A stretch of DNA of 64,000 nucleotides from a virus. Shown piece by piece: positions 1-64,000 of the stretch. Made by a program: the position numbers and the translations under genes. Where the stretch lies: the IMG/VR virus record IMGVR_UViG_3300022934_000003; one strand, written 5' to 3'. The stretch's first letter is position 1. Each line of letters starts with the position of its first letter. Below the pieces are notes generated by a model, which had not been told where the DNA came from, did no database searches, and saw nothing but the letters and a program-made list of their open reading frames with translations.

Positions 1-603
1 GTAACAGGCACGGTGACTGCTGATGGATTAACTCTTGATGGTAACTTAGATACGTCTAATACAACTATTACAGGTGACTTAGATGCATCCAACTCAACCA
101 TTACAACTTTAGAATCACAAACTCAAGCGAATGAGTTAGGTCGTATTAACAGTTCTGATCAATGGGTTCCATTTGTATACACAGAGTCAATTTCAAATAC
201 ATTACAAGATGCTATTCCTCCAACTTTAAATGCTAATAATGATATTGTTAAAACCGTTTATAGTAAATCATTAGATAGATATACAAGTGGTGGTGAATTA
301 TTATTAACATTTATTAATAATACTGGAACAAACAAATACTATTGTACTAAGAGAGTACTATTTAGTAGAGATGAAAGTGCTGGCGCAAATGGTGTATTTA
401 ATACAACAGAAACTAGCATAGGTGATGCGGCAGAATTAGTTGATAGTATTGAAATTCAAGAAAGAACAGTTAGCTCTGATTTATATTTAGATGTAACAGT
501 TACTTCTCCTAATACTGCAATTGCAGAAGCAGAATTTACTAGAGTTGTAGGAGAAATAAAATATACTAGTGTGCCAATTTTCTTAACGGCATCAGGATAT
601 TAA
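1..603 (+). CDS. virion structural/fibre-like protein, C-terminal part (ORF open from window start)
   Basis: Frame is open from base 1; Thr/Ser/Asn-rich beta-type sequence (VTGTVTADGLTLDG); lies just upstream of the terminase genes. Confidence 0.45.
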   Translation, partial: VTGTVTADGLTLDGNLDTSNTTITGDLDASNSTITTLESQTQANELGRINSSDQWVPFVYTESISNTLQDAIPPTLNANNDIVKTVYSKSLDRYTSGGELLLTFINNTGTNKYYCTKRVLFSRDESAGANGVFNTTETSIGDAAELVDSIEIQERTVSSDLYLDVTVTSPNTAIAEAEFTRVVGEIKYTSVPIFLTASGY

Positions 604-621
604 AATTTTGAGGATAATATT

Positions 622-1086
622 ATGGCAGATAATGATAAAATTTCTTCAGCCCTTGGTATTCGACCATTGTCTGAAATTGATGAAGAAGAACAAAATTTAC
701 CAGTTGTAGAAACGGTAGAAGAAACTCCTCTTGCAATTATTCCAGATGACGACGAAAATGTTCAAGATTTAGAACAAGTCCGTCAAAATATTCAAGGTAT
801 TATTGAAAAAGGCGAAGATGCAATCGCAGAAATGCTTGAAATTGCAAAACAGTCTGAGCAGCCAAGAGCATTTGAAGTTGTATCAACATTAATGAAAACA
901 ATGTTAGATGCAAACAAAGATTATGCAGATGTTTCTACTAAGAAAAAATTTGCTAAAGAAGAATTAAGCGGTCCAAAACAAGAAACAAATGTTGTAAATA
1001 ATAACTTAATTTTATCTACTAATGATTTATTGAAAATGATTAAAGATAACAAAAACAACAAAGAGGATAAAGTAATCGATGGGTGA
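622..1086 (+). CDS. terminase small subunit (T4 gp16-like)
   Basis: AKQSEQPRAFEVV motif; overlaps the start of the large terminase. Confidence 0.85.
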   Translation: MADNDKISSALGIRPLSEIDEEEQNLPVVETVEETPLAIIPDDDENVQDLEQVRQNIQGIIEKGEDAIAEMLEIAKQSEQPRAFEVVSTLMKTMLDANKDYADVSTKKKFAKEELSGPKQETNVVNNNLILSTNDLLKMIKDNKNNKEDKVIDG

Positions 1087-2665
1087 TGGTTATCTTGGTA
1101 ATGTCCACCTTAAAAAGGTAGCAACTGATATTGAATGGACACCAGAACTTCTTCAAGAATATATGAAGTGTTCCGATGATCCTGAATATTTTGCTAAAGA
1201 ATATATGAAAATCGTTCACGTGGATCGAGGATTAGTTCCGCTTGAATTATACGATTATCAAAAAGAAATTGTCGATAAAATTACTAATCATAGAAGAGTA
1301 GCTGTTCTTACTGCTCGTCAATCAGGTAAAACAACAACCGCAGCAGCTGTAATATTACATTATATTTTATTTAATGAACATAAAACAGTGGCCATTCTAG
1401 CCAACAAGGGTGACGCATCGAGGGAAGTTTTAGCCAGGATTAAGTTAGCCTATGAAGCGCTTCCAAAGTGGCTCCAGCAAGGAATAGAGGAATGGAACAA
1501 GGGTAATATAGCATTAGAAAATGGTTGTCAAGTATTAGCAGGTACAACAACATCATCAGCCATTCGTGGTAAATCTGTTAACTTCCTATATCTAGATGAG
1601 GTAGCATTCATTGAAGGATTCGATGAATTTTTTGCTTCAGTTTATCCTACTATTTCTTCTGGTGAAACAACAAAAATGTTAATGACATCTACACCTAATG
1701 GTCTAAATCATTTTTGGAAAACATGTAAAGGTGCAGAAGAAGGAACAAACGGTTATCAATTCGTTAAAGTTATGTGGCACGATGTTCCAGGACGAGATGA
1801 GAAATGGAAAAAAGAAACTATTGAATCACTCGATCACGATGAAGAGAAGTTTAATCAAGAATACTGTTGTGAATTCCTTGGTTCTTCTGGAACTTTAATT
1901 TCAGGTAGTAAATTAAAACAATTATATCCAGAAAAATGTATTGCACAAAGTGAAGGATTTATACAATATGAAAAACCAATACGAGATCATCAATATGTAA
2001 TTACTGCTGATGTAGCACGTGGAAAAGGCCTAGATTATTCTACCATAAATATAATAGATATAACAGAAATGCCTTATAGACAAGTTGCAATATTTAGAGA
2101 CAATTTTATTGGACCTATTGACTTTTCTGGCGTATTACATAGAGCTGGTATTCTATATAACACTGCAGGAATTTTAATAGAAATTAATGACATCGGCGGA
2201 CAAGTTGCTGATGTATTACTATTAGATCATGGTTATGAAAACCTACTTTATACTTCAAATTCAGGAAGAAGTGGAAAAGTATTAACTGGTGGGTTTGGAA
2301 AAAATATAGATAATGGTATAAGAACAACAAAATTAGTTAAAGGTACTGGATGTTCAATGCTTAAAATGTTAATTGAACAGGATCAGCTTTTAATAAAAGA
2401 TTTAGATACAATTGAAGAGTTAAGCCGTTTTTCAAAAAAAGGCAACTCATATGAAGCAGAATCTGGATTTCACGATGATTTAGTAATGAATCTAGTACTG
2501 TTTGCATGGATGACTGAGCAGGAATATTTTAAAGATATGACTGACATAAATACATTAATAAAACTAAGAGAAAAAACTGATGAGCAAATTGAAGAAGAAA
2601 TGTTGCCTTTTGGCTTCGTTGATGACGGTTCACAAGACTGGGATGATGACGGATTAAGATTATAA
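1079..2665 (+). CDS. terminase large subunit (T4 gp17)
   Basis: Walker A ARQSGKTT, Walker B LYLDEVAF, TSTPNG, nuclease motifs ADVARG and HDDLVM. Confidence 0.97.
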   Translation: MGDGYLGNVHLKKVATDIEWTPELLQEYMKCSDDPEYFAKEYMKIVHVDRGLVPLELYDYQKEIVDKITNHRRVAVLTARQSGKTTTAAAVILHYILFNEHKTVAILANKGDASREVLARIKLAYEALPKWLQQGIEEWNKGNIALENGCQVLAGTTTSSAIRGKSVNFLYLDEVAFIEGFDEFFASVYPTISSGETTKMLMTSTPNGLNHFWKTCKGAEEGTNGYQFVKVMWHDVPGRDEKWKKETIESLDHDEEKFNQEYCCEFLGSSGTLISGSKLKQLYPEKCIAQSEGFIQYEKPIRDHQYVITADVARGKGLDYSTINIIDITEMPYRQVAIFRDNFIGPIDFSGVLHRAGILYNTAGILIEINDIGGQVADVLLLDHGYENLLYTSNSGRSGKVLTGGFGKNIDNGIRTTKLVKGTGCSMLKMLIEQDQLLIKDLDTIEELSRFSKKGNSYEAESGFHDDLVMNLVLFAWMTEQEYFKDMTDINTLIKLREKTDEQIEEEMLPFGFVDDGSQDWDDDGLRL

Positions 2666-2696
2666 TGGTTGTAATTAATAAGCAAATCGGTAAATT

Positions 2697-2704
2697 TATA
2701 AATA
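2697..2704 (+). promoter_or_regulatory. T4-type late promoter TATAAATA upstream of tail sheath
   Basis: Exact gp55 late consensus in the intergenic gap. Confidence 0.8.
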
Positions 2705-2758
2705 GAAACAGTGATATAATTAAAAACGCGTTTCTAATATTTAATAAAGGAGAAAAAC

Positions 2759-4702
2759 ATGGCTTTTTCCGTAAGTCCTTCAGTAATTGTTCGTGAAGTA
2801 GACGCAAGCCAATCAGTACCTGCTGTTGCAACACCACCCGCTGCAATTGCTGGAGTATTTAGATGGGGCCCTACAAACGATCCAATTCTTATTACATCGG
2901 AAAATGATTTAGTAGATAGATTTGGTAAACCAACCGATGATAACTATGAAACATTTTTCACGGCGGCAGATTATCTGTCATATTCTAATGCTTTGTACGT
3001 AGTTCGTGCAGATGATAGCTCCAATACAGCTACTGCAACAAATATTGTTTACGATTCTAATAATAACATTGTTGTTGCTGACACAACATATGGTGGATTT
3101 GAAGCTAAATATCCTGGATCTTTAGGTAATTCACTTGAAGTTGCATGGGTTGATTCATCAGGATACTCAACAGAGTGGTTTGATGTTGGTGGTGTAGATG
3201 CAAATGCAGTATCAAATACTCAAGCAGAACAAACAGTAGATTTTGGCTCAACATCAGTAAGCTTTGAAACAGCAAACACGGTTCAATTACCAGCTCTTGG
3301 TATTGGAGATGTATTAAAGATTGGTAATTCAAGTGTTGGATATCAAGAATTAGTTGTTTCTGCTTATACAGAAACAGAACAAGAAAGAACATATGGTTCA
3401 GGTAATACAGCAGTTACTGTAGTAGAATCATACAAATACGATATTTCTTTCTCAAACAAATATACATTAGCTGAAAGTGATTTAAGTAAATTATCAGTAT
3501 CAAGAAATTGGCAATATGCTTCATCATTTGGTAAAGCGCCAGATGCAGATCATTTACACATTGCTGTAATTGATAAAGGTGGAGAAATTTCTGGAACAGA
3601 AGGTCAAATTCTCGAAAAATTTGAAAATGTTTCAACATCCGCTGCAGCAGTTACACCACAAGGTGCATCTAATTACTTTGCTAACGTAGTAGAAAATAGA
3701 TCAGAGTGGATTAAAAATGCAAATACTGCTCATGTAATTTCTACAGTTACCGACCAAACAGCTTCAACTGTTTATGAAAACTTTGTCGGTGGTGCAGATG
3801 CTAGTACTGAAACAACAGCAACATTAAGTACACTTGCATTTGCTTGGGATACACTTAAAAATGGAAATGAAATTGATATTTCTGGTGTATTACAAGGTAA
3901 AGGTGATAATGATGGTATTAGAGCAAACTATATTGTAGCAAATATTTGTGATACAAGAAAAGATTGTGTTGCTTATATCTCACCTTCTAAAGAAGCAGTT
4001 GTAGATGAACTTAAAACTAACGCTAAGATGGAAAATGCTATTGCATACCGTAATAAGATTCAAAATTCATCTTATTGGTTTATGGATTCAGGTTATAAGT
4101 ATCGTTATGATAAGTATAATGATGTTTATCGTTACACACCACTAAATGGTGATATGGCGGGTCTTGCTTCAAGAGTTGAATCTTGGGAATCACCTGCTGG
4201 ATTTAGAAAAGGTGTAATTAAAAATGTTATTAAATTAGCATTTAATCCTGGAAAAGCACAAAGAGATTTACTATACGGCTCAGATATTAATCCAGTTATG
4301 TCTCAAGTAGGACAAGGTATTGTACTATTTGGTGATAAAACAGGTCTTGGTACTACAAGCGCATTTGACAGACTTAACGTTCGTAGATTGTTTATTGACG
4401 TTGAAAAAGCAATTGCTACTGCAGCTGAAAGTTTCCTATTTGAATTTAACGATGAATTTACACAAAGTCGATTCAGAAATATCGTTGAGCCATTCTTAAG
4501 AGATATTCAAGGACGTCGTGGTATTATTGATTTTAGAGTTGTTTCTGACTCTACAGTTAATACTCCAGAAGTTATTGATGCTAATAAGTTTAGAGCAAGT
4601 ATCTTTATTAAGCCAGCTCGTTCTATTAATGTTATTGAACTTACGTTTGTGGCAACAAGAACCGGTGTTGAATTTGATGAAATCGTAGGTCAGTTAGGTT
4701 AA
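2759..4702 (+). CDS. tail sheath protein (gp18)
   Basis: SPSVIVREVD N-terminus, FRWGP, C-terminal RLNVRRLF and IKPARSIN. Confidence 0.97.
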   Translation: MAFSVSPSVIVREVDASQSVPAVATPPAAIAGVFRWGPTNDPILITSENDLVDRFGKPTDDNYETFFTAADYLSYSNALYVVRADDSSNTATATNIVYDSNNNIVVADTTYGGFEAKYPGSLGNSLEVAWVDSSGYSTEWFDVGGVDANAVSNTQAEQTVDFGSTSVSFETANTVQLPALGIGDVLKIGNSSVGYQELVVSAYTETEQERTYGSGNTAVTVVESYKYDISFSNKYTLAESDLSKLSVSRNWQYASSFGKAPDADHLHIAVIDKGGEISGTEGQILEKFENVSTSAAAVTPQGASNYFANVVENRSEWIKNANTAHVISTVTDQTASTVYENFVGGADASTETTATLSTLAFAWDTLKNGNEIDISGVLQGKGDNDGIRANYIVANICDTRKDCVAYISPSKEAVVDELKTNAKMENAIAYRNKIQNSSYWFMDSGYKYRYDKYNDVYRYTPLNGDMAGLASRVESWESPAGFRKGVIKNVIKLAFNPGKAQRDLLYGSDINPVMSQVGQGIVLFGDKTGLGTTSAFDRLNVRRLFIDVEKAIATAAESFLFEFNDEFTQSRFRNIVEPFLRDIQGRRGIIDFRVVSDSTVNTPEVIDANKFRASIFIKPARSINVIELTFVATRTGVEFDEIVGQLG

Positions 4703-4727
4703 TAAATAGAGTAAAGGAGAAAATAAA

Positions 4728-5273
4728 ATGGCATTCAATATTAACCAATTTAAATCAGAGCTACAATATGGTGGTGCTCGTCCTACACTCTTTCAGTGTG
4801 AAATTACTAATCCTCCTGGTATAAACTTAGGTAATGGAGTAGAAAAATTTCCATTTATGGCAAGAGCAGCTGGTATTCCAGAATCTCAGGTTGGCCAATA
4901 TATAGTTCCTTATTTCGGTAGACAAGTAAAATATGCTGGTGACAGAATTTTTGCAGATTGGACAGTAACAATTATCAATGATGAAGATTTCGCTGTTCGT
5001 AATTCTATTGAAAAATGGCTAGATTTTATCAATTCGCATGATTCGAATACAAGAGCTCTTCCACAAAACTATAAAACTGATGGTATTATTAAACAATATG
5101 CTAAAGGCGGAGATCAACCAATTCGAGTTTATCGCTTTGAAGGTATGTTCCCAATTGCAGCAGACGCTATTCAAATGGGTTGGGATCAAGTCGATCAAAT
5201 TGAAGAGTTTAATGTTACATTCCAGTATGATTTATGGAGAGTTGAAGGCAACGAATCAGACATAACTACATAA
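4728..5273 (+). CDS. tail tube protein (gp19)
   Basis: GGARPTLF, AGDRIFADWTVTIINDEDF; follows the sheath gene. Confidence 0.95.
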   Translation: MAFNINQFKSELQYGGARPTLFQCEITNPPGINLGNGVEKFPFMARAAGIPESQVGQYIVPYFGRQVKYAGDRIFADWTVTIINDEDFAVRNSIEKWLDFINSHDSNTRALPQNYKTDGIIKQYAKGGDQPIRVYRFEGMFPIAADAIQMGWDQVDQIEEFNVTFQYDLWRVEGNESDITT

Positions 5274-5298
5274 TTTTTTTATATAATGAGGTCTTGAA

Positions 5299-6891
5299 AT
5301 GAAGATTTTCGGTTTCGAAATAAAGCGTGATGCAGAAGAGACTAACCAAGAAATAGTTTCTTTTGCAGAACCAATAAATGATGATGGTGCTATTACGGTA
5401 GGTAATGCGCTGGGTGGATTTTACAGTACTATTCTCGATATGGAAGGTACTGCTAAAACAGAATCCGAGTTAGTAACAAAATATCGTTCTTTAAGTCATC
5501 AACCAGAGGTATCACAAGCGGTTGATGAAATTATCAATGAAGCAATAAGCGTTGACAACGACGAGAAAGTTGTTGAGCTTGTTCTAGACGATACAGATTT
5601 ACCAGATAAAGTAAAAGAAAAACTTGTTGACGAGTTTGAAGATGTATTAAGATTATTTGATTTTTCAAATAAAGCATATGACATGTTTGGTAATTTCTAT
5701 ATTGATGGTAGAATTAACTATCATGTTATTATTGATAATAAGAAATTAAAAGATGGAATCCAAGAATTAAGATATGTAGATCCGCGAAAACTTAAATTAG
5801 TTCGTGAGATTGATAAGAAATCTAAAGATCCACATTCAGGAGTTCCAGTTAAAAAAGTAAAAAATGAATACTATATGTATTCAGAAAATGGTTTTGGTGG
5901 CGAAAAAGGTACTCAACAAAGTGGTACAATGGGTTATAAGATTGCAAAAGATTCAATTGCAAGAATTACATCAGGATTATTAAATGAAAATAATTCTTTA
6001 GTTCTTTCTTATTTACATCCTTCGATTAAACCAATGAACCAATTAAGGATGCTCGAAGATGCAACAATCATCTATACTTTAACAAGAGCTCCAGAACGTA
6101 GAATTTTCTATATTGATGTTGGTAATCTTCCTAAATCAAAGGCAGAACAATATCTAAGAGATATGATGACTCGTCATAAAAATAAGCTTCAGTATAATTC
6201 ATCAACTGGTGAAATTACAGATGCTCGTAAGATGATGACAATGACTGAAGATTTTTGGTTCCCACGTCGTGGTGGCGAAAGATCTACTGAAGTTGATACA
6301 TTACCAGGTGGTGCTTCATCTGCATTAACAACAGATGAAAACATGCAATACTTCCAAAGAAAATTGTATAAAGCGCTTAAAGTTCCTTTATCAAGATTGG
6401 AACCAGAAACCATGTATTCCTTTGGTAGGGTCTCTGAAATCACTCGAGATGAGCTTAAATTCACTAAGTTTGTAAAGCGCTTAAGATCACGTTTTTCTGA
6501 TCTGTTTACCCAAGTTTTGGAGAAACAGTTAGTATTAAAAGGTATAATGCTACCAGAAGAATTTGCTGAGATTAAAAATGTAATCCGTTATGATTTCATT
6601 CAAGATAATTACTTTAATGAGTTAAAAGAAGCAGAAATTACACGTGAAAGATTAACAACACTTAGAGAAGTCGAAGAACATGTTGGTACATATTATTCAA
6701 GAGATTGGGTACGTAAAAATGTATTAGGTATGTCTGAAGACGAAATTAAGGAAATGGAAAAAGAAATTGACAAAGAAAAGAAAGCTGAGGCAGAAGCTGA
6801 AATGGAAGCAGAACCTCAACAAGGATATGATCCTAATCAGGAATTCCAACCTGATCAAGAAGAATCAAATTCGAATACCATAAATGGATAA
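5299..6891 (+). CDS. portal protein (gp20)
   Basis: RAPERRIFYIDVGNLPKSKAEQY, EDFWFPRR, ITRDELKF. Confidence 0.97.
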   Translation: MKIFGFEIKRDAEETNQEIVSFAEPINDDGAITVGNALGGFYSTILDMEGTAKTESELVTKYRSLSHQPEVSQAVDEIINEAISVDNDEKVVELVLDDTDLPDKVKEKLVDEFEDVLRLFDFSNKAYDMFGNFYIDGRINYHVIIDNKKLKDGIQELRYVDPRKLKLVREIDKKSKDPHSGVPVKKVKNEYYMYSENGFGGEKGTQQSGTMGYKIAKDSIARITSGLLNENNSLVLSYLHPSIKPMNQLRMLEDATIIYTLTRAPERRIFYIDVGNLPKSKAEQYLRDMMTRHKNKLQYNSSTGEITDARKMMTMTEDFWFPRRGGERSTEVDTLPGGASSALTTDENMQYFQRKLYKALKVPLSRLEPETMYSFGRVSEITRDELKFTKFVKRLRSRFSDLFTQVLEKQLVLKGIMLPEEFAEIKNVIRYDFIQDNYFNELKEAEITRERLTTLREVEEHVGTYYSRDWVRKNVLGMSEDEIKEMEKEIDKEKKAEAEAEMEAEPQQGYDPNQEFQPDQEESNSNTING

Positions 6892-6926
6892 ATATAACAA
6901 AAATTAAACAAATTACGGAGCTCAAC

Positions 6927-8132
6927 ATGAAATCCTTTAATAAATTTTTATCAGAAATTTCTCATCAGGCTAGAAGTCCAGAGGAGCAAAGATTTAAAGA
7001 TACTCACCAAGTACAAAAAATCGATCATCCTGCTGCTGAAGAAAGCCAATTCACTGGAGAAATTAAAGGTAATCCATCAGTAAAAAATAGAGGAGATCAA
7101 AAGGGTGAAAAAGCTAATGATTCTTATGATCCTCAACATCAAGGTCAAGCTGATGATTCTTCATTTCTTGAGTCTGCTGAAGAAGCTGATGAAGACCAAC
7201 TTCACGAATTATCAAAAGATTCATTAAGTAAATATGCAGTTAAAGCAACTGCGGCTAAAGCAGCATCTAAGATGCAACTTGATAAGAAAAAGAAATCATC
7301 TGATTTAGCACATCAAGGTAAAAGACCTACATCTGTTCCAGGTAAAAAAGGTGTAACATTAGATAAAAGTCTTCAATACGATAAAACAATTAGAAAATCT
7401 CAAAAAACTCTTGCTAAAAGAGAAAAAGGTTTACAAAGAGCTGGTGAAAGACTTCTTAGAAAAGAAGAAGTTGAAACTCTAGATGAATTAAAAGCAAGAA
7501 CTATTGGTTCATACATTCGTAAAGCAACTGATAATCTTGCTAGACAGAAAAGTAGTTTAGCGTCTGTTGAGAAACGGAATGCTGACTCTATGGAATATAG
7601 AGGTAAAGTTGGTGCTGGTATGAAGTCTATGGAAAAAATCCATAGAGACAATATCAAGAAAAGAGAAAAAGGACTTGATCGAGCTGATAAAGCATTAGCT
7701 AAGAAAGAAGAATTTGAAACTCTAGATGAATTAGATACGCAAGTAATGATTGAGGGTTTAGAATTAGCTTTAGATGAAGTAACACAAGCTGCTTCTAGAA
7801 GAGCTGTTAATGTTACCGGTCCTGATGGAAAAACTAGAACTGTTTATAAAAAATCTAGAGCAGTTTCACATGATGAATATGGTAATGAAAAAATTAAAAC
7901 TGAAGAATCAGTTGAAGAAACAGGTGAAATCATAGAAGAAAACTTCAAACAAGGTATTTTAAAATTAAAAGATAGATCTTCTGTTATATTAAAGAAAGAA
8001 GATGCAGATATTTTAAATAAACTATTTAAAGATATTTCAAAAGCAGGTTCAAAAAAAATGTCTGAAACTGTAATGAAGAATAAAAAAGGATTTCAAGAAA
8101 TCTTAAATTTTGCTAAGGAAGCAGAAAAATAA
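6927..8132 (+). CDS. putative prohead core/internal head protein with capsid-targeting N-terminus and (L/I)xE-delimited basic repeats
   Basis: MKSFNKFLSE resembles the T4 internal-protein targeting peptide MKTYQEFIAE; repeats LHELSKDSLSKY and LDELKARTIGSY; occupies the gp67/68 position between portal and protease. Confidence 0.6.
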   Translation: MKSFNKFLSEISHQARSPEEQRFKDTHQVQKIDHPAAEESQFTGEIKGNPSVKNRGDQKGEKANDSYDPQHQGQADDSSFLESAEEADEDQLHELSKDSLSKYAVKATAAKAASKMQLDKKKKSSDLAHQGKRPTSVPGKKGVTLDKSLQYDKTIRKSQKTLAKREKGLQRAGERLLRKEEVETLDELKARTIGSYIRKATDNLARQKSSLASVEKRNADSMEYRGKVGAGMKSMEKIHRDNIKKREKGLDRADKALAKKEEFETLDELDTQVMIEGLELALDEVTQAASRRAVNVTGPDGKTRTVYKKSRAVSHDEYGNEKIKTEESVEETGEIIEENFKQGILKLKDRSSVILKKEDADILNKLFKDISKAGSKKMSETVMKNKKGFQEILNFAKEAEK

Positions 8133-8365
8133 TGGCTTGGGTAACGGTTCCTGGATCAAACAATATATGGGAATACGATAATGCTGCAACTGCAGCGGGA
8201 TCAGATACATATGATGATGCAAATGGAACGGTAACTGCTGGTGTTAGATCATTTACTCCAAATGGCGGAAATACACAATATACTTATATTAGATGTAGAA
8301 AAGCTGGAGAAACTATAGTTCGAGGTGAGTTAAATAAAAACTATTATGATGCTAAAATACCATAA
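8132..8365 (+). CDS. small hypothetical virion-module protein
   Basis: Translationally coupled ORF inside the head operon. Confidence 0.6.
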   Translation: MAWVTVPGSNNIWEYDNAATAAGSDTYDDANGTVTAGVRSFTPNGGNTQYTYIRCRKAGETIVRGELNKNYYDAKIP

Positions 8366-8379
8366 TAAATATAAAAATA

Positions 8380-8387
8380 TATAAATA
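8380..8387 (+). promoter_or_regulatory. late promoter TATAAATA before gp21
   Basis: Exact consensus, intergenic. Confidence 0.75.
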
Positions 8388-8418
8388 TAACTAGAGAAAT
8401 TATAAAGGGTAGAAAATT

Positions 8419-9102
8419 ATGAAACTAATTACAGAAGTTTATACAGAAGACGCATCTGTTACTACCGAATTAAATGAAGAGACTGGTAAAAAGTCTTATT
8501 TCATCGAAGGAATCTTTATGCAAGGCGATATTAAAAATCGCAATGGCAGAATTTATCCTTCTGAAATTCTTGAAAACGAAATGAATAGATACAATAATGA
8601 TTTTGTATCGACTAAAAGAGCGTTAGGCGAACTAGGACATCCTGATGGACCAACAATTAATGGTGACAGAGTATCTCATCTTATTACTGAGATGAAGCGC
8701 GATGGATCTAATTTTATTGGTAAGGCAAAGGTTCTAAGTACTCCAATGGGTGAAATTGTTAAAACTTTCATTGATGAAGGAATTAACATTGGTGTTTCAA
8801 CTCGTGGTTTAGGATCAGTAAAACCTACTAAAGAAGGCATCATGGAAGTACAAAATGATTTCCATCTTTCAACTGTTGATATTGTAACTGATCCATCTGG
8901 ACCAAATTGCTTTGTTAACGGTATTATGGAAAATACTGAATATTACTATGATATTGCATCAGGTAATTGGATTGCTCAAGAAGCAATCGAAGAAATGGTG
9001 AAAGAAGTGAAGAAGGAATACAAAACAATAACTCGTAAGATCGACGAAAGTACGGCTGCGCGAATGTTTGAAACTTTCATGAACACACTTAGAAATAATT
9101 GA
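8419..9102 (+). CDS. prohead core protease (gp21)
   Basis: NRNGRIYP, ALGELGHP, GVSTRGLGS, DIVTDPS. Confidence 0.96.
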   Translation: MKLITEVYTEDASVTTELNEETGKKSYFIEGIFMQGDIKNRNGRIYPSEILENEMNRYNNDFVSTKRALGELGHPDGPTINGDRVSHLITEMKRDGSNFIGKAKVLSTPMGEIVKTFIDEGINIGVSTRGLGSVKPTKEGIMEVQNDFHLSTVDIVTDPSGPNCFVNGIMENTEYYYDIASGNWIAQEAIEEMVKEVKKEYKTITRKIDESTAARMFETFMNTLRNN

Positions 9103-9105
9103 AGT

Positions 9106-9113
9106 TATAAATA
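9106..9113 (+). promoter_or_regulatory. late promoter TATAAATA before gp22
   Basis: Exact consensus, intergenic. Confidence 0.75.
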
Positions 9114-9158
9114 ATACTCAAGTAGTAAAACACATTCTTATAAGAAGGAGTAAAACAT

Positions 9159-10172
9159 ATGTCAAATGAACTAGACGAAAAGTTTGTTGCTGACCATTCG
9201 GGTGGAGACGTAGTTAAGCCAGCGGAAGCTGCTGAGCCCACTACTGCAGCCGGCGGCGCAATCAAAAAGAAAAAGGCAGACGTTAAAAAGTCTGTAGACC
9301 CTACAGCGGATAAAGTTCCAGCAACTGTTTCTGGCCAAGCAGATGGTGGTTCTCCTATGAAAGAAGATTCAGAGGTTGAAGCTGAGGATCACGTAGAAGA
9401 AATTATAGAAATTGATTCATCAATTGAACAAATGTTCGAAGGTATGGATCTTTCAGAAGAATTCAAAGATAAGGTATCTCTTGTTTTTGAAGCTGCTGTT
9501 AACGAAGCTGCTACTAAGAAAGCAGAATCTGCTATTACTGAGAAAGTAGAAGCAATGGAAACAGAAATGAAAGAATCTTTAGATACCGCAATTGATGGCA
9601 TCGTAGAGAATCTTGATTCTTACCTGGACTATGTAGTCGAGGAGTGGATGAAGGAGAACGAACTTGCAATCGAAACTGGTGTTAAGGTTGAGATGGCAGA
9701 GTCGTTAATGTCTGGTCTTAAGGATCTATTCGAAGAGCACAACATCGACGTTAGTGAGGAAACAATCGACGTAGTTGGTGAGCTTGAGTCTGAATTAGAA
9801 CAACTTAAGGTTACTGCAAATGAAGGTATTACTGAAAATGTAGAACTTCAAAAGCAAATTGCTGAGCTGAAAGCTGAGAAAGTATTCGATGAAATGACTG
9901 AAGATCTTACTATCACACAGAAAGAAAGATTGAAAGTACTTTCAGAGAAGTTGGATTTCTCTAACGCAGATGAGTACAAAGCAGATTTAGAAACTTTAAA
10001 AGAATCATTCTTTAAGAAAGATGCTAAAGTAACTGAAGCTGCAGACGCGGATAGCGAAGAAGAAATTATTACTGAAGAATCTGCTCAGGTTAAAAAGCCA
10101 GCATCAGATCATTATTCAATTAATGCTCTTGTTGAGGCTCTAGACGCAAGACGCAGTGCAGAAATGAAATAA
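9159..10172 (+). CDS. prohead scaffold protein (gp22)
   Basis: Acidic coiled coil; LSEEFK..VFEAAV and YLDYVVEEWMKENELAI motifs; lies between gp21 and gp23. Confidence 0.93.
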   Translation: MSNELDEKFVADHSGGDVVKPAEAAEPTTAAGGAIKKKKADVKKSVDPTADKVPATVSGQADGGSPMKEDSEVEAEDHVEEIIEIDSSIEQMFEGMDLSEEFKDKVSLVFEAAVNEAATKKAESAITEKVEAMETEMKESLDTAIDGIVENLDSYLDYVVEEWMKENELAIETGVKVEMAESLMSGLKDLFEEHNIDVSEETIDVVGELESELEQLKVTANEGITENVELQKQIAELKAEKVFDEMTEDLTITQKERLKVLSEKLDFSNADEYKADLETLKESFFKKDAKVTEAADADSEEEIITEESAQVKKPASDHYSINALVEALDARRSAEMK

Positions 10173-10179
10173 TTATTAT

Positions 10180-10187
10180 TATAAATA
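10180..10187 (+). promoter_or_regulatory. late promoter TATAAATA before gp23
   Basis: Exact consensus, intergenic. Confidence 0.8.
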
Positions 10188-10224
10188 GATCTAGAAACTT
10201 TAAATTACAAGGAGATAGAAAAAA

Positions 10225-11538
10225 ATGACACAGTCGAACTATCAAGCACTTGTGGAAAAGTGGGGCCCAATCCTTGAGCACGAATCTTTTTCACCTATTA
10301 AGGATCAGCACAAACGTGCTGTGACAGCAACAATCCTTGAGAACACCGAGAAGGCACTTGCCGAATCTGGTGATACTCAAGTTAACATGAGCTCTCTTTT
10401 AACAGAGTCTCCAACTAACGACGTAGGTTCAGATGGTGGATTTACTGCAGGCGCTACTGCAGCTGGTCCAGGTGCTGGTTACGATCCAGTACTTATTTCT
10501 CTAGTACGTCGTGCTATGCCAAATCTAATTGCATACGATATCGCGGGTGTCCAGCCAATGACTGGTCCTACTGGCCTTATTTTTGCAATGCGTTCACGTT
10601 ACACTAACCAAGCTGGCGGCGAAGCTTTCTATAACGAAGCAGACACCGACTTCTCAGGTACTGGTACACAAGCTGGTAACCTTGGTCAAGCTAATACTGA
10701 TGCAATCACTACTGGTACTGGTATGTCTACAGCAGATGCTGAAGATTTAGGTGATGGTGGTACATTTGCTGAAATGGCTTTCACTATTGAGAAAGTTACT
10801 GTATCAGCTAAATCAAGAGCTCTTAAAGCTGAGTACACTACTGAGCTAGCTCAGGATCTTAAAGCGGTTCACGGCTTGGATGCTGAGACTGAATTATCAA
10901 ATATTCTTCAGTCTGAAATCCTAGTTGAGATTAACCGTGAATTAGTAAGAACTATCTACACTAATGCTGTAGTTGGTGCTGCTGATACTGCTACTGCAGG
11001 TACATTTGATCTTGACGTTGATGCAAACGGTAGATGGTCAGTTGAGAAGTTCAAGGGACTTATGTTCCAAATTGAACAAGAAGCTAACGCGATCGCTAAA
11101 GCTACTCGTAGAGGAAAGGGTAACATCGTCTTGTGTTCATCAGACGTTGCTTCAGCTCTACAAATGGCTGGTGTATTGGATTACACTCCTGCTCTTAACA
11201 GCAACAACCTAGAAGTTGATGATACTGGTAATACTTTTGCTGGTGTTCTTAACGGTCGTTACAGAGTGTACATCGATCCATATGCTGGTGCAAACTATCT
11301 AGTAGTTGGTTATAAGGGTTCATCTGCTTTTGATGCAGGTCTATTCTATTGCCCATACGTTCCATTACAAATGGTTAGAGCAGTTGGTGAGAATAGTTTC
11401 CAGCCGAAAATTGGTTTCAAAACTCGTTACGGTATGGTTTCTAATCCATTCGCTCAAGGCGCTACTCAAGGTCTTGGTGCTCTTACTGATGATACTAACG
11501 TATACTACAGAAGAGTTAAGGTATCTAACTTATTCTAA
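10225..11538 (+). CDS. major capsid protein (gp23)
   Basis: DPVLISLVRRAMPNLIA, GVQPMTGPTGLIFAMR, KSRALKAEY, FQPKIGFKTRYG. Confidence 0.98.
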   Translation: MTQSNYQALVEKWGPILEHESFSPIKDQHKRAVTATILENTEKALAESGDTQVNMSSLLTESPTNDVGSDGGFTAGATAAGPGAGYDPVLISLVRRAMPNLIAYDIAGVQPMTGPTGLIFAMRSRYTNQAGGEAFYNEADTDFSGTGTQAGNLGQANTDAITTGTGMSTADAEDLGDGGTFAEMAFTIEKVTVSAKSRALKAEYTTELAQDLKAVHGLDAETELSNILQSEILVEINRELVRTIYTNAVVGAADTATAGTFDLDVDANGRWSVEKFKGLMFQIEQEANAIAKATRRGKGNIVLCSSDVASALQMAGVLDYTPALNSNNLEVDDTGNTFAGVLNGRYRVYIDPYAGANYLVVGYKGSSAFDAGLFYCPYVPLQMVRAVGENSFQPKIGFKTRYGMVSNPFAQGATQGLGALTDDTNVYYRRVKVSNLF

Positions 11539-11560
11539 GAATAAAGGTACTACAAAACTT

Positions 11561-11588
11561 AAAGGGAGTCGAAAGGCTCCCTTTTTTT
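11561..11588 (+). terminator. intrinsic terminator after gp23
   Basis: AAAGGGAGTC-GAAA-GGCTCCCTTT hairpin running into a T tract. Confidence 0.9.
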
Positions 11589-11631
11589 ATGTAATATATC
11601 TAAAGGTATATTAATTTTATACTTAAAAAAG

Positions 11632-11672
11632 TATAAATAATAGTTGACATGGACGTAAAAATGTATTATAAT
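11632..11672 (+). promoter_or_regulatory. tandem late (TATAAATA 11632-11639) and sigma70/early (TTGACA 11644-11649, 17 bp, TATAAT 11667-11672) promoters for dsrA
   Basis: Both consensus elements are exact; SD AAGGAG precedes the ATG at 11704. Confidence 0.85.
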
Positions 11673-11703
11673 AAAGTATAGTGCATTTATAATAAGGAGA
11701 ATT

Positions 11704-13008
11704 ATGCCAGAACTATATAACACACCCAACCTTGATGAGTTGGAAAAAGGACCTTGGCCTTCCTTTGTAACAGGCCTAAAACGATTAGCACAGGACGATC
11801 ATGCCGGTGCAGCACAAGTTAGAGATGTTTTAGCAACACTTGAAACATCTTATGTAACTAAAAAAGGATATTGGAAAGGTGGTACTGTCGGTGTCGTAGG
11901 ATACGGTGGAGGAATTATTCCACGTTTCAACGAACTAAAAGACGAGAACGGTGACTACAAATTTAAAAATGCTGGAGAGTTTCATACTCTAAGAATACAA
12001 CCACCAGCAGGTATGCATTATACATCACAATTATTAAGAGATCTATCTGACATGTTTGTCGATAACGGTGGATCTGGATTGATTGCTTTTCATGGTCAAT
12101 CAGGTGATATTATGATGCAAGGAGCAGATGAAAAAGGTGTACAAAAGATTTTTAACGCGCTTAATGATTACGGTTTTGACCTTGGTGGTGCTGGTCCTGC
12201 TGTACGAACTGGAATGGCTTGTGTGGGAGCATCTCGCTGTGAGATGAGTAATGCTAATGAGCAAGGTATTCTAAGAACTTTAGTAAATGCTTTTCTTGAT
12301 GATATGCATAGACCTGCTCTTCCATATAAATTCAAATTTAAAGTATCAGGTTGTGCCAATGACTGTATGAACTCTATTGAAAGATCAGATATGTCAACAA
12401 TTGGTACATGGAGAGATGACATCAAGATTAACCAGAGATCATGGGTTAAGATGGTAGAAGACAAAGGAATGGAATATGTTAATGATAACATTATTTCTCG
12501 TTGTCCTACACAATGTATGTCAGTAGATACTAAATCATTAGAGTTATCAATTGATAATAAGAACTGTGTTAAGTGTATGCATTGTATGAATGTAACATCA
12601 CCTCTAACACATAAGTATAATGATATTGGTGATTTCTCTGGAATATTATCTCCAGGAGATGATAAAGGTGTAACTATCTCAGTAGGTGGTAAGAGAACTC
12701 TGAAGATTGGTGATCTATTTGGTACTGTAGTTATTCCTTTCCTTAAAGTAGATACTGCAGAGGATTACGAATACCTTGAAGAACTTGCTGGTGAAATGAT
12801 TGACTTCTTTGCAGAGAATGCATTGGAGCATGAAAGAACTGGAGAGATGATTGAAAGAATAGGTATTGTAAACTTCCTTGAAGGAATTGGATTGAATGTT
12901 GATCCTAATATGATCGAGTCCCCTCGTTATATGTCATATGTTCGTATGGACAAGTGGGATGAAGAAGCTACTAAATGGTTCGAGAATAAAGCCGAAAAAG
13001 TAGCATAA
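11704..13008 (+). CDS. dsrA: dissimilatory sulfite reductase alpha subunit, oxidative (reverse) type; auxiliary metabolic gene
   Basis: TPNLDELEKGPWPSFV N-terminus, YWKGG, FHTLRIQPPAG, CX5C (CVGASRC) and CX3C (GCANDC), YKFKFK, ferredoxin insert CPTQC..CVKCMHC, ERTGEMIER. Confidence 0.97.
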   Translation: MPELYNTPNLDELEKGPWPSFVTGLKRLAQDDHAGAAQVRDVLATLETSYVTKKGYWKGGTVGVVGYGGGIIPRFNELKDENGDYKFKNAGEFHTLRIQPPAGMHYTSQLLRDLSDMFVDNGGSGLIAFHGQSGDIMMQGADEKGVQKIFNALNDYGFDLGGAGPAVRTGMACVGASRCEMSNANEQGILRTLVNAFLDDMHRPALPYKFKFKVSGCANDCMNSIERSDMSTIGTWRDDIKINQRSWVKMVEDKGMEYVNDNIISRCPTQCMSVDTKSLELSIDNKNCVKCMHCMNVTSPLTHKYNDIGDFSGILSPGDDKGVTISVGGKRTLKIGDLFGTVVIPFLKVDTAEDYEYLEELAGEMIDFFAENALEHERTGEMIERIGIVNFLEGIGLNVDPNMIESPRYMSYVRMDKWDEEATKWFENKAEKVA

Positions 13009-13178
13009 TGAAAACTAATCAACGCCAAGCATTTGAATGGTGGGATAAGTTAAATATAAATCAGAAGGTTTGGTACGGACAAATGTTTCCTGAGTTTGCA
13101 AATAAATCACAATTAATTTATAGAGCATATCAGGAACATTTAGTAAGTACCAAATCACATCTTAGAATAGTAGAATAG
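13008..13178 (+). CDS. 56-aa hypothetical (MKTNQRQAFEWW...), not in the ORF track
   Basis: ATG overlaps the dsrA stop (TAATG coupling). Confidence 0.55.
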   Translation: MKTNQRQAFEWWDKLNINQKVWYGQMFPEFANKSQLIYRAYQEHLVSTKSHLRIVE

Positions 13179-13187
13179 GATTATATT

Positions 13188-13325
13188 ATGGAATATATTA
13201 TGAATAACCCAATGGTTTTATATGAATGGTTTGGAATGGGATTAGGACTGCTAGCAGCAGCATTTATTACACTTGGGCCGATCTATATATTTTGTAATTA
13301 CTTAGACGGTAAATACGACAAATAA
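13188..13325 (+). CDS. 45-aa single-pass membrane peptide
   Basis: SD AGGA; hydrophobic stretch WFGMGLGLLAAAFITLGPIYIF. Confidence 0.55.
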   Translation: MEYIMNNPMVLYEWFGMGLGLLAAAFITLGPIYIFCNYLDGKYDK

Positions 13326-13372
13326 ATTTAATATCTATATCTTAAGAGATATACGTTTTTCAATGATACGTA

Positions 13373-13380
13373 TATAAATA
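13373..13380 (+). promoter_or_regulatory. late promoter TATAAATA upstream of the micro-ORF/tusA/dsrC run
   Basis: Exact consensus in a non-coding gap. Confidence 0.7.
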
Positions 13381-13416
13381 AAATTACCACTATTTAATAT
13401 ACCACAGGAGGTTATA

Positions 13417-13503
13417 ATGAAGAAATACTTGGACCTATACTTGGCGAAATGCCCATTACCAAAAGCAATTCGTTACGTAAAAGCAAAGCTAAGCGAGTCG
13501 TAG
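13417..13503 (+). CDS. 28-aa peptide MKKYLDLYLAKCPLPKAIRYVKAKLSES with TusA-like LDx5CPLP motif
   Basis: Strong SD AGGAGG; first ORF after a late promoter. Confidence 0.45.
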   Translation: MKKYLDLYLAKCPLPKAIRYVKAKLSES

Positions 13504-13537
13504 AAAACGACTGGCGTAAAATGAAATTTCAAATTCA

Positions 13538-13663
13538 ATGATTCACATCTGTGGTTATTGTGGAAAAAGATTCTCTGATAAAAAACATAGTTCGCCTGAT
13601 GGAACAATATCATTCTGTTCCTACGAATGCAAAATTATCTGGAATTATAAAAAGAAAAAGTAA
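13538..13663 (+). CDS. 41-aa TRASH/YHS-like Cys metal-binding micro-protein
   Basis: MIHICGYCGKRF...FCSYECKIIW, i.e. CxxC-x18-CSxxC. Confidence 0.6.
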   Translation: MIHICGYCGKRFSDKKHSSPDGTISFCSYECKIIWNYKKKK

Positions 13664-13666
13664 ATA

Positions 13667-13828
13667 ATGTGGGCTTTAATATATTCCATTATTGTTATTG
13701 GAACTACGGAGCCTGTCGTGTATAGTTTAAGTAATTATCAAACATACGTTGAATGTTTTCATAGCATGAAAGTCCATTCAGCAAAATTAAGAAAAAACGA
13801 AGCTTTACACTGTATAATGATAAAATAA
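13667..13828 (+). CDS. 53-aa hypothetical with hydrophobic N-terminus and two Cys
   Basis: MWALIYSIIVIG...; fills the gap before tusA. Confidence 0.5.
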   Translation: MWALIYSIIVIGTTEPVVYSLSNYQTYVECFHSMKVHSAKLRKNEALHCIMIK

Positions 13829-13840
13829 CAAGGAGGTTAT

Positions 13841-14065
13841 ATGGCAGATGAAATCTTAGATGCCAAGGGACTTAATTGTCCACTCCCTATTCTTAAAACA
13901 AAGAAAGCAATTTCTAAACTAGAATCTGGTCAGACTTTAGAAGTACATTCTACTGATGCCGGTTCAGTTAAAGATATGGAAGCATTTTGTAATCAAACTG
14001 GTCACAAAATTATTTCAAACGAAGAAAATAATGGTGAGTATATATTCACTATTCAAAAAGCATAG
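13841..14065 (+). CDS. tusA: sulfur carrier protein TusA (SirA family)
   Basis: LDAKGLNCPLP motif, GQTLEV..TDAGSVKDM..FC..TGH; 74 aa. Confidence 0.95.
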   Translation: MADEILDAKGLNCPLPILKTKKAISKLESGQTLEVHSTDAGSVKDMEAFCNQTGHKIISNEENNGEYIFTIQKA

Positions 14066-14074
14066 GAGAAAATT

Positions 14075-14398
14075 ATGGCAGATGTATTAGGAGCACCAGT
14101 AGATGAAGAAGGTTTTTTAGTAAACCTTGGAGACTGGAAAAAAGAAATCGCTGAAGAAATGGCGAAAATGGAAGATGTAGAATTGACTGATGAGCATTGG
14201 GATGTTCTTAACTTTCTAAGAGAATATTATGAAGAATATCAAATCGCACCTGCGGTTCGTGTTTTGACTAAAGCAATTGCTAAGAAGATGGGTAAAGACA
14301 AAGGAAACAGTAAATACTTGTATAGTTTGTTCCCTTATGGTCCTGGTAAGCAGGGTTGTAAATTCGCAGGATTACCTAAACCAACTGGTTGTATTTAA
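14075..14398 (+). CDS. dsrC: DsrC sulfur-relay protein (two C-terminal Cys)
   Basis: DEEGFL, LTDEHW, YLYSLFPYGP, GCKFAGLPKPTGCI (CX10C). Confidence 0.95.
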   Translation: MADVLGAPVDEEGFLVNLGDWKKEIAEEMAKMEDVELTDEHWDVLNFLREYYEEYQIAPAVRVLTKAIAKKMGKDKGNSKYLYSLFPYGPGKQGCKFAGLPKPTGCI

Positions 14399-14715
14399 AT
14401 AGTAAAACTTTCACCACAACCACAGCGGGCCTTTTCGTTAGGATTAACAAATTCAAATCCTTCGTTAAGGCCTTCTTTCTTATAATCTAATGTAGATCCA
14501 AAGAAAACATTAGACCATTTCTTATTGATAGTAATTTCAATATCGTTATCTCTTATAATAACATCATCCTGATCAGACTGATTATTCCATTCTAATTGAT
14601 AGGCATAACCAGAACAACCAGTAGTTGAAACACCTACTCTTAAACCGGAATATTTGTTATTTGCTTTAAGAAGTTCTTTAATCTTCTCAGCTGCTTTGTT
14701 TGTTATTGTAATCAT
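14395..14715 (-). CDS. iscA: A-type Fe-S carrier IscA
   Basis: ITITNKAA, LRVGV.TTGCSG, NPNEKARCGCGESF. Confidence 0.94.
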   Translation of the reverse strand: MITITNKAAEKIKELLKANNKYSGLRVGVSTTGCSGYAYQLEWNNQSDQDDVIIRDNDIEITINKKWSNVFFGSTLDYKKEGLNEGFEFVNPNEKARCGCGESFTI

Positions 14716-15070
14716 TTATGGCACTCTTAATTGCATCTTCAGCTAAAACTGAACAATGAACTTTAACTGGTGGTAATGCTAAATCTTCAGCAATATCTGT
14801 ATTTTTGATTTGCTTTGCTTCATCTAAAGTTAAACCTTTAACCCACTCAGTAAGCAAAGAACTTGATGCGATTGCTGATCCACAACCATAAGTTTTAAAC
14901 TTGGCGTCTTCGATAATCCCATCTGGGGATACTTTTATTTGTAGCCTCATTACATCCCCACAAGCAGGAGCTCCTACCATTCCCGTGCCTACAGATGCAT
15001 CAGAGGTATCCATAGAACCTACATTACGTGGGTTCTCATAATGATCTAAAACTTTACCTGAATAAGCCAT
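14687..15070 (-). CDS. iscU: Fe-S scaffold IscU
   Basis: YSGKVLDHYENPRNVG, GAPACGDVM, FKTYGCGSAIAS, LPPVKVHCS. Confidence 0.97.
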   Translation of the reverse strand: MAYSGKVLDHYENPRNVGSMDTSDASVGTGMVGAPACGDVMRLQIKVSPDGIIEDAKFKTYGCGSAIASSSLLTEWVKGLTLDEAKQIKNTDIAEDLALPPVKVHCSVLAEDAIKSAINDYNNKQSS

Positions 15071-15092
15071 ATATTAACCTCCTGTAATATTG

Positions 15093-15106
15093 TTATTTAT
15101 AAATAA
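15093..15106. promoter_or_regulatory. palindromic back-to-back late promoters TTATTTATAAATAA
   Basis: TATAAATA on both strands between the divergent iscU and HExxH genes. Confidence 0.7.
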
Positions 15107-15110
15107 TATC

Positions 15111-15494
15111 ATGGTAAAAATCTTATTTTTACTAAGTTTATTTTTCTCTTCAATTGCATCTGCAATATCTGTATCGAAAGACAATTATGACTTAGCATAT
15201 TTCGGGCAAGACGCGAAAGTTATTCCTAAAAGGTCTGACTTTACGGTACATTTGTATGTTGCGTTAACTGATGAAGATATGCAAGCTTTATGGAAAGAAT
15301 TTAATAAAGATCCTGATAAAAAAAGTTGGCATGTAAAAGGATTTGCACTAGTAAACGAAGAAACGGCTAAATGTATTGTTGTTATTCCACCACCAAGTAG
15401 TTGGGATGATAGAGAAACATTAGCAATCCTTGGTCATGAAATACTTCATTGTACTGGAGCAGTTCATCCAAAACCTCTTGATGCTAACCAATAA
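15111..15494 (+). CDS. exported protein with HExxH metallopeptidase-like motif
   Basis: Signal-peptide-like MVKILFLLSLFFSSIASA; GHEILHC; likely start is the ATG at 15111. Confidence 0.6.
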   Translation: MVKILFLLSLFFSSIASAISVSKDNYDLAYFGQDAKVIPKRSDFTVHLYVALTDEDMQALWKEFNKDPDKKSWHVKGFALVNEETAKCIVVIPPPSSWDDRETLAILGHEILHCTGAVHPKPLDANQ

Positions 15495-15620
15495 TTCTTG
15501 GTCCGTTTAATATTTTTCCAAAAGTTTCAAAATATGTGCGGGCAACCATTTGATTATCCGCATTAGTTGTCATATCTCTTGGAATACCATCAATTAAAAT
15601 TTTAGCTTTCCAAATATACA

Positions 15621-15860
15621 TTATATTTCTTCTATACTAATTATTGTATTTTTGAGAATATCTTCGTATTCTCCTTTTTGTTTTTCTACAACTATTCTAT
15701 CACTTTGTTCGTTAACCCAATTAACAACAACTCCTTCGACAGATAATTCTTTACCAGTTTTCCAATGTTTAAATTTTACTTTTTGCATCTTTTTCGCAGT
15801 ATTTTTCTTGCTGTGTAAAAAAGTCTTCTTCTTCCCAATCTGGAGCTGAAGTAAATTCAA
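15621..15860 (-). CDS. small hypothetical (true start probably internal, MQKVKFKHW)
   Basis: Fits the - strand gene run. Confidence 0.45.
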   Translation of the reverse strand: MNLLQLQIGKKKTFLHSKKNTAKKMQKVKFKHWKTGKELSVEGVVVNWVNEQSDRIVVEKQKGEYEDILKNTIISIEEI

Positions 15861-16026
15861 TTATCTTTCCAGTTCTTCTACTATAAACTCCTTTATCAGT
15901 AACAACTATATTTTGATCAATATATAAAATTTCATCACCATAACTATCATCAAATGCATTTATAACCGTAGCTTCTGATGCAAATGATATTAGAAAAAAT
16001 AATGTTATAATAAAAAATTTATACAT
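15769..16026 (-). CDS. small secreted/membrane hypothetical
   Basis: N-terminal signal-like sequence. Confidence 0.5.
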   Translation of the reverse strand: MYKFFIITLFFLISFASEATVINAFDDSYGDEILYIDQNIVVTDKGVYSRRTGKIIEFTSAPDWEEEDFFTQQEKYCEKDAKSKI

Positions 16027-16030
16027 AAAA

Positions 16031-16147
16031 TTATTTATTTTTAACCCAATTTAAACTACACTTGGCACTACAAAAAAATATTTGTCTATCATACGTGTGA
16101 TAAACTGGGCTAAAAATTGTTTTATTACAAACGGCGCAATTATGCAT
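16031..16147 (-). CDS. 38-aa TRASH/YHS-like micro-protein MHNCAVCNKTIFSPVYHTYDRQIFFCSAKCSLNWVKNK
   Basis: Translated by hand; overlaps the stop of the upstream gene; CxxC...FCSxxC. Confidence 0.6.
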   Translation of the reverse strand: MHNCAVCNKTIFSPVYHTYDRQIFFCSAKCSLNWVKNK

Positions 16148-16427
16148 CTAATGCTGTTGTACTACTGCCCATAACAGCTTCTGCAAAAGACATAAATTCT
16201 TCGTTCTTAGCTGCTTCTTGAGCAAGGTTAGATGCATGAAAAATTCTTGCAAGTTTATTAAAGTCTTTTTTAGGAACTCCACAATCTTCAAGAACTTTAT
16301 CACCAATTGCTTTTTGATGATCTTTTTCTGCTTCAACTCTTGTCATAGAATTTGACATTTCTTGTAAAGCATCTTGAATTACTTTACGAGTATCAGGAGT
16401 AATAACCTGTGGTAACATTGTATCCAT
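16140..16427 (-). CDS. T4 DsbA-like double-stranded DNA-binding protein
   Basis: DCGVPKKDFNKLARIFH resembles T4 DsbA (ELGVDGKMFNRLLALYH, from recall); similar size. Confidence 0.7.
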   Translation of the reverse strand: MDTMLPQVITPDTRKVIQDALQEMSNSMTRVEAEKDHQKAIGDKVLEDCGVPKKDFNKLARIFHASNLAQEAAKNEEFMSFAEAVMGSSTTALDA

Positions 16428-16440
16428 AATATATTCCTTA

Positions 16441-16629
16441 TTATTTTGCCGCTTTACGAGCTGCTTTTGTTTCTGAAATTTCTTTTCTGCGAGCTTTTAC
16501 AGCGTTAGCCATTTCTTGAAGAGCTTTACGTGCTCTTGTACCAGCTGCACCATTGCCACCTTCAAATTTTTCGTTCTCCATAAGAAAAGTATCCATTGCT
16601 TCTTTTAAAGCGTTTGTTGTTTCACTCAT
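16441..16629 (-). CDS. histone H1-like Hc1 family protein
   Basis: GNGAAGTRARKAL motif; basic C-terminus. Confidence 0.75.
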   Translation of the reverse strand: MSETTNALKEAMDTFLMENEKFEGGNGAAGTRARKALQEMANAVKARRKEISETKAARKAAK

Positions 16630-16641
16630 TTTTTTCTCCGG

Positions 16642-17049
16642 TTAAAGCTCACCATCTTCACGCATTTTTGCACGAATTTTGGTTGCGCTAATATTGTGAA
16701 TTTCTTCACCCAAATCATGCTGAGTAAATGTATACCCAACACCTCTACCATAGCTAATATCGACAATATTTGGAACACAAATAATAATATATTCGTATCC
16801 ATTGCGATAGCCGTGTTTTTCTAATGCCTTTTCGATGTTTTCTACTACAATAATTTCACCAAAAGGATTATCAGTTTGTGCACAAGTTCTGCCATCACCA
16901 GCATCACCATCATAATTGTAAACGTCTCGAACCATAATACACACTTGACCAGTTTCTTCCATAGCTTTTTTAAATAAAGCTGTGTGACCGTCATGCCAAG
17001 GTTGCCAACGTCCTAACATTTGTGCTGTAGGTTTTTTATAATCAAACAT
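16642..17049 (-). CDS. HxGH (HIGH-superfamily) nucleotidyltransferase
   Basis: LGRWQPWHDGH and C-terminal ISATKIR. Confidence 0.8.
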   Translation of the reverse strand: MFDYKKPTAQMLGRWQPWHDGHTALFKKAMEETGQVCIMVRDVYNYDGDAGDGRTCAQTDNPFGEIIVVENIEKALEKHGYRNGYEYIIICVPNIVDISYGRGVGYTFTQHDLGEEIHNISATKIRAKMREDGEL

Positions 17050-17461
17050 TAATTAACCTCTTAATAGTATTTGACAATTCTTTAATCTCTTCATCTGTTA
17101 AATGAGAGTCTACTTTAAATGTAATATGCTCAGGAGGTTGAAACATTTGATTAGTATCTTCAAATCTTCCTTCTTTAATAGTATCTACCCAAATAACAAG
17201 ATCTGCATCAAATTCATGTCGCGTCTTTTTAGTTGGACAAACAAAATCGCATATTACTAATCTTCCATTTTCTTTTTCATAATCTGCTATATTACGCATT
17301 CGTTTAGATTGTCGATCTCTTCCTTCTAAACTAAAATCCCAATCATTTGCTTGAGAGCGAATTTTATCTGCATTAAACCATGCACAATCTAAATTTTTTT
17401 GTAATCGTTGAGCCAGATGAGTTTTACCTGCTCCAGGTAGACCCATTACCAAAATTTTCAT
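17042..17461 (-). CDS. cysC: adenylylsulfate (APS) kinase-like P-loop kinase
   Basis: GLPGAGKT, NADKIR, DFSLEGRDRQ, DFVCP, FQPPE. Confidence 0.75.
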   Translation of the reverse strand: MKILVMGLPGAGKTHLAQRLQKNLDCAWFNADKIRSQANDWDFSLEGRDRQSKRMRNIADYEKENGRLVICDFVCPTKKTRHEFDADLVIWVDTIKEGRFEDTNQMFQPPEHITFKVDSHLTDEEIKELSNTIKRLINV

Positions 17462-17803
17462 CTAATATCTTTCCTCTGTAAAAAACCAACCAACAAATAG
17501 AGAAATAGTATATGTTGCAGCATGCAATGCTAATCCGCCTGCTAAAAAATACCACTCATTCATATATAATATATATGCAACTGCGCCATTAGTTAATTGT
17601 GATGTAAATTGTGATAGAATTTCAAACTTAGGATTACTAGCGAATTCAGCAATATCTGCAGTTCCTAATAATGATCCGACTCCAAATACATGTATAAAGA
17701 TATGCCAAAATGCTAATCCTAAAGCACCAAACATAAACTCAAAGTCGCCAGTACCGACATATAATGCCATACTGGCGATATTAATTCCTGTTGTAATAGT
17801 CAT
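17462..17803 (-). CDS. membrane protein
   Basis: Several hydrophobic segments. Confidence 0.6.
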   Translation of the reverse strand: MTITTGINIASMALYVGTGDFEFMFGALGLAFWHIFIHVFGVGSLLGTADIAEFASNPKFEILSQFTSQLTNGAVAYILYMNEWYFLAGGLALHAATYTISLFVGWFFTEERY

Positions 17804-17824
17804 TAATATATTGAGTGAGGCAGC

Positions 17825-18781
17825 TTACGCTGCCTCCGCTAATTCAATAGCTAGATCTAGAGCTTCAACTTTACGTTTAGCATTAGAACCAAACCAAGCA
17901 GAAGTCATGCGAGTATCAGTCGAGCGTCCTAGTTCGTGGTCAGCCATATAGGTAACCGCGTTATAGGCATTCCACCAGGTGCCGGGACGGAAATTGTCGC
18001 CCGGCTGATCCTCAACTCTCGCCATTGCTAGTTCAGCAGTGGGAGATAGAATACGATCTTCGCGAGTACTTTCGCCAAAGACCTGACCAAAGAAGCGCTC
18101 TAAGCTAGCGGCGTCGTAGCGTTTAGAACCGAGGAACTCGGCTGCTTCTTTGAATTTCTGGACTCTATTGTGAGAGAGACCCAGAACCTCTTTAACCTTT
18201 TCAGGGTTAAACTCATTTCTGTGATTCAATCGAATTGAAGGCTGTCCTTTTTCAGTAAGTGCAACAGCAAGTGTATTATTACAAACAACACGTTCCATTA
18301 CAAACTTAATATCAACAGACTTTCCATATTGATGTGGATTCGAGAATAGCAGATATCCTTTTACTTCATCACCATTAAATAGTGAGAAACCATCTTTAAC
18401 ATCAGCAAGAGCCCATACGATTTGTCCACCTTTAAGTGAACCGGCAGTATCCATAATCATATCGCCAGAGCTAACAAATTCTTTAAAGAAATCGAAAGCC
18501 TCTGCGTTTTGGACAGGGTTCCAACCTTTACCAACGTTAGTTAGAATTTTTCCATCAGTAGAACGAACTAGCGCTTGTTGGCCAGTTGGTAGTTCTTTAT
18601 TATTATGTGTATAGAATGTATCAACTTTTGATACTTCCCAATCAAGTCCTGCAGTAATCATCATTTCTTCAGGAGTCATATCGTCACTAACTGGAGTACC
18701 ATATCCATGCCAAGGTTTACCCTTAGATTCACGGTAAGCCATTTGAGCAACGCCATCTACAAATTCAAGTTCATGTGCCAT
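17825..18781 (-). CDS. DUF932 / phage-plasmid TIGR03299-like protein
   Basis: MAHELE, PWHG.G, AGLDWEV, TAGSLKGG, RVVCNNTL, GTWWNAYNAVT. Confidence 0.88.
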   Translation of the reverse strand: MAHELEFVDGVAQMAYRESKGKPWHGYGTPVSDDMTPEEMMITAGLDWEVSKVDTFYTHNNKELPTGQQALVRSTDGKILTNVGKGWNPVQNAEAFDFFKEFVSSGDMIMDTAGSLKGGQIVWALADVKDGFSLFNGDEVKGYLLFSNPHQYGKSVDIKFVMERVVCNNTLAVALTEKGQPSIRLNHRNEFNPEKVKEVLGLSHNRVQKFKEAAEFLGSKRYDAASLERFFGQVFGESTREDRILSPTAELAMARVEDQPGDNFRPGTWWNAYNAVTYMADHELGRSTDTRMTSAWFGSNAKRKVEALDLAIELAEAA

Positions 18782-18813
18782 TTTTTTTCCTTTTTTATTT
18801 AACTTACTATATT

Positions 18814-18842
18814 ATTATACATCATTTTAAAAGATATGTCAA
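18814..18842 (-). promoter_or_regulatory. early sigma70-type promoter
   Basis: TTGACA-17-TATAAT on the - strand. Confidence 0.8.
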
Positions 18843-18850
18843 CTGTTTTT

Positions 18851-19198
18851 TTAAACATATCCTCTTTTATCACCATAACGATCGAAATACTTCCAACCTT
18901 CTCCGTCATATAGATAAAGAAACTCTGCTCCATAGTACATAGCAGACTTCCAAAATTCTTCTTCAGTTTTAAACATATCTGGCTCTTCACGATGCACAGA
19001 TCTATTAATACTTTCTCTTAAATCTTTTGTTAAAGCAGAAATATATCCAGAGTTAGCAACAGCTTCTGCTTTGTCTGGAGTATTATAATAAGTTTTTAAA
19101 ATCTCTCCGTTATGCTCTAAATATCCGTCATAATGACAGTAAGTAGAAGTAACAGTTCCATCTTCATTTAAATTTGCAATTGCTGATCGTGTACCCAT
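18851..19198 (-). CDS. conserved phage hypothetical (MGTRS..YCHYDGY)
   Basis: Recognisable phage-family motif; part of an early operon. Confidence 0.65.
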   Translation of the reverse strand: MGTRSAIANLNEDGTVTSTYCHYDGYLEHNGEILKTYYNTPDKAEAVANSGYISALTKDLRESINRSVHREEPDMFKTEEEFWKSAMYYGAEFLYLYDGEGWKYFDRYGDKRGYV

Positions 19199-19440
19199 TA
19201 TAATATCACCTCTTTTTCGCCAAACATTTCACAAGCTTTAATTATGCTGTTAATAAATTTTTCACTTACAACATCTTTGCTTTCGCCATTTTGTTCAATA
19301 GTTAAAATATCTCCTGTAAGATCTGAACCATCGCACCATCCAGTAACTTTAGTTTCAGTAAGATCAAACTCACCTGTTTTAATATTAAATACTGGCATAT
19401 TAAATTTCATTCCAACTAATTCCATATTACGCTCCTGCAA
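19198..19440 (-). CDS. hypothetical early protein
   Basis: Coupled ORF. Confidence 0.5.
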   Translation of the reverse strand: MQERNMELVGMKFNMPVFNIKTGEFDLTETKVTGWCDGSDLTGDILTIEQNGESKDVVSEKFINSIIKACEMFGEKEVIL

Positions 19441-19768
19441 ATTGTTTCATAAATTCTTTTGATACTTTTTCTTGATGTTCTTTGAAACCAATTTCTAATT
19501 GATCTTCAACTGATTTAAGAAATTCGATAGTATCAGCAGCATCAGCCATAGCAGCCGCAAAGTTACGAGCTCTAACAACTGGATCAAAACCTTTTTCATG
19601 ACCACCTGAACTTGAACCTAAATCAAAAGTCCATTTGCCATTGTGTCTTTCAATATGTAAAGTGATAGTATCGTCAGTCCAAAAACCTTCGATATTCCAC
19701 CAAATATGAGCTGAACCTTGAGCAATTTCTTTAATAGTGAATTGTGATCTTGTAAATTGTTTATTCAT
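19427..19768 (-). CDS. hypothetical early protein
   Basis: First gene after the promoter; SD AAGGTG. Confidence 0.6.
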   Translation of the reverse strand: MNKQFTRSQFTIKEIAQGSAHIWWNIEGFWTDDTITLHIERHNGKWTFDLGSSSGGHEKGFDPVVRARNFAAAMADAADTIEFLKSVEDQLEIGFKEHQEKVSKEFMKQFAGA

Positions 19769-19800
19769 ATTTGCACCTTCTTTTTTTATTTTATAGTTAT

Positions 19801-19880
19801 ATTATACACTAGTTTCAAGAAGATGTCAACCCTTTTTTCACTTTTTTTCAAATAAAAAGATGTTAATAATCAATAACTTA
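19801..19880 (-). promoter_or_regulatory. early promoter (19801-19829) with upstream IHF-consensus site (19868-19880)
   Basis: TTGACA-17-TATAAT; AATCAATAACTTA fits WATCAANNNNTTR. Confidence 0.75.
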
Positions 19881-19906
19881 GAATTATTTTTAAATTTTTT
19901 TAAAAA

Positions 19907-20263
19907 TTAATGTACAGATAGGCTTTTCATAGGTAAAGCGTCCATCATATCAAGGGCGTGCGTGCCATATCCTGATTTAATTAGATCGACGACATCTACG
20001 AATTCCTCGTTAGATTTTACTGGTACTGTATATGCAGCTGGGCACATAAAAGTAATATGATGTTTCATATAATTTTTTGCTTCTTTTTCAGATTCAAAAG
20101 AAACAGCTTTAGTAATATCAAAGATATTTTCAGCAGAAAATAAGGCTATAATACCAGAGCCTTTACTATCATAATTTTCCGATTTAGTACCTAAAAATAT
20201 ACCTTCTTCAGGATCTACGATAATCCATCTGGTATTTTTTCCTTTGGGACTTTGTACTCGCAT
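19907..20263 (-). CDS. hypothetical protein
   Basis: SD AGGAG; late promoter at 20296-20303. Confidence 0.55.
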   Translation of the reverse strand: MRVQSPKGKNTRWIIVDPEEGIFLGTKSENYDSKGSGIIALFSAENIFDITKAVSFESEKEAKNYMKHHITFMCPAAYTVPVKSNEEFVDVVDLIKSGYGTHALDMMDALPMKSLSVH

Positions 20264-20304
20264 TACTACTCCTAGTTAATCAAATACGTTAAATTTATTT
20301 ATAA

Positions 20305-20874
20305 TTAAGCTGCTATGCCTTTATAACCTTCCCACCAATCAGGCGCTGGTGTGCCTTTTTCCCATTTAGCAAAAGGTTTGGAGTAGTGATAATAATTACG
20401 GTAAGCTTGTACTGGATCTCCCTCTACCATGCACTCTGGATACTTTTTCATGGCTTGTGGGAAAGTAGTAATATTGCTATTTAACATATTCGATGGAGCC
20501 TCTCTAAGAGGATCCTCGAGCTTCTGGCGGGTAGCGTGGACCTTACCAAAACGCTTTTCAAATTCATCACATAAGCCAATAAAGTGCTCATAATGCCATT
20601 GATAATTTTCTTTAGATTCACGAGTCCAAATAGTACAAGGATGATTATGATGTACTGCTCTATATAAAATATCTTCTAATTCTTTATCAGGATGTACCCA
20701 ATAATTTATTAATCGTAAGCCAGATTTAGATGGACGTTTTTCAATATAACCATCAATCATACGATGAGCTGTTGATAACATTTGGCCTGATTCTACAATC
20801 ATTTTTGGACAATGTTTATCGCATACCATACGAGCAGCAATAATAGGATCAGAATGTAAAACAAACATATTCAT
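20305..20874 (-). CDS. pyrimidine-dimer DNA glycosylase (DenV-like family)
   Basis: MNMFVLHSDP..AA..CDKH..KMIVE..QMLSTAH, HNHPCTIW, AYRNYY. Confidence 0.85.
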   Translation of the reverse strand: MNMFVLHSDPIIAARMVCDKHCPKMIVESGQMLSTAHRMIDGYIEKRPSKSGLRLINYWVHPDKELEDILYRAVHHNHPCTIWTRESKENYQWHYEHFIGLCDEFEKRFGKVHATRQKLEDPLREAPSNMLNSNITTFPQAMKKYPECMVEGDPVQAYRNYYHYSKPFAKWEKGTPAPDWWEGYKGIAA

Positions 20875-21332
20875 AGATTATTCCTTATCAATTCAATACC
20901 AGCTTCTTTGTATATTTTATCATGATCACCGCGTTTATTTTTTGGTAAAAGTTTATCTTCTTCTTTTAATATCCAACCAAATTCTACTTGTTGTAAAATA
21001 TCACCAGCTTTTTCTGGACTTTTTAACATATCTTCAATCATATCACTGATTGGATATTTGTGTTCTTGTATAAAAACTTTACGCCCATCATCAAATTTAT
21101 ATTGTTGATGATAAACATAATCAAAAAGATTTACATCAGTTTTATTTTTAGCAGCAACTGATATAAAAGGAATAGGAATATAATCGCAATAATAACGTAT
21201 TGCTCTATCAAGAAGTCTACGATGAAATTTATAGCCAGCAGTATTTTTTGGGTATTTAACTAATTTGCTGACAATAAAATTAACTTGATCGATAGAATCT
21301 TGTTTAGATTCTTCAGTATACATTAAACTCAT
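20871..21332 (-). CDS. hypothetical protein
   Basis: Follows an early promoter. Confidence 0.55.
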   Translation of the reverse strand: MSLMYTEESKQDSIDQVNFIVSKLVKYPKNTAGYKFHRRLLDRAIRYYCDYIPIPFISVAAKNKTDVNLFDYVYHQQYKFDDGRKVFIQEHKYPISDMIEDMLKSPEKAGDILQQVEFGWILKEEDKLLPKNKRGDHDKIYKEAGIELIRNNL

Positions 21333-21359
21333 TTAGCACCTTTTTATTTTTATAGTACT

Positions 21360-21388
21360 ATTATAACATAGTTTTAAGAAGATGTCAA
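21360..21388 (-). promoter_or_regulatory. early sigma70-type promoter
   Basis: TTGACA-17-TATAAT. Confidence 0.8.
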
Positions 21389-21529
21389 CCTTTTTTATAT
21401 ACCCAACGAGTTTCAGGTTTATCTCCAAAATAACGTGCGTAAACCGTGTCACCAACCCGCTCAAAAATTAAAGGTCGCTCATCTTCTTCTTTAAGATAAG
21501 ATGTTGTAGCTCCGTATCGTTTATTTAAA

Positions 21530-22111
21530 TCAATCATCATTTTTTTCTCCATAATTAAATGCTATTGAAATTCTATCTTTATCTGTTCTATTTGATTCTA
21601 CGTAATGATTAAGCCAAGAAGGAAAAATATAAAGAGCACCGGTTTCTACATTATAACTAGTTCTTGATGCTGTGAACTGTGTTAATGGCCAACTATCTGG
21701 TAAATGATATTCTGCTCCATCATTACGCTGGAAGAAAATATCTCCTTGTTCTGAACTAGCATCTACATAATAGCACCCACTTAGTACACTGCCTTGATGC
21801 ATATGCAATAAATTATATGCGCCAGGCGGATTTATATTAATCCAAATGTTTCCTAGTTTAAGTTGTTGTAATCCTACTTCAGCTGCGCAAATATTTACTT
21901 GCACATCTAAGTATTCAATAAGATTATCAATAGCTTGACACTCACCAAAAATTATATCAGGACTTTGCCATCCGCCACAATTACTAATTTCACGGCCATG
22001 ATCTCTTTTTTGTTTTTCATAAGCCCATTCTTTTATTGCATCATTATCTGCAAAATGAGTTACATCATCCCATATTATTTGTGGGAACCAAAGTTCCTTA
22101 TTCATTGTCAT
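21530..22111 (-). CDS. 2OG-Fe(II) oxygenase-like protein (TIGR02466 type)
   Basis: WININPPG..N..HMH..S.LSG.YY, IFPSWL.H.V, RISIAFN. Confidence 0.85.
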   Translation of the reverse strand: MTMNKELWFPQIIWDDVTHFADNDAIKEWAYEKQKRDHGREISNCGGWQSPDIIFGECQAIDNLIEYLDVQVNICAAEVGLQQLKLGNIWININPPGAYNLLHMHQGSVLSGCYYVDASSEQGDIFFQRNDGAEYHLPDSWPLTQFTASRTSYNVETGALYIFPSWLNHYVESNRTDKDRISIAFNYGEKNDD

Positions 22112-22117
22112 TATAAA

Positions 22118-22420
22118 TTAGTCGTCGTTCTCTTCTTGGTTTTTCTTCATTTCATCCATAATTTTAACAGTTTCTAAAGTATCATACCACCACTCTTCAT
22201 AAATCTGTTGGGTTTCGATCATTCTATTAACTGCTTGAAATCTAGCCTCATCTAATCCTGGTCTAGAACCAAAGTCATAAAGCTCTTCTACAGAAGCAAT
22301 AAAGTCTCCTACCCACGCGTTACGTTTGGGAGCGTAAATACCTGCAATATAATATGAAGGCAAATGTTTGAAATTTTGATTTACAAAAAATTTTTTAGCT
22401 TTCTTTTTATCTTCATCCAT
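22118..22420 (-). CDS. hypothetical protein
   Basis: ORF in the - strand run. Confidence 0.5.
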   Translation of the reverse strand: MDEDKKKAKKFFVNQNFKHLPSYYIAGIYAPKRNAWVGDFIASVEELYDFGSRPGLDEARFQAVNRMIETQQIYEEWWYDTLETVKIMDEMKKNQEENDD

Positions 22421-22622
22421 AAACAGTATTTATCATTTTTCCTTAGTCGCAGTACCAATTAGTAATCTCATCAATTGCAGCATCCCACGGAGTTTTATGT
22501 CTTGCTTTTCTCCACAGTTTTTCAGATACTCTCCATCCAAGATTAAAATTGAGACCTCTATGAGAACGAAAAATCCATACTATAGAAAATGTAACACGAA
22601 TTCTCCACCAAAATTTTTTCAT

Positions 22623-22859
22623 TTAATGAACACCATATAATTTATATCCTTGCTTAGCTTTTTCAATGCATTGTTTTTCATCCATTGCCCAACCATGCGC
22701 GACAGGATTTGGCCCACCTGCTTTACAAAAAACATCATAAGTATAAAATCCATTTCCTTTTGCGTTATGAATAGTATGATGTATTACATAACCATAACAA
22801 CTTTCATCAAATTGTTTATTCCAAATTTTATTTTTAATTGTTGGATTTAGTGTTTCCAT
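22623..22859 (-). CDS. hypothetical early protein
   Basis: SD AAGGTG after an early promoter. Confidence 0.55.
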   Translation of the reverse strand: METLNPTIKNKIWNKQFDESCYGYVIHHTIHNAKGNGFYTYDVFCKAGGPNPVAHGWAMDEKQCIEKAKQGYKLYGVH

Positions 22860-22888
22860 TTAGCACCTTTTTTAATTTTTATAATATT

Positions 22889-22917
22889 ATTATATAATAG
22901 TTTCAAAAAGATGTCAA
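22889..22917 (-). promoter_or_regulatory. early sigma70-type promoter
   Basis: TTGACA-17-TATAAT. Confidence 0.8.
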
Positions 22918-23589
22918 CTATTTTTCGTACATTTCTTTGTATTTTTTTCTTACAGAAAGGAAATGTTCTAAATAATCGTATGTGTTAATTTTAAATACTT
23001 GCGGTTCATTATCATCTACAGCAATTAAAATTACACCTTGTTTGATAGGAATGCCCGTGCGTTCTAAAAATGCTGCAGCATAAAAAGAAACTTGAATAAA
23101 ATAGTTTGTAATCCATTCTAATTTCTTTGGCTTTCTAGATGTTTTAAAATCTATAATAGAAAGTTCTCCGTCAAATTCTGCGATACAGTCAACTTGACCG
23201 GCACATTTTAATTTATCACTATATAAAAAACTTTCTTGCATCCAAATATTATTTACTCTTTTATCAAGAACGGATTTGATTTGATTAAAGGTAAAGAGAT
23301 TAGCTGGCATCTGGTCACCTTGCCAATTTTCAATATTATTGAGGTAGTCTTCTGCGAGCTTATGGACTGCTGTTCCTCTAGTCGCTGCTTGTTGTGAAAT
23401 CTTATCAGCTTCTGCTTCACCTACTCGTTTCCTCCATTCTATGATTTTTTCTTTACCAATAATTGATAATACTGTTGTAATAGAAGGATATGCATTTCCT
23501 TCTGGTGTAAAGTATTTTCTTCCACTCTCGGTTGTTTTACGTGTTAATGACGGGAGAGTAATCCCGTGATCTGCGTGATTAAATGTCAT
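22918..23589 (-). CDS. PD-(D/E)xK exonuclease (Cas4/RecB-like, common in T4-like phages)
   Basis: YPSITTVL, RGTAVH, AGQVDCI, IIDFKTS, YFIQ..Y. Confidence 0.88.
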   Translation of the reverse strand: MTFNHADHGITLPSLTRKTTESGRKYFTPEGNAYPSITTVLSIIGKEKIIEWRKRVGEAEADKISQQAATRGTAVHKLAEDYLNNIENWQGDQMPANLFTFNQIKSVLDKRVNNIWMQESFLYSDKLKCAGQVDCIAEFDGELSIIDFKTSRKPKKLEWITNYFIQVSFYAAAFLERTGIPIKQGVILIAVDDNEPQVFKINTYDYLEHFLSVRKKYKEMYEK

Positions 23590-23758
23590 AAATCTAAACT
23601 TTTTCCAATTGTTTTATCAAGTTCTTTTAATGTTACTAGATCTTGTTTTCTTTCTAATAATGTACGTTTTGGATTGAGATTAAAAGTATCTTCAAACCAA
23701 AAATTGATGCTATCAAAAGTATCTATTAACCATCTAAATATTTTTCTTTTTTTTATCA

Positions 23759-24259
23759 TTACATTTTCCTTTCCATCGCTATATGATCATTCGTCCACTT
23801 ATTATCTATTTGTACAAAACCATGCGCTTTAGCCCAGTTGTAATGTGAATCTCTTATCCAACCAAATAATTTTCCGTAGTTTTTCCAATCACGTTCATAT
23901 GAATTTGATAATAAAAACCATCCAAGATCTTTACCTCTATATTCTTTACGTATATTAAGAGTTCTATATCTTACTCTATTTTCATCCCACTGTATTAATT
24001 GTGTAGCACCTATTAACTTATCACTGTCATACAATCCATAAGAAATGCGCCTAGGATCGTGGTAAATTGTTGTATGCGGTCCTAAATGCTTAACAACTTC
24101 TACTATATTTTTCTTTGGATCTTTAAAATGATCTACTTCAATCCAATAATTTTTAATTGTTTCAAAGTCTATTTCTTTTATGGTTTTTACCATAAGGTTC
24201 TCAACGTTGTTTTTCCAATTCGATAATCCTCTGACGAAGCATATAGTTTTCTGCTTCAA
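23759..24259 (-). CDS. GNAT-family acetyltransferase (start probably MVKTIKE near 24193)
   Basis: RYRTLNIRKEYRGKDLG acetyl-CoA motif A. Confidence 0.65.
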   Translation of the reverse strand: MKQKTICFVRGLSNWKNNVENLMVKTIKEIDFETIKNYWIEVDHFKDPKKNIVEVVKHLGPHTTIYHDPRRISYGLYDSDKLIGATQLIQWDENRVRYRTLNIRKEYRGKDLGWFLLSNSYERDWKNYGKLFGWIRDSHYNWAKAHGFVQIDNKWTNDHIAMERKM

Positions 24260-24539
24260 GACTGCGAATTGTATTTACAAGTTTGGCACGATCTTCCTGT
24301 GCCATCTTTTCCTTGCGACCATTCTTCCAGTTATGACAAGTGTCCTTGACTGCTTCAAGATATTCTATCTGCTTGTTCCGTGTAGCACGTTCCCATTCCT
24401 TGGGATAGAGTATTTTGATTTCATCACAGTCAACATAGCCAGCATCATTGAGATGCAAATTGCCCAACCGAATATGATGTTTTAGTTCTTTGGGTTTCAG
24501 TCCAAGTAGTCTTGCTACTTTATGTAGATACAGTACCAT
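24201..24539 (-). CDS. hypothetical, possible HTH plus coiled coil
   Basis: VARLLGLKPKELK; C-terminal heptads. Confidence 0.45.
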   Translation of the reverse strand: MVLYLHKVARLLGLKPKELKHHIRLGNLHLNDAGYVDCDEIKILYPKEWERATRNKQIEYLEAVKDTCHNWKNGRKEKMAQEDRAKLVNTIRSLEAENYMLRQRIIELEKQR

Positions 24540-24557
24540 TATTCGTTACCTCACTGT

Positions 24558-24770
24558 TCACTTTCTACTCATCCCACAAGTATTATCTATTTCTTTTATG
24601 TTTGAAAACTTTTTCCCAATAGTATTAAAAATTCTCTCAGCTTCTTCCATTGATTTCGCTTCAACAATCATTTTAATAATATTATGATGTGTGCCCGCGC
24701 GAGTAGTTCCTTTTGGTGTACAATATTCACATCCACTATTTTCTATATCAACCATTGCTTCGTATTGCAT
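24558..24770 (-). CDS. hypothetical with CxxC
   Basis: CEYC; coupled to the gp4-like gene. Confidence 0.45.
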   Translation of the reverse strand: MQYEAMVDIENSGCEYCTPKGTTRAGTHHNIIKMIVEAKSMEEAERIFNTIGKKFSNIKEIDNTCGMSRK

Positions 24771-25144
24771 TAGAATAACTCCTTTTCCGTTAATACTTTA
24801 AATTCCATATTATTATCTATACAAAACTTTTCTGCATAACTCCATTTTGATTTATTTACATCCCAACGCTTTTGATAAGAAGGTTTTATTTCAACCATAA
24901 TAGTTCTACCAGAAGTTGTTTCAATAACAAAGTCTGGATAATAGTTATGCCACTTATTATCTTTAGGCGAAACATATGGAATATGAATTTCTTCTGATGA
25001 CCATCTAAGAATTTTTGGACTACGATCACAATATAACATAAATCTACGCTCCCACATAGAACGGTATGTAACTTTATTTACATTGCCATCATATTTAAGA
25101 GTATTTTTTGGTTTATATCTACCGCGTATTGCTACATTTTTCAT
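24770..25144 (-). CDS. head completion nuclease (T4 gp4-like)
   Basis: GRYKPKN..KY.G, YRSMWE, WSSEE, YYPDF, VEIKP. Confidence 0.9.
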   Translation of the reverse strand: MKNVAIRGRYKPKNTLKYDGNVNKVTYRSMWERRFMLYCDRSPKILRWSSEEIHIPYVSPKDNKWHNYYPDFVIETTSGRTIMVEIKPSYQKRWDVNKSKWSYAEKFCIDNNMEFKVLTEKELF

Positions 25145-25150
25145 AATATA

Positions 25151-25179
25151 ATTATAACACAGTTTTCAGAAAATGTCAA
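25151..25179 (-). promoter_or_regulatory. early sigma70-type promoter
   Basis: TTGACA-17-TATAAT; identical to 43544-43572. Confidence 0.8.
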
Positions 25180-25185
25180 CTATTT

Positions 25186-26448
25186 TTAAGAGAGTTTGTA
25201 GATATATGCTTTACCTGCATCACTACGTATACCAGCATCATCATCTTCTCTATCAGCACTTACAATCGCATAATTACCACTTATTGCTACTGAGTAACCA
25301 AAGCGATCAGTGGCGCTTGTACTATAAGCATTTGGGTTATCTAACGTCTTTACTAAATCTCCGCTAGTTACATTGAAGATATAAGTTTTACCTGAGCTAA
25401 TACCACCAGCATCATCTTCAAGATAAGCACCGACGATGGCATAGTTGCCATCGATTGCTACTGAGTCACCAAAATAATCACTAGCACTAGTATCATAAGG
25501 GTTGGGATTATCTAATGTATGAACTAAGTTACCAGTAGAAGTACTAAAGATATACGCTTTACCAGATGTATTGCCGCCTGAATCATCTTCTCCATAAGCA
25601 CCTACTATAGCATAGTTGCCACTTATTCCTACCGACGAACCAAAGATATCACTAGTACTAGTACTATAAGCATTTGGATTATCAAGTGTATAAACCAAAG
25701 CACCTGTTGATACATCAAAAATGTATGCTTTACCTGAATTGGTACCACCTGCATCATCTTCTCGAAAAGCACCAACAATAGCACGATCACCTGATATTGC
25801 TACCGAATAACCAAATAAATCATCAGCACTAGTATCATAAGCATTAGGATTGTCTAGTGTATGAGCTAAAGTACCATTAGCAGTGTGGAAGATATAAGCC
25901 TTACCTGAACTAGTACCACCAGCATCATCTTCATTATAAGCACCTACAATAGCATAGTTGCCACTTATTCCTACTGAAATACCAAAGCCATCACCAGCAG
26001 TAGTACTATAAGCATTTGGGTTATCTAATGTATGAGCTAAAGTACCATTAGCCGTGTGGAAGATATACGCTTTACCTGAACTAGTACCACCGGCGTCATC
26101 TTCCGCATCAGCACCAACGATGACATAATTACCATCTATTGCTACCGACGAACCAAAATAATCACTAGCACTAGTACTATAAGCATTTGGGTTATCTAGT
26201 GTATGTACTAATGCTCCAGTTATGGTATTAAAAATATAAGCCTTACCTGAACTTAAACCACCGGCGTCATCTTCGTTACGAACACCTACAATCGCACGAT
26301 CACCTGATATTGCTACCGAATAACCAAAAGAGTCATCATAACTAGTATCATAAGCACTTGGGTTATCTAGTGTGTGGAACAGGCTCCATTCTCTGCTGAC
26401 ACCTAATCCTATTAATGCCTGCGATGTTAAACTGGCTACTCTAGCCAT
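25186..26448 (-). CDS. seven-repeat FG-GAP beta-propeller (putative fibre tip/adhesin)
   Basis: Seven ~57-aa repeats TLDNPNAY..D.FG.SV.I.G.YAIVGA..EDD.GG..SGKAYIF. Confidence 0.85.
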   Translation of the reverse strand: MARVASLTSQALIGLGVSREWSLFHTLDNPSAYDTSYDDSFGYSVAISGDRAIVGVRNEDDAGGLSSGKAYIFNTITGALVHTLDNPNAYSTSASDYFGSSVAIDGNYVIVGADAEDDAGGTSSGKAYIFHTANGTLAHTLDNPNAYSTTAGDGFGISVGISGNYAIVGAYNEDDAGGTSSGKAYIFHTANGTLAHTLDNPNAYDTSADDLFGYSVAISGDRAIVGAFREDDAGGTNSGKAYIFDVSTGALVYTLDNPNAYSTSTSDIFGSSVGISGNYAIVGAYGEDDSGGNTSGKAYIFSTSTGNLVHTLDNPNPYDTSASDYFGDSVAIDGNYAIVGAYLEDDAGGISSGKTYIFNVTSGDLVKTLDNPNAYSTSATDRFGYSVAISGNYAIVSADREDDDAGIRSDAGKAYIYKLS

Positions 26449-29081
26449 TATGAATAACCTGTTGCTGATCCAATAACTTTCCAGGCTCCACCAGAAGATC
26501 TAATCAAAGTAAAACTTACAATATCAGTTCCACTTGTAGTTCCTGAAGGAGTAGATCCATTTTGCCATAGAATAGTTTGCGCCGAGCCATCAATTTGAAC
26601 TGCGGTTGGCATATAAGCAGTAGCACCTTGAGTTAAAATTAAAACAACATTTATAGTTCTACTATTTGTAGTTGGAACGTTTGTAAAGTTAGCAGTAAAG
26701 TTCGCAGCTAAACTTGTATGATCGAATATTAAACCATTATTAATATTATGAGTAACAGTACCAGTAGCTCCAGTTAAAGCTGATGTTACTTCCGTTATTT
26801 CTGCAATTGTTGTTAAACCATCAATATTTAGAGTATTTGCAGAAACAGAACCAGTAATGGTAATATTACCAGTACCTATAATATCATTAGAGTTTAAGTC
26901 TAAGTTACCACCAAGATCTGGACTAGTATCATCAATTAGATCATTCATATCTCCAGTTCCAACAGCACCCTGAAGACCTATTATACCTTGGAAACCTTGT
27001 ACACCTTGACTAGATCCTGCCTGTCCTTGTAAACCTTGTATTGATTGTACACCTTGGTTACCTTGAACACCTTGTGGTCCAAGTCCACCAGATGGGCCTG
27101 TGCCACCTTGTATACCTTGTATTGATTGAAGACCTTGAATACCTTGGATGCCCTGAATACCTTGAATACCTTGGAAATTACGAGGTCCTTGAACACCTTG
27201 ATTACCTAATAAGCCCTGAAGACCAATTGTGCCTTGCGCGCCTTGAACACCTTGAATACCTTGTGCTCCATCAGCACCATCAGATGGACCTTGTAAACCT
27301 TGAATACCTTGACTAGATCCTGCTTGTCCTTGTAAACCTAATGTACCTTGTACACCTTGATTACCTAATAAACCTTGAAGACCGGTTGTACCTTGTGCAC
27401 CTGTTCCAATTAAACCTTGAAGACCAGTTGTGCCTTGAACTCCTTGGACGCCTTGAGTACCTTGTGGACCATCTGCAGGTCCTTGAATACCGATTATACC
27501 TTGCGGTCCGGTTTCTCCTTGTAAGCCTTGAAATCCTTGTGCACCATCTGTACCATCAGAACCGGCTGTACCAGTAGTACCTTGTGGACCATCTGCAGGA
27601 CCTTGTGGACCAGGATTACCTTGAATACCTTGAACACCATCAGATGGACCTTGAATACCAATTAAACCACGAGTACCTTGAATACCTTGCGCAGCTTGAT
27701 TACCTTGAACACCTTGATATCCTGGAGTTCCTTCAGTACCTTGAACACCTTGAAAACCTTGCGGGCCATTACCTTGAACACCTTGTAAACCTTGGATACC
27801 TTGCGGGCCATCTGTGCCTTGTGCGCCTGTTCCACCAGTAAATCCTTGAATACCAAGACCTTGAAGACCTTGGATACCTTGAATCTCGTCTCCTTGATCT
27901 CCTTTTACACCTTGATTACCTTGAAGGCCTTGAGTACCTTGTGGACCATAATTACCTTGAATACTAAGACCTTGTAAGCCTTGAATACCAGTTGTACCTT
28001 GAGCACCTTGTGGGCCATCAAAACCTTTAATTCCTTGTATGCTTGTACCTTGAATACCTTGAACACCAACACCGGATGGGCCAATATTACCTTGAATACC
28101 TTGTGCCTCTGGGCCTTGAATACCTTGAATACCTTGTGGGCCATCAGGACCATTTGGACCTATATTACCTTGTACACCCTGTCCAGTAAATCCTTGAACA
28201 CCCTGTGGTCCGGTTCCGCCTGGACCTATATTACCTTGTACACCTTGATGACCTTGAGCACCAAAACCAGCAGGTCCTAAATCACCTTGAATACCTTGAA
28301 TACCTTGTGCTTCAGTACCTTGAATACCTTGAGGACCTGGAGCTCCAAATCCTGGACCACCTTGAATACCCTGTGTACCTTGACCACCAGTTCCATCAGT
28401 ACCTTGTGTACCTTGAATACTGTCACCAGCAGGACCTTCAGGACCTTCACCACCTTGTAAACCTTGTGGTCCTTGAATACCTTGAGAGCCACCACCAACA
28501 CCGCCTGATCCGGCAGGACCTTGAATACCTTGTAAACCAGAACCACCGTCAGTACCTTGTGCACCTTGTGAGCCAGTTCCATCAAAACCTTGAACACCTT
28601 GTGGTCCGGTTCCACCAGCTCCTGTTAATCCTTGTGTACCTTGATTACCTATAAGACCTTGAATACCTGGATCTCCTCCAGAACCTTCTACACCTTGAGG
28701 TCCTTGTACACCTTGAGTGCCACCACCAACACCGCCACCAGCTGGTCCTTGTACACCCTGAATACCGTTAGAGCCATTTAATCCTGCTGCTCCATCGGTA
28801 CCTTGTAAACCTATAATACCTTGAACACCTTGTGCTCCTGCTGCTCCTCCGCCAGAACCAACTCCTGACCAAGAACCGTTAATATAACCTTCGAAGCTTG
28901 ATGTTGAAGTGTTATATCTTAAATAACCGACTTGAGGAGAACTATCTCTTTCTCCTGTTGTACCTGCTGGAATTTGAATAGAACCATTAGCACTTGTGCG
29001 TGGAGCGATAGCATCAAAGTTATCGTCCATCTCCGTATAAGTTAGCGCTGATCCTTTATCACTTCTTTTAGTAATTGCCAT
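26448..29081 (-). CDS. collagen-like fibre protein
   Basis: About 600 residues of Gly-X-Y (GIQ/GPQ/GTQ) between a phage fibre-type N-terminus (RSDKGSALTY.EMD.NF; GYLRYNT..FEGY) and a C-terminal beta domain. Confidence 0.88.
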   Translation of the reverse strand: MAITKRSDKGSALTYTEMDDNFDAIAPRTSANGSIQIPAGTTGERDSSPQVGYLRYNTSTSSFEGYINGSWSGVGSGGGAAGAQGVQGIIGLQGTDGAAGLNGSNGIQGVQGPAGGGVGGGTQGVQGPQGVEGSGGDPGIQGLIGNQGTQGLTGAGGTGPQGVQGFDGTGSQGAQGTDGGSGLQGIQGPAGSGGVGGGSQGIQGPQGLQGGEGPEGPAGDSIQGTQGTDGTGGQGTQGIQGGPGFGAPGPQGIQGTEAQGIQGIQGDLGPAGFGAQGHQGVQGNIGPGGTGPQGVQGFTGQGVQGNIGPNGPDGPQGIQGIQGPEAQGIQGNIGPSGVGVQGIQGTSIQGIKGFDGPQGAQGTTGIQGLQGLSIQGNYGPQGTQGLQGNQGVKGDQGDEIQGIQGLQGLGIQGFTGGTGAQGTDGPQGIQGLQGVQGNGPQGFQGVQGTEGTPGYQGVQGNQAAQGIQGTRGLIGIQGPSDGVQGIQGNPGPQGPADGPQGTTGTAGSDGTDGAQGFQGLQGETGPQGIIGIQGPADGPQGTQGVQGVQGTTGLQGLIGTGAQGTTGLQGLLGNQGVQGTLGLQGQAGSSQGIQGLQGPSDGADGAQGIQGVQGAQGTIGLQGLLGNQGVQGPRNFQGIQGIQGIQGIQGLQSIQGIQGGTGPSGGLGPQGVQGNQGVQSIQGLQGQAGSSQGVQGFQGIIGLQGAVGTGDMNDLIDDTSPDLGGNLDLNSNDIIGTGNITITGSVSANTLNIDGLTTIAEITEVTSALTGATGTVTHNINNGLIFDHTSLAANFTANFTNVPTTNSRTINVVLILTQGATAYMPTAVQIDGSAQTILWQNGSTPSGTTSGTDIVSFTLIRSSGGAWKVIGSATGYS
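26960..28840 (-). repeat. Gly-X-Gln collagen repeat region
   Basis: 9-bp periodic ACCTTG pattern on the + strand. Confidence 0.9.
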
Positions 29082-29452
29082 TAAGTTCTATCCCCGTTAT
29101 CATTAAAGTATGTTCCAACATATGATATAAAATTATCTCCACTTACTTGCGTTGCAACATATCCATCTGTCATATAGCCAGATAATACATAAAGTGAAGT
29201 ATTACTTGATATATTATTTATATAACCATCAGCTACATATCCAGCAAGAACATATAAAGGATCTCCTGTTCCTTCTTCATATCCGGGATTATCTTCTACA
29301 TAATCGAATTCGCAATATTCAAAAAGTTCTTTTTCTTCTCTAGTGAGTTCTTGTTCGAAAACATAACAAAGTTCAATTAATTGCTGTTTTATTACTGGAT
29401 CTGTTTCGGCAGCAATTTGCGCAAGTAAAGAAGCATAATTCGGATTAGCCAT
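29081..29452 (-). CDS. hypothetical virion-associated protein
   Basis: YV..GY repeats; lies between PAAR and the fibre gene. Confidence 0.55.
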   Translation of the reverse strand: MANPNYASLLAQIAAETDPVIKQQLIELCYVFEQELTREEKELFEYCEFDYVEDNPGYEEGTGDPLYVLAGYVADGYINNISSNTSLYVLSGYMTDGYVATQVSGDNFISYVGTYFNDNGDRT

Positions 29453-29453
29453 A

Positions 29454-29750
29454 TTATCCTGCTCTTACGTATAATGAACCTGTTGCAGCTGCATTTGGAA
29501 CCCACGATCCGTGACCACCAGTTAAATCACCTACTCTATGAACTGGTATATTTTGGACTGTAACTTTAGCAGATCCTGTAATTGCTGGATCTCCACAAGC
29601 TGTTGAACCACCCACAACAACAGCCCAAGCTCTTTCAACTGTTACTTTACCTTGATTTGGATTTAAATAAATTGTTGCATGAAATGGATTTGGTGTAGGA
29701 CTAGCATGTCCTATATGTCTATCTCTTCCTACTCTTACTAAACTTTGCAT
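29454..29750 (-). CDS. PAAR spike-tip protein (gp5.4-like)
   Basis: RVG.D.H.GH, CGD...GS.KV, HRVGD...H. Confidence 0.85.
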   Translation of the reverse strand: MQSLVRVGRDRHIGHASPTPNPFHATIYLNPNQGKVTVERAWAVVVGGSTACGDPAITGSAKVTVQNIPVHRVGDLTGGHGSWVPNAAATGSLYVRAG

Positions 29751-29761
29751 ATGTAATTAAA

Positions 29762-29787
29762 TAAGAATGCCCCGAAGGGCACTCTTA
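29762..29787 (-). terminator. cUUCGg hairpin/terminator after phoH
   Basis: TAAGAGTGCCC-TTCG-GGGCATTCTTA on the - strand; T4-type stable tetraloop. Confidence 0.75.
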
Positions 29788-29799
29788 AGTTCTCCTTTA

Positions 29800-30549
29800 T
29801 TAAGCTACTTCTAATAATCGCTCTTTTGCAATTATATATTCTTTTACTAAACCCGACCTTACAATATCTGGAATACCAAAATGATGTATTGCAAAAGATT
29901 TTACCTTTCTTAATACACTCATAAAATCGTAAAGACCAGAAACATCTGCTTTATTTTTAGATGTTTTAAGATCGTCTTGCCTTGTATCACCACAGAAAAT
30001 AATCTTAGATGATTCACCTACACGTGTAATGATAGTGTCTAATTCGTGATAGGTCATTGATTGACATTCGTCTACAATGATAATAGCATTATCAAAAGTC
30101 AAGCCTCGTACAAATGAGGAAGTCATAAATTGTATCATACCTTTTTGTTTTAAGATCTGATATGCATCTCCCCTCCCAAAGAGATCATTAACGATATCAG
30201 TATATGGTGTTTCAAAAACTGCTTGTTTTTGTGTGAGTGAGCCGGGCATGAAACCCTGTTCGCGCGTCTGAACCGCAGATCTTATTACGATGACTCTGTT
30301 ATATCCTCCTTTTTGCATTACATCGTTGAGTGCTAAATACATTGCACTCATTGTTTTACCTGTGCCTGCTGTTCCAATGGCTGCGATATTATTACCTTGA
30401 TTATATGAATCGAACATACTAGATTGAGTTGGCGTTAATGGTTGAATATGTCTCATTCCAAACTTAGTATTTAGAATGCCTACCATATGCTCCATATCTC
30501 TATCTTGTCTGCGCTTTTCAGATCTTGATAATCGTCGCTGTTTTCCCAT
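29800..30549 (-). CDS. phoH: PhoH-family ATPase
   Basis: GTAGTGKT, RSAV, GFMPG, RGLTFDN, DECQ, GD..Q.D, DIVRSG. Confidence 0.93.
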   Translation of the reverse strand: MGKQRRLSRSEKRRQDRDMEHMVGILNTKFGMRHIQPLTPTQSSMFDSYNQGNNIAAIGTAGTGKTMSAMYLALNDVMQKGGYNRVIVIRSAVQTREQGFMPGSLTQKQAVFETPYTDIVNDLFGRGDAYQILKQKGMIQFMTSSFVRGLTFDNAIIIVDECQSMTYHELDTIITRVGESSKIIFCGDTRQDDLKTSKNKADVSGLYDFMSVLRKVKSFAIHHFGIPDIVRSGLVKEYIIAKERLLEVA

Positions 30550-30577
30550 GAAACCTCCTTTGTGTCAGATAACCTCC

Positions 30578-30814
30578 CTACCAAGTATTGATGTTATCTT
30601 TTTTATGGTGATGTTTAACATTTTTTAATACATCACGAAAACCGTCATCAGGTTTCACCAGACCGAGACGGGCAGGATCACCAATTGATGGTGCTCCAAC
30701 AATTACTTGTCTTAAATTTGGATTATTTTTTTTGAACTCGTCGAGCTCTGAGATTCGCATAGATTCTTCGAAACGTTCTTTTGTTTCGATATTTTCAAAT
30801 GTATAAGTTGGCAA
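30578..30814 (-). CDS. FmdB-like small regulatory protein (TTG start)
   Basis: MPTYTF..E..E N-terminus; SD GGAGG. Confidence 0.6.
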   Translation of the reverse strand: MPTYTFENIETKERFEESMRISELDEFKKNNPNLRQVIVGAPSIGDPARLGLVKPDDGFRDVLKNVKHHHKKDNINTW

Positions 30815-30830
30815 ATTTAGCCTCCTGCAT

Positions 30831-30855
30831 AAAAAAAGGTACCATATAGGTACCT
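30831..30855 (-). terminator. intrinsic terminator-like hairpin
   Basis: AGGTACC-TATAT-GGTACCT followed by a T tract. Confidence 0.65.
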
Positions 30856-30883
30856 AGTTAAGTTAACCTATATTTAAGTTTAT

Positions 30884-31480
30884 TTATACTCCGACGATCG
30901 TCTCATAGACCTGTTTCCAATTTTTTACAGTTGGAGCTAATCCATCATAAGATTTGTTATGATCGTGTTGGAATAGAATACTTTCTAATCCTAGTTTTAA
31001 ACCTAAATCAGCATTTTCTGGTTTATCTTCTACCCAATAACAACCAGTATCTTTGTATTGAGCCAGCGCTTCATCTTTATCAGCACCAGTATCTAAATAA
31101 ACATAACTTTCAAAAACAGTACTTCCAAACATTTCACGTAAGTTTTTAGTACGTAAGTGTTGTGAATACTGATCATCACTTAAAGAACTAATTACACGAA
31201 ATACATAACCATGTTCTTCATGAAGTTTCTTAACATATTTAATAGCATCACGTAAAGGTGGAATTTTACGAATAGTTGCAGATTCATTAAAGATACGAAC
31301 GATCCTTTCTTTATCAACCTTATTTAATCCGTATTTTTTACCTACGTTATATTCATTTTCTTTTCCAGGTACTACTTCATACCCGTGCTTATTCATCCAA
31401 GCATTAAAAGAGTACTCCCAATCAAGGAGTACTCCATCTACGTCTGTCAGAATTACTTTATTTGACAAACCTTTAACCAT
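30884..31480 (-). CDS. HAD 5'(3')-nucleotidase-like protein
   Basis: ILTDVDGVLLDW, WVEDKPEN. Confidence 0.8.
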   Translation of the reverse strand: MVKGLSNKVILTDVDGVLLDWEYSFNAWMNKHGYEVVPGKENEYNVGKKYGLNKVDKERIVRIFNESATIRKIPPLRDAIKYVKKLHEEHGYVFRVISSLSDDQYSQHLRTKNLREMFGSTVFESYVYLDTGADKDEALAQYKDTGCYWVEDKPENADLGLKLGLESILFQHDHNKSYDGLAPTVKNWKQVYETIVGV

Positions 31481-31845
31481 TAAGCATTACCTCCAAAACG
31501 AGAGCGAGCTGAATCTTCAGTACACTTATAACGCTTACCATCTACGCCATCAACATAAACGAATGGATATTTTGGACTACGTGTTTTATAATCAACTAAC
31601 TTATCACCACGAGCATTTTCAAGAGCAAAACCTCTTGATTTAGCAATTGATTCTACAAGAGCATTACCACGTGTTTTAGCACCAATCACAGTACCTTTTA
31701 CTTTAATATCAACTTCCGCTGAATCAAAACGCATATTCCCTACGTTTAATTTAATTCCTTTACTTTCGAACTTTTTAAATACTTTATTAAGTTCTTCACG
31801 CAATTCAACTAGAGCAACTTTATTAAATGCATTCACTTTTTTCAT
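31480..31845 (-). CDS. hypothetical early protein
   Basis: SD AGGAG; SPKYPF motif. Confidence 0.55.
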   Translation of the reverse strand: MKKVNAFNKVALVELREELNKVFKKFESKGIKLNVGNMRFDSAEVDIKVKGTVIGAKTRGNALVESIAKSRGFALENARGDKLVDYKTRSPKYPFVYVDGVDGKRYKCTEDSARSRFGGNA

Positions 31846-31872
31846 ACTATATTCTCCTTGTTAATAGTAAAA

Positions 31873-32142
31873 TTAAACAGCTTTGCGAGCTAAGATAGCC
31901 GCAACATCAAACACTGAAAAATAAATTGGCTTAGGTTTAGCAACGCCATTTTCATCTTCAACAGTTTCTTTTTTAGAAAAACGAACCAAAGTAGCAATAG
32001 CTTTTAGACCTTTCATAGTTTTACCAGAAACACCTGGAATAGAAAGAGCTTGTCTAAAAGTAACTACTGAATCAACACCTGTAGCAGAAAGAATGGCAGC
32101 ATTGTGACCCGTATATTCATAACCAGTTACATAATTTTTCAT
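31873..32142 (-). CDS. hypothetical early protein (weak ArdC-like N..TG.EY.G.N start)
   Basis: First gene after a strong early promoter; SD AGGAG. Confidence 0.5.
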   Translation of the reverse strand: MKNYVTGYEYTGHNAAILSATGVDSVVTFRQALSIPGVSGKTMKGLKAIATLVRFSKKETVEDENGVAKPKPIYFSVFDVAAILARKAV

Positions 32143-32176
32143 TTTTTCTCCTTGCTTTATTATTTAATATAGTTAT

Positions 32177-32256
32177 ATTATACACTAGTTTCAAGAAGAT
32201 GTCAACCTTTTTGTGAAAAAAATGCGCAGAAAAAATCCATAAAAATCAATGGCTTA
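32177..32256 (-). promoter_or_regulatory. early promoter (32177-32205) with upstream IHF-consensus site (32244-32256)
   Basis: Core identical to 19801-19831; AATCAATGGCTTA fits WATCAANNNNTTR. Confidence 0.75.
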
Positions 32257-32288
32257 GAAAAAATGTGAATTTTTTTTCAAAAAAGTGA

Positions 32289-32471
32289 TTATTTTTTGCG
32301 TTTTTGGGGAGGAAATTCGTCATTCCAGCGCTCTGAAAACTTTTTTCGTTGGTTTTTTCTGCGCTTTTCAATTCGTTTTTCTTTGTTGCGATGGGACTTA
32401 TCAAACTCTCTTTTATCGCCCCACTCATCCTGATCATAACTATCGCGGAAATTTTTAAAGCCTTTGGCCAT
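32289..32471 (-). CDS. small basic hypothetical
   Basis: ATG with SD; Lys/Arg-rich. Confidence 0.5.
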   Translation of the reverse strand: MAKGFKNFRDSYDQDEWGDKREFDKSHRNKEKRIEKRRKNQRKKFSERWNDEFPPQKRKK

Positions 32472-32480
32472 GTTTATTAC

Positions 32481-32909
32481 CTATGCTGCAATTAATTCTG
32501 GAAATGCCTCTTCAATTACCTTTTTAGATAATCCTTTAAGAGGTTTTTGTGCTATCATTTTACATAATAATTCTGCATCATCATTATCTACATCTTCTAA
32601 TAAACTAATAAACAACTGCTCACGTTTTACTTGATCTAAATTGTCATAACCACCACCTTTCACAAAAATCTTTAATCGACGAGCTTCGCCATATAGCATT
32701 GATTTTGCTTCATCTTCATATTGATTTTTCTTCCACGGGGGAGGAGTATCTGGGATTAAAAAATTAATTGTTTTAGTATCATAAGTAAATTTAAGTACCA
32801 TTCGTAAAGCAGGATTATCCCATTTATGTAATACTGCTATTTTTTCTTTTGTTGTTTTTGCTTCACTTGCCCATTGGACAATCTCTGCAATTGATGCTCT
32901 TACTGCCAT
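32481..32909 (-). CDS. conserved T4-like hypothetical downstream of RNase H
   Basis: KREQLFISLLE..D..DAELL; YG.L..AFP-type C-terminus. Confidence 0.65.
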   Translation of the reverse strand: MAVRASIAEIVQWASEAKTTKEKIAVLHKWDNPALRMVLKFTYDTKTINFLIPDTPPPWKKNQYEDEAKSMLYGEARRLKIFVKGGGYDNLDQVKREQLFISLLEDVDNDDAELLCKMIAQKPLKGLSKKVIEEAFPELIAA

Positions 32910-32910
32910 A

Positions 32911-33771
32911 TTAAAAATCCTGTAAATCGGTTACTAAATGTTTAAGTTTCTTTTTAATAAAGAAATTAAATAAATGTTCCCTACCAATTCCTTTATCTTT
33001 ATTATATTCTTGTTTAATTATATTTGTATATTTATCTGGTATTTCTTTTAGATCAATCATCATTTTATTACGATGATAACGACGAAGAGTTTCTTCATCC
33101 ATATTACTTGGTCCTTCATTTAGAGCAAGTAATCGCTTTTGTGTCATAGGCTTTTGGCGTTCACCAATAGCAAGACAGTTATCAGGAGAAAGAACATTAG
33201 GAACACCGTCACCTGTATCACCTTTTAAAATATGTTCTTTTAGATATTGATCTGGATTATCATTACGAATCCAACGTTTACGAATTGGATCATATTGATC
33301 TACATTAGCATAACTTTGTAATTGGATATAATCCTTATCACCAGAAAGTATTAAGAATTTTTCAGCACCAATATTAAGATCAGTGCCTTCTTGATGGATA
33401 ATTGTACCAATAATATCGTCGGCTTCACAATGATCTATATGAATAACTTTATAAGGAAAGAACTCTTTAAGCTCATCTCTAATTGTATTCATTACATCAA
33501 ATAATGCAGACCAATCCATTTCGGATTCATCTCTATTTTTACGACGATTTGCTTTATAATATGGATATACTTCTTTACGCCAAGAATCTTTGCCGTCAGC
33601 ACAAATGATAATCTCGCCATATTCTTCATGAAACTTTTTACGATTAAAACGTAAAGAATTTAGAAACATATGACGAATAATATTTTCATCAGGAGCGATA
33701 TCATAATGATTTCCAATGCTTGCAAATAGCGAAGCAAGGATTACCTGATTATAATCTACTAGTATTGCCAT
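32911..33771 (-). CDS. rnh: T4-type RNase H / 5'-3' exonuclease
   Basis: ILVDYNQ, WRK..YPYYKANR, EADDII, SGDKDYIQL, GDTGDGVPN. Confidence 0.93.
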   Translation of the reverse strand: MAILVDYNQVILASLFASIGNHYDIAPDENIIRHMFLNSLRFNRKKFHEEYGEIIICADGKDSWRKEVYPYYKANRRKNRDESEMDWSALFDVMNTIRDELKEFFPYKVIHIDHCEADDIIGTIIHQEGTDLNIGAEKFLILSGDKDYIQLQSYANVDQYDPIRKRWIRNDNPDQYLKEHILKGDTGDGVPNVLSPDNCLAIGERQKPMTQKRLLALNEGPSNMDEETLRRYHRNKMMIDLKEIPDKYTNIIKQEYNKDKGIGREHLFNFFIKKKLKHLVTDLQDF

Positions 33772-33803
33772 GATATATTCTCAATATTTTATTTTATAAT
33801 ACT

Positions 33804-33832
33804 ATTATATAATAGATTTAAGAAGATGTCAA
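33804..33832 (-). promoter_or_regulatory. early sigma70-type promoter for rnh
   Basis: TTGACA-17-TATAAT. Confidence 0.8.
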
Positions 33833-34795
33833 CCCTTTTTTATCAACTAACACTCTCAAAGTTTTATTCCATAAAGTTGTAAATGAACCAATATCATTAT
33901 TAACTAGACCAAATCTATCAGAAGTAGTAAAGCGATTAATGAAATTATTATCTTTTTTCTGCTCTTCTAAAATACCTTTAGCAATTGCATATGCAATATT
34001 AGCATGTTCTTGATTATCTTCTGTATGATCATACATGATAGTTGCATTACCGGCAGTTTCTGGTAATCCACCATAATTAGGATGAATACAAATTAATCCA
34101 CTACGAATTGCTTCAATTAATGCAATACAAGATGTTTCTTTCCAAATATTAGGATATAAGAAAATATGTGCATCATCTAATGCTTTTAATATTGTTTCAT
34201 TATTTTCAAATCCATGATAAGTCATATTTGGATGTTCTTCAATCTTTTTAAATAACTCTTGATATGGTACATCTCTATTTTCCCAACCATAAATTCCAAA
34301 AGAAGAATAAACATCTAGATGGATATTATCATATTCTTTTGTTAATGCATCAAAAACTGGAACTAACAATTCTAAACCACGATGTGGTGTCGTATGATAA
34401 ATGAAACGAATAGTATCAAATTTTCTATCATCAATTTTTGCTGAATACCTTTTTTCAATTGCATTAGGAATTACAGAACACTTGGAATATGGAATACCAA
34501 ATCTTAGAATATATTGATCTCTTTGCCATGCTGTTACAAAAACAAAATGATCGAATTTATTCCAACCACCATTAATCAAAACTTTATTCTCTGGATCTTC
34601 TGCTAAATCATGTGCGTATAATATATTAATAACATCTTCAGGAATTTCTCTTGGTCTAGAAAAATGGATTGCAAATGGTTTAAGTAATTCTTTGTCAACA
34701 CTATTAATTAGACGCTTACGCATCATCTCAGTGCCACCATTAGAATTTTTTGATAGTTCGGTTTCTACAACCTCACCTTTAAGAATACAACTCAT
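33818..34795 (-). CDS. GT-B (GT4-like) glycosyltransferase
   Basis: GGTE, YHTTPHRGL, YP..W.ETSCIALIEA...G.LPET. Confidence 0.85.
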   Translation of the reverse strand: MSCILKGEVVETELSKNSNGGTEMMRKRLINSVDKELLKPFAIHFSRPREIPEDVINILYAHDLAEDPENKVLINGGWNKFDHFVFVTAWQRDQYILRFGIPYSKCSVIPNAIEKRYSAKIDDRKFDTIRFIYHTTPHRGLELLVPVFDALTKEYDNIHLDVYSSFGIYGWENRDVPYQELFKKIEEHPNMTYHGFENNETILKALDDAHIFLYPNIWKETSCIALIEAIRSGLICIHPNYGGLPETAGNATIMYDHTEDNQEHANIAYAIAKGILEEQKKDNNFINRFTTSDRFGLVNNDIGSFTTLWNKTLRVLVDKKGLTSS

Positions 34796-34797
34796 AA

Positions 34798-35064
34798 TTA
34801 CTCCGAAATACTAAAAATAGAATCCCATCTAAAAGCTCTCCAACCATTATTATCTACATCCCACACTGATAGAGCTGTGTTTGGTTTTTCTTTTTCTACT
34901 GATTCTGCACCTTGCATAGTTTCAGCATTTTCTGGTAAAACGCTTTCTTGTAAAGTACAAGTCATTACACGTCTTTCACCATTAACTTTTTGGAAATCAA
35001 TTTCTACATTGCCAGATCTAAGTCTTGCAATTACATCATCACGATCAATATTTTCTAAAAACAT
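34798..35064 (-). CDS. SH3-fold (WYL_2-like) phage protein
   Basis: F.KVNGE.R.MTCTL, VWD....GWRAFR. Confidence 0.75.
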   Translation of the reverse strand: MFLENIDRDDVIARLRSGNVEIDFQKVNGERRVMTCTLQESVLPENAETMQGAESVEKEKPNTALSVWDVDNNGWRAFRWDSIFSISE

Positions 35065-35067
35065 TGT

Positions 35068-35682
35068 TTATTTCTCCTTATTAAGAATAATATCTATGGT
35101 CTCATAGAAGTTTTCAATTGTAGAATTGTTATGCACTCTATACATTCTTACATCAAACTTTTCTGGTAATACATGCTCTTCATTAATATCAGTTCTTTTA
35201 TTAAGAACATATTCAGTTACCATATGATTACCTTGGAAGTAGCGTCTTGAATCTGTTGAAAAGTCGCACCCTTCACGAGTAAGTTGTACAAGTACAAAAT
35301 TTTCTGCACCACATTTCTCTAAAACTGGTACTAACTCTTCGATGAAACCACCATCAGAAATAACATAGTCTTTTTCTGGGTCGATTTCTTCTGCAACCAG
35401 TTTACCAAAATAATCTAATCCTTTTTCTGGTTTGATTAGATTTTCAGATACGTGTATCATCGCTTCACGGCGAGATAGATTATCCAATTTCGATGATTTA
35501 AATTCTTTTTTCTCACGGTTATTATAACCTTCCATAAACCATTCTTGGTCTACTCCATAATGATTAATTGTTTCATTAAAAAGTTGATATTTGAATGAAA
35601 GATGTTTAAATCCGTGCTCTTTAAAATAATCTGCAGCAACATCCTTTCCTGATCCTGGTGGACCATTAAATAAAATTATCAT
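35068..35682 (-). CDS. deoxynucleoside monophosphate kinase (gp1-like)
   Basis: NGPPGSGKD, VISDGGF.EE. Confidence 0.75.
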   Translation of the reverse strand: MIILFNGPPGSGKDVAADYFKEHGFKHLSFKYQLFNETINHYGVDQEWFMEGYNNREKKEFKSSKLDNLSRREAMIHVSENLIKPEKGLDYFGKLVAEEIDPEKDYVISDGGFIEELVPVLEKCGAENFVLVQLTREGCDFSTDSRRYFQGNHMVTEYVLNKRTDINEEHVLPEKFDVRMYRVHNNSTIENFYETIDIILNKEK

Positions 35683-36104
35683 GCTTTTGCTCCGTTTTTT
35701 AAGCTTTGTACGTGTGATCTATGAATCTTAACTTGGATAATTCCATTATAATAATCATCATTTAATAACACTTCACGTTCCATTTGTTCTTTTAATTCTA
35801 AGTAAGACATTTCACCTTTTGATTTACATAGATGTAATATTTCTCTTTGAAAATTATTAGTTCCTAATTCCTCAACTAAACTTTTTACTTCATCAGAAGA
35901 TCCATAATATGTTTGCCAATCTGACTCTACTATCTTAGTTCTTCTGCGCTTTTTTCCTTTAAGAGGTTTAAGTTTTCTTTTAGATATTAAAGTCTTTTTA
36001 CCAACATACTTTTTATTATTTGAAAGATCAGTAATTACATAAACAAATCCGACATAATCACCAATCATTTCAGAGGTAAATTCCTCACCATTATATAACC
36101 ACAT
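35679..36104 (-). CDS. GIY-YIG-like nuclease
   Basis: GFVYVIT...KKYVGKK, YYGSS, YYNG. Confidence 0.75.
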   Translation of the reverse strand: MWLYNGEEFTSEMIGDYVGFVYVITDLSNNKKYVGKKTLISKRKLKPLKGKKRRRTKIVESDWQTYYGSSDEVKSLVEELGTNNFQREILHLCKSKGEMSYLELKEQMEREVLLNDDYYNGIIQVKIHRSHVQSLKNGAKA

Positions 36105-36143
36105 AATAAGTCCATAATTATTCCTGTATGAACTATTTATAAA

Positions 36144-36461
36144 CTATCTTCGCATATGTGCTAGATCTTCAGCTTGTGATGTACCTTTCATAACTGGAAC
36201 AGCATTTGATTTATGCATCGTGGCAATTCCTACAATAAGATCTCCAGTATATTTTTTTGGCTCTGCACGAGCAGCAAAACCATTACCAGAATCTAAACTA
36301 GGAATATGACGAGTCTCTCTTACTTGTGGATTCCATTTAAGTGGTTTAAATTCTTTTTTATAATTTTTATTAGGCTCAAACATTTTTTCATAATCACGTT
36401 TGAGTTTAGCATTCATTTGTTTTTCTTTATTAAGTCTTTTTTTCCAAGCTGGTGTGCTCAT
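36144..36461 (-). CDS. conserved T4-like hypothetical
   Basis: YTG..IVGIATMHKSNAVPV. Confidence 0.65.
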   Translation of the reverse strand: MSTPAWKKRLNKEKQMNAKLKRDYEKMFEPNKNYKKEFKPLKWNPQVRETRHIPSLDSGNGFAARAEPKKYTGDLIVGIATMHKSNAVPVMKGTSQAEDLAHMRR

Positions 36462-36464
36462 ATT

Positions 36465-37049
36465 TTAATCCCACAAATTTTGAAAATATTTTCCAAATAA
36501 TCTAAAACCATTATCTATTTTATTATTATACTCTAAAAATCCTTGTTTGTCAAATTTTGATGGTTCATTTGCAGGTAACCATTCATATGAATTGTACTCT
36601 TCCATTTTACCATCTTCATCTGGGAATAAAAGTAATTGTGCAGGACCAACTCCTTTCCATTGTATTTCGTGAAATGCTGTAGCCATTTCATTATCATCAT
36701 AATTAAAAAATGCTTCGTCAGCAGTTTCATTTAATTTATTTTCAAATGAAAAAATCATTTGATCCATTACATAATCCCAACGTTTAAAATAGTTTTCGTC
36801 AGTTTCACCTTTCTCTTTAAAGCGTAATTCTTCACCAATAGTTGGTCTAAGTTCAGACGGAACATCTTCTTTATCAACGTTAGGTGCTCCATGTTTTGTT
36901 TCTTTTAATTGCTTGAGCATTGGTAAGATAATATGAGAAAGAGTATCATCCATGCTCCAAGTATCAAACTCATCGATATGAACATCTATTACTCGATCAC
37001 CTTCATCTACAAATGGACCAATATTAACTTTCATCTCTCTTCCTTTCAA
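36465..37049 (-). CDS. conserved phage hypothetical (start probably MKVNIGP)
   Basis: DTWSMD.TL..II.PMLKQL; GFRLFGKYFQNLWD. Confidence 0.65.
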   Translation of the reverse strand: MKGREMKVNIGPFVDEGDRVIDVHIDEFDTWSMDDTLSHIILPMLKQLKETKHGAPNVDKEDVPSELRPTIGEELRFKEKGETDENYFKRWDYVMDQMIFSFENKLNETADEAFFNYDDNEMATAFHEIQWKGVGPAQLLLFPDEDGKMEEYNSYEWLPANEPSKFDKQGFLEYNNKIDNGFRLFGKYFQNLWD

Positions 37050-37181
37050 GGTAAAGGTTGTACATTTTTACATAAAATGCAAACTGCAACGGGTAGTGCT
37101 CAGGATCTGGCACTACGCCGTCATAGTATTCTAAAAACTCTCGCATTTTCTTTTCGAGATTTTGCTGATGGTTAAACCACA

Positions 37182-37385
37182 CTATACTTTATTAATCTTA
37201 CTTAAAAATCCAGTAGACCAATCAATAACATTTCCGTCAGGATCACCTGCTTCTAGCGCGTCTAAGTCCGGGCGTTTCTTTCCTTTTAACCAGCGTTTCT
37301 TGTTTTTATGATTACCTTCTTCTGTACCAACTCCGGCAATATAATGTCCACCTTTGTGACCTTCTACTTTTCCTTTAATTGGCAT
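37182..37385 (-). CDS. small hypothetical
   Basis: ORF in operon. Confidence 0.45.
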   Translation of the reverse strand: MPIKGKVEGHKGGHYIAGVGTEEGNHKNKKRWLKGKKRPDLDALEAGDPDGNVIDWSTGFLSKINKV

Positions 37386-37519
37386 CAGAAAATTCCTACA
37401 ATAATAATTGCGGCGATAAAAAAGATTGCTGCTCTTATAGTTCCTTCTTTTGCTCTGTTAAAGGCAACATGCCCATAACCTTTTTCTGATGTAAATGTAT
37501 CAAATTTCATATTATACTC

Positions 37520-37717
37520 CTATGCTACTTCGAAAGGTTCACTTACTAAATCTTCTGATGCAATTTTTGCATCGACAAATTTTTGCAATTCAGCGATTCG
37601 ATTATTTAATACTTCTACAATCTTATCTCGTGTTGCATCGTGACCGATCTTTTCATTAGTCATTTCAATACAGTGTTTAACTGCTTCTAACTCTTCTAGT
37701 AAAATTTCTTTACTCAT
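37520..37717 (-). CDS. small hypothetical early protein
   Basis: SD GAGGAG after the promoter. Confidence 0.55.
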   Translation of the reverse strand: MSKEILLEELEAVKHCIEMTNEKIGHDATRDKIVEVLNNRIAELQKFVDAKIASEDLVSEPFEVA

Positions 37718-37753
37718 AATATAAACTCCTCATTATTTAGTTATTCATTTATA

Positions 37754-37782
37754 ATTATAAACCAGTTTTAAGGAAATGTCAA
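37754..37782 (-). promoter_or_regulatory. early sigma70-type promoter
   Basis: TTGACA-17-TATAAT. Confidence 0.8.
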
Positions 37783-37789
37783 CTGTTTT

Positions 37790-37924
37790 TTATCCTTGAC
37801 CTCTATATTTCTTCCAAGAAAGCTTTTGGCCTTTATTAGAGGGCCTGGAAAAATTGCTTTTTCCAATAGATGTTTTCTTTTTAATTCTGTGTGCTTTCAG
37901 AGTTGTTGATGTTGTTTTAGCCAT
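37790..37924 (-). CDS. 44-aa basic protein ending KKYRGQG (not in the ORF track)
   Basis: SD GGAGG; motif recalled from marine myoviruses. Confidence 0.55.
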   Translation of the reverse strand: MAKTTSTTLKAHRIKKKTSIGKSNFSRPSNKGQKLSWKKYRGQG

Positions 37925-38114
37925 TACTTACCTCCACTAATCTTTCTACTTTTGTAGTATCATGATAATCATTATCAATTACTTTATGATCTCTAGTTAC
38001 TGTTGACTTTTCAAGATAGCCATCAATAACTCTATAAGTTGTATATACTTCTTTTAAAATACCCAACTCTTCTGCTTCAATTTTATCTTTAAATGGTCCG
38101 TCACTCTTCTTCAT
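37917..38114 (-). CDS. small hypothetical
   Basis: Coupled ORF. Confidence 0.5.
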   Translation of the reverse strand: MKKSDGPFKDKIEAEELGILKEVYTTYRVIDGYLEKSTVTRDHKVIDNDYHDTTKVERLVEVSNG

Positions 38115-38349
38115 CTTGTGCTTCCTCCCACTCTGTTACTAATTCAAGCATCATCAATCCTAAAGTTTCATTATACCCATATAATAATTCGCCTTCGGCT
38201 TTTACTTCTTCAATCTCATCTTTAGTAAGATCTAAATGGCTTTTATTAAAATGATTATAGACTTGTTCCATTGCCCACTGCATGGCTATTTCTTCAAATT
38301 GATCTAAAATTTTACTTTCGCCATACGCAGTAAATTTTTCTTTAATCAT
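38101..38349 (-). CDS. small acidic hypothetical
   Basis: Coupled ORF. Confidence 0.5.
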   Translation of the reverse strand: MIKEKFTAYGESKILDQFEEIAMQWAMEQVYNHFNKSHLDLTKDEIEEVKAEGELLYGYNETLGLMMLELVTEWEEAQDEEE

Positions 38350-38684
38350 TTATGACCTCGTCTTCCATCAAATACACAAACAAAATAGCAACCCTGTTCT
38401 CCAGCATGAACTTTATGGAACACACCATCTTCAATTAAAACAGTATCACCTTTTTTAACAAAAATAGTTTTATCATCTAGTTCCATTGTTCCGGAACCTT
38501 CGATAAACATATAGACTTCTTCTTGTCCTTCATGCTTATGTCCGGATGTGCTTTTATTTGGATATAGATCGGTAGAACTCAATACAAGATTTTTAAGAAT
38601 AGTATTATCTCTTACAGTATAACGATCATCTTGTTTGGCTATCTCTCCTCCAATATGCCATCTCATATTATGAATTTTACTCAT
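38346..38684 (-). CDS. cupin domain protein
   Basis: GHKHEGQEEVY..IEG.G; GVFHKV. Confidence 0.85.
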   Translation of the reverse strand: MSKIHNMRWHIGGEIAKQDDRYTVRDNTILKNLVLSSTDLYPNKSTSGHKHEGQEEVYMFIEGSGTMELDDKTIFVKKGDTVLIEDGVFHKVHAGEQGCYFVCVFDGRRGHK

Positions 38685-38685
38685 G

Positions 38686-39246
38686 TTATCCCTCTAAATA
38701 AGCCATCACTGTTTCAGGAGAAGTTTCACCATAAGGATCTTCATTCTCTTTAGTTGACGGCGGTTCAACAAACATTTTCTCGACTTCGTTGTCGTTAATT
38801 ACAACAGCAAAACGACGAGAACGCTTACCAAATCCTACAACACTCATATCGATAAGCATACCTAAAGCATCAGCAAATTCACCATTACCATCAGGAATTA
38901 CTTTAACATTTTTAACTCCAAGATAATCTGCCCATGCATTCATTACGAAGCTATCATTAACAGAGCTTACGTAAATTTCTTCAATACCCATTTCTTTAAT
39001 CTTTTCATAGTTTTCTTCAAAACCAGGAAGTTGATAAGTTGAACATGTTGGTGTATACGCGCCAGGTAATGAGAATACTAATACTCTCCTACCACCAAAC
39101 ATATTAGTTGATTTTACTGGAACCCACTCACCGCCGATTGGGCATCCACCATCCATAGGCTGTTCATCTCCTACTCTATACATAAATGTAATTTCTGGAA
39201 CATTCATTATAACATCTCCTTTAACTTTTTCCAAGTATCTTTCCAA
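38686..39246 (-). CDS. peroxiredoxin (Prx5/redoxin type; start probably MNVPE near 39207)
   Basis: SLPGAYTPTCS, SVNDSFVMNAW, DGNGEF, RSRR. Confidence 0.92.
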   Translation of the reverse strand: MERYLEKVKGDVIMNVPEITFMYRVGDEQPMDGGCPIGGEWVPVKSTNMFGGRRVLVFSLPGAYTPTCSTYQLPGFEENYEKIKEMGIEEIYVSSVNDSFVMNAWADYLGVKNVKVIPDGNGEFADALGMLIDMSVVGFGKRSRRFAVVINDNEVEKMFVEPPSTKENEDPYGETSPETVMAYLEG

Positions 39247-39911
39247 TCAATAACTTGTAACGCTTTGCCTTTTTGATTATTTACGAGAGCTTCACCTAAA
39301 GGCAAATCATTTCCACCCTCTTCCATTTTATCTCCAAAGAAAATAATAGTATCTTCGTCAGAAAAATCTTTTAATATTTGACTTTTATCTGCTCCTTTTG
39401 GAGCAATATCTAATCCAGTTTCACCACCAACTTTTGCTTCTAAATGAGGAAACTCTTGATTAAATTTGTATGCAATTTGTTCTCTTTCTTTTGTTGCAGT
39501 ATCCCACATAACGTATTTATGACGCTCGCTTGGATCTGCATTACGACCTACTATAGAAAAATTTAACATGCCTGGTCTATGTTCAAAGTGGTTACCAGTT
39601 CTTAATGGAAACTTACTATCATTTAATTGTTTGGCTAACCATTGATGTTCATCATCTTCTAATATCCAAGTATTATATTCAATATTAGTATCACCTTCCC
39701 ACGTATCATTTCCATTACAATTATAAACACGCTTACATAAGTTATACGTGTCTTCACTAATTTGTTCTACAGTTTTTGATTTATCAGAACCTGTAACAAG
39801 ATAAACATCATTCTTTGAAGCAAATTTATCAAACCAAGATTTAAATTTTTTATTAATAACTCCTCTACTTGGTGTTAAAGTACCATCTACATCAAATATA
39901 AATTTATTCAT
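39207..39911 (-). CDS. HAD-IIB phosphomannomutase (eukaryote-type PMM-like)
   Basis: FDVDGTLTPSR, VTGSD, E.R.GMLNFS..GR, FFGDK..GGND. Confidence 0.85.
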   Translation of the reverse strand: MNKFIFDVDGTLTPSRGVINKKFKSWFDKFASKNDVYLVTGSDKSKTVEQISEDTYNLCKRVYNCNGNDTWEGDTNIEYNTWILEDDEHQWLAKQLNDSKFPLRTGNHFEHRPGMLNFSIVGRNADPSERHKYVMWDTATKEREQIAYKFNQEFPHLEAKVGGETGLDIAPKGADKSQILKDFSDEDTIIFFGDKMEEGGNDLPLGEALVNNQKGKALQVIDWKDTWKKLKEML

Positions 39912-40260
39912 ATTTTATTCTATCTCTCATTTCTGTTTCACCTGAAACTGTTGCAGGTTTTGGACAACGATCAAAACATTGCCATAAGTTTTTATTATTA
40001 TTTTTTATCATATTATAAAAATTATTCCATAATTCAGATTTTTCTATATCTTCTATATTTTCAAAATTATCAATATGCATTTCTTTTTTAAAAAATTCTT
40101 TAAATATTTTATCTTTTCTGCATTTATAATTATCAACCCAGCAGCAAGGAACTATAAATCCATCTGCCGTTAAACTTTTTCTTATCATTCCTGATAAACA
40201 TTTAGGATATATTTTTTGCATATATTTTATTCTTTGGCAAATACGGATCATATACATCAA
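39904..40260 (-). CDS. SPASM/twitch-like Fe-S partner of the radical SAM protein
   Basis: PKC....TADG.IVPCCW...C..RC. Confidence 0.6.
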   Translation of the reverse strand: MMYMIRICQRIKYMQKIYPKCLSGMIRKSLTADGFIVPCCWVDNYKCRKDKIFKEFFKKEMHIDNFENIEDIEKSELWNNFYNMIKNNNKNLWQCFDRCPKPATVSGETEMRDRIKYE

Positions 40261-40804
40261 ATCTCGAAGAAATATTTAATTCGAATATTATATTATTTTC
40301 TTTTGCCATTTGCTTTGCTTCTTCTATATTATCTTCGTTATAACTAAAAACTATATATTGCCATACTGGTTTTTGTTTTAAATATTTAGACGCTTCGCAC
40401 ATAATCTCCCACATCTTAAATCCATTTTGATTTCTACGATATAAATGACTTTGCTCAGGTAAACCGTCTAATCCAAAAGTCCATTTTGTTTCAGGATTTA
40501 TTTTAAAACAATTCTTATACCATTCTAAATCTCTATAATCTGATGCAGTATAAACATCTGATTTAATATTTCTTTCGTATAATATTTTTAAAAATTCTGG
40601 TAAATTTGGATTTAAAACTGGATCAGATCTTTGACCACAAAATCCAACCATATCGTTATAATAACTAATTACTTTTTTAAATTGTTCTATAGTTAAATTT
40701 CCTCCAGGAATTTTTTCTTTGTTTTTGAAATAAGCTTGTCTTTCACATTTGTGGCATTTAATATTACATAGATTACTTGCATCTATCATAATTTCTTTAT
40801 TCAT
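40202..40804 (-). CDS. radical SAM protein
   Basis: CNIKCHKC (CX3CX2C), CGQ.SDP, FGLDG....YR. Confidence 0.88.
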   Translation of the reverse strand: MNKEIMIDASNLCNIKCHKCERQAYFKNKEKIPGGNLTIEQFKKVISYYNDMVGFCGQRSDPVLNPNLPEFLKILYERNIKSDVYTASDYRDLEWYKNCFKINPETKWTFGLDGLPEQSHLYRRNQNGFKMWEIMCEASKYLKQKPVWQYIVFSYNEDNIEEAKQMAKENNIIFELNISSRFDVYDPYLPKNKIYAKNIS

Positions 40805-41006
40805 CTGTTTTTAAGCACGCAACTCTTTCATTATAGATATTTAGCTTTTTTTCTCCTAAGTATTGTTCTTTATAACTTTCACAAGAATACCTGTTTTCAA
40901 AATTTTGAATTTGGGTATATCTCACGTCTTCGAGGGTTCCCATATTTGAGGCTTCTGCAAAATTACTGTTTGCTATATTCGTAATTAAAAATAATGACCA
41001 AAACAT
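40797..41006 (-). CDS. small hypothetical
   Basis: SD AGGAG; hydrophobic N-terminus; two Cys. Confidence 0.5.
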   Translation of the reverse strand: MFWSLFLITNIANSNFAEASNMGTLEDVRYTQIQNFENRYSCESYKEQYLGEKKLNIYNERVACLKTDE

Positions 41007-41176
41007 ATTACTCCTGTCCGTTACACCAATGACGACGAGTAGCAGCCTTATTCGCTAATTCACTAAAACGATCGGCGCATTCTCTTAATTTATTGCCAAA
41101 ATCAGTATGTCCTTTTTCTAATGTACGAGCAATATCATGCATGAATAAAATCATTTCTTGATCTGATCTATCTTTT

Positions 41177-41596
41177 TCATCTACCATCTTCTCTCTCCTT
41201 GACTCTTTTTCTTAAATCACTTGAACTAAATCTATGATCTCTTTTATTAAAGTATAATTGGATACCGCGTTTTTTGCAAATATCCTTACCGGTAAAATCC
41301 AGCTCTTTATACTCCTCTCCTAATATTCTAACATGGATATCATACATTGTCAATATATCTTCGACATCTTTTTCAGAATTATATGGGATAATTTCATCTA
41401 CATATTGAACTGCATTAAGTTGAGTATATCTTTCAACTACAGTTTGTACTGGAGAATTTTTTTCTGGACGATCTAAACTTGGATCCATTTGCAAACCACA
41501 AATTAGATAATCACATTGATCTTTTGCTTCACGTAGCATTTGTACATGACCAGCATGTAACAAATCAAACGTACTAAATGTTATTCCTACTTTCAT
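41177..41596 (-). CDS. glycerol-3-phosphate cytidylyltransferase (TagD-like)
   Basis: FDLLHAGH, R.HRFSSS. Confidence 0.88.
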   Translation of the reverse strand: MKVGITFSTFDLLHAGHVQMLREAKDQCDYLICGLQMDPSLDRPEKNSPVQTVVERYTQLNAVQYVDEIIPYNSEKDVEDILTMYDIHVRILGEEYKELDFTGKDICKKRGIQLYFNKRDHRFSSSDLRKRVKEREDGR

Positions 41597-42341
41597 TTTT
41601 TAACTCATTATTATATTTTATTGCTGATTCAATTATAGTTAATGGCGAATTGAAGTTTTGTCCTGTGAAAGCAATTGCTGATGTATCTTTAGGGAAACAA
41701 TGTCCGCCAAAGCCTCGCTCTTCTGTAACATAACTATGACTATCACCAATTCTTTTATCTTCTGCTACTAATGTACAAACTACGTCTGGATCAATTTCTG
41801 CTGTTTTGCATAAATCATATATTTGATTAAAGAATGAAACCTTTGTAGCAAGAAAACTATTTATGAAATACTTAGATAAAATTAATTCTTCTGCACCATA
41901 TACTGATACTACTTGTATATTTAAAGCATCTGAAATTAAATCTTCCCAAAAATAAGTATCACCATCACCAATATAAACAAGATCTTGGTTTTTAAAATCT
42001 TCTAAAGCATAAGCTGCTCTTAAATACTCTGGTGAAAATGTAATTGCTCGATTTGGATATTCATTTTTTATTGTTCTCCAACCTTCAAGCGAAATAGTAC
42101 TTTTAATAAGAACACGAACATCTTCAGGAATAAGTGAAAGGGCGTTATATACATTGTACATATCGCATGAACCATCTTCTTTTTGGGGAGTAGAAACTGC
42201 AATGATTGCAGCGTCTGGATTGTCGTGTAATTGATCAAATCCTAATGCAGGATCGTATACATGAGTTTTGATTGAATTACCTTCTAAGGCAAGAGCATGC
42301 GCTTTACCTACAAATCCATAACCAAAAATAGAAATATTCAT
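41574..42341 (-). CDS. UDP-glucose/GDP-mannose dehydrogenase family protein
   Basis: GYGFVG, IKST, SPEYLR, GFGGHCFPKD. Confidence 0.9.
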   Translation of the reverse strand: MNISIFGYGFVGKAHALALEGNSIKTHVYDPALGFDQLHDNPDAAIIAVSTPQKEDGSCDMYNVYNALSLIPEDVRVLIKSTISLEGWRTIKNEYPNRAITFSPEYLRAAYALEDFKNQDLVYIGDGDTYFWEDLISDALNIQVVSVYGAEELILSKYFINSFLATKVSFFNQIYDLCKTAEIDPDVVCTLVAEDKRIGDSHSYVTEERGFGGHCFPKDTSAIAFTGQNFNSPLTIIESAIKYNNELKNESRNNI

Positions 42342-42688
42342 TATAAAATTGTTCCTGTTTGCTTTTGCTTATAAGGGTCTTTCCAATCGTGAATCCTTTT
42401 GAGCTTTTCTTCTGTAGTTAAATTTGCCATGTAATCATTATCACGATCCCACAAATTTAATATTTGCTGCTCATCAACAATTTCAGTATCTACAATATGT
42501 TCACCCATATAATGTTGAGAAAATTCTGCTACATCTTCACATACAACAGAATCTTGAGCCCACTCAATTGCTTTATCATCATCAATTATAGTATTTGTAT
42601 TTAGCTTTTGCAATTCACTTACAGGAACAACGTAACGCATACGATGAGTAGAAGTTGCTGTTACTACAACATATTTTTCACTGGACAT
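42341..42688 (-). CDS. conserved phage hypothetical
   Basis: HRMRYVV..EFSQ...GE.I. Confidence 0.6.
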   Translation of the reverse strand: MSSEKYVVVTATSTHRMRYVVPVSELQKLNTNTIIDDDKAIEWAQDSVVCEDVAEFSQHYMGEHIVDTEIVDEQQILNLWDRDNDYMANLTTEEKLKRIHDWKDPYKQKQTGTIL

Positions 42689-42988
42689 TAATATCTCCTA
42701 ATACATTAATTTTTAATTCATCTATATCAATTAATATTTCGTAATCATTTTGTAAAAAGCACTTCATAGCTTCTTTAAAATCTTTACGATTATTATAATA
42801 TAATATCATAGGTTTTTTCATTTGTCAACTGTTTTTACCAATCACCATTATCTAAAACAATTCTTATATTTAAAAATAAAAATTGAATATCAATTCTCCA
42901 TCCAAATGGACTTAATTCATCTGGTACTATAGTGTTAAACCTAAACGACCAGTGAAAAGGATTTAGTGCGAAGTTAATCCAAATTCCG

Positions 42989-43516
42989 CTATGCTTTAAC
43001 CAGTTCATAATTTACTGGTGTAAAATTAATTGCTTCTACACTTACACATCTATATGGTCCTTTTGGACACGGATTACTATGGATATGGCCATGAATATTA
43101 AGACCACTAATACCATCTTTCCATCTGTTCTTTTCTTGTAAAGTAGATGGATGCATAGGCAAATGAGTTAGAATTGCTTCATCAAACATCTTCCATAATT
43201 GTATTGATTTAAAATATGGAGCAAGAAATTTAGGATTATCATGGTTACCTAATATGAGATGTTTCTTACCATTAAGTCTATGCATATTATTTGCTAGCCA
43301 CTCTTCTTTATTTTCACCCAGCATAAAATCACCAAGATGGTATATTAAATCGTTTGGTTTAACAACACTATTCCAATTATCAATAAGTTCTTCGTTCATT
43401 GATTCTACATCTTGCCAGAGATGTCCACGCACAAGATCACCAGTATCATGTCTGGTAAATTCTAAAATTTTTTCATGATTAAAGTGAGTATCACTTATAA
43501 GCCAGATGTCTGCCAT
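42989..43516 (-). CDS. calcineurin-like metallophosphoesterase
   Basis: SDTHF.H, LGD, GNHD, THLP, HGHIH. Confidence 0.9.
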   Translation of the reverse strand: MADIWLISDTHFNHEKILEFTRHDTGDLVRGHLWQDVESMNEELIDNWNSVVKPNDLIYHLGDFMLGENKEEWLANNMHRLNGKKHLILGNHDNPKFLAPYFKSIQLWKMFDEAILTHLPMHPSTLQEKNRWKDGISGLNIHGHIHSNPCPKGPYRCVSVEAINFTPVNYELVKA

Positions 43517-43543
43517 TTTCTAAAAGTAATTTTAATAATATTA

Positions 43544-43572
43544 ATTATAACACAGTTTTCAGAAAATGTCAA
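43544..43572 (-). promoter_or_regulatory. early sigma70-type promoter
   Basis: TTGACA-17-TATAAT. Confidence 0.8.
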
Positions 43573-43799
43573 CTATTTTCTAACATATTTTTAATTCGAG
43601 AAATAGTACCATCATTTTTTGCTTTATCTGACCAATAAGTTTCATCTTCTACAAGTGCAATTAATATATCACGTAAAATCATATTTTTATTTCTGATTTT
43701 ATCTATTTCTTTGCGCATATTAGAAGTTGATGCTTTTGTTTGATTTAATTCTAATTCAAGACCTTGAATTACTTTTTTGTTTGGATCATTCTTTGCCAT
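43569..43799 (-). CDS. small coiled-coil hypothetical
   Basis: Coupled ORF. Confidence 0.45.
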   Translation of the reverse strand: MAKNDPNKKVIQGLELELNQTKASTSNMRKEIDKIRNKNMILRDILIALVEDETYWSDKAKNDGTISRIKNMLENS

Positions 43800-45342
43800 A
43801 TTTTTTAATAAACTCGTAATCGCTAGCGTATGCTCGTTTAATAAATTCTATCTGCTCTTTAGTTAAATCTTCTTTGGTGATTTCTTTTTCAGTAGCATTA
43901 TAATGCAAATCAATATTTAATTCTTTATTTAAATTTTCTCTTTTAATGATTGTAAATTCTTTAAAATTATCTGTATCAACAAATCTACACTGTGGATGAA
44001 AGTGATGTACTTGATGAAAAGAATTAATTTTATTCATATTTGCAAAGAAATAATCTATTTTTTCTTGCTTAGTACAATCTTCTAATTTTACATCGAACGA
44101 TTGAAAAAGATTATCTCCATAATCCCAGTATCTTTGTTTAGGAACAACAAATACATTAATTAAAGAAATAAATCTATCAACTGGATCTGTCCATACAACA
44201 ATTGGCTTGCTTCTTTTAGCAAGGTCTTTATATAGCTTTGTACTGCGCAATACCTGTTGACGATCTGGAAAACTTTCTTTCATTGTTACAGAACAACTTC
44301 TTGGAATTTCAAACCAAGTCTGTTTACCTTCTTTATCTAATTGATACATTAAAGGAAACTCTAGTTTTTGACACCAATAACAATGACAATCATTAAATGC
44401 AAATGGCTCATCTAATTTAACTTCAGGTAATAAGAAATCTTTAATCCATTGCTTTTCAAATATTAATTTTGGTAATGACGAATGCGGATATCTTTTTAAT
44501 ACATGATCTTTGTTTCCATCCGGAGCAACATTACCTTCAATAGGTGCAGTTGTATCTACAAACTTTTTATAATCAGAATAGCCTTCGCCTGTATCCATCC
44601 ATTTAAAGCTGTCATATGCATGAGCAAATGAATCTGCTTTAGTTTGTCTTTGATCTTTATTTCCCATCCAAGCAAAGTGCCAACCCATATCTTGTATTAC
44701 TTCTCCATTATGTCTTGGATGTTGTACTGGCATAGAAACGTTTCCACATCTCATATTACTAATTTTATTTTCCATAATTTTTTGCTTAGTTGCAAAAAAC
44801 ATTGCTTTCCACCAAACAACAGGAGCACCATTTCTATGATGGATTCTTAAATCTGCGCGGCCTTGCAAATATACTAATGGAATTTTTACAAGAATTCCTG
44901 GATTGTTTTTTGCTAATCCTGCTACCCATTTAATATGTTGTGGATTAATAATCTCATCAGCATCTCCATAAATGAATACATCATCAGGTTGGAAATCTTG
45001 CATTGCCATCATTACAGCATCTTTTTGTAAGCGTTCTCTTACACGAGCATATAATGATTCAGTATTATTTGCATTTACTCCCGCATTTCTTTTATCAATT
45101 TCTAAAATTTGTAAGTCTTTTGTTTCGGGAATATCATGCTCTACATAATGAATCTTTTCAATAGGAAGTCCAAGCTTACGAGCAATTTCCATAAACTTTC
45201 TTTCTACTGGTTTACCACTATGAGTTTTATTTGATTCAACAATAATAAATTTATCTACATGATCTTTTAATAAGTTAACACGTAAATAAAGAAGCTCTTC
45301 ACCGTAAGGTGCAAAAAATGGAAAACAATCTACAATCGCCAT
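43786..45342 (-). CDS. GT17-like glycosyltransferase fused to a sulfotransferase-like domain
   Basis: N-terminal DCFPFF..E.ELL..R...L..HVDKFIIVE...THSG, DADEI, GWHF; C-terminal FEIPRS, DPVDRFIS, HFHPQ. Confidence 0.75.
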   Translation of the reverse strand: MAIVDCFPFFAPYGEELLYLRVNLLKDHVDKFIIVESNKTHSGKPVERKFMEIARKLGLPIEKIHYVEHDIPETKDLQILEIDKRNAGVNANNTESLYARVRERLQKDAVMMAMQDFQPDDVFIYGDADEIINPQHIKWVAGLAKNNPGILVKIPLVYLQGRADLRIHHRNGAPVVWWKAMFFATKQKIMENKISNMRCGNVSMPVQHPRHNGEVIQDMGWHFAWMGNKDQRQTKADSFAHAYDSFKWMDTGEGYSDYKKFVDTTAPIEGNVAPDGNKDHVLKRYPHSSLPKLIFEKQWIKDFLLPEVKLDEPFAFNDCHCYWCQKLEFPLMYQLDKEGKQTWFEIPRSCSVTMKESFPDRQQVLRSTKLYKDLAKRSKPIVVWTDPVDRFISLINVFVVPKQRYWDYGDNLFQSFDVKLEDCTKQEKIDYFFANMNKINSFHQVHHFHPQCRFVDTDNFKEFTIIKRENLNKELNIDLHYNATEKEITKEDLTKEQIEFIKRAYASDYEFIKKYGKE

Positions 45343-45921
45343 TTATTCTACTCTCTCCAATACTGTAAGTCCATTATTATTTGTTCTATGAGTTTTAAAT
45401 TTCCAATGAGGATTTGCAATTACAAATTCAATTACTGCAGGAAGTAGTCCCTGTCCTTTAATTGCTTTACGATCCGGATTTTTCCACCATTCTTTATCTT
45501 CATCTCTTACTCCATAAGTATGAGTATCGTGAAATGCTAAATATTTTTTAGGTGTATTACCGTGTAATTTTAATTCTTTTTGTAATTGTTCTTTTGAATG
45601 CCAAGTATCAATAAAAATCATATCAGTTGGTTCAATAAGAAGTGTTAAAGTATTTCCTCTTCTATACTTAACATCTTTACCATCTAGCTCAGCCAAATTA
45701 AATAAATTTTGTAAAGGTGGATGCATTTCTAAATCATATGCTCTTAATTTACAAGGAGCTCTTAAAAAGGCTTTTGTGCTATCGCCAAAGCGACTACCAA
45801 ATTCAGTTACATGATCGCATTCACAAGCTAATTCATATAATAGTTCTAAGTGTTCATTAATATCACCAGGTGTATTTAATACTTGTTGATATTCTTGTTC
45901 TATTACGTCTGAAAAATTCAT
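45343..45921 (-). CDS. class I SAM-dependent methyltransferase
   Basis: DINEHL, VTEFGSR.G.ST, IFIDTWH, FHDT. Confidence 0.78.
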   Translation of the reverse strand: MNFSDVIEQEYQQVLNTPGDINEHLELLYELACECDHVTEFGSRFGDSTKAFLRAPCKLRAYDLEMHPPLQNLFNLAELDGKDVKYRRGNTLTLLIEPTDMIFIDTWHSKEQLQKELKLHGNTPKKYLAFHDTHTYGVRDEDKEWWKNPDRKAIKGQGLLPAVIEFVIANPHWKFKTHRTNNNGLTVLERVE

Positions 45922-45929
45922 TATTTCTC

Positions 45930-46958
45930 CTATGCTTTTAACCAGCGGTCATTTTTAAGTGTCCACTCAACTACCTCTGCAATTCTATCTCTTACTGGAA
46001 CTGGTTCCCAACCAAATAAATCTTTCATACGATCACCACTCATTGCATAACGTAAGTCATGTCCAGGACGTGCTGAATGAAAATCTACCATTTCATACTT
46101 GAGTTCTTTACCTTGCGCCTCCGCAATAATTTTTGCAAGATCAAGATTACTTAATTCTTCGCCACCTACAATATTATATTTTTGAGCTCTAATTCCAGAG
46201 TTATCATTAATTGGTTGATGTACATCATTCTCTAAAAGTACCATCATTGCATCTGCAACATCAGCAGCATGAATATAATGACGAGAGCCTGCAACAGTTT
46301 TAGATGGATCACTATGAATAGTAACTACCTCACCATCGCGAGCACGTTTAATACACATTGGAATAAACTTTTCAGGATGTTGACGCTCACCAAATACGTT
46401 CATTGTATGACTAATAATCATAGGCATTTTATAAGTATTTTCAAAAGCAACTGCTAATTCTTCAGCTCCTGCTTTAGTAGCACTATATGGATTGGTTGAA
46501 TTATAACGAGCATATTCATCATATTTAATACCATTAGGAGCAGGGCCAAATACTTCATCTGTACTAAAGTAAATAAACTTTTCTAGACTATCAAGATGAC
46601 GACCATAATTTAAAATATTACAAGTACCAACGACATTATCCATTACAAATTCTTCTGGGAAAGTAATAGAACGATCTACGTGTGAACCAGCAGCCATATG
46701 AACAACATAATCAATGCGTCCAATGTCTGCTACAATCATAGGATTAAGTTCGGCTTTAAGATCATGATAAACGATTTTTACTCTTTTCTTTTGATCTGCT
46801 GGTAGATCATTTAGTATATCATGTAGACGGTTAAGATTGCCACTGTAATCTAAACGATCTAGTGATACAACTTCCCAATCTGTTCTGCGTAAAATTTCGT
46901 TGATGGCGTGGTGAGCAATAAATCCTGCGCCGCCCGTAATAAGAACCCTTTTTGACAT
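45930..46958 (-). CDS. dTDP-glucose 4,6-dehydratase-like extended SDR
   Basis: TGGAGFI, AAGSHVDRSI, STDEV, PYSATKA, RPGHDLRY. Confidence 0.92.
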   Translation of the reverse strand: MSKRVLITGGAGFIAHHAINEILRRTDWEVVSLDRLDYSGNLNRLHDILNDLPADQKKRVKIVYHDLKAELNPMIVADIGRIDYVVHMAAGSHVDRSITFPEEFVMDNVVGTCNILNYGRHLDSLEKFIYFSTDEVFGPAPNGIKYDEYARYNSTNPYSATKAGAEELAVAFENTYKMPMIISHTMNVFGERQHPEKFIPMCIKRARDGEVVTIHSDPSKTVAGSRHYIHAADVADAMMVLLENDVHQPINDNSGIRAQKYNIVGGEELSNLDLAKIIAEAQGKELKYEMVDFHSARPGHDLRYAMSGDRMKDLFGWEPVPVRDRIAEVVEWTLKNDRWLKA

Positions 46959-47000
46959 TATATCTCCTTCATCAATAACATTGTATATATTTTTATTTAT

Positions 47001-47474
47001 CTATTTTAACCAGCCTATTTTTTCTCCGGCTTTAATTCTTCTTTCTGCTTCTGCTTGAGATCCAGGATAACGAGATGCCCAAACAACAATTGCTGAGAAT
47101 AACATAAACATCCAGAATACTGCTTTTTCATTTCCAGTAGTATAGTAAGTAATACCTAAAGATGAAAGCATTACTGTAACCATAAAAAATTTTGCATAGG
47201 TTGGATATACTCTATGCTTAGACCAGTTTTTAATAAACGGACCAAACTTTGGATGATTTAAAATGAAATCATGAAATTTTTTGCTAGACTTCGCAAAACA
47301 AAATGCTGCTCCTAAAGCAGGAGTACTCCAAGGCAAGCCTGGTAATATTACACCAAGATATGCAACTCCCAATAAAATAATTCCAAGTGTAAACCAAATG
47401 GCTTTTTTAATTTTTTCCATAACTGTTCCTTTCTTTCTCAATCTAGAGAAAAAAGCATTCTCAAGTTGATTCAT
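47001..47474 (-). CDS. YbaN/DUF454 inner-membrane protein (start probably MEKIKK)
   Basis: G..LPGLP.ST..L.A..CFAKSS..FH..I.NHP.FGP. Confidence 0.8.
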   Translation of the reverse strand: MNQLENAFFSRLRKKGTVMEKIKKAIWFTLGIILLGVAYLGVILPGLPWSTPALGAAFCFAKSSKKFHDFILNHPKFGPFIKNWSKHRVYPTYAKFFMVTVMLSSLGITYYTTGNEKAVFWMFMLFSAIVVWASRYPGSQAEAERRIKAGEKIGWLK

Positions 47475-47481
47475 TTATTTA

Positions 47482-47700
47482 TTAACTTAATTTGTCTCTT
47501 AGATCAGTAAACCCACCAATTGCCTCACCGTCCATCATAATTTGTGGAACTGTTTTTGCGCCTGGAAATTTTTCCAATAATTCAGATTTAGTATAATCTA
47601 CATCCATTTGTTTATATGTATAATCAAGTCCTTTTGCTTCACATAAATTTTTTGCTTGAACACAAAATGGACAACTATCTCTACCGTAAATTTCTATCAT
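47482..47700 (-). CDS. glutaredoxin (NrdC-like)
   Basis: CPFC, TVPQI, IGGF. Confidence 0.93.
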   Translation of the reverse strand: MIEIYGRDSCPFCVQAKNLCEAKGLDYTYKQMDVDYTKSELLEKFPGAKTVPQIMMDGEAIGGFTDLRDKLS

Positions 47701-48824
47701 AATGAAAATCCTTTAAATGTATCTGTTGAAACGTCTTGTTTAGTACCACCTTGAATATAAGAAGTAATTTCAGTTTCTTGTGGAGCAACTTGTACTTCAC
47801 CGCCTGAAATCCACTTTTGAGTCCAAGGTAATGGGTTATTCTTCTGGCTATATGGAGAATCTAATTTGATATTAGTCATTCGACGTGTAGCAATATATTC
47901 AATATATTGGCCAAGAAGTTCTGCATTCAAACCAATCATTGATCCATCTTTAAATAGATATTCAGCCCATCTTTTTTCTTGATCGACTGCATCAACAAAC
48001 ATTTGAATACATTCTTTATTAGTTTCTTTTGCAATCTTTTCAAAGTCTTTATCTTCTTTTTGAAGTAACTTAAGCATTGCTTGAGTAGAAGCAAGATGGA
48101 GATTTTCATCTCTTGCAATTAATTTAATAATTTTTGCATTACCTTCCATCTTTTTCAATTCTGCAAATGCCCAAGAACATGCAAATGAAACATAAAAGCG
48201 AACACCTTCGAGAATATTTACACTCATAAGTGTTAGCCATAATTTCTTTTTTAATTCATACTTATCTATTTTTATAACATGATTATTGACGTTATGTTTA
48301 CCTTCACCAAGTAAATTATACCACTGAGACATTTCAATAAGTTCATCATAATGCTTAGAAATATCATTAGCACAATTTGCGATTTCTTGTATATCTAGCA
48401 TTTCATCAAATACTTTTGATGGATTAGAATAGATATTACGAATAATATGAGTATATGATCTTGAATGAATTGTTTCAGAGAATGTCCAAGTAATAATCCA
48501 GTTTTCAAGTTCTGGTAACGAAACAATAGAGCCAAATGCTTCTGCCGGAGCTCTACCTTGTACACTATCTAATAATATTTGTCTTTTAAGATTTGATGTA
48601 AAAATATGTTGTTCAAACGGAGTTAATGATTTGAAATCTTTAGCGTCATTGTAAATATCAACTTCTTCTGGTCTCCAAAAGAAACCTAATTGCTTATCAG
48701 TAAGACCATCAAACTGTTTATATCTTAGTGTATCGTAACGTTGTAAAGTTGGTCCTCCTGATGGGTCCAAGAATGATGCTACAGATGTATGATCTGCTCT
48801 GTTATTAACATTAAAAACACTCAT
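47697..48824 (-). CDS. nrdB: ribonucleotide reductase class Ia beta subunit
   Basis: FFWRPEE, ETIHSRSY, EGVRFY, RDENLH, VAPQE.E. Confidence 0.97.
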   Translation of the reverse strand: MSVFNVNNRADHTSVASFLDPSGGPTLQRYDTLRYKQFDGLTDKQLGFFWRPEEVDIYNDAKDFKSLTPFEQHIFTSNLKRQILLDSVQGRAPAEAFGSIVSLPELENWIITWTFSETIHSRSYTHIIRNIYSNPSKVFDEMLDIQEIANCANDISKHYDELIEMSQWYNLLGEGKHNVNNHVIKIDKYELKKKLWLTLMSVNILEGVRFYVSFACSWAFAELKKMEGNAKIIKLIARDENLHLASTQAMLKLLQKEDKDFEKIAKETNKECIQMFVDAVDQEKRWAEYLFKDGSMIGLNAELLGQYIEYIATRRMTNIKLDSPYSQKNNPLPWTQKWISGGEVQVAPQETEITSYIQGGTKQDVSTDTFKGFSL

Positions 48825-48833
48825 TAAATTTCC

Positions 48834-51146
48834 TTAAATTGTACAACTATCGCAGTGTGAATCATCTTCTTCCCCAGTTGGAAGATCTGTTAATTGATCA
48901 GTATCAATTTCACCTTGACCATCATATGTATTAAAATAATATAATTGCTTACCACCATACTTATAAAACATAAGTAAATGCTGTAATAATATACTCATTG
49001 GAATCTTTTCGTCTTCAAAGTAAGTAGGATTATAACTTGTATTAACACTAATACCTTGATCGATATACTTTTGCAATACTGCCATAATTTTAATATATCC
49101 TTCAGGTGACTTTTGATCCCATAATAAATCATATTTATTTTTTAGATGTCTATACTCTGGAACAACTTGCTTAAGAACGCCATGTTTAGATTGTTTAACA
49201 GAAATAAGAGAACGTGGTGGTTCAATACCGTTTGTTGCATTAGCAATTTGAGCAGACGTTTCTGCAGGCATAAGAGCCATTAGTGTAGAATTACGAATAC
49301 CAGTTTTCTTTAATTGTTTACGTAATTGTTTCCAAGGCATACGTTCTTTATGCGGAATCAATTCATCTAAATCTTTTTTATATGTCATATTTGGAGTAAT
49401 ACCATGTCCATATTTAGTTTGCATTAATCCAGGAATAGCTCCTTGCTCTTCTGCCAGATCTGCCGAAGCTTTAATAAGATAATATGACCAAGCTTCTGCC
49501 CATTCATCTACTATCTGTAGGCCTTCAGAATCAATATCCTGATAGTTTAATCCTTGCTTGGCTAACCAATAGGCAAAGTTAATAATCCCTACTCCAATAG
49601 GTCTACGTTTTTCTGTGGACATTTGAGCAGCAATTACTGGATAATTTTGATAACTTAATAGAGCATCAAGACCACGTACTGCTAAACAACATGCTTTTTC
49701 AAAATCTTCGGGATGTTTAATATTACCCCAGTTGATTGCTGATAAAGTACATAAAGAGATTTCGCCTGATGCATCATTAGCACTATTTAATGGTTTTGTT
49801 GGTAAATCAATTTCTGCACATAAATTTGATTGGCGAATTGGAGCAACTTCTGGTAAAAAACTTCCGTGTTCATTTGCATTATCTACGTTTTGCAAATATA
49901 TACGTCCGGTATTTTTACGCTCTTCCATAAATGTAGAAAACAATTCAATTGCTTTAACACGCTTTCTGCGAATATGAGTATTACGTTCTGCTGTTTCATA
50001 CAATTCACGGAATTTATCTTGATCAGAATAAAATGCATCATATAATCCAGGAACATCTGATGGAGAAAATAATGTAATCTTTTTACCTTCAATCAGTCGT
50101 TCATAAAAGAGTTTATTAAATTGTACTCCATAATCCATATGACGCACACGATTGTCTTCAGTACCTTTATTATTTTTTAATACAAGAAGATCTTCTACTT
50201 CATAATGCCAAATAGGATAATAGATTGTAGCAGCACCACCTCTAACACCACCTTGTGAGCACGATTTCGTGGCTGCCTGAAACATTTTATAAAAAGGTAT
50301 AATACCAGTATGATAAGCATCACCTTTACGAATAGGTGAACCTATGGCACGGATTTTACCACCACCAATACCAATACCAGCTTTTTGACTTACATATTTG
50401 ACAATACTACTTGAAGTAGCATTAATACTGTCGAGACTATCGTCACTTTCAATAAGAACACAACTTGAGAATTGGCGCATCGGTGTTCTAACACCTGCCA
50501 TAACAGGAGTAGGTAAAGAGATATCGTGAAGACTAATAGCATCATAGTAATCTTTAACGTATTGTAAACGTTCCTCTTCTGGATAATTATGGAATAGAGT
50601 AGCAGCGATAAGCATATAACACATTTGTGGTGTTTCAAAAATTTCGCCAGTTACTCTGTTTTGAACTAAATACTTACCTCGCAATTGTTCCATTGCAACA
50701 TAAGTCAAGTTTTCGTCTCTGTCGTGTTTAATATAATGTTCTAATTTAGCCCATTCAAAATCGGAATAATAGGTAATTAATTCAGGATCGTAAAAACCTC
50801 TTTCAATATTTTTTTCAACAAGTTCTTTGATAGTACAAGGCTTAAAAGAACCATATACTTCTTTACGTAAGTTATAATTAATTAATCGACCACCGACAAA
50901 TTGATAATTTGGTGTATCTTCTGATATCAAATCTGCTGCTGCTTTAACGAGGGTCTCCTGAATTTCAGAAGTTTTCATGCCCTCAAAGAATTGGATTTGA
51001 CTATTGATTTCCACTTCACTTGGACTAACACCTGTGATACCATCACAAGCATAAAATACTACTTTATGTAGTTTCTCAACGTCGAGCTCTTCTTTTCGCC
51101 CGTCACGTTTAGTAACTTGAATCATACCTATACTTCCCTTTTTCAA
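48834..51146 (-). CDS. nrdA: ribonucleotide reductase class Ia alpha subunit with ATP cone (start probably MIQVTKRDG at 51125)
   Basis: VTKRDG ATP cone, QFSSC, SNLCAEI, LYY, C-terminal CDSC. Confidence 0.97.
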   Translation of the reverse strand: MKKGSIGMIQVTKRDGRKEELDVEKLHKVVFYACDGITGVSPSEVEINSQIQFFEGMKTSEIQETLVKAAADLISEDTPNYQFVGGRLINYNLRKEVYGSFKPCTIKELVEKNIERGFYDPELITYYSDFEWAKLEHYIKHDRDENLTYVAMEQLRGKYLVQNRVTGEIFETPQMCYMLIAATLFHNYPEEERLQYVKDYYDAISLHDISLPTPVMAGVRTPMRQFSSCVLIESDDSLDSINATSSSIVKYVSQKAGIGIGGGKIRAIGSPIRKGDAYHTGIIPFYKMFQAATKSCSQGGVRGGAATIYYPIWHYEVEDLLVLKNNKGTEDNRVRHMDYGVQFNKLFYERLIEGKKITLFSPSDVPGLYDAFYSDQDKFRELYETAERNTHIRRKRVKAIELFSTFMEERKNTGRIYLQNVDNANEHGSFLPEVAPIRQSNLCAEIDLPTKPLNSANDASGEISLCTLSAINWGNIKHPEDFEKACCLAVRGLDALLSYQNYPVIAAQMSTEKRRPIGVGIINFAYWLAKQGLNYQDIDSEGLQIVDEWAEAWSYYLIKASADLAEEQGAIPGLMQTKYGHGITPNMTYKKDLDELIPHKERMPWKQLRKQLKKTGIRNSTLMALMPAETSAQIANATNGIEPPRSLISVKQSKHGVLKQVVPEYRHLKNKYDLLWDQKSPEGYIKIMAVLQKYIDQGISVNTSYNPTYFEDEKIPMSILLQHLLMFYKYGGKQLYYFNTYDGQGEIDTDQLTDLPTGEEDDSHCDSCTI

Positions 51147-51171
51147 ATAATATAATCATTGGTAAGAATAT

Positions 51172-51867
51172 TTATACATCATATTTTACAAAATCATCAA
51201 TTGTAGGATATATTTTTGTAATTGCTTTACCAATTTCACGCGCTAGTTCCATATGTTCTTTTTGTGTACCATTAGATGAACGAAGCTCAACATAATGAAT
51301 CCAAGAACGAATAGTACCATTAACATATAATTTACTAACGGTATTTCCTTCTGGAAGTACTGCTCTTGCCTGTTCTTTAGCAATTCCATTATTAATTGCC
51401 CAGTCATAGACTGATTTTGTGTAAGCAATTACATTTTCTTGATGTTGTTGCCATGTTATTGCCAAGTCATGACCATTTTCATCTTTTGTTCCTTCAGGAA
51501 CTTCTATACTGTTTTGTCGATTCTTCTCATCTTGCATTCTTGCTTCACGAATAACGAATGACTCATCCATATCTTGAGGATTTGCATATCGTTGACTAAA
51601 CTCTTGGAAAGAAAAAGATCTATGGCGCAATAATTGTCTTGCAATATCTCGTGTAGTCTCTACTTCTATACAAGCTGAAGCCATTTCAAATGGAGACCAA
51701 TGTTTATGTTTAATAAGATAACTTAAAAGTTTTGATGCTGTTTCCGAATTAAGTTGATTAGATGGATTTGAAACTCTTGCAGCATAAGCAATGAGATCTT
51801 CTGGTGTTTCAAGCCCAATAAATTCGTCAGGCGTTGGTTGTGAATATGATATAAGTCTTACTTTCAA
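51172..51867 (-). CDS. thyX: flavin-dependent thymidylate synthase (TTG start)
   Basis: HWSPFE, RQLLRHRSFSFQEFSQRY, EQAR.VLP, TQKEH. Confidence 0.95.
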   Translation of the reverse strand: MKVRLISYSQPTPDEFIGLETPEDLIAYAARVSNPSNQLNSETASKLLSYLIKHKHWSPFEMASACIEVETTRDIARQLLRHRSFSFQEFSQRYANPQDMDESFVIREARMQDEKNRQNSIEVPEGTKDENGHDLAITWQQHQENVIAYTKSVYDWAINNGIAKEQARAVLPEGNTVSKLYVNGTIRSWIHYVELRSSNGTQKEHMELAREIGKAITKIYPTIDDFVKYDV

Positions 51868-51876
51868 TTTTTTCTC

Positions 51877-52893
51877 CTATGTTCTTTTCCATTCAGCGAA
51901 TTTTAATTCAGCCTGAAGTCCTGTATATGTATTGTCATTAATAAGTTTTTCAACATCTTGAACGCCATTTAAGTACATATCATTTATGTCCTTGGCGGGG
52001 ACGTCGTTGGGCCAGATGCATATCTTGTGGCCATTCTTAATAACTTTTTCCATTCTTTTATGTATCTCTTTATTTCTTGGTTCCGCATCAAATACGAAGA
52101 CTGCGTTCTCGAGATGTTTAATATCAGTAGTTGTACCTTCTGCTCCATTCATTGAAATAGCATTAGAAAGAAACATACTATCAAGAGCACCTTCAACTAT
52201 GTAATATTTCTTATTAAAATCAACTTTATCTAATCCAAAAATTTTTTGTCTTTCATCAAACATAATAGTAATGTATCGTATTCCTTTTGGATTAAATCCT
52301 CGTGCAGAAACACCGTATACATTATTTTCTTTATCAACAAAAGGTATTACAAGTCTTGCCTCATCTTTATCTAAATTATCAAATTTATCTGGTATAATTG
52401 AATTAATCCATGTCTTAAACTTTGGAGCAAAAAACATTCGATAATGTTGATTAGACGGTATTTTTCTTTTTACTACGTATTTTTTTACTGGATGGTCAAA
52501 AGATAATTGACTAACTTTTTTTAATGTTTTAAGAGGATTTGCTTTGAAGGTAGGTGCTTTTGTTTTAAATTGCTCTATATCAGTATTTGCAGCTTCTGTT
52601 TTGTTATTCGCATTATTAACAAACTTTTCTGCAATATAATCATTATAAAGTAAAGGATCTAAACTTTTTAAGAAGAAATTAAACCCTTGGCTTGCACCGC
52701 AATTATGACAATAATATGTAAACTTATTATCTCTTTCTAAAAGCCAACCACGAGCCTTAGTGCGTGACTTTTTTGAATCACCACATACAGGACATCTGAA
52801 ATTGATTTTATAAGGATTTGTGTGTTTTATTTTGAATTGCTCAAGTCTACCAGACAGCATTTGAGCATACTGAACATCAACAAAATCAATCAT
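51877..52893 (-). CDS. DNA primase (gp61)
   Basis: Zn ribbon RCPVCGDS..CHNC; TOPRIM VEG.LDS, DINDM. Confidence 0.94.
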   Translation of the reverse strand: MIDFVDVQYAQMLSGRLEQFKIKHTNPYKINFRCPVCGDSKKSRTKARGWLLERDNKFTYYCHNCGASQGFNFFLKSLDPLLYNDYIAEKFVNNANNKTEAANTDIEQFKTKAPTFKANPLKTLKKVSQLSFDHPVKKYVVKRKIPSNQHYRMFFAPKFKTWINSIIPDKFDNLDKDEARLVIPFVDKENNVYGVSARGFNPKGIRYITIMFDERQKIFGLDKVDFNKKYYIVEGALDSMFLSNAISMNGAEGTTTDIKHLENAVFVFDAEPRNKEIHKRMEKVIKNGHKICIWPNDVPAKDINDMYLNGVQDVEKLINDNTYTGLQAELKFAEWKRT

Positions 52894-52922
52894 TGCTTTT
52901 CCACTTTGTACATTATTTAAAT

Positions 52923-52951
52923 ATTATAATCTAATTACTAGAAAATGTCAA
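52923..52951 (-). promoter_or_regulatory. early sigma70-type promoter for primase
   Basis: TTGACA-17-TATAAT. Confidence 0.8.
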
Positions 52952-52954
52952 CTA

Positions 52955-53431
52955 TTATTTGAATATTTCCATACTATGAGTAACTAGCCAAACAACACCA
53001 AGACCAATACCCATTATCCACCATTTCCAATTTTCTAATTCAGATACTCGGCTTTCTATTTTACCAATGCGCGAATCTAATTGGCCGTTCATTTTAGAAA
53101 GTTCAGACATTATTTCTTGATTTCTTAAAATTCTATCTTGACGGCTAGAGTCTGCAAGAATTTGATGATCTTCTCTTGATGATTTGCGATATTCTTCTAA
53201 CCGCTCGTTAATATCATGAGCTCTTTGCTCATCTCTTTCAATATGAGATTGTTGTCTTTCATCCATCTCATCCATTCTCTCAGTAGCATTTTTAACTTGC
53301 TCGGTTAAAACTGCAACGGTTGTAGATAAATCGGCCAGGTTTTGCATGCCTTTTTCTACTCTACCAAATAATGTTTTGACGGCTTTTAAGTCTTTTTGAA
53401 TTAATGCTAATTCAGTATCTTTATCTGACAT
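52955..53431 (-). CDS. coiled-coil protein with C-terminal TM helix (XhlA/holin-like architecture)
   Basis: RVSELENWKWWIMGIGLGVVWLV. Confidence 0.55.
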   Translation of the reverse strand: MSDKDTELALIQKDLKAVKTLFGRVEKGMQNLADLSTTVAVLTEQVKNATERMDEMDERQQSHIERDEQRAHDINERLEEYRKSSREDHQILADSSRQDRILRNQEIMSELSKMNGQLDSRIGKIESRVSELENWKWWIMGIGLGVVWLVTHSMEIFK

Positions 53432-53532
53432 TTATAATCCTTTTATTTAATAATAGGAGAAGAATGTCATAATATTAAGTAGAACCTGGCCATAATTTTT
53501 ATAGCCAGAAATTCTATAGAGTGAAGGGACGA

Positions 53533-53805
53533 TTACTTATCTTCGTCTTCGTCTTCGTCCTCGTCTTCATCATCTTCGTCTTCGTCGTCATCACAATCTT
53601 TTGCTTCGTCTAGATCTTCAGTCGCTTCTGAATCTTCAACGTCAGCATCTTCTGTGACTTCTTCTTCAGCATCTCCTGCTTGCATTTCAGCTACTTTAGC
53701 TTCTAATGCTGCTTGAATGCGCTCTTCGATAGCTTCCTCGAAAGCTTCTTTCATTTCTAGTGGGCGGCCTGCCATCGCTTCCGCTACAATTTTCTCTAAA
53801 GACAT
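53533..53805 (-). CDS. prohead core protein gp67-like
   Basis: Helical N-terminus (KEAFEEAIEERI) plus poly-Asp/Glu tail, as in T4 gp67. Confidence 0.65.
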   Translation of the reverse strand: MSLEKIVAEAMAGRPLEMKEAFEEAIEERIQAALEAKVAEMQAGDAEEEVTEDADVEDSEATEDLDEAKDCDDDEDEDDEDEDEDEDEDK

Positions 53806-53851
53806 GGTTGGTCTCCTTATTAAAATTAATATATTGTGTATTTATTTATAA

Positions 53852-54181
53852 TTATCCAAACATCTTAGCTTGGGTTTCTTCATCTACAATACCTGTTACT
53901 TTCAAACCATTTTCTCTTTGAAAATGTTGTACTGCAACTTGTGTAGCAAAACCAAATCCATCTTCATCAATTCCAAGGATTTTTTGCATTTTATCTACAT
54001 CTGTACCAGAATCATTTCTTTTCATTACTCTGGTTTTAATTTTAGGTGCGGCTTTAGGTGCTGCTTTTTTCTTAGTAGCAGTTTTTGCTCCAGATGTTTT
54101 AGGAACCTTAACACTTTTAATATCATCTGCAACTTCTTTTAATTTTGAACCTAATTTCTTTTTTAATTTACCTTTTGCCAT
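53852..54181 (-). CDS. Lys-rich protein with peptidoglycan-binding domain
   Basis: G.DV..MQ..LG....FG.AT..AV..FQ..NGL.V.GIV. Confidence 0.75.
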   Translation of the reverse strand: MAKGKLKKKLGSKLKEVADDIKSVKVPKTSGAKTATKKKAAPKAAPKIKTRVMKRNDSGTDVDKMQKILGIDEDGFGFATQVAVQHFQRENGLKVTGIVDEETQAKMFG

Positions 54182-54198
54182 TTTTTACTCCTATTATA

Positions 54199-54783
54199 TC
54201 ACACTAATTGAGTATTGTCAACTCTTTTTAGCATGTCTGATAGACTTTTCTTTTTACTTTTGTTTTTAGAAGTCCATCGTTTTTGTGCTGCTTTTGACAT
54301 ATGAGTTCCATCCATGCCAGCAATTTCACCACCACCAACATTATTAGTTGGCTCTTCTTCTAATTCTGGTTTAACTTCAACTTTCTTTTTGGGATTATGC
54401 TCTTCAGCAAGGCCTAGATAATACGAATATTCTTCAATAAATTTAGTTAAAGATTTTTTAATGTCTTCTTCACTAAAATCTTCTGTTAATAAACTATCTT
54501 CATCAGAAAAATGCTTATATTCTTTAATTAAAAATAATGCTGCTGCATAAGAAGCTAAACGAGATTTACCTCCTGGTATTTTACCCAGAAGTTTTTTAAG
54601 ATTAGCAATCATAATATCAAAGATTCCCCAAGCTTTATTTTGAGACCCTTTAGTAAAGTTTTTTCTTTTAATAAGAACTTTACCATTTTTATCTATGATA
54701 CCTTCTTTATACGCATCCCATTTTTCAAATGGCGTAGCTAAACGTCGTATAAATTGATAAACTAAAAATAAATCTACTACCAT
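54199..54783 (-). CDS. conserved T4-like virion-associated hypothetical
   Basis: L.TPF.KW.AY..GIID..G; ASYAAALFLIKE. Confidence 0.65.
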   Translation of the reverse strand: MVVDLFLVYQFIRRLATPFEKWDAYKEGIIDKNGKVLIKRKNFTKGSQNKAWGIFDIMIANLKKLLGKIPGGKSRLASYAAALFLIKEYKHFSDEDSLLTEDFSEEDIKKSLTKFIEEYSYYLGLAEEHNPKKKVEVKPELEEEPTNNVGGGEIAGMDGTHMSKAAQKRWTSKNKSKKKSLSDMLKRVDNTQLV

Positions 54784-55157
54784 TAAAGTTTCCTAAGCGT
54801 TATTGATATATGAGCATCTGACATTATATCATTTCTACTAATTTTTTTATCTTCGTAGATAACATAATCCGGCATACGATTTAAATAAACAACAAACGGT
54901 TTTAAATACGTATGATATTCATGCAATCGCATAAACAGCATATTTGTTGCTGCATTTCCAAATACATTGTATATAATAATCAAATGATTAAGAATTAACC
55001 TTTCTTTTAAATCATTATCTTGTCTATATCTTCCAAATAATTTGCGTAAATACTGAAACCTTTTTAAATCCTCTTCAAACTCTGCTATATCAGAGCAATG
55101 AGGATTATCATAATGTTTCGATGCAAATAACAGAAAGGTTGATTCTGTCAATATCAT
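54783..55157 (-). CDS. conserved T4-like hypothetical
   Basis: YDNP.C....F.EDLKRF.Y; ERLILNH.I..YNVFG. Confidence 0.7.
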   Translation of the reverse strand: MILTESTFLLFASKHYDNPHCSDIAEFEEDLKRFQYLRKLFGRYRQDNDLKERLILNHLIIIYNVFGNAATNMLFMRLHEYHTYLKPFVVYLNRMPDYVIYEDKKISRNDIMSDAHISITLRKL

Positions 55158-55175
55158 AATAATAAAAGCTTAAGT

Positions 55176-55493
55176 TTAACTATCAGCTACAATTGTATCT
55201 TCAACAGCTGTATTACCCGTAACACCAGCGTCACCAGCATCGCCAGAAGAAACTTTCATTGCTACTAATGGCTCAACAATATGACGAGTATTACCAGACT
55301 CGGTTGTATATGTGTTATACAAATTCCAACCTGGAGTCTTAATACCTTTAGCACGGTTACTAGCAATACCTGCTTCTGTTGTATCTACAAAAATAGCATT
55401 ATCTCTGTCGTTAGATTTGTTTGGATTATTAGCGTCAGTGCTTAAATACTTAGGTGCATCATCTGCTGAATCCGTTTTTCCCCAAAGTGCCAT
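55176..55493 (-). CDS. conserved virion-associated hypothetical
   Basis: MALWGKTD; G.KTPGW..Y.TY....G.R...E.LVAM. Confidence 0.65.
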   Translation of the reverse strand: MALWGKTDSADDAPKYLSTDANNPNKSNDRDNAIFVDTTEAGIASNRAKGIKTPGWNLYNTYTTESGNTRHIVEPLVAMKVSSGDAGDAGVTGNTAVEDTIVADS

Positions 55494-55537
55494 TTCCTTC
55501 TCCTTTTATTTAATGACTATTATTATTTATTTAATAA

Positions 55538-57376
55538 TTAAAATTGTACAGTTAAATCAATCGGCGTAGCAGTTTTCGCTGGAGTCGATAGATCTTTTTT
55601 AGAATAGCTTTTTCTTAAAACTGTTCCTTTTTTAGCAGTACTAGGCTTTGTAGTATTTGTGGTTGATTTAGAACCAGATGTAGCATTAGTTGCGCCACCT
55701 GTAGGATTCGGTCCTGCCTCTTTCATGTGCTTCTTTTTACTTCCACAACTACTTTCAGTTCTAATTGCTGCTCTAGCTGATGCAACATTACGTCTTGCAT
55801 TTCTCAATGCTAATCTAGCTTTTGTTTGAGCATTTCTAGCTTTTTTTAATCTTGCAACATCTTTTACTTGATTTTGTAATGACTTAGCTTTTTTCTCAGC
55901 GGCATCTGCTCTTTTATCTGCAGTCATACGGCCAGCGCTTTTCATTGCTTGACCAATCATTTCATCAAGTTGCTCATCATTAAAGTTATTAAGATCTTCT
56001 AAAGTAAGAGTATTTTCAGAAATATAATTTAAAAATATTTCTTTATAATCTTCTTTATTTAATCTTTTATCAGCCATTTTCATGCCTTTGATTCTCTTGT
56101 CTAGTCTCTTAACAGAACCTTGACCGCCAATCATATTAGTAACAGCATCTGATGTTGCTTTCTTCTTATATGACTTCAAAGTTTCTTGTGAAATCTCATC
56201 GAGCTCTACTTCTTCAGTATAAGGCATAGTTGCTTCGTTAGTGTCTGATTTGTTTTTAAGATAATCACGAACACCATCAATGTAGTCAGATGCTTTAGTC
56301 ATTTTAGATTGCACCCACTCAGGTAGATTATCGTCTTTACCGATTATACCTTTTAATTCTTTTGCAGCATCCATGATTTTATTGATTTGAGTTTGTGCCA
56401 TACCACCCTCATCATCATACTCACCTTTATCCTGTGGATCTACTGCTTCACGCACACCAGGTCCGCGCTTATAGTGTTGTTTAATTTGAGCATCTAGTTC
56501 TGCGTGTTTTTTATGATCACCCATTCTCTTAGCTCTATTTCTAGCTCTTTCTAACTTTTCAGATTTATTAACCCAATCAGCATCATGAGGACCACCTGTA
56601 TATCCTTCGCTCTGTGTTTTATTTGATAGTTCTTTTATAGTCTTTTTCTTTTTAGGTGTTACGCCTGGACCATCATCATATCTATTTGGATCTACACCTG
56701 GACCATCATCATATCTATTTGGATCTTTTGATTCATTAGCCATTGCTTTTTTAGCATCAGCTTCTGCTTTTTTCTCAGCCGCTTTTCTTTTTGCTTCTTT
56801 TTCCATAGCAATTTTTTGAGCTACTGCTCTAATTACGTCAACTCTGTTTTCTGCTGATTCATTTTTTGGTACACAGTTCGGAACTTTCTTACCATTCTTA
56901 TCTTTCATGCCCACCATTTCATGACTATCCCAACAAGGATCTTCGCCTTTCATTTTCTTAGCTTCTTCAACGTTTGATTCATTTTTCTTTTTATTATCAG
57001 GATGTCCTTTACCACCATCTTTACGAGATGCCCATACTGCTTTTTGTTGAGCATATGACTTATAACTTTCATTTTTTTCTGCATCTAGCTTAGCTGCAAT
57101 AGCCATTTGGCGTTTCTTTTCTTTGGACTTACCTTTAAATTGAGGTGCATCAGAGTCTTGGAAATCATCAATCCACTTACCCATATCATCAGAAGCTTTT
57201 AATTTTTCACCTATTTGTTGTGTTACTGCTTGACGGCGGTTATGTAAATATTTGTCAGTATCGTTAACTTTACCGTCATTATTAATATCTTGGTCTTTAC
57301 GCTCTTTATGTTTCTTTTTAAGAGCCGCTTTATTAACCGGATCCATAGCTTCTTTAAAACTGTTAAATGATTTCAT
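55538..57376 (-). CDS. putative capsid-internal polyprotein
   Basis: MKSFNSFKE N-terminus; modules separated by xxE sites; late promoter at 57405-57412. Confidence 0.6.
   Translation of the reverse strand: MKSFNSFKEAMDPVNKAALKKKHKERKDQDINNDGKVNDTDKYLHNRRQAVTQQIGEKLKASDDMGKWIDDFQDSDAPQFKGKSKEKKRQMAIAAKLDAEKNESYKSYAQQKAVWASRKDGGKGHPDNKKKNESNVEEAKKMKGEDPCWDSHEMVGMKDKNGKKVPNCVPKNESAENRVDVIRAVAQKIAMEKEAKRKAAEKKAEADAKKAMANESKDPNRYDDGPGVDPNRYDDGPGVTPKKKKTIKELSNKTQSEGYTGGPHDADWVNKSEKLERARNRAKRMGDHKKHAELDAQIKQHYKRGPGVREAVDPQDKGEYDDEGGMAQTQINKIMDAAKELKGIIGKDDNLPEWVQSKMTKASDYIDGVRDYLKNKSDTNEATMPYTEEVELDEISQETLKSYKKKATSDAVTNMIGGQGSVKRLDKRIKGMKMADKRLNKEDYKEIFLNYISENTLTLEDLNNFNDEQLDEMIGQAMKSAGRMTADKRADAAEKKAKSLQNQVKDVARLKKARNAQTKARLALRNARRNVASARAAIRTESSCGSKKKHMKEAGPNPTGGATNATSGSKSTTNTTKPSTAKKGTVLRKSYSKKDLSTPAKTATPIDLTVQF
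56665..56726 (-). repeat. 33-bp tandem duplication encoding DPNRYDDGPGV twice
   Basis: Direct repeat CCTGGACCATCATCATATCTATTTGGATCT. Confidence 0.85.
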
Positions 57377-57412
57377 TTTTAACCCTTTGAATATTGTTTT
57401 GATATATTTATA

Positions 57413-58546
57413 TTACTTATATCTTGTGTTTCTATTTAAAACCGCATTGAACTCTTTTGGAGTAATGCCTGCTAAATCTGCTGCAGTATTTTTTAAATAA
57501 TTATCTAACATACCTGGCATTAATCTTGCACCTCTACCCAATCCATGTTTATTAATCCATTTTTCTGGTCCACCAGAACTTCTAACATCTTTTTTCATTT
57601 TTCTATATTGAGTAACAGCAAATTTATATTTGTCTTTATTAACCATGCGTTTTAAATCATGGAAACGTTTTTTACCTATTGCAATCTTTGCAATATCTTT
57701 GAGCAAGTCTTTTGCAATACCTTCTTGTAATAATTCGTCATTTGTAGAAGGTTTAGTAATTTTTACTTTTTTACCGTTTTCACCTGGAGTATCTGCTTTA
57801 AAATTACTTACTAATTCGTCTGTCCCTCTATCACCTGCTCCATGCTCTTCTTTTTTCATTCTTGCTGCAGTAATCCAAGCTTTTGCTTGTGGCATGCGAG
57901 GTTCTTTTTTAGCCCAAGCAGAAATCTTTCTATATACTGGTAATGTGGCTTGTCTAATATCTGTTCCTTCATTATTATCAACAATATACATTTGGCCTTT
58001 AAATAAGTTTTGGAATTTACCGATGTTCTTTTGCACATCTTTCCACATTTTACTTACCATTGGTTTTCCAAGTGTACGGCCACCAGGTCCTTTACCTCGT
58101 TCTATATCTCTATTGATTGCTGTTTCAAGATCAGTATTAACAAAGATCATAGCGCATTCATAACCCATTCTTCTAAATGCTACTACTTGACTTTTAATTT
58201 TATTATAATCTTTACCAGTACCATCGATTAAAAGACCAAGACGGCCTTCTAAAGCAAGTTTCTTTTGAGTACCTACAACATTATTTGCAAGTTTACGGAT
58301 TTGTTGACCTTTATCTGAAAAAACTTCGTTTGGTTTAGAAGTATCTAAACCGGCATCTTTCATCATTTTTTCAAATGCTGGATCAATATTAATTACTTTA
58401 AAACCTAATGGAACAAGACCAGCCATATGAGCAGTAAATGACTTACCACTACCTGGACCTCCCGCCGTAAAGACTACTTTAAAAATAGCAGGATCGTTAA
58501 CACCTTCCTCTAAGGTTTCGCCGTGGTGTTTTTTAAAAGAAATCAT
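57413..58546 (-). CDS. P-loop kinase (zeta-toxin/AAA_33-like) with putative capsid-targeting leader
   Basis: MISFKK..TLEE then KVVFTAGGPGSGKS, IN.D..FE, LLIDGTG, MIFVNT.LE.A..R. Confidence 0.75.
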   Translation of the reverse strand: MISFKKHHGETLEEGVNDPAIFKVVFTAGGPGSGKSFTAHMAGLVPLGFKVINIDPAFEKMMKDAGLDTSKPNEVFSDKGQQIRKLANNVVGTQKKLALEGRLGLLIDGTGKDYNKIKSQVVAFRRMGYECAMIFVNTDLETAINRDIERGKGPGGRTLGKPMVSKMWKDVQKNIGKFQNLFKGQMYIVDNNEGTDIRQATLPVYRKISAWAKKEPRMPQAKAWITAARMKKEEHGAGDRGTDELVSNFKADTPGENGKKVKITKPSTNDELLQEGIAKDLLKDIAKIAIGKKRFHDLKRMVNKDKYKFAVTQYRKMKKDVRSSGGPEKWINKHGLGRGARLMPGMLDNYLKNTAADLAGITPKEFNAVLNRNTRYK

Positions 58547-61500
58547 TCTTCTGTTTCTGCTTTACCAGATGGATCTTGAGATCTTTGTCTAAAATCTTTT
58601 CTAACCTCGATCGGCTGAACTCTTTTAACTATAATTTCTTTAATTTTATCGGATTTGATTAATTTGCGTAGTTCTTTTTTGACATCACCTTGTGATTTAC
58701 CATCGACATAAAATTTAGGCATGCCCGCAACATCAACACTCCAAGTAGCTTCGTTTACATCTTCTTTTTTCTGCTTTTTATCCATTGCTTGTTTAATAGC
58801 CATTTGAGCTAAATGACGAGCTTTAGACATTGGAGTATGTTTAGCACCTGATTTATCTATAGTAGTACCGCTTTTAACCTTTTTATATGGAGGATCAAAA
58901 GGTACTTTCGATTCTCTTACGCCACCTCTAATTGCTTTCATAGCAAGCTTATGAGTAGCATTATCGATACCTTTTAGACGCTTTTTAATTCTTTTATGAT
59001 CACTAGTAATACCCACATCTCTTGCAGCTGCACGACTATATCTTCCTAATGTTGAAGGATTTAATTCATCTAATTGTTCTGTATCTTCTTTCTTAAATCC
59101 TTTTTTAAACTTATCCATGAAAGTAGGATTCTTAGCTCTTTTTGCATCTCTTAATTTCTTAAGATCATTTGCTCTCTTTTGTTGAACATCAGCAATATGA
59201 TCTTGAGTGCCTTTACTTAATGGAGACCATGCTTCATTTTGATGCTGTTCTGGGTTTCTTAATACCTTTGAAACATGTTGAACATTCTTTTTATCACCAT
59301 GTAATTTAATACTATCACCAGATTGTGGACCTCTCTTAACTACACTATGAGTAACATTGTGTTTTTTCAATAGACGTTTAAAATCTGGATCTGAATGATC
59401 TATATCGTGATGTATTGATTCATCAAATTGTGTATCTTCTTTAGTCAATCTTGATGCTGCTTTCTTAATACCCGTATTTCTTTTTGCTATTTTTGAGTTT
59501 TCAAATCCATGATCTTTATAACCTTTTTTTGCAAAAGCTTTTCTAGTATCTTTCCAAGCTTTTTTATCATCAGTTGCTTTTCCAATATAACTACCAAGTG
59601 TATCTTTTGATAATTCATCAATTTGCTCGACACTTTCCATTGCTTGTGCTTTTCGATATGCATCACCTGATTGTGATGTTCTTCTATCAAATTTTTTGTT
59701 TTGTCTACGTCTAATACCTTGGACTGTTAATGGTTTACCAGATTTTGAGGTTTTATTAACTTTATAGATGTTAGAAGTTTTATCACCATGTACTGCTTTC
59801 ATAAGATCTTTAGAAGCAGCATCAGAGTATTTCATAAGAGTATCTTTTGATAATTCATCAATTTGTTTTTCTTCTTTATTCAATCTTTTAGTTGCTCTAC
59901 CCATACCAGTTAATCTTTTCCCGTATTTTAATTTTTGCTTAGGATCATTACTTGTTAAACTATCAACTGCTGATTTATCAGCTTTTTTTCGATATGATTT
60001 TAATGTATCTTTTGATAATTCGTCGATTTGTTTTTCTTCATTTGCTCTTGCCATACTGACTTTTGCGGCAGCTTGAGCAGGTGAAAGGTTACCGTATGCT
60101 TTTTTAACATAAGGTAAATGTTTCTTTGTAGAAGCTGCAGCATCTTTAGGATTTAAACCTTTTTTAACTAAGTGAGCAATAACTTTTGCATCTTCGTTTA
60201 AATCATATTCAACTGATTCTCTTGCTACTTTTTTATTATGTTTTGCTACAACTTTATGTCCATCTTTACCGTATGCAGCAAAGTGATCTGCTCTTGAAAC
60301 TTTATTAGTAGGTGCTTTAAAACCTGCTTGTCTTTTTAAAGAACGAATACCACCAACAGTACGTTTCAATGATTGATGTACACTTTTATATTTCGTTGAA
60401 CCATCAGGTTGTCTATGTTTTTTCTCTTTAGCATCATCATATCTTTGTAAAAGATCATTTGATAATTCATCAATTTGTGTTTCTTCATTTGCGTGTTTCA
60501 TCATAGATTTGATCGCATCTATTTTAGCACGATCATTAGGCTTTAATTTTGCTTTTGCAGCTCTTTCTCTATCTAATTCTAGATTTTTTTCGCCACTAGC
60601 ATTAGATTCATGCCTCCAAGCATTTGAATATTGAGTACCAGTTTTCTTTGATGCTTTCTTTAAACCAGCTTCTCTTTTCTTATACTTATCATGAGCTTTT
60701 TTACCAAACTTAAGAGCATTAACTATGGCAGAAGTTCTAGCTTTCTTTTCATATCCCGCTAATTTTTCTTTTGATAACTCATCAATTTGCTCTGGTGATA
60801 CTGAATTGGCAAAAGCTTCTGTAGATTCCATTAAATCTACTACTTCATCTTCAACTGATTCATTAACTGTTTTTTTCTTATAAATTTTAAAACGTCCATC
60901 AAATTTAACAGCTCCTTTTGAATCCATCATCATGTGTGGGCGCTTACGAACTCTAGTATCAGCTTTTGAAGCTTCTTCTAAATGTACTTCTTCATTTTTA
61001 GTTTGGCGTGCCATCATAGCTTTACGTCTATCTAATTCTTTTCTCTTAATCTTCGGAAGAAGTTTACGAGCGATTTGGTCTAAACGTTTTTTACTAATCT
61101 TTTCTACTCTCTTATCAATGATTTCTTTTTCTCCAGCAGACATTGTATTATAATTTCTACCTTTAGTAAATCTTTTCTTAAAAAATTTAATAGCAGCTTT
61201 ACGAGCACGTCTTTTAAGTACATCTAAAGAAGCAACTCTCTTTTTCGCTCTTTCTCTACCACGCTTCATTCTAAAACGTGCTCTCCTTGCAGCGATTGAA
61301 CGTTTACGACGAGCCATTCTACTTAAAGCTTCGTCTAATTCTTGCTCTTCTACTATATTTTCTTCTGACATATTCATACCTTTTCTTACTGCTAATAATA
61401 CTTGTTTAGCATTGGGTTTTAATCTATTAGGAAGGCCTTTAGTAAATGCAGTAATGTCGTTTTTAGATGCCAATTCTCTCATCTTAGTACCTGACATGCC

Positions 61501-61998
61501 AGTTACGCCTTCTGCATCTGGATCTCTATCGCCAGATGATACTACTTCTATATTGTCGAATTTAAACTCTTTATTATTATATTTGTTTAATAGAGATTCA
61601 AATTCTTTAATTCTGTCAGAACCAACAACCATTACTAGATTACTATATTTACCAGTTAAATATTTAGTAACTTCGATAATTGTTCTTGCTGGAGATTTTA
61701 CTACAATTTTACCAAATGCTTTTTGAGCAAATTTAATTTTATCATTATATGATAAAGGATTTTTCTTAGCATCTTCTGAATGAGTTAAGAAAATCATAGG
61801 AGTTCCTTTTCTCATTCTAGCTTCTGTAGTAACTTTTCCTACTAACTTTTCATGACCAATAGTAATTGGATTCATTCTACCAAAACTAATTACAGCCGTT
61901 TTCTTTACAGCTTCATCAAGTGTTGGTTTTACGTCAATAATGTTCTTTGGGTTAAAAGACTTAAAACTCTTTTTACCCTTTTTTGGCTTGTCTGCCAT
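58543..61998 (-). CDS. large internal-head polyprotein: N-terminal HxGH nucleotidyltransferase plus six (I/L)DEL repeats
   Basis: FGRMNPITIGHEKL, VVGSDR, RDPDAEGV.GMSGTKMR; QIDELSKDTL repeats; late promoter at 62034-62041. Confidence 0.75.
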   Translation of the reverse strand: MADKPKKGKKSFKSFNPKNIIDVKPTLDEAVKKTAVISFGRMNPITIGHEKLVGKVTTEARMRKGTPMIFLTHSEDAKKNPLSYNDKIKFAQKAFGKIVVKSPARTIIEVTKYLTGKYSNLVMVVGSDRIKEFESLLNKYNNKEFKFDNIEVVSSGDRDPDAEGVTGMSGTKMRELASKNDITAFTKGLPNRLKPNAKQVLLAVRKGMNMSEENIVEEQELDEALSRMARRKRSIAARRARFRMKRGRERAKKRVASLDVLKRRARKAAIKFFKKRFTKGRNYNTMSAGEKEIIDKRVEKISKKRLDQIARKLLPKIKRKELDRRKAMMARQTKNEEVHLEEASKADTRVRKRPHMMMDSKGAVKFDGRFKIYKKKTVNESVEDEVVDLMESTEAFANSVSPEQIDELSKEKLAGYEKKARTSAIVNALKFGKKAHDKYKKREAGLKKASKKTGTQYSNAWRHESNASGEKNLELDRERAAKAKLKPNDRAKIDAIKSMMKHANEETQIDELSNDLLQRYDDAKEKKHRQPDGSTKYKSVHQSLKRTVGGIRSLKRQAGFKAPTNKVSRADHFAAYGKDGHKVVAKHNKKVARESVEYDLNEDAKVIAHLVKKGLNPKDAAASTKKHLPYVKKAYGNLSPAQAAAKVSMARANEEKQIDELSKDTLKSYRKKADKSAVDSLTSNDPKQKLKYGKRLTGMGRATKRLNKEEKQIDELSKDTLMKYSDAASKDLMKAVHGDKTSNIYKVNKTSKSGKPLTVQGIRRRQNKKFDRRTSQSGDAYRKAQAMESVEQIDELSKDTLGSYIGKATDDKKAWKDTRKAFAKKGYKDHGFENSKIAKRNTGIKKAASRLTKEDTQFDESIHHDIDHSDPDFKRLLKKHNVTHSVVKRGPQSGDSIKLHGDKKNVQHVSKVLRNPEQHQNEAWSPLSKGTQDHIADVQQKRANDLKKLRDAKRAKNPTFMDKFKKGFKKEDTEQLDELNPSTLGRYSRAAARDVGITSDHKRIKKRLKGIDNATHKLAMKAIRGGVRESKVPFDPPYKKVKSGTTIDKSGAKHTPMSKARHLAQMAIKQAMDKKQKKEDVNEATWSVDVAGMPKFYVDGKSQGDVKKELRKLIKSDKIKEIIVKRVQPIEVRKDFRQRSQDPSGKAETEE

Positions 61999-62032
61999 GA
62001 TAAAATCCTAAAATAATTATTGTTAGTTACTG

Positions 62033-62743
62033 TTATTTATAATTTTCCTGAAAGGAAGGTATAAAATTATAGTTTCTATATGCTGATCCACCCCAGATTG
62101 TTGATTCTCTTAACCAACCAATTGCAGGCGTAGGTGACATTATTCCTAATGGAACTCTAGTACTTCTTTGTCCCATAATAAAATAAGCATTATCAACTGC
62201 ACTCATAACACCTCTTGCTTCTATTTCGTTTACAAGAAACTGCGCAGTATTTTTAGTCATTGCATATGCATGCGCACCTTCATGACCACGAATAGGAATA
62301 ATTTCAGTAGGAAGGCCTGCTGCAACATGATCATATCTTTCTATATCTGGCATTTTATAACCAAGAGTTACAATCATATTTTCAGGAATAGGAATAGTTA
62401 TTGGTTGAAGCATTATTGCATCATGTTCTAATACAATACCAATATCATCTGGACCTTCTGCAATTTTTTTCCATATTGCGGCATGTCCAGCACTACAAGC
62501 ATTTGCTTTTTGAGCAGCATTTGGATTTTCTATATAACGATAAGCTTCATTAAATTGAGTTTTAATACCTGTTAATCCCCATGCTGCAGCACCGGTCATA
62601 TTTTGGTATCCATTAAAATATTCCCAGTTTAATCCTACTTTATCACAAGAGTCTGCACATGTTTTAGCATACTCATTTGAAATAGGTGTATCAATTTTAA
62701 GAATGTAAGCTTTCATATATTTCAAAGTCTTTAGTAAATGCAT
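62033..62743 (-). CDS. GT25-like glycosyltransferase (start probably MKAYIL)
   Basis: C..GH..IW.KI, VLEHDA, GAHAY...A..L. Confidence 0.75.
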   Translation of the reverse strand: MHLLKTLKYMKAYILKIDTPISNEYAKTCADSCDKVGLNWEYFNGYQNMTGAAAWGLTGIKTQFNEAYRYIENPNAAQKANACSAGHAAIWKKIAEGPDDIGIVLEHDAIMLQPITIPIPENMIVTLGYKMPDIERYDHVAAGLPTEIIPIRGHEGAHAYAMTKNTAQFLVNEIEARGVMSAVDNAYFIMGQRSTRVPLGIMSPTPAIGWLRESTIWGGSAYRNYNFIPSFQENYK

Positions 62744-63356
62744 TTCTTAAATCACTCATAGACTGATCATCAAATACAATTTCATTATCTCTATTTTTTC
62801 TATAACCATTTTTATGATTAGTTAATGGATACTTAACAGGCAAATGTAATTCATTCATAAGATTATTTAATTCATCATTTATGTTTTCATATAACCAATA
62901 ATTACCAATAATTTCTTCGTTTATAGAAAGAATATCTGTTTGTTTAATAGCAGAGTTTGGTTCTCCAATAAATGAACCATTTGAAGTCCAGGCTTTATAT
63001 TCATCTAATGATGCAGGTGAATGCCTACCTTTCCAGTTTTTATAGAAATAATAAAAGCTTTTTTGTCTATCAACTGGATCTCTTATAACAGCAAATGATT
63101 TATATGTTTTTGCTTGTTCTTCTGTTATAATTTCATTATTAACTAAATCTTCTAATGTAAAATGATAATATTTAAAATTAATTTTATACTTATTAATAAT
63201 ATCTGGATTTAACGTTCCAGGAATATTAGAATCTTCTACTGGAGTATAAATCGCGTAATCATCAGGAATATTTTTAATAAAAAATTCTGATAAACTACTA
63301 CTTGCTGTTTTAGGTGTTCTTAAAAATATTAATTTATATTTGTGTGATATATACAT
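62697..63356 (-). CDS. sulfotransferase family 2 protein
   Basis: ISHKYKLIFLRTPKTASSS (5'-PSB), IRDPVDR..S (3'-PB), F.KDFE. Confidence 0.85.
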   Translation of the reverse strand: MYISHKYKLIFLRTPKTASSSLSEFFIKNIPDDYAIYTPVEDSNIPGTLNPDIINKYKINFKYYHFTLEDLVNNEIITEEQAKTYKSFAVIRDPVDRQKSFYYFYKNWKGRHSPASLDEYKAWTSNGSFIGEPNSAIKQTDILSINEEIIGNYWLYENINDELNNLMNELHLPVKYPLTNHKNGYRKNRDNEIVFDDQSMSDLRNAFTKDFEIYESLHS

Positions 63357-64000
63357 TATATTCCTCTATCATATGATACACTATTTGCATGGCCTGTGGA
63401 CCCCCATTTGTGGTCTGCATACACTTTATCAGGTCCGTCATAGCGCTTTGCTCCACCAATATAAAATAAAGGGATGAACCAATGTGAAGGCCATATAGTT
63501 AATTTATCTTTCCAATTAACAACATGATTTGCAAGAAATGCATTCCCTGTTGACATCCAAGGTTCTTTAAGATCTTGTGGTTTTAATTTATGAAGTGTAT
63601 CAATTATATGTTTAACAAATTGATTTTCTGGATTAGCAGCCATAATTGGTTGTACAAAGTTTTCTCTACCTTTTTCATTTTCATAACATGTATATGCATG
63701 ATCGTCAGGTGCTACAAATAATTCTGTAGTGTCATTTAAACATTCCATATCTGCTTCAGGCCAAAATCCACCCCGTTCATACAATAATTCATAACGAATT
63801 AAATCGGAAACGCCAGGCCATTTTGCAGTATTATAATAATGTTCTATTAAATGTTGATTATGCCACTTACGAGATTTTAACATTTCATCAGTAAAAATAG
63901 AATACTCCCAGCCTGGATGTTTATCTCTCCAAGTATACATCCATTTTAATGGAGCAGGCTTTGGACCAATCCAAATTTGTGAAAGTTTCTTTTCAATCAT
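63356..64000 (-). CDS. GT32/Och1-like glycosyltransferase
   Basis: MIEK.L.QIWIG, SDLIRYE.LY..GG...EADM (DxD variant), STG. Confidence 0.82.
   Translation of the reverse strand: MIEKKLSQIWIGPKPAPLKWMYTWRDKHPGWEYSIFTDEMLKSRKWHNQHLIEHYYNTAKWPGVSDLIRYELLYERGGFWPEADMECLNDTTELFVAPDDHAYTCYENEKGRENFVQPIMAANPENQFVKHIIDTLHKLKPQDLKEPWMSTGNAFLANHVVNWKDKLTIWPSHWFIPLFYIGGAKRYDGPDKVYADHKWGSTGHANSVSYDRGI

Follow-up and report, generated by a model that had tools for sequence, protein, structure and literature searches.

The window analysed here, a 64-kb stretch of the IMG/VR virus record IMGVR_UViG_3300022934_000003, carries dsrA, tusA, dsrC, iscA and iscU right behind the gp23 capsid gene. We read these genes as a sulfur-oxidation island of auxiliary metabolic genes (AMGs) on a T4-like myovirus of ~200 kb, which would supplement the Dsr route of its host, and we give this reading as a whole a probability of about 0.8. 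Its most likely host is a coastal bacterium of the SUP05 family (Thioglobaceae). The backbone is recognisable as that of a T4-like phage by its genes for terminase, sheath, portal, protease, gp23, NrdA and DsbA; those for terminase, sheath, portal, prohead protease and scaffold come ahead of gp23. From 5' to 3', the island consists of dsrA, five small ORFs, tusA and dsrC on the plus strand, converging on iscA and iscU on the minus strand (Table 1). The iscU and iscA genes overlap by 29 nt. A preliminary description of this DNA had reported five intact genes after a gp23 terminator, with all conserved cysteines kept and with dsrC and iscA stops overlapping at 14395-14398. Profile matches and the hairpin 3' of gp23 confirmed the first point, alignments to relatives and PDB structures the second, and the sequence itself the third (14390-14398 reads tgt att taa, the iscA stop being 14395-14397 on the minus strand, an overlap of 4 nt). 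The order dsrA-tusA-dsrC was also correct, but the adjacency of dsrA and tusA was not, as 832 bp filled by the five small ORFs separate them.

Table 1. Features of the island and its borders (positions in the window)
Feature	Position	Strand	Basis or remark
gp23, major capsid protein, T4-like myovirus	10225..11538	+	PF07068, E 2.4e-147; left border of the island
Terminator-like hairpin with T-run, 3' of gp23	11561..11584	+	10-bp stem, 5 G-C pairs, then TTTTTAT
Predicted T4-type late promoter motif TATAAATA, upstream of dsrA	11632..11639	+	Positional basis
Predicted promoter, perfect TTGACA-17-TATAAT, phage early class, before dsrA	11644..11672	+	Consensus match
dsrA, alpha subunit of oxidative-type dissimilatory sulfite reductase	11704-13008	+	TIGR02064, 482.7 bits
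orf56, small protein	13008..13178	+	ATG shares one base with dsrA stop
orf45, hydrophobic, 45 aa	13188..13325	+	ORF list; gene call in independent assemblies
CPxP micro-ORF, 28 aa, KCPLPK motif	13417..13503	+	Own AGGAGG ribosome-binding site
orf41, small CxxC...CxxC zinc-ribbon-like protein	13538..13663	+	Homologues, 44% identity, in L021, L022
orf53, small hydrophobic protein	13667..13828	+	Gene call in L222, L225
tusA, dissimilatory-type sulfur carrier	13841-14065	+	PF01206, E 6.7e-26
dsrC, two C-terminal arm Cys	14075-14398	+	PF04358, E 1.1e-43; TIGR03342
iscA, A-type Fe-S carrier	14395-14715	-	TIGR00049, 111 bits
iscU, Fe-S scaffold protein	14687-15070	-	TIGR01999, 223.6 bits
Predicted late promoter motif TATAAATA, 24 nt upstream of iscU	15094..15101	-	Motif position
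orf127, signal-peptide protein	15111..15494	+	Invariant GHExxHC-x4-H zinc-type motif, two invariant Cys

The dsrA and iscU calls were made against cut-offs of 392.85 bits (TIGR02064) and 192.4 bits (TIGR01999). DsrA is 78-85% identical to Thioglobaceae DsrA from dsrAB operons and is nested within the Thioglobaceae radiation in the tree, and DsrC is 80-88% identical to DsrC of Thioglobaceae dsr operons. The closest bacterial copies of both, a dsrB-linked DsrA (85%) and a DsrC (88%), sit in one genome (L130), and Thioglobaceae are the donor of dsrA and dsrC. TusA shares 73-74% identity with the Thioglobaceae protein encoded beside dsrE2 but no more than 34-38% with the other host paralogue, which designates the dsrE2-adjacent copy as the tusA donor. 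A SUP05/Thioglobaceae origin is thus supported for all three genes by sequence comparison. The active residues are in place: DsrA holds C173/C179/C217/C221 (Cx5C...Cx3C) and, in its ferredoxin domain, C267/C288/C291/C294, these eight cluster-binding cysteines being kept in 79/79 relatives; TusA has Cys13 within NCPLP; DsrC has C95 and C106 (Cx10C) and aligns end to end with DsrC of Allochromatium vinosum (PDB 1yx3). IscA C34, C98 and C100 line up with E. coli IscA (PDB 1s98), and the IscU ligands C37, C63 and C106, plus LPPVK, are all kept relative to E. coli IscU (PDB 2l4x). All five products look functional, and dsrA, dsrC, tusA and iscU are under purifying selection (dN/dS 0.03-0.13, phage-to-phage pairs included; 0.03-0.07 for dsrA).

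The iscU and iscA genes have a different background. The identity of IscU to its Thioglobaceae counterpart is 80-81%, close to the value for the E. coli protein (~78%), while IscA is only 44-47% identical to Thioglobaceae IscA and has metagenomic, phage-like proteins as nearest relatives. In these identity comparisons with Thioglobaceae and E. coli, no SUP05 donor signal was found for either gene, so that the donor comparison of five proteins proposed in the preliminary description held for dsrA, dsrC and tusA and failed for the isc pair. Among the 80 closest phage iscU loci, 78 have no dsrA, dsrC or tusA within 6 kb, and 40 of them carry iscA. Judging from these neighbourhoods, iscU-iscA is a widespread general phage Fe-S assembly module. 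It is possible, albeit doubtful, that the pair supplies other Fe-S or iron enzymes in general and came to lie beside dsrA only through a pile-up of accessory genes in a variable island. An IscA relative at 70% identity adjoins nrdAB and a 2OG-Fe(II) oxygenase, nifU and iscA are counted among common phage proteins (PMC8190135), and the dsrA island is a recombination hot spot. Related contigs L220 and L224 diverge immediately upstream of dsrA, at 11689-11695, with a changed left flank, and variant L227 diverges at 13423 and has a one-Cys DsrC/TusE-like gene in place of the dsrA module; given such natural variants, the island is modular rather than a fixed unit.

However, the linkage is recurrent. 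Within 6 kb of dsrA in non-redundant phage loci, iscU was found in 11/13, iscA in 7/13 and tusA in 5/13, and the dsrA-iscU loci are spread over phages of differing backbone and over two or more dsrA clades that were acquired independently. The complete five-gene set occurs in contigs of the Lau type (see below) and in two other contig types. A sibling phage (L258/9) has dsrA, dsrC, iscU and iscA in a different order, co-directional and without tusA, so the iscU-dsrA linkage persists through an inversion; by this comparison, the convergent layout is a lineage-specific rearrangement. The IMG/VR synteny search thus bore out the expected dsr-tus-isc association across differing phage backbones. 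Of the compact five-gene unit first proposed, the linkage stands, whereas the isc pair belongs to a general module without SUP05 donor signal.

An unlikely alternative is that TusA and DsrC work as a relay of the TusA/TusE type, serving the synthesis of tRNA 2-thiouridine or of molybdenum cofactor, and so tune translation in the infected cell instead of contributing to dissimilatory sulfur oxidation. DsrC and TusE do constitute one family (TIGR03342), TusA of E. coli takes part in tRNA thiolation (PDB 3lvj), and one-Cys DsrC/TusE-like genes, such as the one in L227, are common in dsrA-free phages too. Yet the phage DsrC keeps both arm cysteines, is 80-88% identical to host DsrC from dsr operons and, with 118.9 bits, stays under the TusE equivalog cut-off of 191 bits. 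TusA resembles the dsrE2-adjacent copy and not the other paralogue, and both genes sit with dsrA.

As the preliminary description had anticipated, the 64-kb window (of the ~200-kb genome) contains no dsrB, dsrEFH or iscS, and these would be left to the host. Using the host dsr operon ORFs (17 kb) as queries, the window matches were dsrA and dsrC only. A DsrA that lacks its own DsrB is not known to pair with the subunit of a host. DsrA could act without host DsrB, either alone, as a homo-oligomer, or by titrating DsrC, siroheme or DsrB, redirecting rather than boosting sulfur flow, and some phages (L009, L012/13) even have two tandem dsrA copies, still without dsrB. We consider this improbable, as the 78-89% identity to host DsrA, the intact cluster cysteines and the low dN/dS argue that DsrA keeps its ancestral place within an alpha-beta enzyme, and nothing indicated a new DsrA interface.

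The window is genuine. One or both island junctions are covered in at least 10 metagenome assemblies that were made independently and agree at 99.8-99.96% identity, which answers the concern about a chimera raised at the outset. An exact IscA query retrieved contigs in at least 10 separate samples, the longest being 216.7 kb. The breakpoints of L220, L224 and L227 might suggest an assembly artefact or bacterial DNA misjoined to a phage contig, but this is practically discounted by at least four assemblies from different samples aligning end to end with 9395-19715 at 99.8-99.9% identity, by an IMG/VR contig covering scaffold-gp23-dsrA-tusA (DsrA 99.5% identical, remaining proteins 98-100%), by the gp23-dsrA succession in L015, L019 and L028, three T4-like contigs that are more distantly related, by phage-type promoters flanking the cassette genes, and by host genomes in which tusA and isc genes are not placed near dsrA.

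The putative promoters are of two kinds. The motif TATAAATA has 16 copies in the window, every one oriented with the local genes and most of them followed, after 24-65 nt, by the start codon of a gene (sheath, protease, scaffold, gp23, dsrA, iscU). It is because of this position that we read it as a late promoter, the count itself not being enriched (16 observed vs 13.4 expected). The copy before iscU is near-palindromic, giving a second copy at 15098-15105 (+), and an AGGAGG ribosome-binding site lies between it and the iscU ATG. Perfect TTGACA-17-TATAAT promoters number 13 in the window vs 0.2 expected; 12 of them, all in a TTGACAT context, are minus-strand copies within the early region, the dsrA copy being the sole plus-strand one. 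The predicted early and late promoter pair before dsrA is possibly new.

Small genes also accompany the island. Homologues of orf56 lie directly 3' of dsrA in L021, L022, L258/9 and L265 (48-96% identity), and a Pfam search with orf56 gave no match. No orf45 homologues were found beyond near-identical strains. In L021 and L022, the orf41 homologues are placed between dsrA/orf56 and iscU, and an orf53 homologue (68% identical) precedes dsrC in L258/9. The CPxP micro-ORF, preceded by TATAAATA at 13373, has 14 distinct homologues of 25-37 aa with invariant M, C, P and P in the alignment, and its close copies differ at synonymous sites. It lies beside, and on the same strand as, phage tusA/dsrC/dsrA in at least 12 IMG/VR lineages and the sibling phage, whereas iscU-only phage loci (703 kb) and Thioglobaceae loci (1.04 Mb) gave 0 matches. 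The orf127 family is small (40 representatives in 1.8 billion proteins), without a Pfam match and with weak fold matches to YbeY and collagenase zincins (Z 5.1-5.6); its members adjoin phage dsrA/dsrC/tusA in L004, L005-7, L009, L231, L237/8, L258/9, L264, L265 and L268. Both the micro-ORF as a companion of phage tusA and dsr genes and a secreted HExxH family linked to phage dsrA/dsrC may be new.

The five-gene combination itself, first thought to be undescribed, is already known in published deep-sea SUP05 viruses, which also agree with the earlier statement that such viruses carry dsrA and dsrC. Anantharaman and colleagues reportedly mentioned Fe-S cluster and sulfur-relay genes there too. 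IMG/VR contigs 3300003086_000037/42/45 and _000082, which contain dsrA, dsrC, tusA, iscU and iscA together, correspond to the viral genomes from Lau/Guaymas hydrothermal plumes (Anantharaman et al. 2014, Science 344:757; IMG 3300003086). Those viruses (Lauvirus lau218, KJ183191-3) and the window phage share an oxidative dsrA and a two-Cys dsrC of Thioglobaceae origin, without dsrB. In contrast to the convergent island, their genes are co-directional (dsrA-dsrC-tusA-iscU-iscA or dsrA-dsrA-iscU-iscA-tusA-dsrC). The T4-like backbone with the island right behind gp23 is unlike theirs, the source is apparently coastal or salt-marsh water instead of vent plumes, and the window DsrA falls in a clade apart from the Lau phage clade (SH-aLRT 96-99), implying independent capture or allele replacement. 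A set of 191 phage contigs bearing sulfur genes (dsrA, dsrC/tusE, sox; Myoviridae 69%) was described by Kieft et al. 2021 (Nat Commun 12:3503, PMC8190135), with NifU, IscA, GrxD and TusA common within five genes of a phage sulfur gene. Their supplement has dsrA contigs of the Groves Creek salt-marsh series, metagenome 3300018418 included, in which one contig encodes proteins 98-100% identical to those of the window (DsrA 99.5%), a match at the metagenome level. In that paper, we found no statement on this gene order, on the promoters, the CPxP micro-ORF or the HExxH protein.

How might the island work? Cyanophages carry psbA/psbD photosystem genes, and the parallel is that subunits of host energy machinery are copied and driven by phage promoters; the pathway differs, and, unlike for psbA, rapid turnover is not known for DsrA. 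In Allochromatium vinosum, Stockdreher and colleagues reportedly described in 2014 a relay from Rhd-TusA-DsrE2 to DsrEFH and DsrC. The phage proteins belong to the same families with the same active-site cysteines, and the host homologue of phage tusA adjoins dsrE2, as in sulfur oxidisers; compared with the full relay, the phage appears to encode two members only (TusA, DsrC) plus one enzyme subunit. TusA/DsrE cascades are treated in PMC11094781, and PMC4164917 gives further literature support for our reading.

Under the supplementation reading, the phage took dsrA, dsrC and the DsrE2-partner tusA paralogue from the host lineage, and the iscU-iscA module has repeatedly ended up beside dsrA, whose product requires two [4Fe-4S] clusters. 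The phage-only orf56, CPxP micro-ORF and secreted HExxH protein accompany them. During infection, phage DsrA, DsrC and TusA would add to the cytoplasmic sulfur oxidation of the host: persulfide sulfur would pass from Rhd/DsrE2 to TusA, DsrEFH and DsrC, and sulfite would be released by a DsrAB in which phage DsrA pairs with host DsrB. The host would also provide DsrEFH, DsrMKJOP, siroheme and IscS. If this is true, electron flow and ATP supply would be sustained during phage replication.

The window carries part of a T4-like myovirus, with genes for the large terminase, tail sheath, portal, prohead protease, scaffold and gp23 on the plus strand and, from ~15.1 kb on, minus-strand genes that include a T4 DsbA-like late regulator, NrdA and tail-fibre genes. 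Dissimilatory sulfur genes share this contig with gp23, portal, terminase and sheath, the association by which phage sulfur AMGs are recognized. The preliminary description had read an intact dsrA, tusA and dsrC to the right of gp23, meeting iscA and iscU on the opposite strand, with overlapping dsrC and iscA ends and every conserved Cys in place. This reading was borne out. Pfam and NCBIfam scores were well above the cut-offs for all five genes, the dsrC and iscA reading frames share 4 nt, and the cluster-binding and persulfide-carrying cysteines are all present in alignments with solved structures. The context is unlike that of the host operon, since host loci show the order dsrABEFHC without tusA or isc genes nearby. 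Further along the window, two minus-strand genes overlap: one encodes an APS-kinase-like P-loop protein (PF01583, E 7.7e-09), the other a nucleotidyltransferase-like protein of 135 aa with HxGH and a weak PF01467 match. The two could be a NadR-like or PAPS-related pair.

Coordinates of the sulfur island in the window and of related genes at the loci compared
Feature	Where	Position	Strand	Remark
Terminator-like hairpin	window	11561-11584		3' of gp23
dsrA	window	11704-13008	+	Pfam/NCBIfam
Five small ORFs (orf56, orf45, 28-aa micro-ORF, orf41, orf53)	window	between dsrA and tusA
orf56	window	13008-13178	+	start codon and dsrA stop codon have one base in common
micro-ORF	window	13417-13503	+	28 aa
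tusA	window	13841-14065	+	Pfam/NCBIfam
dsrC	window	14075-14398	+	Pfam/NCBIfam
iscA	window	14715-14395	-	Pfam/NCBIfam
iscU	window	15070-14687	-	Pfam/NCBIfam
orf127	window	15111-15494	+
APS-kinase-like and overlapping HxGH genes	window	16642-17461	-	PF01583
micro-ORF copies	other loci	L002:7468-7551; L231:5225-5335; L234:5234-5323; L239:4586-4672; L245:4838-4927; L250:4870-4980; L258:~3497-3580
orf127 family members	other loci	L004:316-780; L005:12112-12639; L265:5001-5378; L268:697-1080
Tandem dsrA pairs	Lau-type phages	L009:3638-6242; L012:4623-7293		L012 = 3300003086_000082

DsrA scored 482.7 bits against TIGR02064 (cut-off 392.85), with residues 10-431 of 434 covered. Its siroheme-[4Fe-4S] motif Cx5C...Cx3C (C173, C179, C217 and C221) and its ferredoxin-domain cysteines (C267, C288, C291 and C294) are kept in 79/79 relatives and align with PDB 3mm5_A. 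The protein groups with sulfur oxidizers and not with sulfate reducers: it is nested inside Thioglobaceae DsrA at 78-89% identity, as compared with 61-64% for Chromatiales-type sequences and 44% for the next group. The 107-residue DsrC bears the Cx10C arm, with C95 and the penultimate C106, and its alignment with A. vinosum DsrC (PDB 1yx3) reaches the last residue. It is 80-88% identical to the Thioglobaceae gene that follows dsrABEFH, in keeping with orthology to the dsrC of dsr operons, and the TusE equivalog gave 118.9 bits, short of its cut-off of 191. The TusA active site, NCPLP with Cys13, is invariant across 15 phage and host sequences. Identity is 73-74% with the Thioglobaceae TusA encoded beside a DsrE2-family (DrsE_2) gene and 34-38% with the second host paralogue, and on the CPxP cysteine and this orthology we assign phage TusA to the dissimilatory sulfur-oxidation paralogue. 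IscU scored 223.6 bits against TIGR01999 (cut-off 192.4) and retains C37, D39, C63, H105, C106 and LPPVK in alignment with E. coli IscU (PDB 2l4x). In IscA, the Cx63CxC cysteines C34, C98 and C100 align with those of E. coli IscA (PDB 1s98). The score was 111.4 bits for the TIGR00049 subfamily (cut-off 58.8) and 112 bits for the IscA equivalog, below its cut-off of 150.6; the product is therefore an A-type carrier, though no strict orthologue of IscA.

A chimeric assembly had been named as a way in which the island might prove spurious, but both junctions in doubt recur in independent contigs. The exact IscA protein is encoded on at least 24 contigs on record, the longest of 216.7 kb, and ten such places, from ten samples, were examined. 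Four of the ten contigs span positions 9395-19715 unbroken at 99.8-99.9% identity, and three more match up to a contig end inside dsrA. An IMG/VR contig from metagenome 3300018418 also spans scaffold-gp23-dsrA-tusA, with DsrA 99.5% and the other proteins 98-100% identical. Loci L220 and L224 have different genes upstream of dsrA, with a break at 11689-11695 and 98-99% identity to the right of it; at L227, a one-Cys DsrC/TusE-like gene stands in place of dsrA-orf56-orf45, and the break is at 13423, the micro-ORF start. We take these three loci, which belong to near-identical phage strains differing on the left side of the island, for modular variants that arose naturally in an island prone to recombination.

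A comparison of all five proteins with SUP05/Thioglobaceae had been advised; it supported an origin there for dsrA, dsrC and tusA, on identities and on the DsrA tree, and gave no such signal for iscU and iscA. Phage DsrA is 78-85% identical to DsrA of Thioglobaceae, including SUP05, Thioglobus, Ruthia and mussel and clam symbionts, at whose loci dsrA is the first gene of a dsrAB(EFH)C operon. Maximum-likelihood analysis placed the window DsrA in one clade with its IMG/VR twin, phage locus L002 and L129, a dsrB-less contig from a MAG. The sister of this clade was the bacterial locus L130, and the clade was separated, with SH-aLRT 96-99, from the DsrA of Lau-type phages, that is, the SUP05 viruses of Lau/Guaymas plumes. 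It follows that phages acquired dsrA, or had its allele exchanged, on more than one occasion. The nearest DsrC, 88% identical, is encoded in the bacterial genome to which L130 belongs (G005). IscU is 80-81% identical to Thioglobaceae and about 78% to E. coli sequences; IscA is 44-47% identical to Thioglobaceae, the alignment with E. coli IscA is similarly distant, and its nearest relatives are metagenomic proteins on phage-like contigs. By these comparisons, iscU and iscA are without a SUP05 donor signal of the kind seen in the other three genes. The dN/dS values were 0.03-0.13 for dsrA, dsrC, tusA and iscU, with dS saturated.

Genes 87-93% identical to the window dsrA were also present on short contigs binned into Gammaproteobacteria MAGs, namely L129 (VMDI01000066.1), L195 and L201-L203. 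There is no dsrB on L129, L195, L201 or L202, the last three of which end inside dsrA, where dsrB could not be seen. On L203, dsrA is followed by a dsrB-like gene and dsrC, so that this contig looks bacterial. Those without dsrB may stem from phages and have been binned with bacteria by mistake.

The five-gene combination had been thought undescribed in phages, and this view had to be abandoned. Searching IMG/VR for dsrA-tusA-dsrC-iscAU linkage, as had been suggested, showed that the gene set recurs in several contigs, in other orders too. Thirteen non-redundant dsrA loci extended 3 kb or more downstream of the gene; of these, 11 had iscU, 7 iscA, 5 tusA and 4 a close dsrC. All five genes are together in 3300003086_000037/42/45, 3300003086_000082 (= 3300001681_000700) and 3300048640_000499; 3300001515_000292 has the same set with a TusE-like dsrC. 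The Lau/Guaymas SUP05 viruses, whose gene content we checked in IMG/VR, are thus among those with the five-gene set, and the combination therefore already exists in published SUP05 viruses. Moreover, NifU, IscA, GrxD and TusA were reported to be frequent neighbours of phage sulfur genes, no more than five genes away (Kieft et al. 2021, PMC8190135). The same study tabulates dsrA phage contigs from the Groves Creek salt-marsh series, which includes metagenome 3300018418, and for which nucleotide identity to the Lau218 dsrA is 71.6%, as compared with 74.7% over the last 810 nt here.

The reverse association, from iscU to dsr, is weak: of the 80 phage iscU loci nearest in sequence (74-84% identity), 78 had neither dsr nor tusA within 6 kb. 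Sulfur-type phage tusA mostly adjoins dsrC. In the same sample series, a sibling phage whose DsrA and IscA are 92% and 93% identical to those of the window has a co-directional cluster in the order orf127-like, dsrA, orf56, micro-ORF, orf53-like, dsrC, three small ORFs, iscU and iscA; tusA is missing from it. Thus, a local inversion accounts for the converging genes of the window, and the gene set has outlasted it. The succession of gp23 and dsrA is also found in three more distant T4-like contigs (L015, L019 and L028). Altogether, the five-gene feature is real and well supported, its biology is plausible, and the island belongs, with its genes rearranged, to a class of phage sulfur islands that is already known.

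As the preliminary description had it, DsrB, DsrEFH and IscS would be left to the host: none was found within the 64-kb window, where host DsrB cross-matched dsrA alone, at 23% identity. The siroheme genes and the membrane complex, also expected from the host, were likewise absent from these 64 kb. Phage dsrA without dsrB is an already known state. In some Lau-type phages, dsrA is present twice in tandem (77-81% identity to the window dsrA), again without dsrB; in the tree, the second copies fall among Thioglobus DsrA as a separate clade. The phage would provide additional DsrA, DsrC and TusA for the host reverse-Dsr pathway, to which the host would contribute DsrB, DsrEFH, the membrane complex, siroheme and IscS. 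Such supplementation is the published reading of these phages; it is the most likely one judging from gene content, and nothing in our analysis contradicts it. The iscU-iscA Fe-S module, which is a general phage function, probably aids the loading of the two [4Fe-4S] clusters of DsrA.

Counts and shuffles showed 13 copies of a perfect TTGACA-N17-TATAAT promoter in the window for 0.2 expected. Twelve lie in the minus-strand early region (18814-54221) and have the extended consensus TTGACATnTTCTTnAAACT...TATAAT in common, and this group appears to be the early promoter class of the phage. The thirteenth lies 32 nt ahead of the dsrA start codon. The T4 late motif TATAAATA was not enriched in overall count, but 16/16 copies are oriented with the local genes, mostly just upstream of start codons, and it precedes gp23, dsrA (11632) and iscU (15094), among others. 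From these positions, dsrA-tusA-dsrC transcription is predicted to be both early and late, and that of iscU-iscA late. Between the converging dsrC and iscA, we found no terminator-like structure (RNA fold z = -0.9) and no Rfam match above gathering scores.

Genes without a name accompany the island. Fourteen distinct homologues of the micro-ORF, 25-37 aa long, were collected, and most were checked to have their own ribosome-binding site. Their alignment has invariant M, C, P and P, with R three residues past CPxP in 12/14; the motif, often N/K-C-P-x-P-K/R-x-x-R, is similar to the active-site loop of TusA, and a basic helix comes after it. In 12 phage lineages or more, the micro-ORF lies on the coding strand and adjoins tusA, dsrC or dsrA, almost always phage tusA/dsrC, and dsrA in two lineages. 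The motif was not found in 1.75 Mb of control loci (host loci and iscU-only phage loci), and tblastn in deposited phage genomes gave no match. Complex prediction for the cognate TusA and micro-protein of L231, run with alignments, scored 0.02, which speaks neither for nor against binding. From its motif, the micro-protein could be a minimal persulfide carrier, or a decoy redirecting host sulfurtransferases.

The orf127 family counts about 40 representatives among 1.8 billion proteins. It is characterized by a signal peptide, GHExxHC-x4-H, which is invariant in the 24 members aligned, and two invariant Cys. Four members were picked without regard to dsr genes, and the immediate neighbour was dsrA or dsrC in 3/3 with contigs extending past the gene. 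In many lineages, the gene adjoins phage dsrA/dsrC or lies a few kb from phage tusA or a dsr cluster. The structural model (pLDDT 66) looks weakly zincin-like; its best fold matches, YbeY (Z 5.1-5.6) and collagenase domains (Z 4.2-4.6), are below a trustworthy level. Pfam gave no match, and neither did PDB sequences searched with a 24-member profile; Foldseek had no hit at E <= 0.001, and a word-indexed protein search returned the query itself only. As a secreted or periplasmic protein, it could target the sulfur stores of the periplasm or the envelope of these stores. Lastly, orf56, which is translationally coupled to dsrA by its overlapping start codon, is kept in five related lineages, with homologues after dsrA in L021, L022, L258/9 and L265.

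To our knowledge, the micro-ORF, orf127 and orf56 have not been described, and a limited literature search found no published description of them. We give about three chances in ten to the idea that the core of phage sulfur islands exceeds the named genes, and that the micro-protein, the secreted GHExxHC-x4-H protein and orf56 may join the sulfur relay. Recurring with phage dsr and tusA genes, these three are the more useful leads, and they offer concrete targets for how phages tap the host sulfur relay. The island itself is a new example, from a well-assembled T4-like phage of coastal or salt-marsh samples with clear donor assignments, and it shows that dsr, tusA and isc genes keep their linkage through rearrangements. 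Phage sulfur-oxidation genes can alter the amount of reduced sulfur oxidized by SUP05-type bacteria in oxygen-poor and coastal waters, a point that has been in print since 2014.
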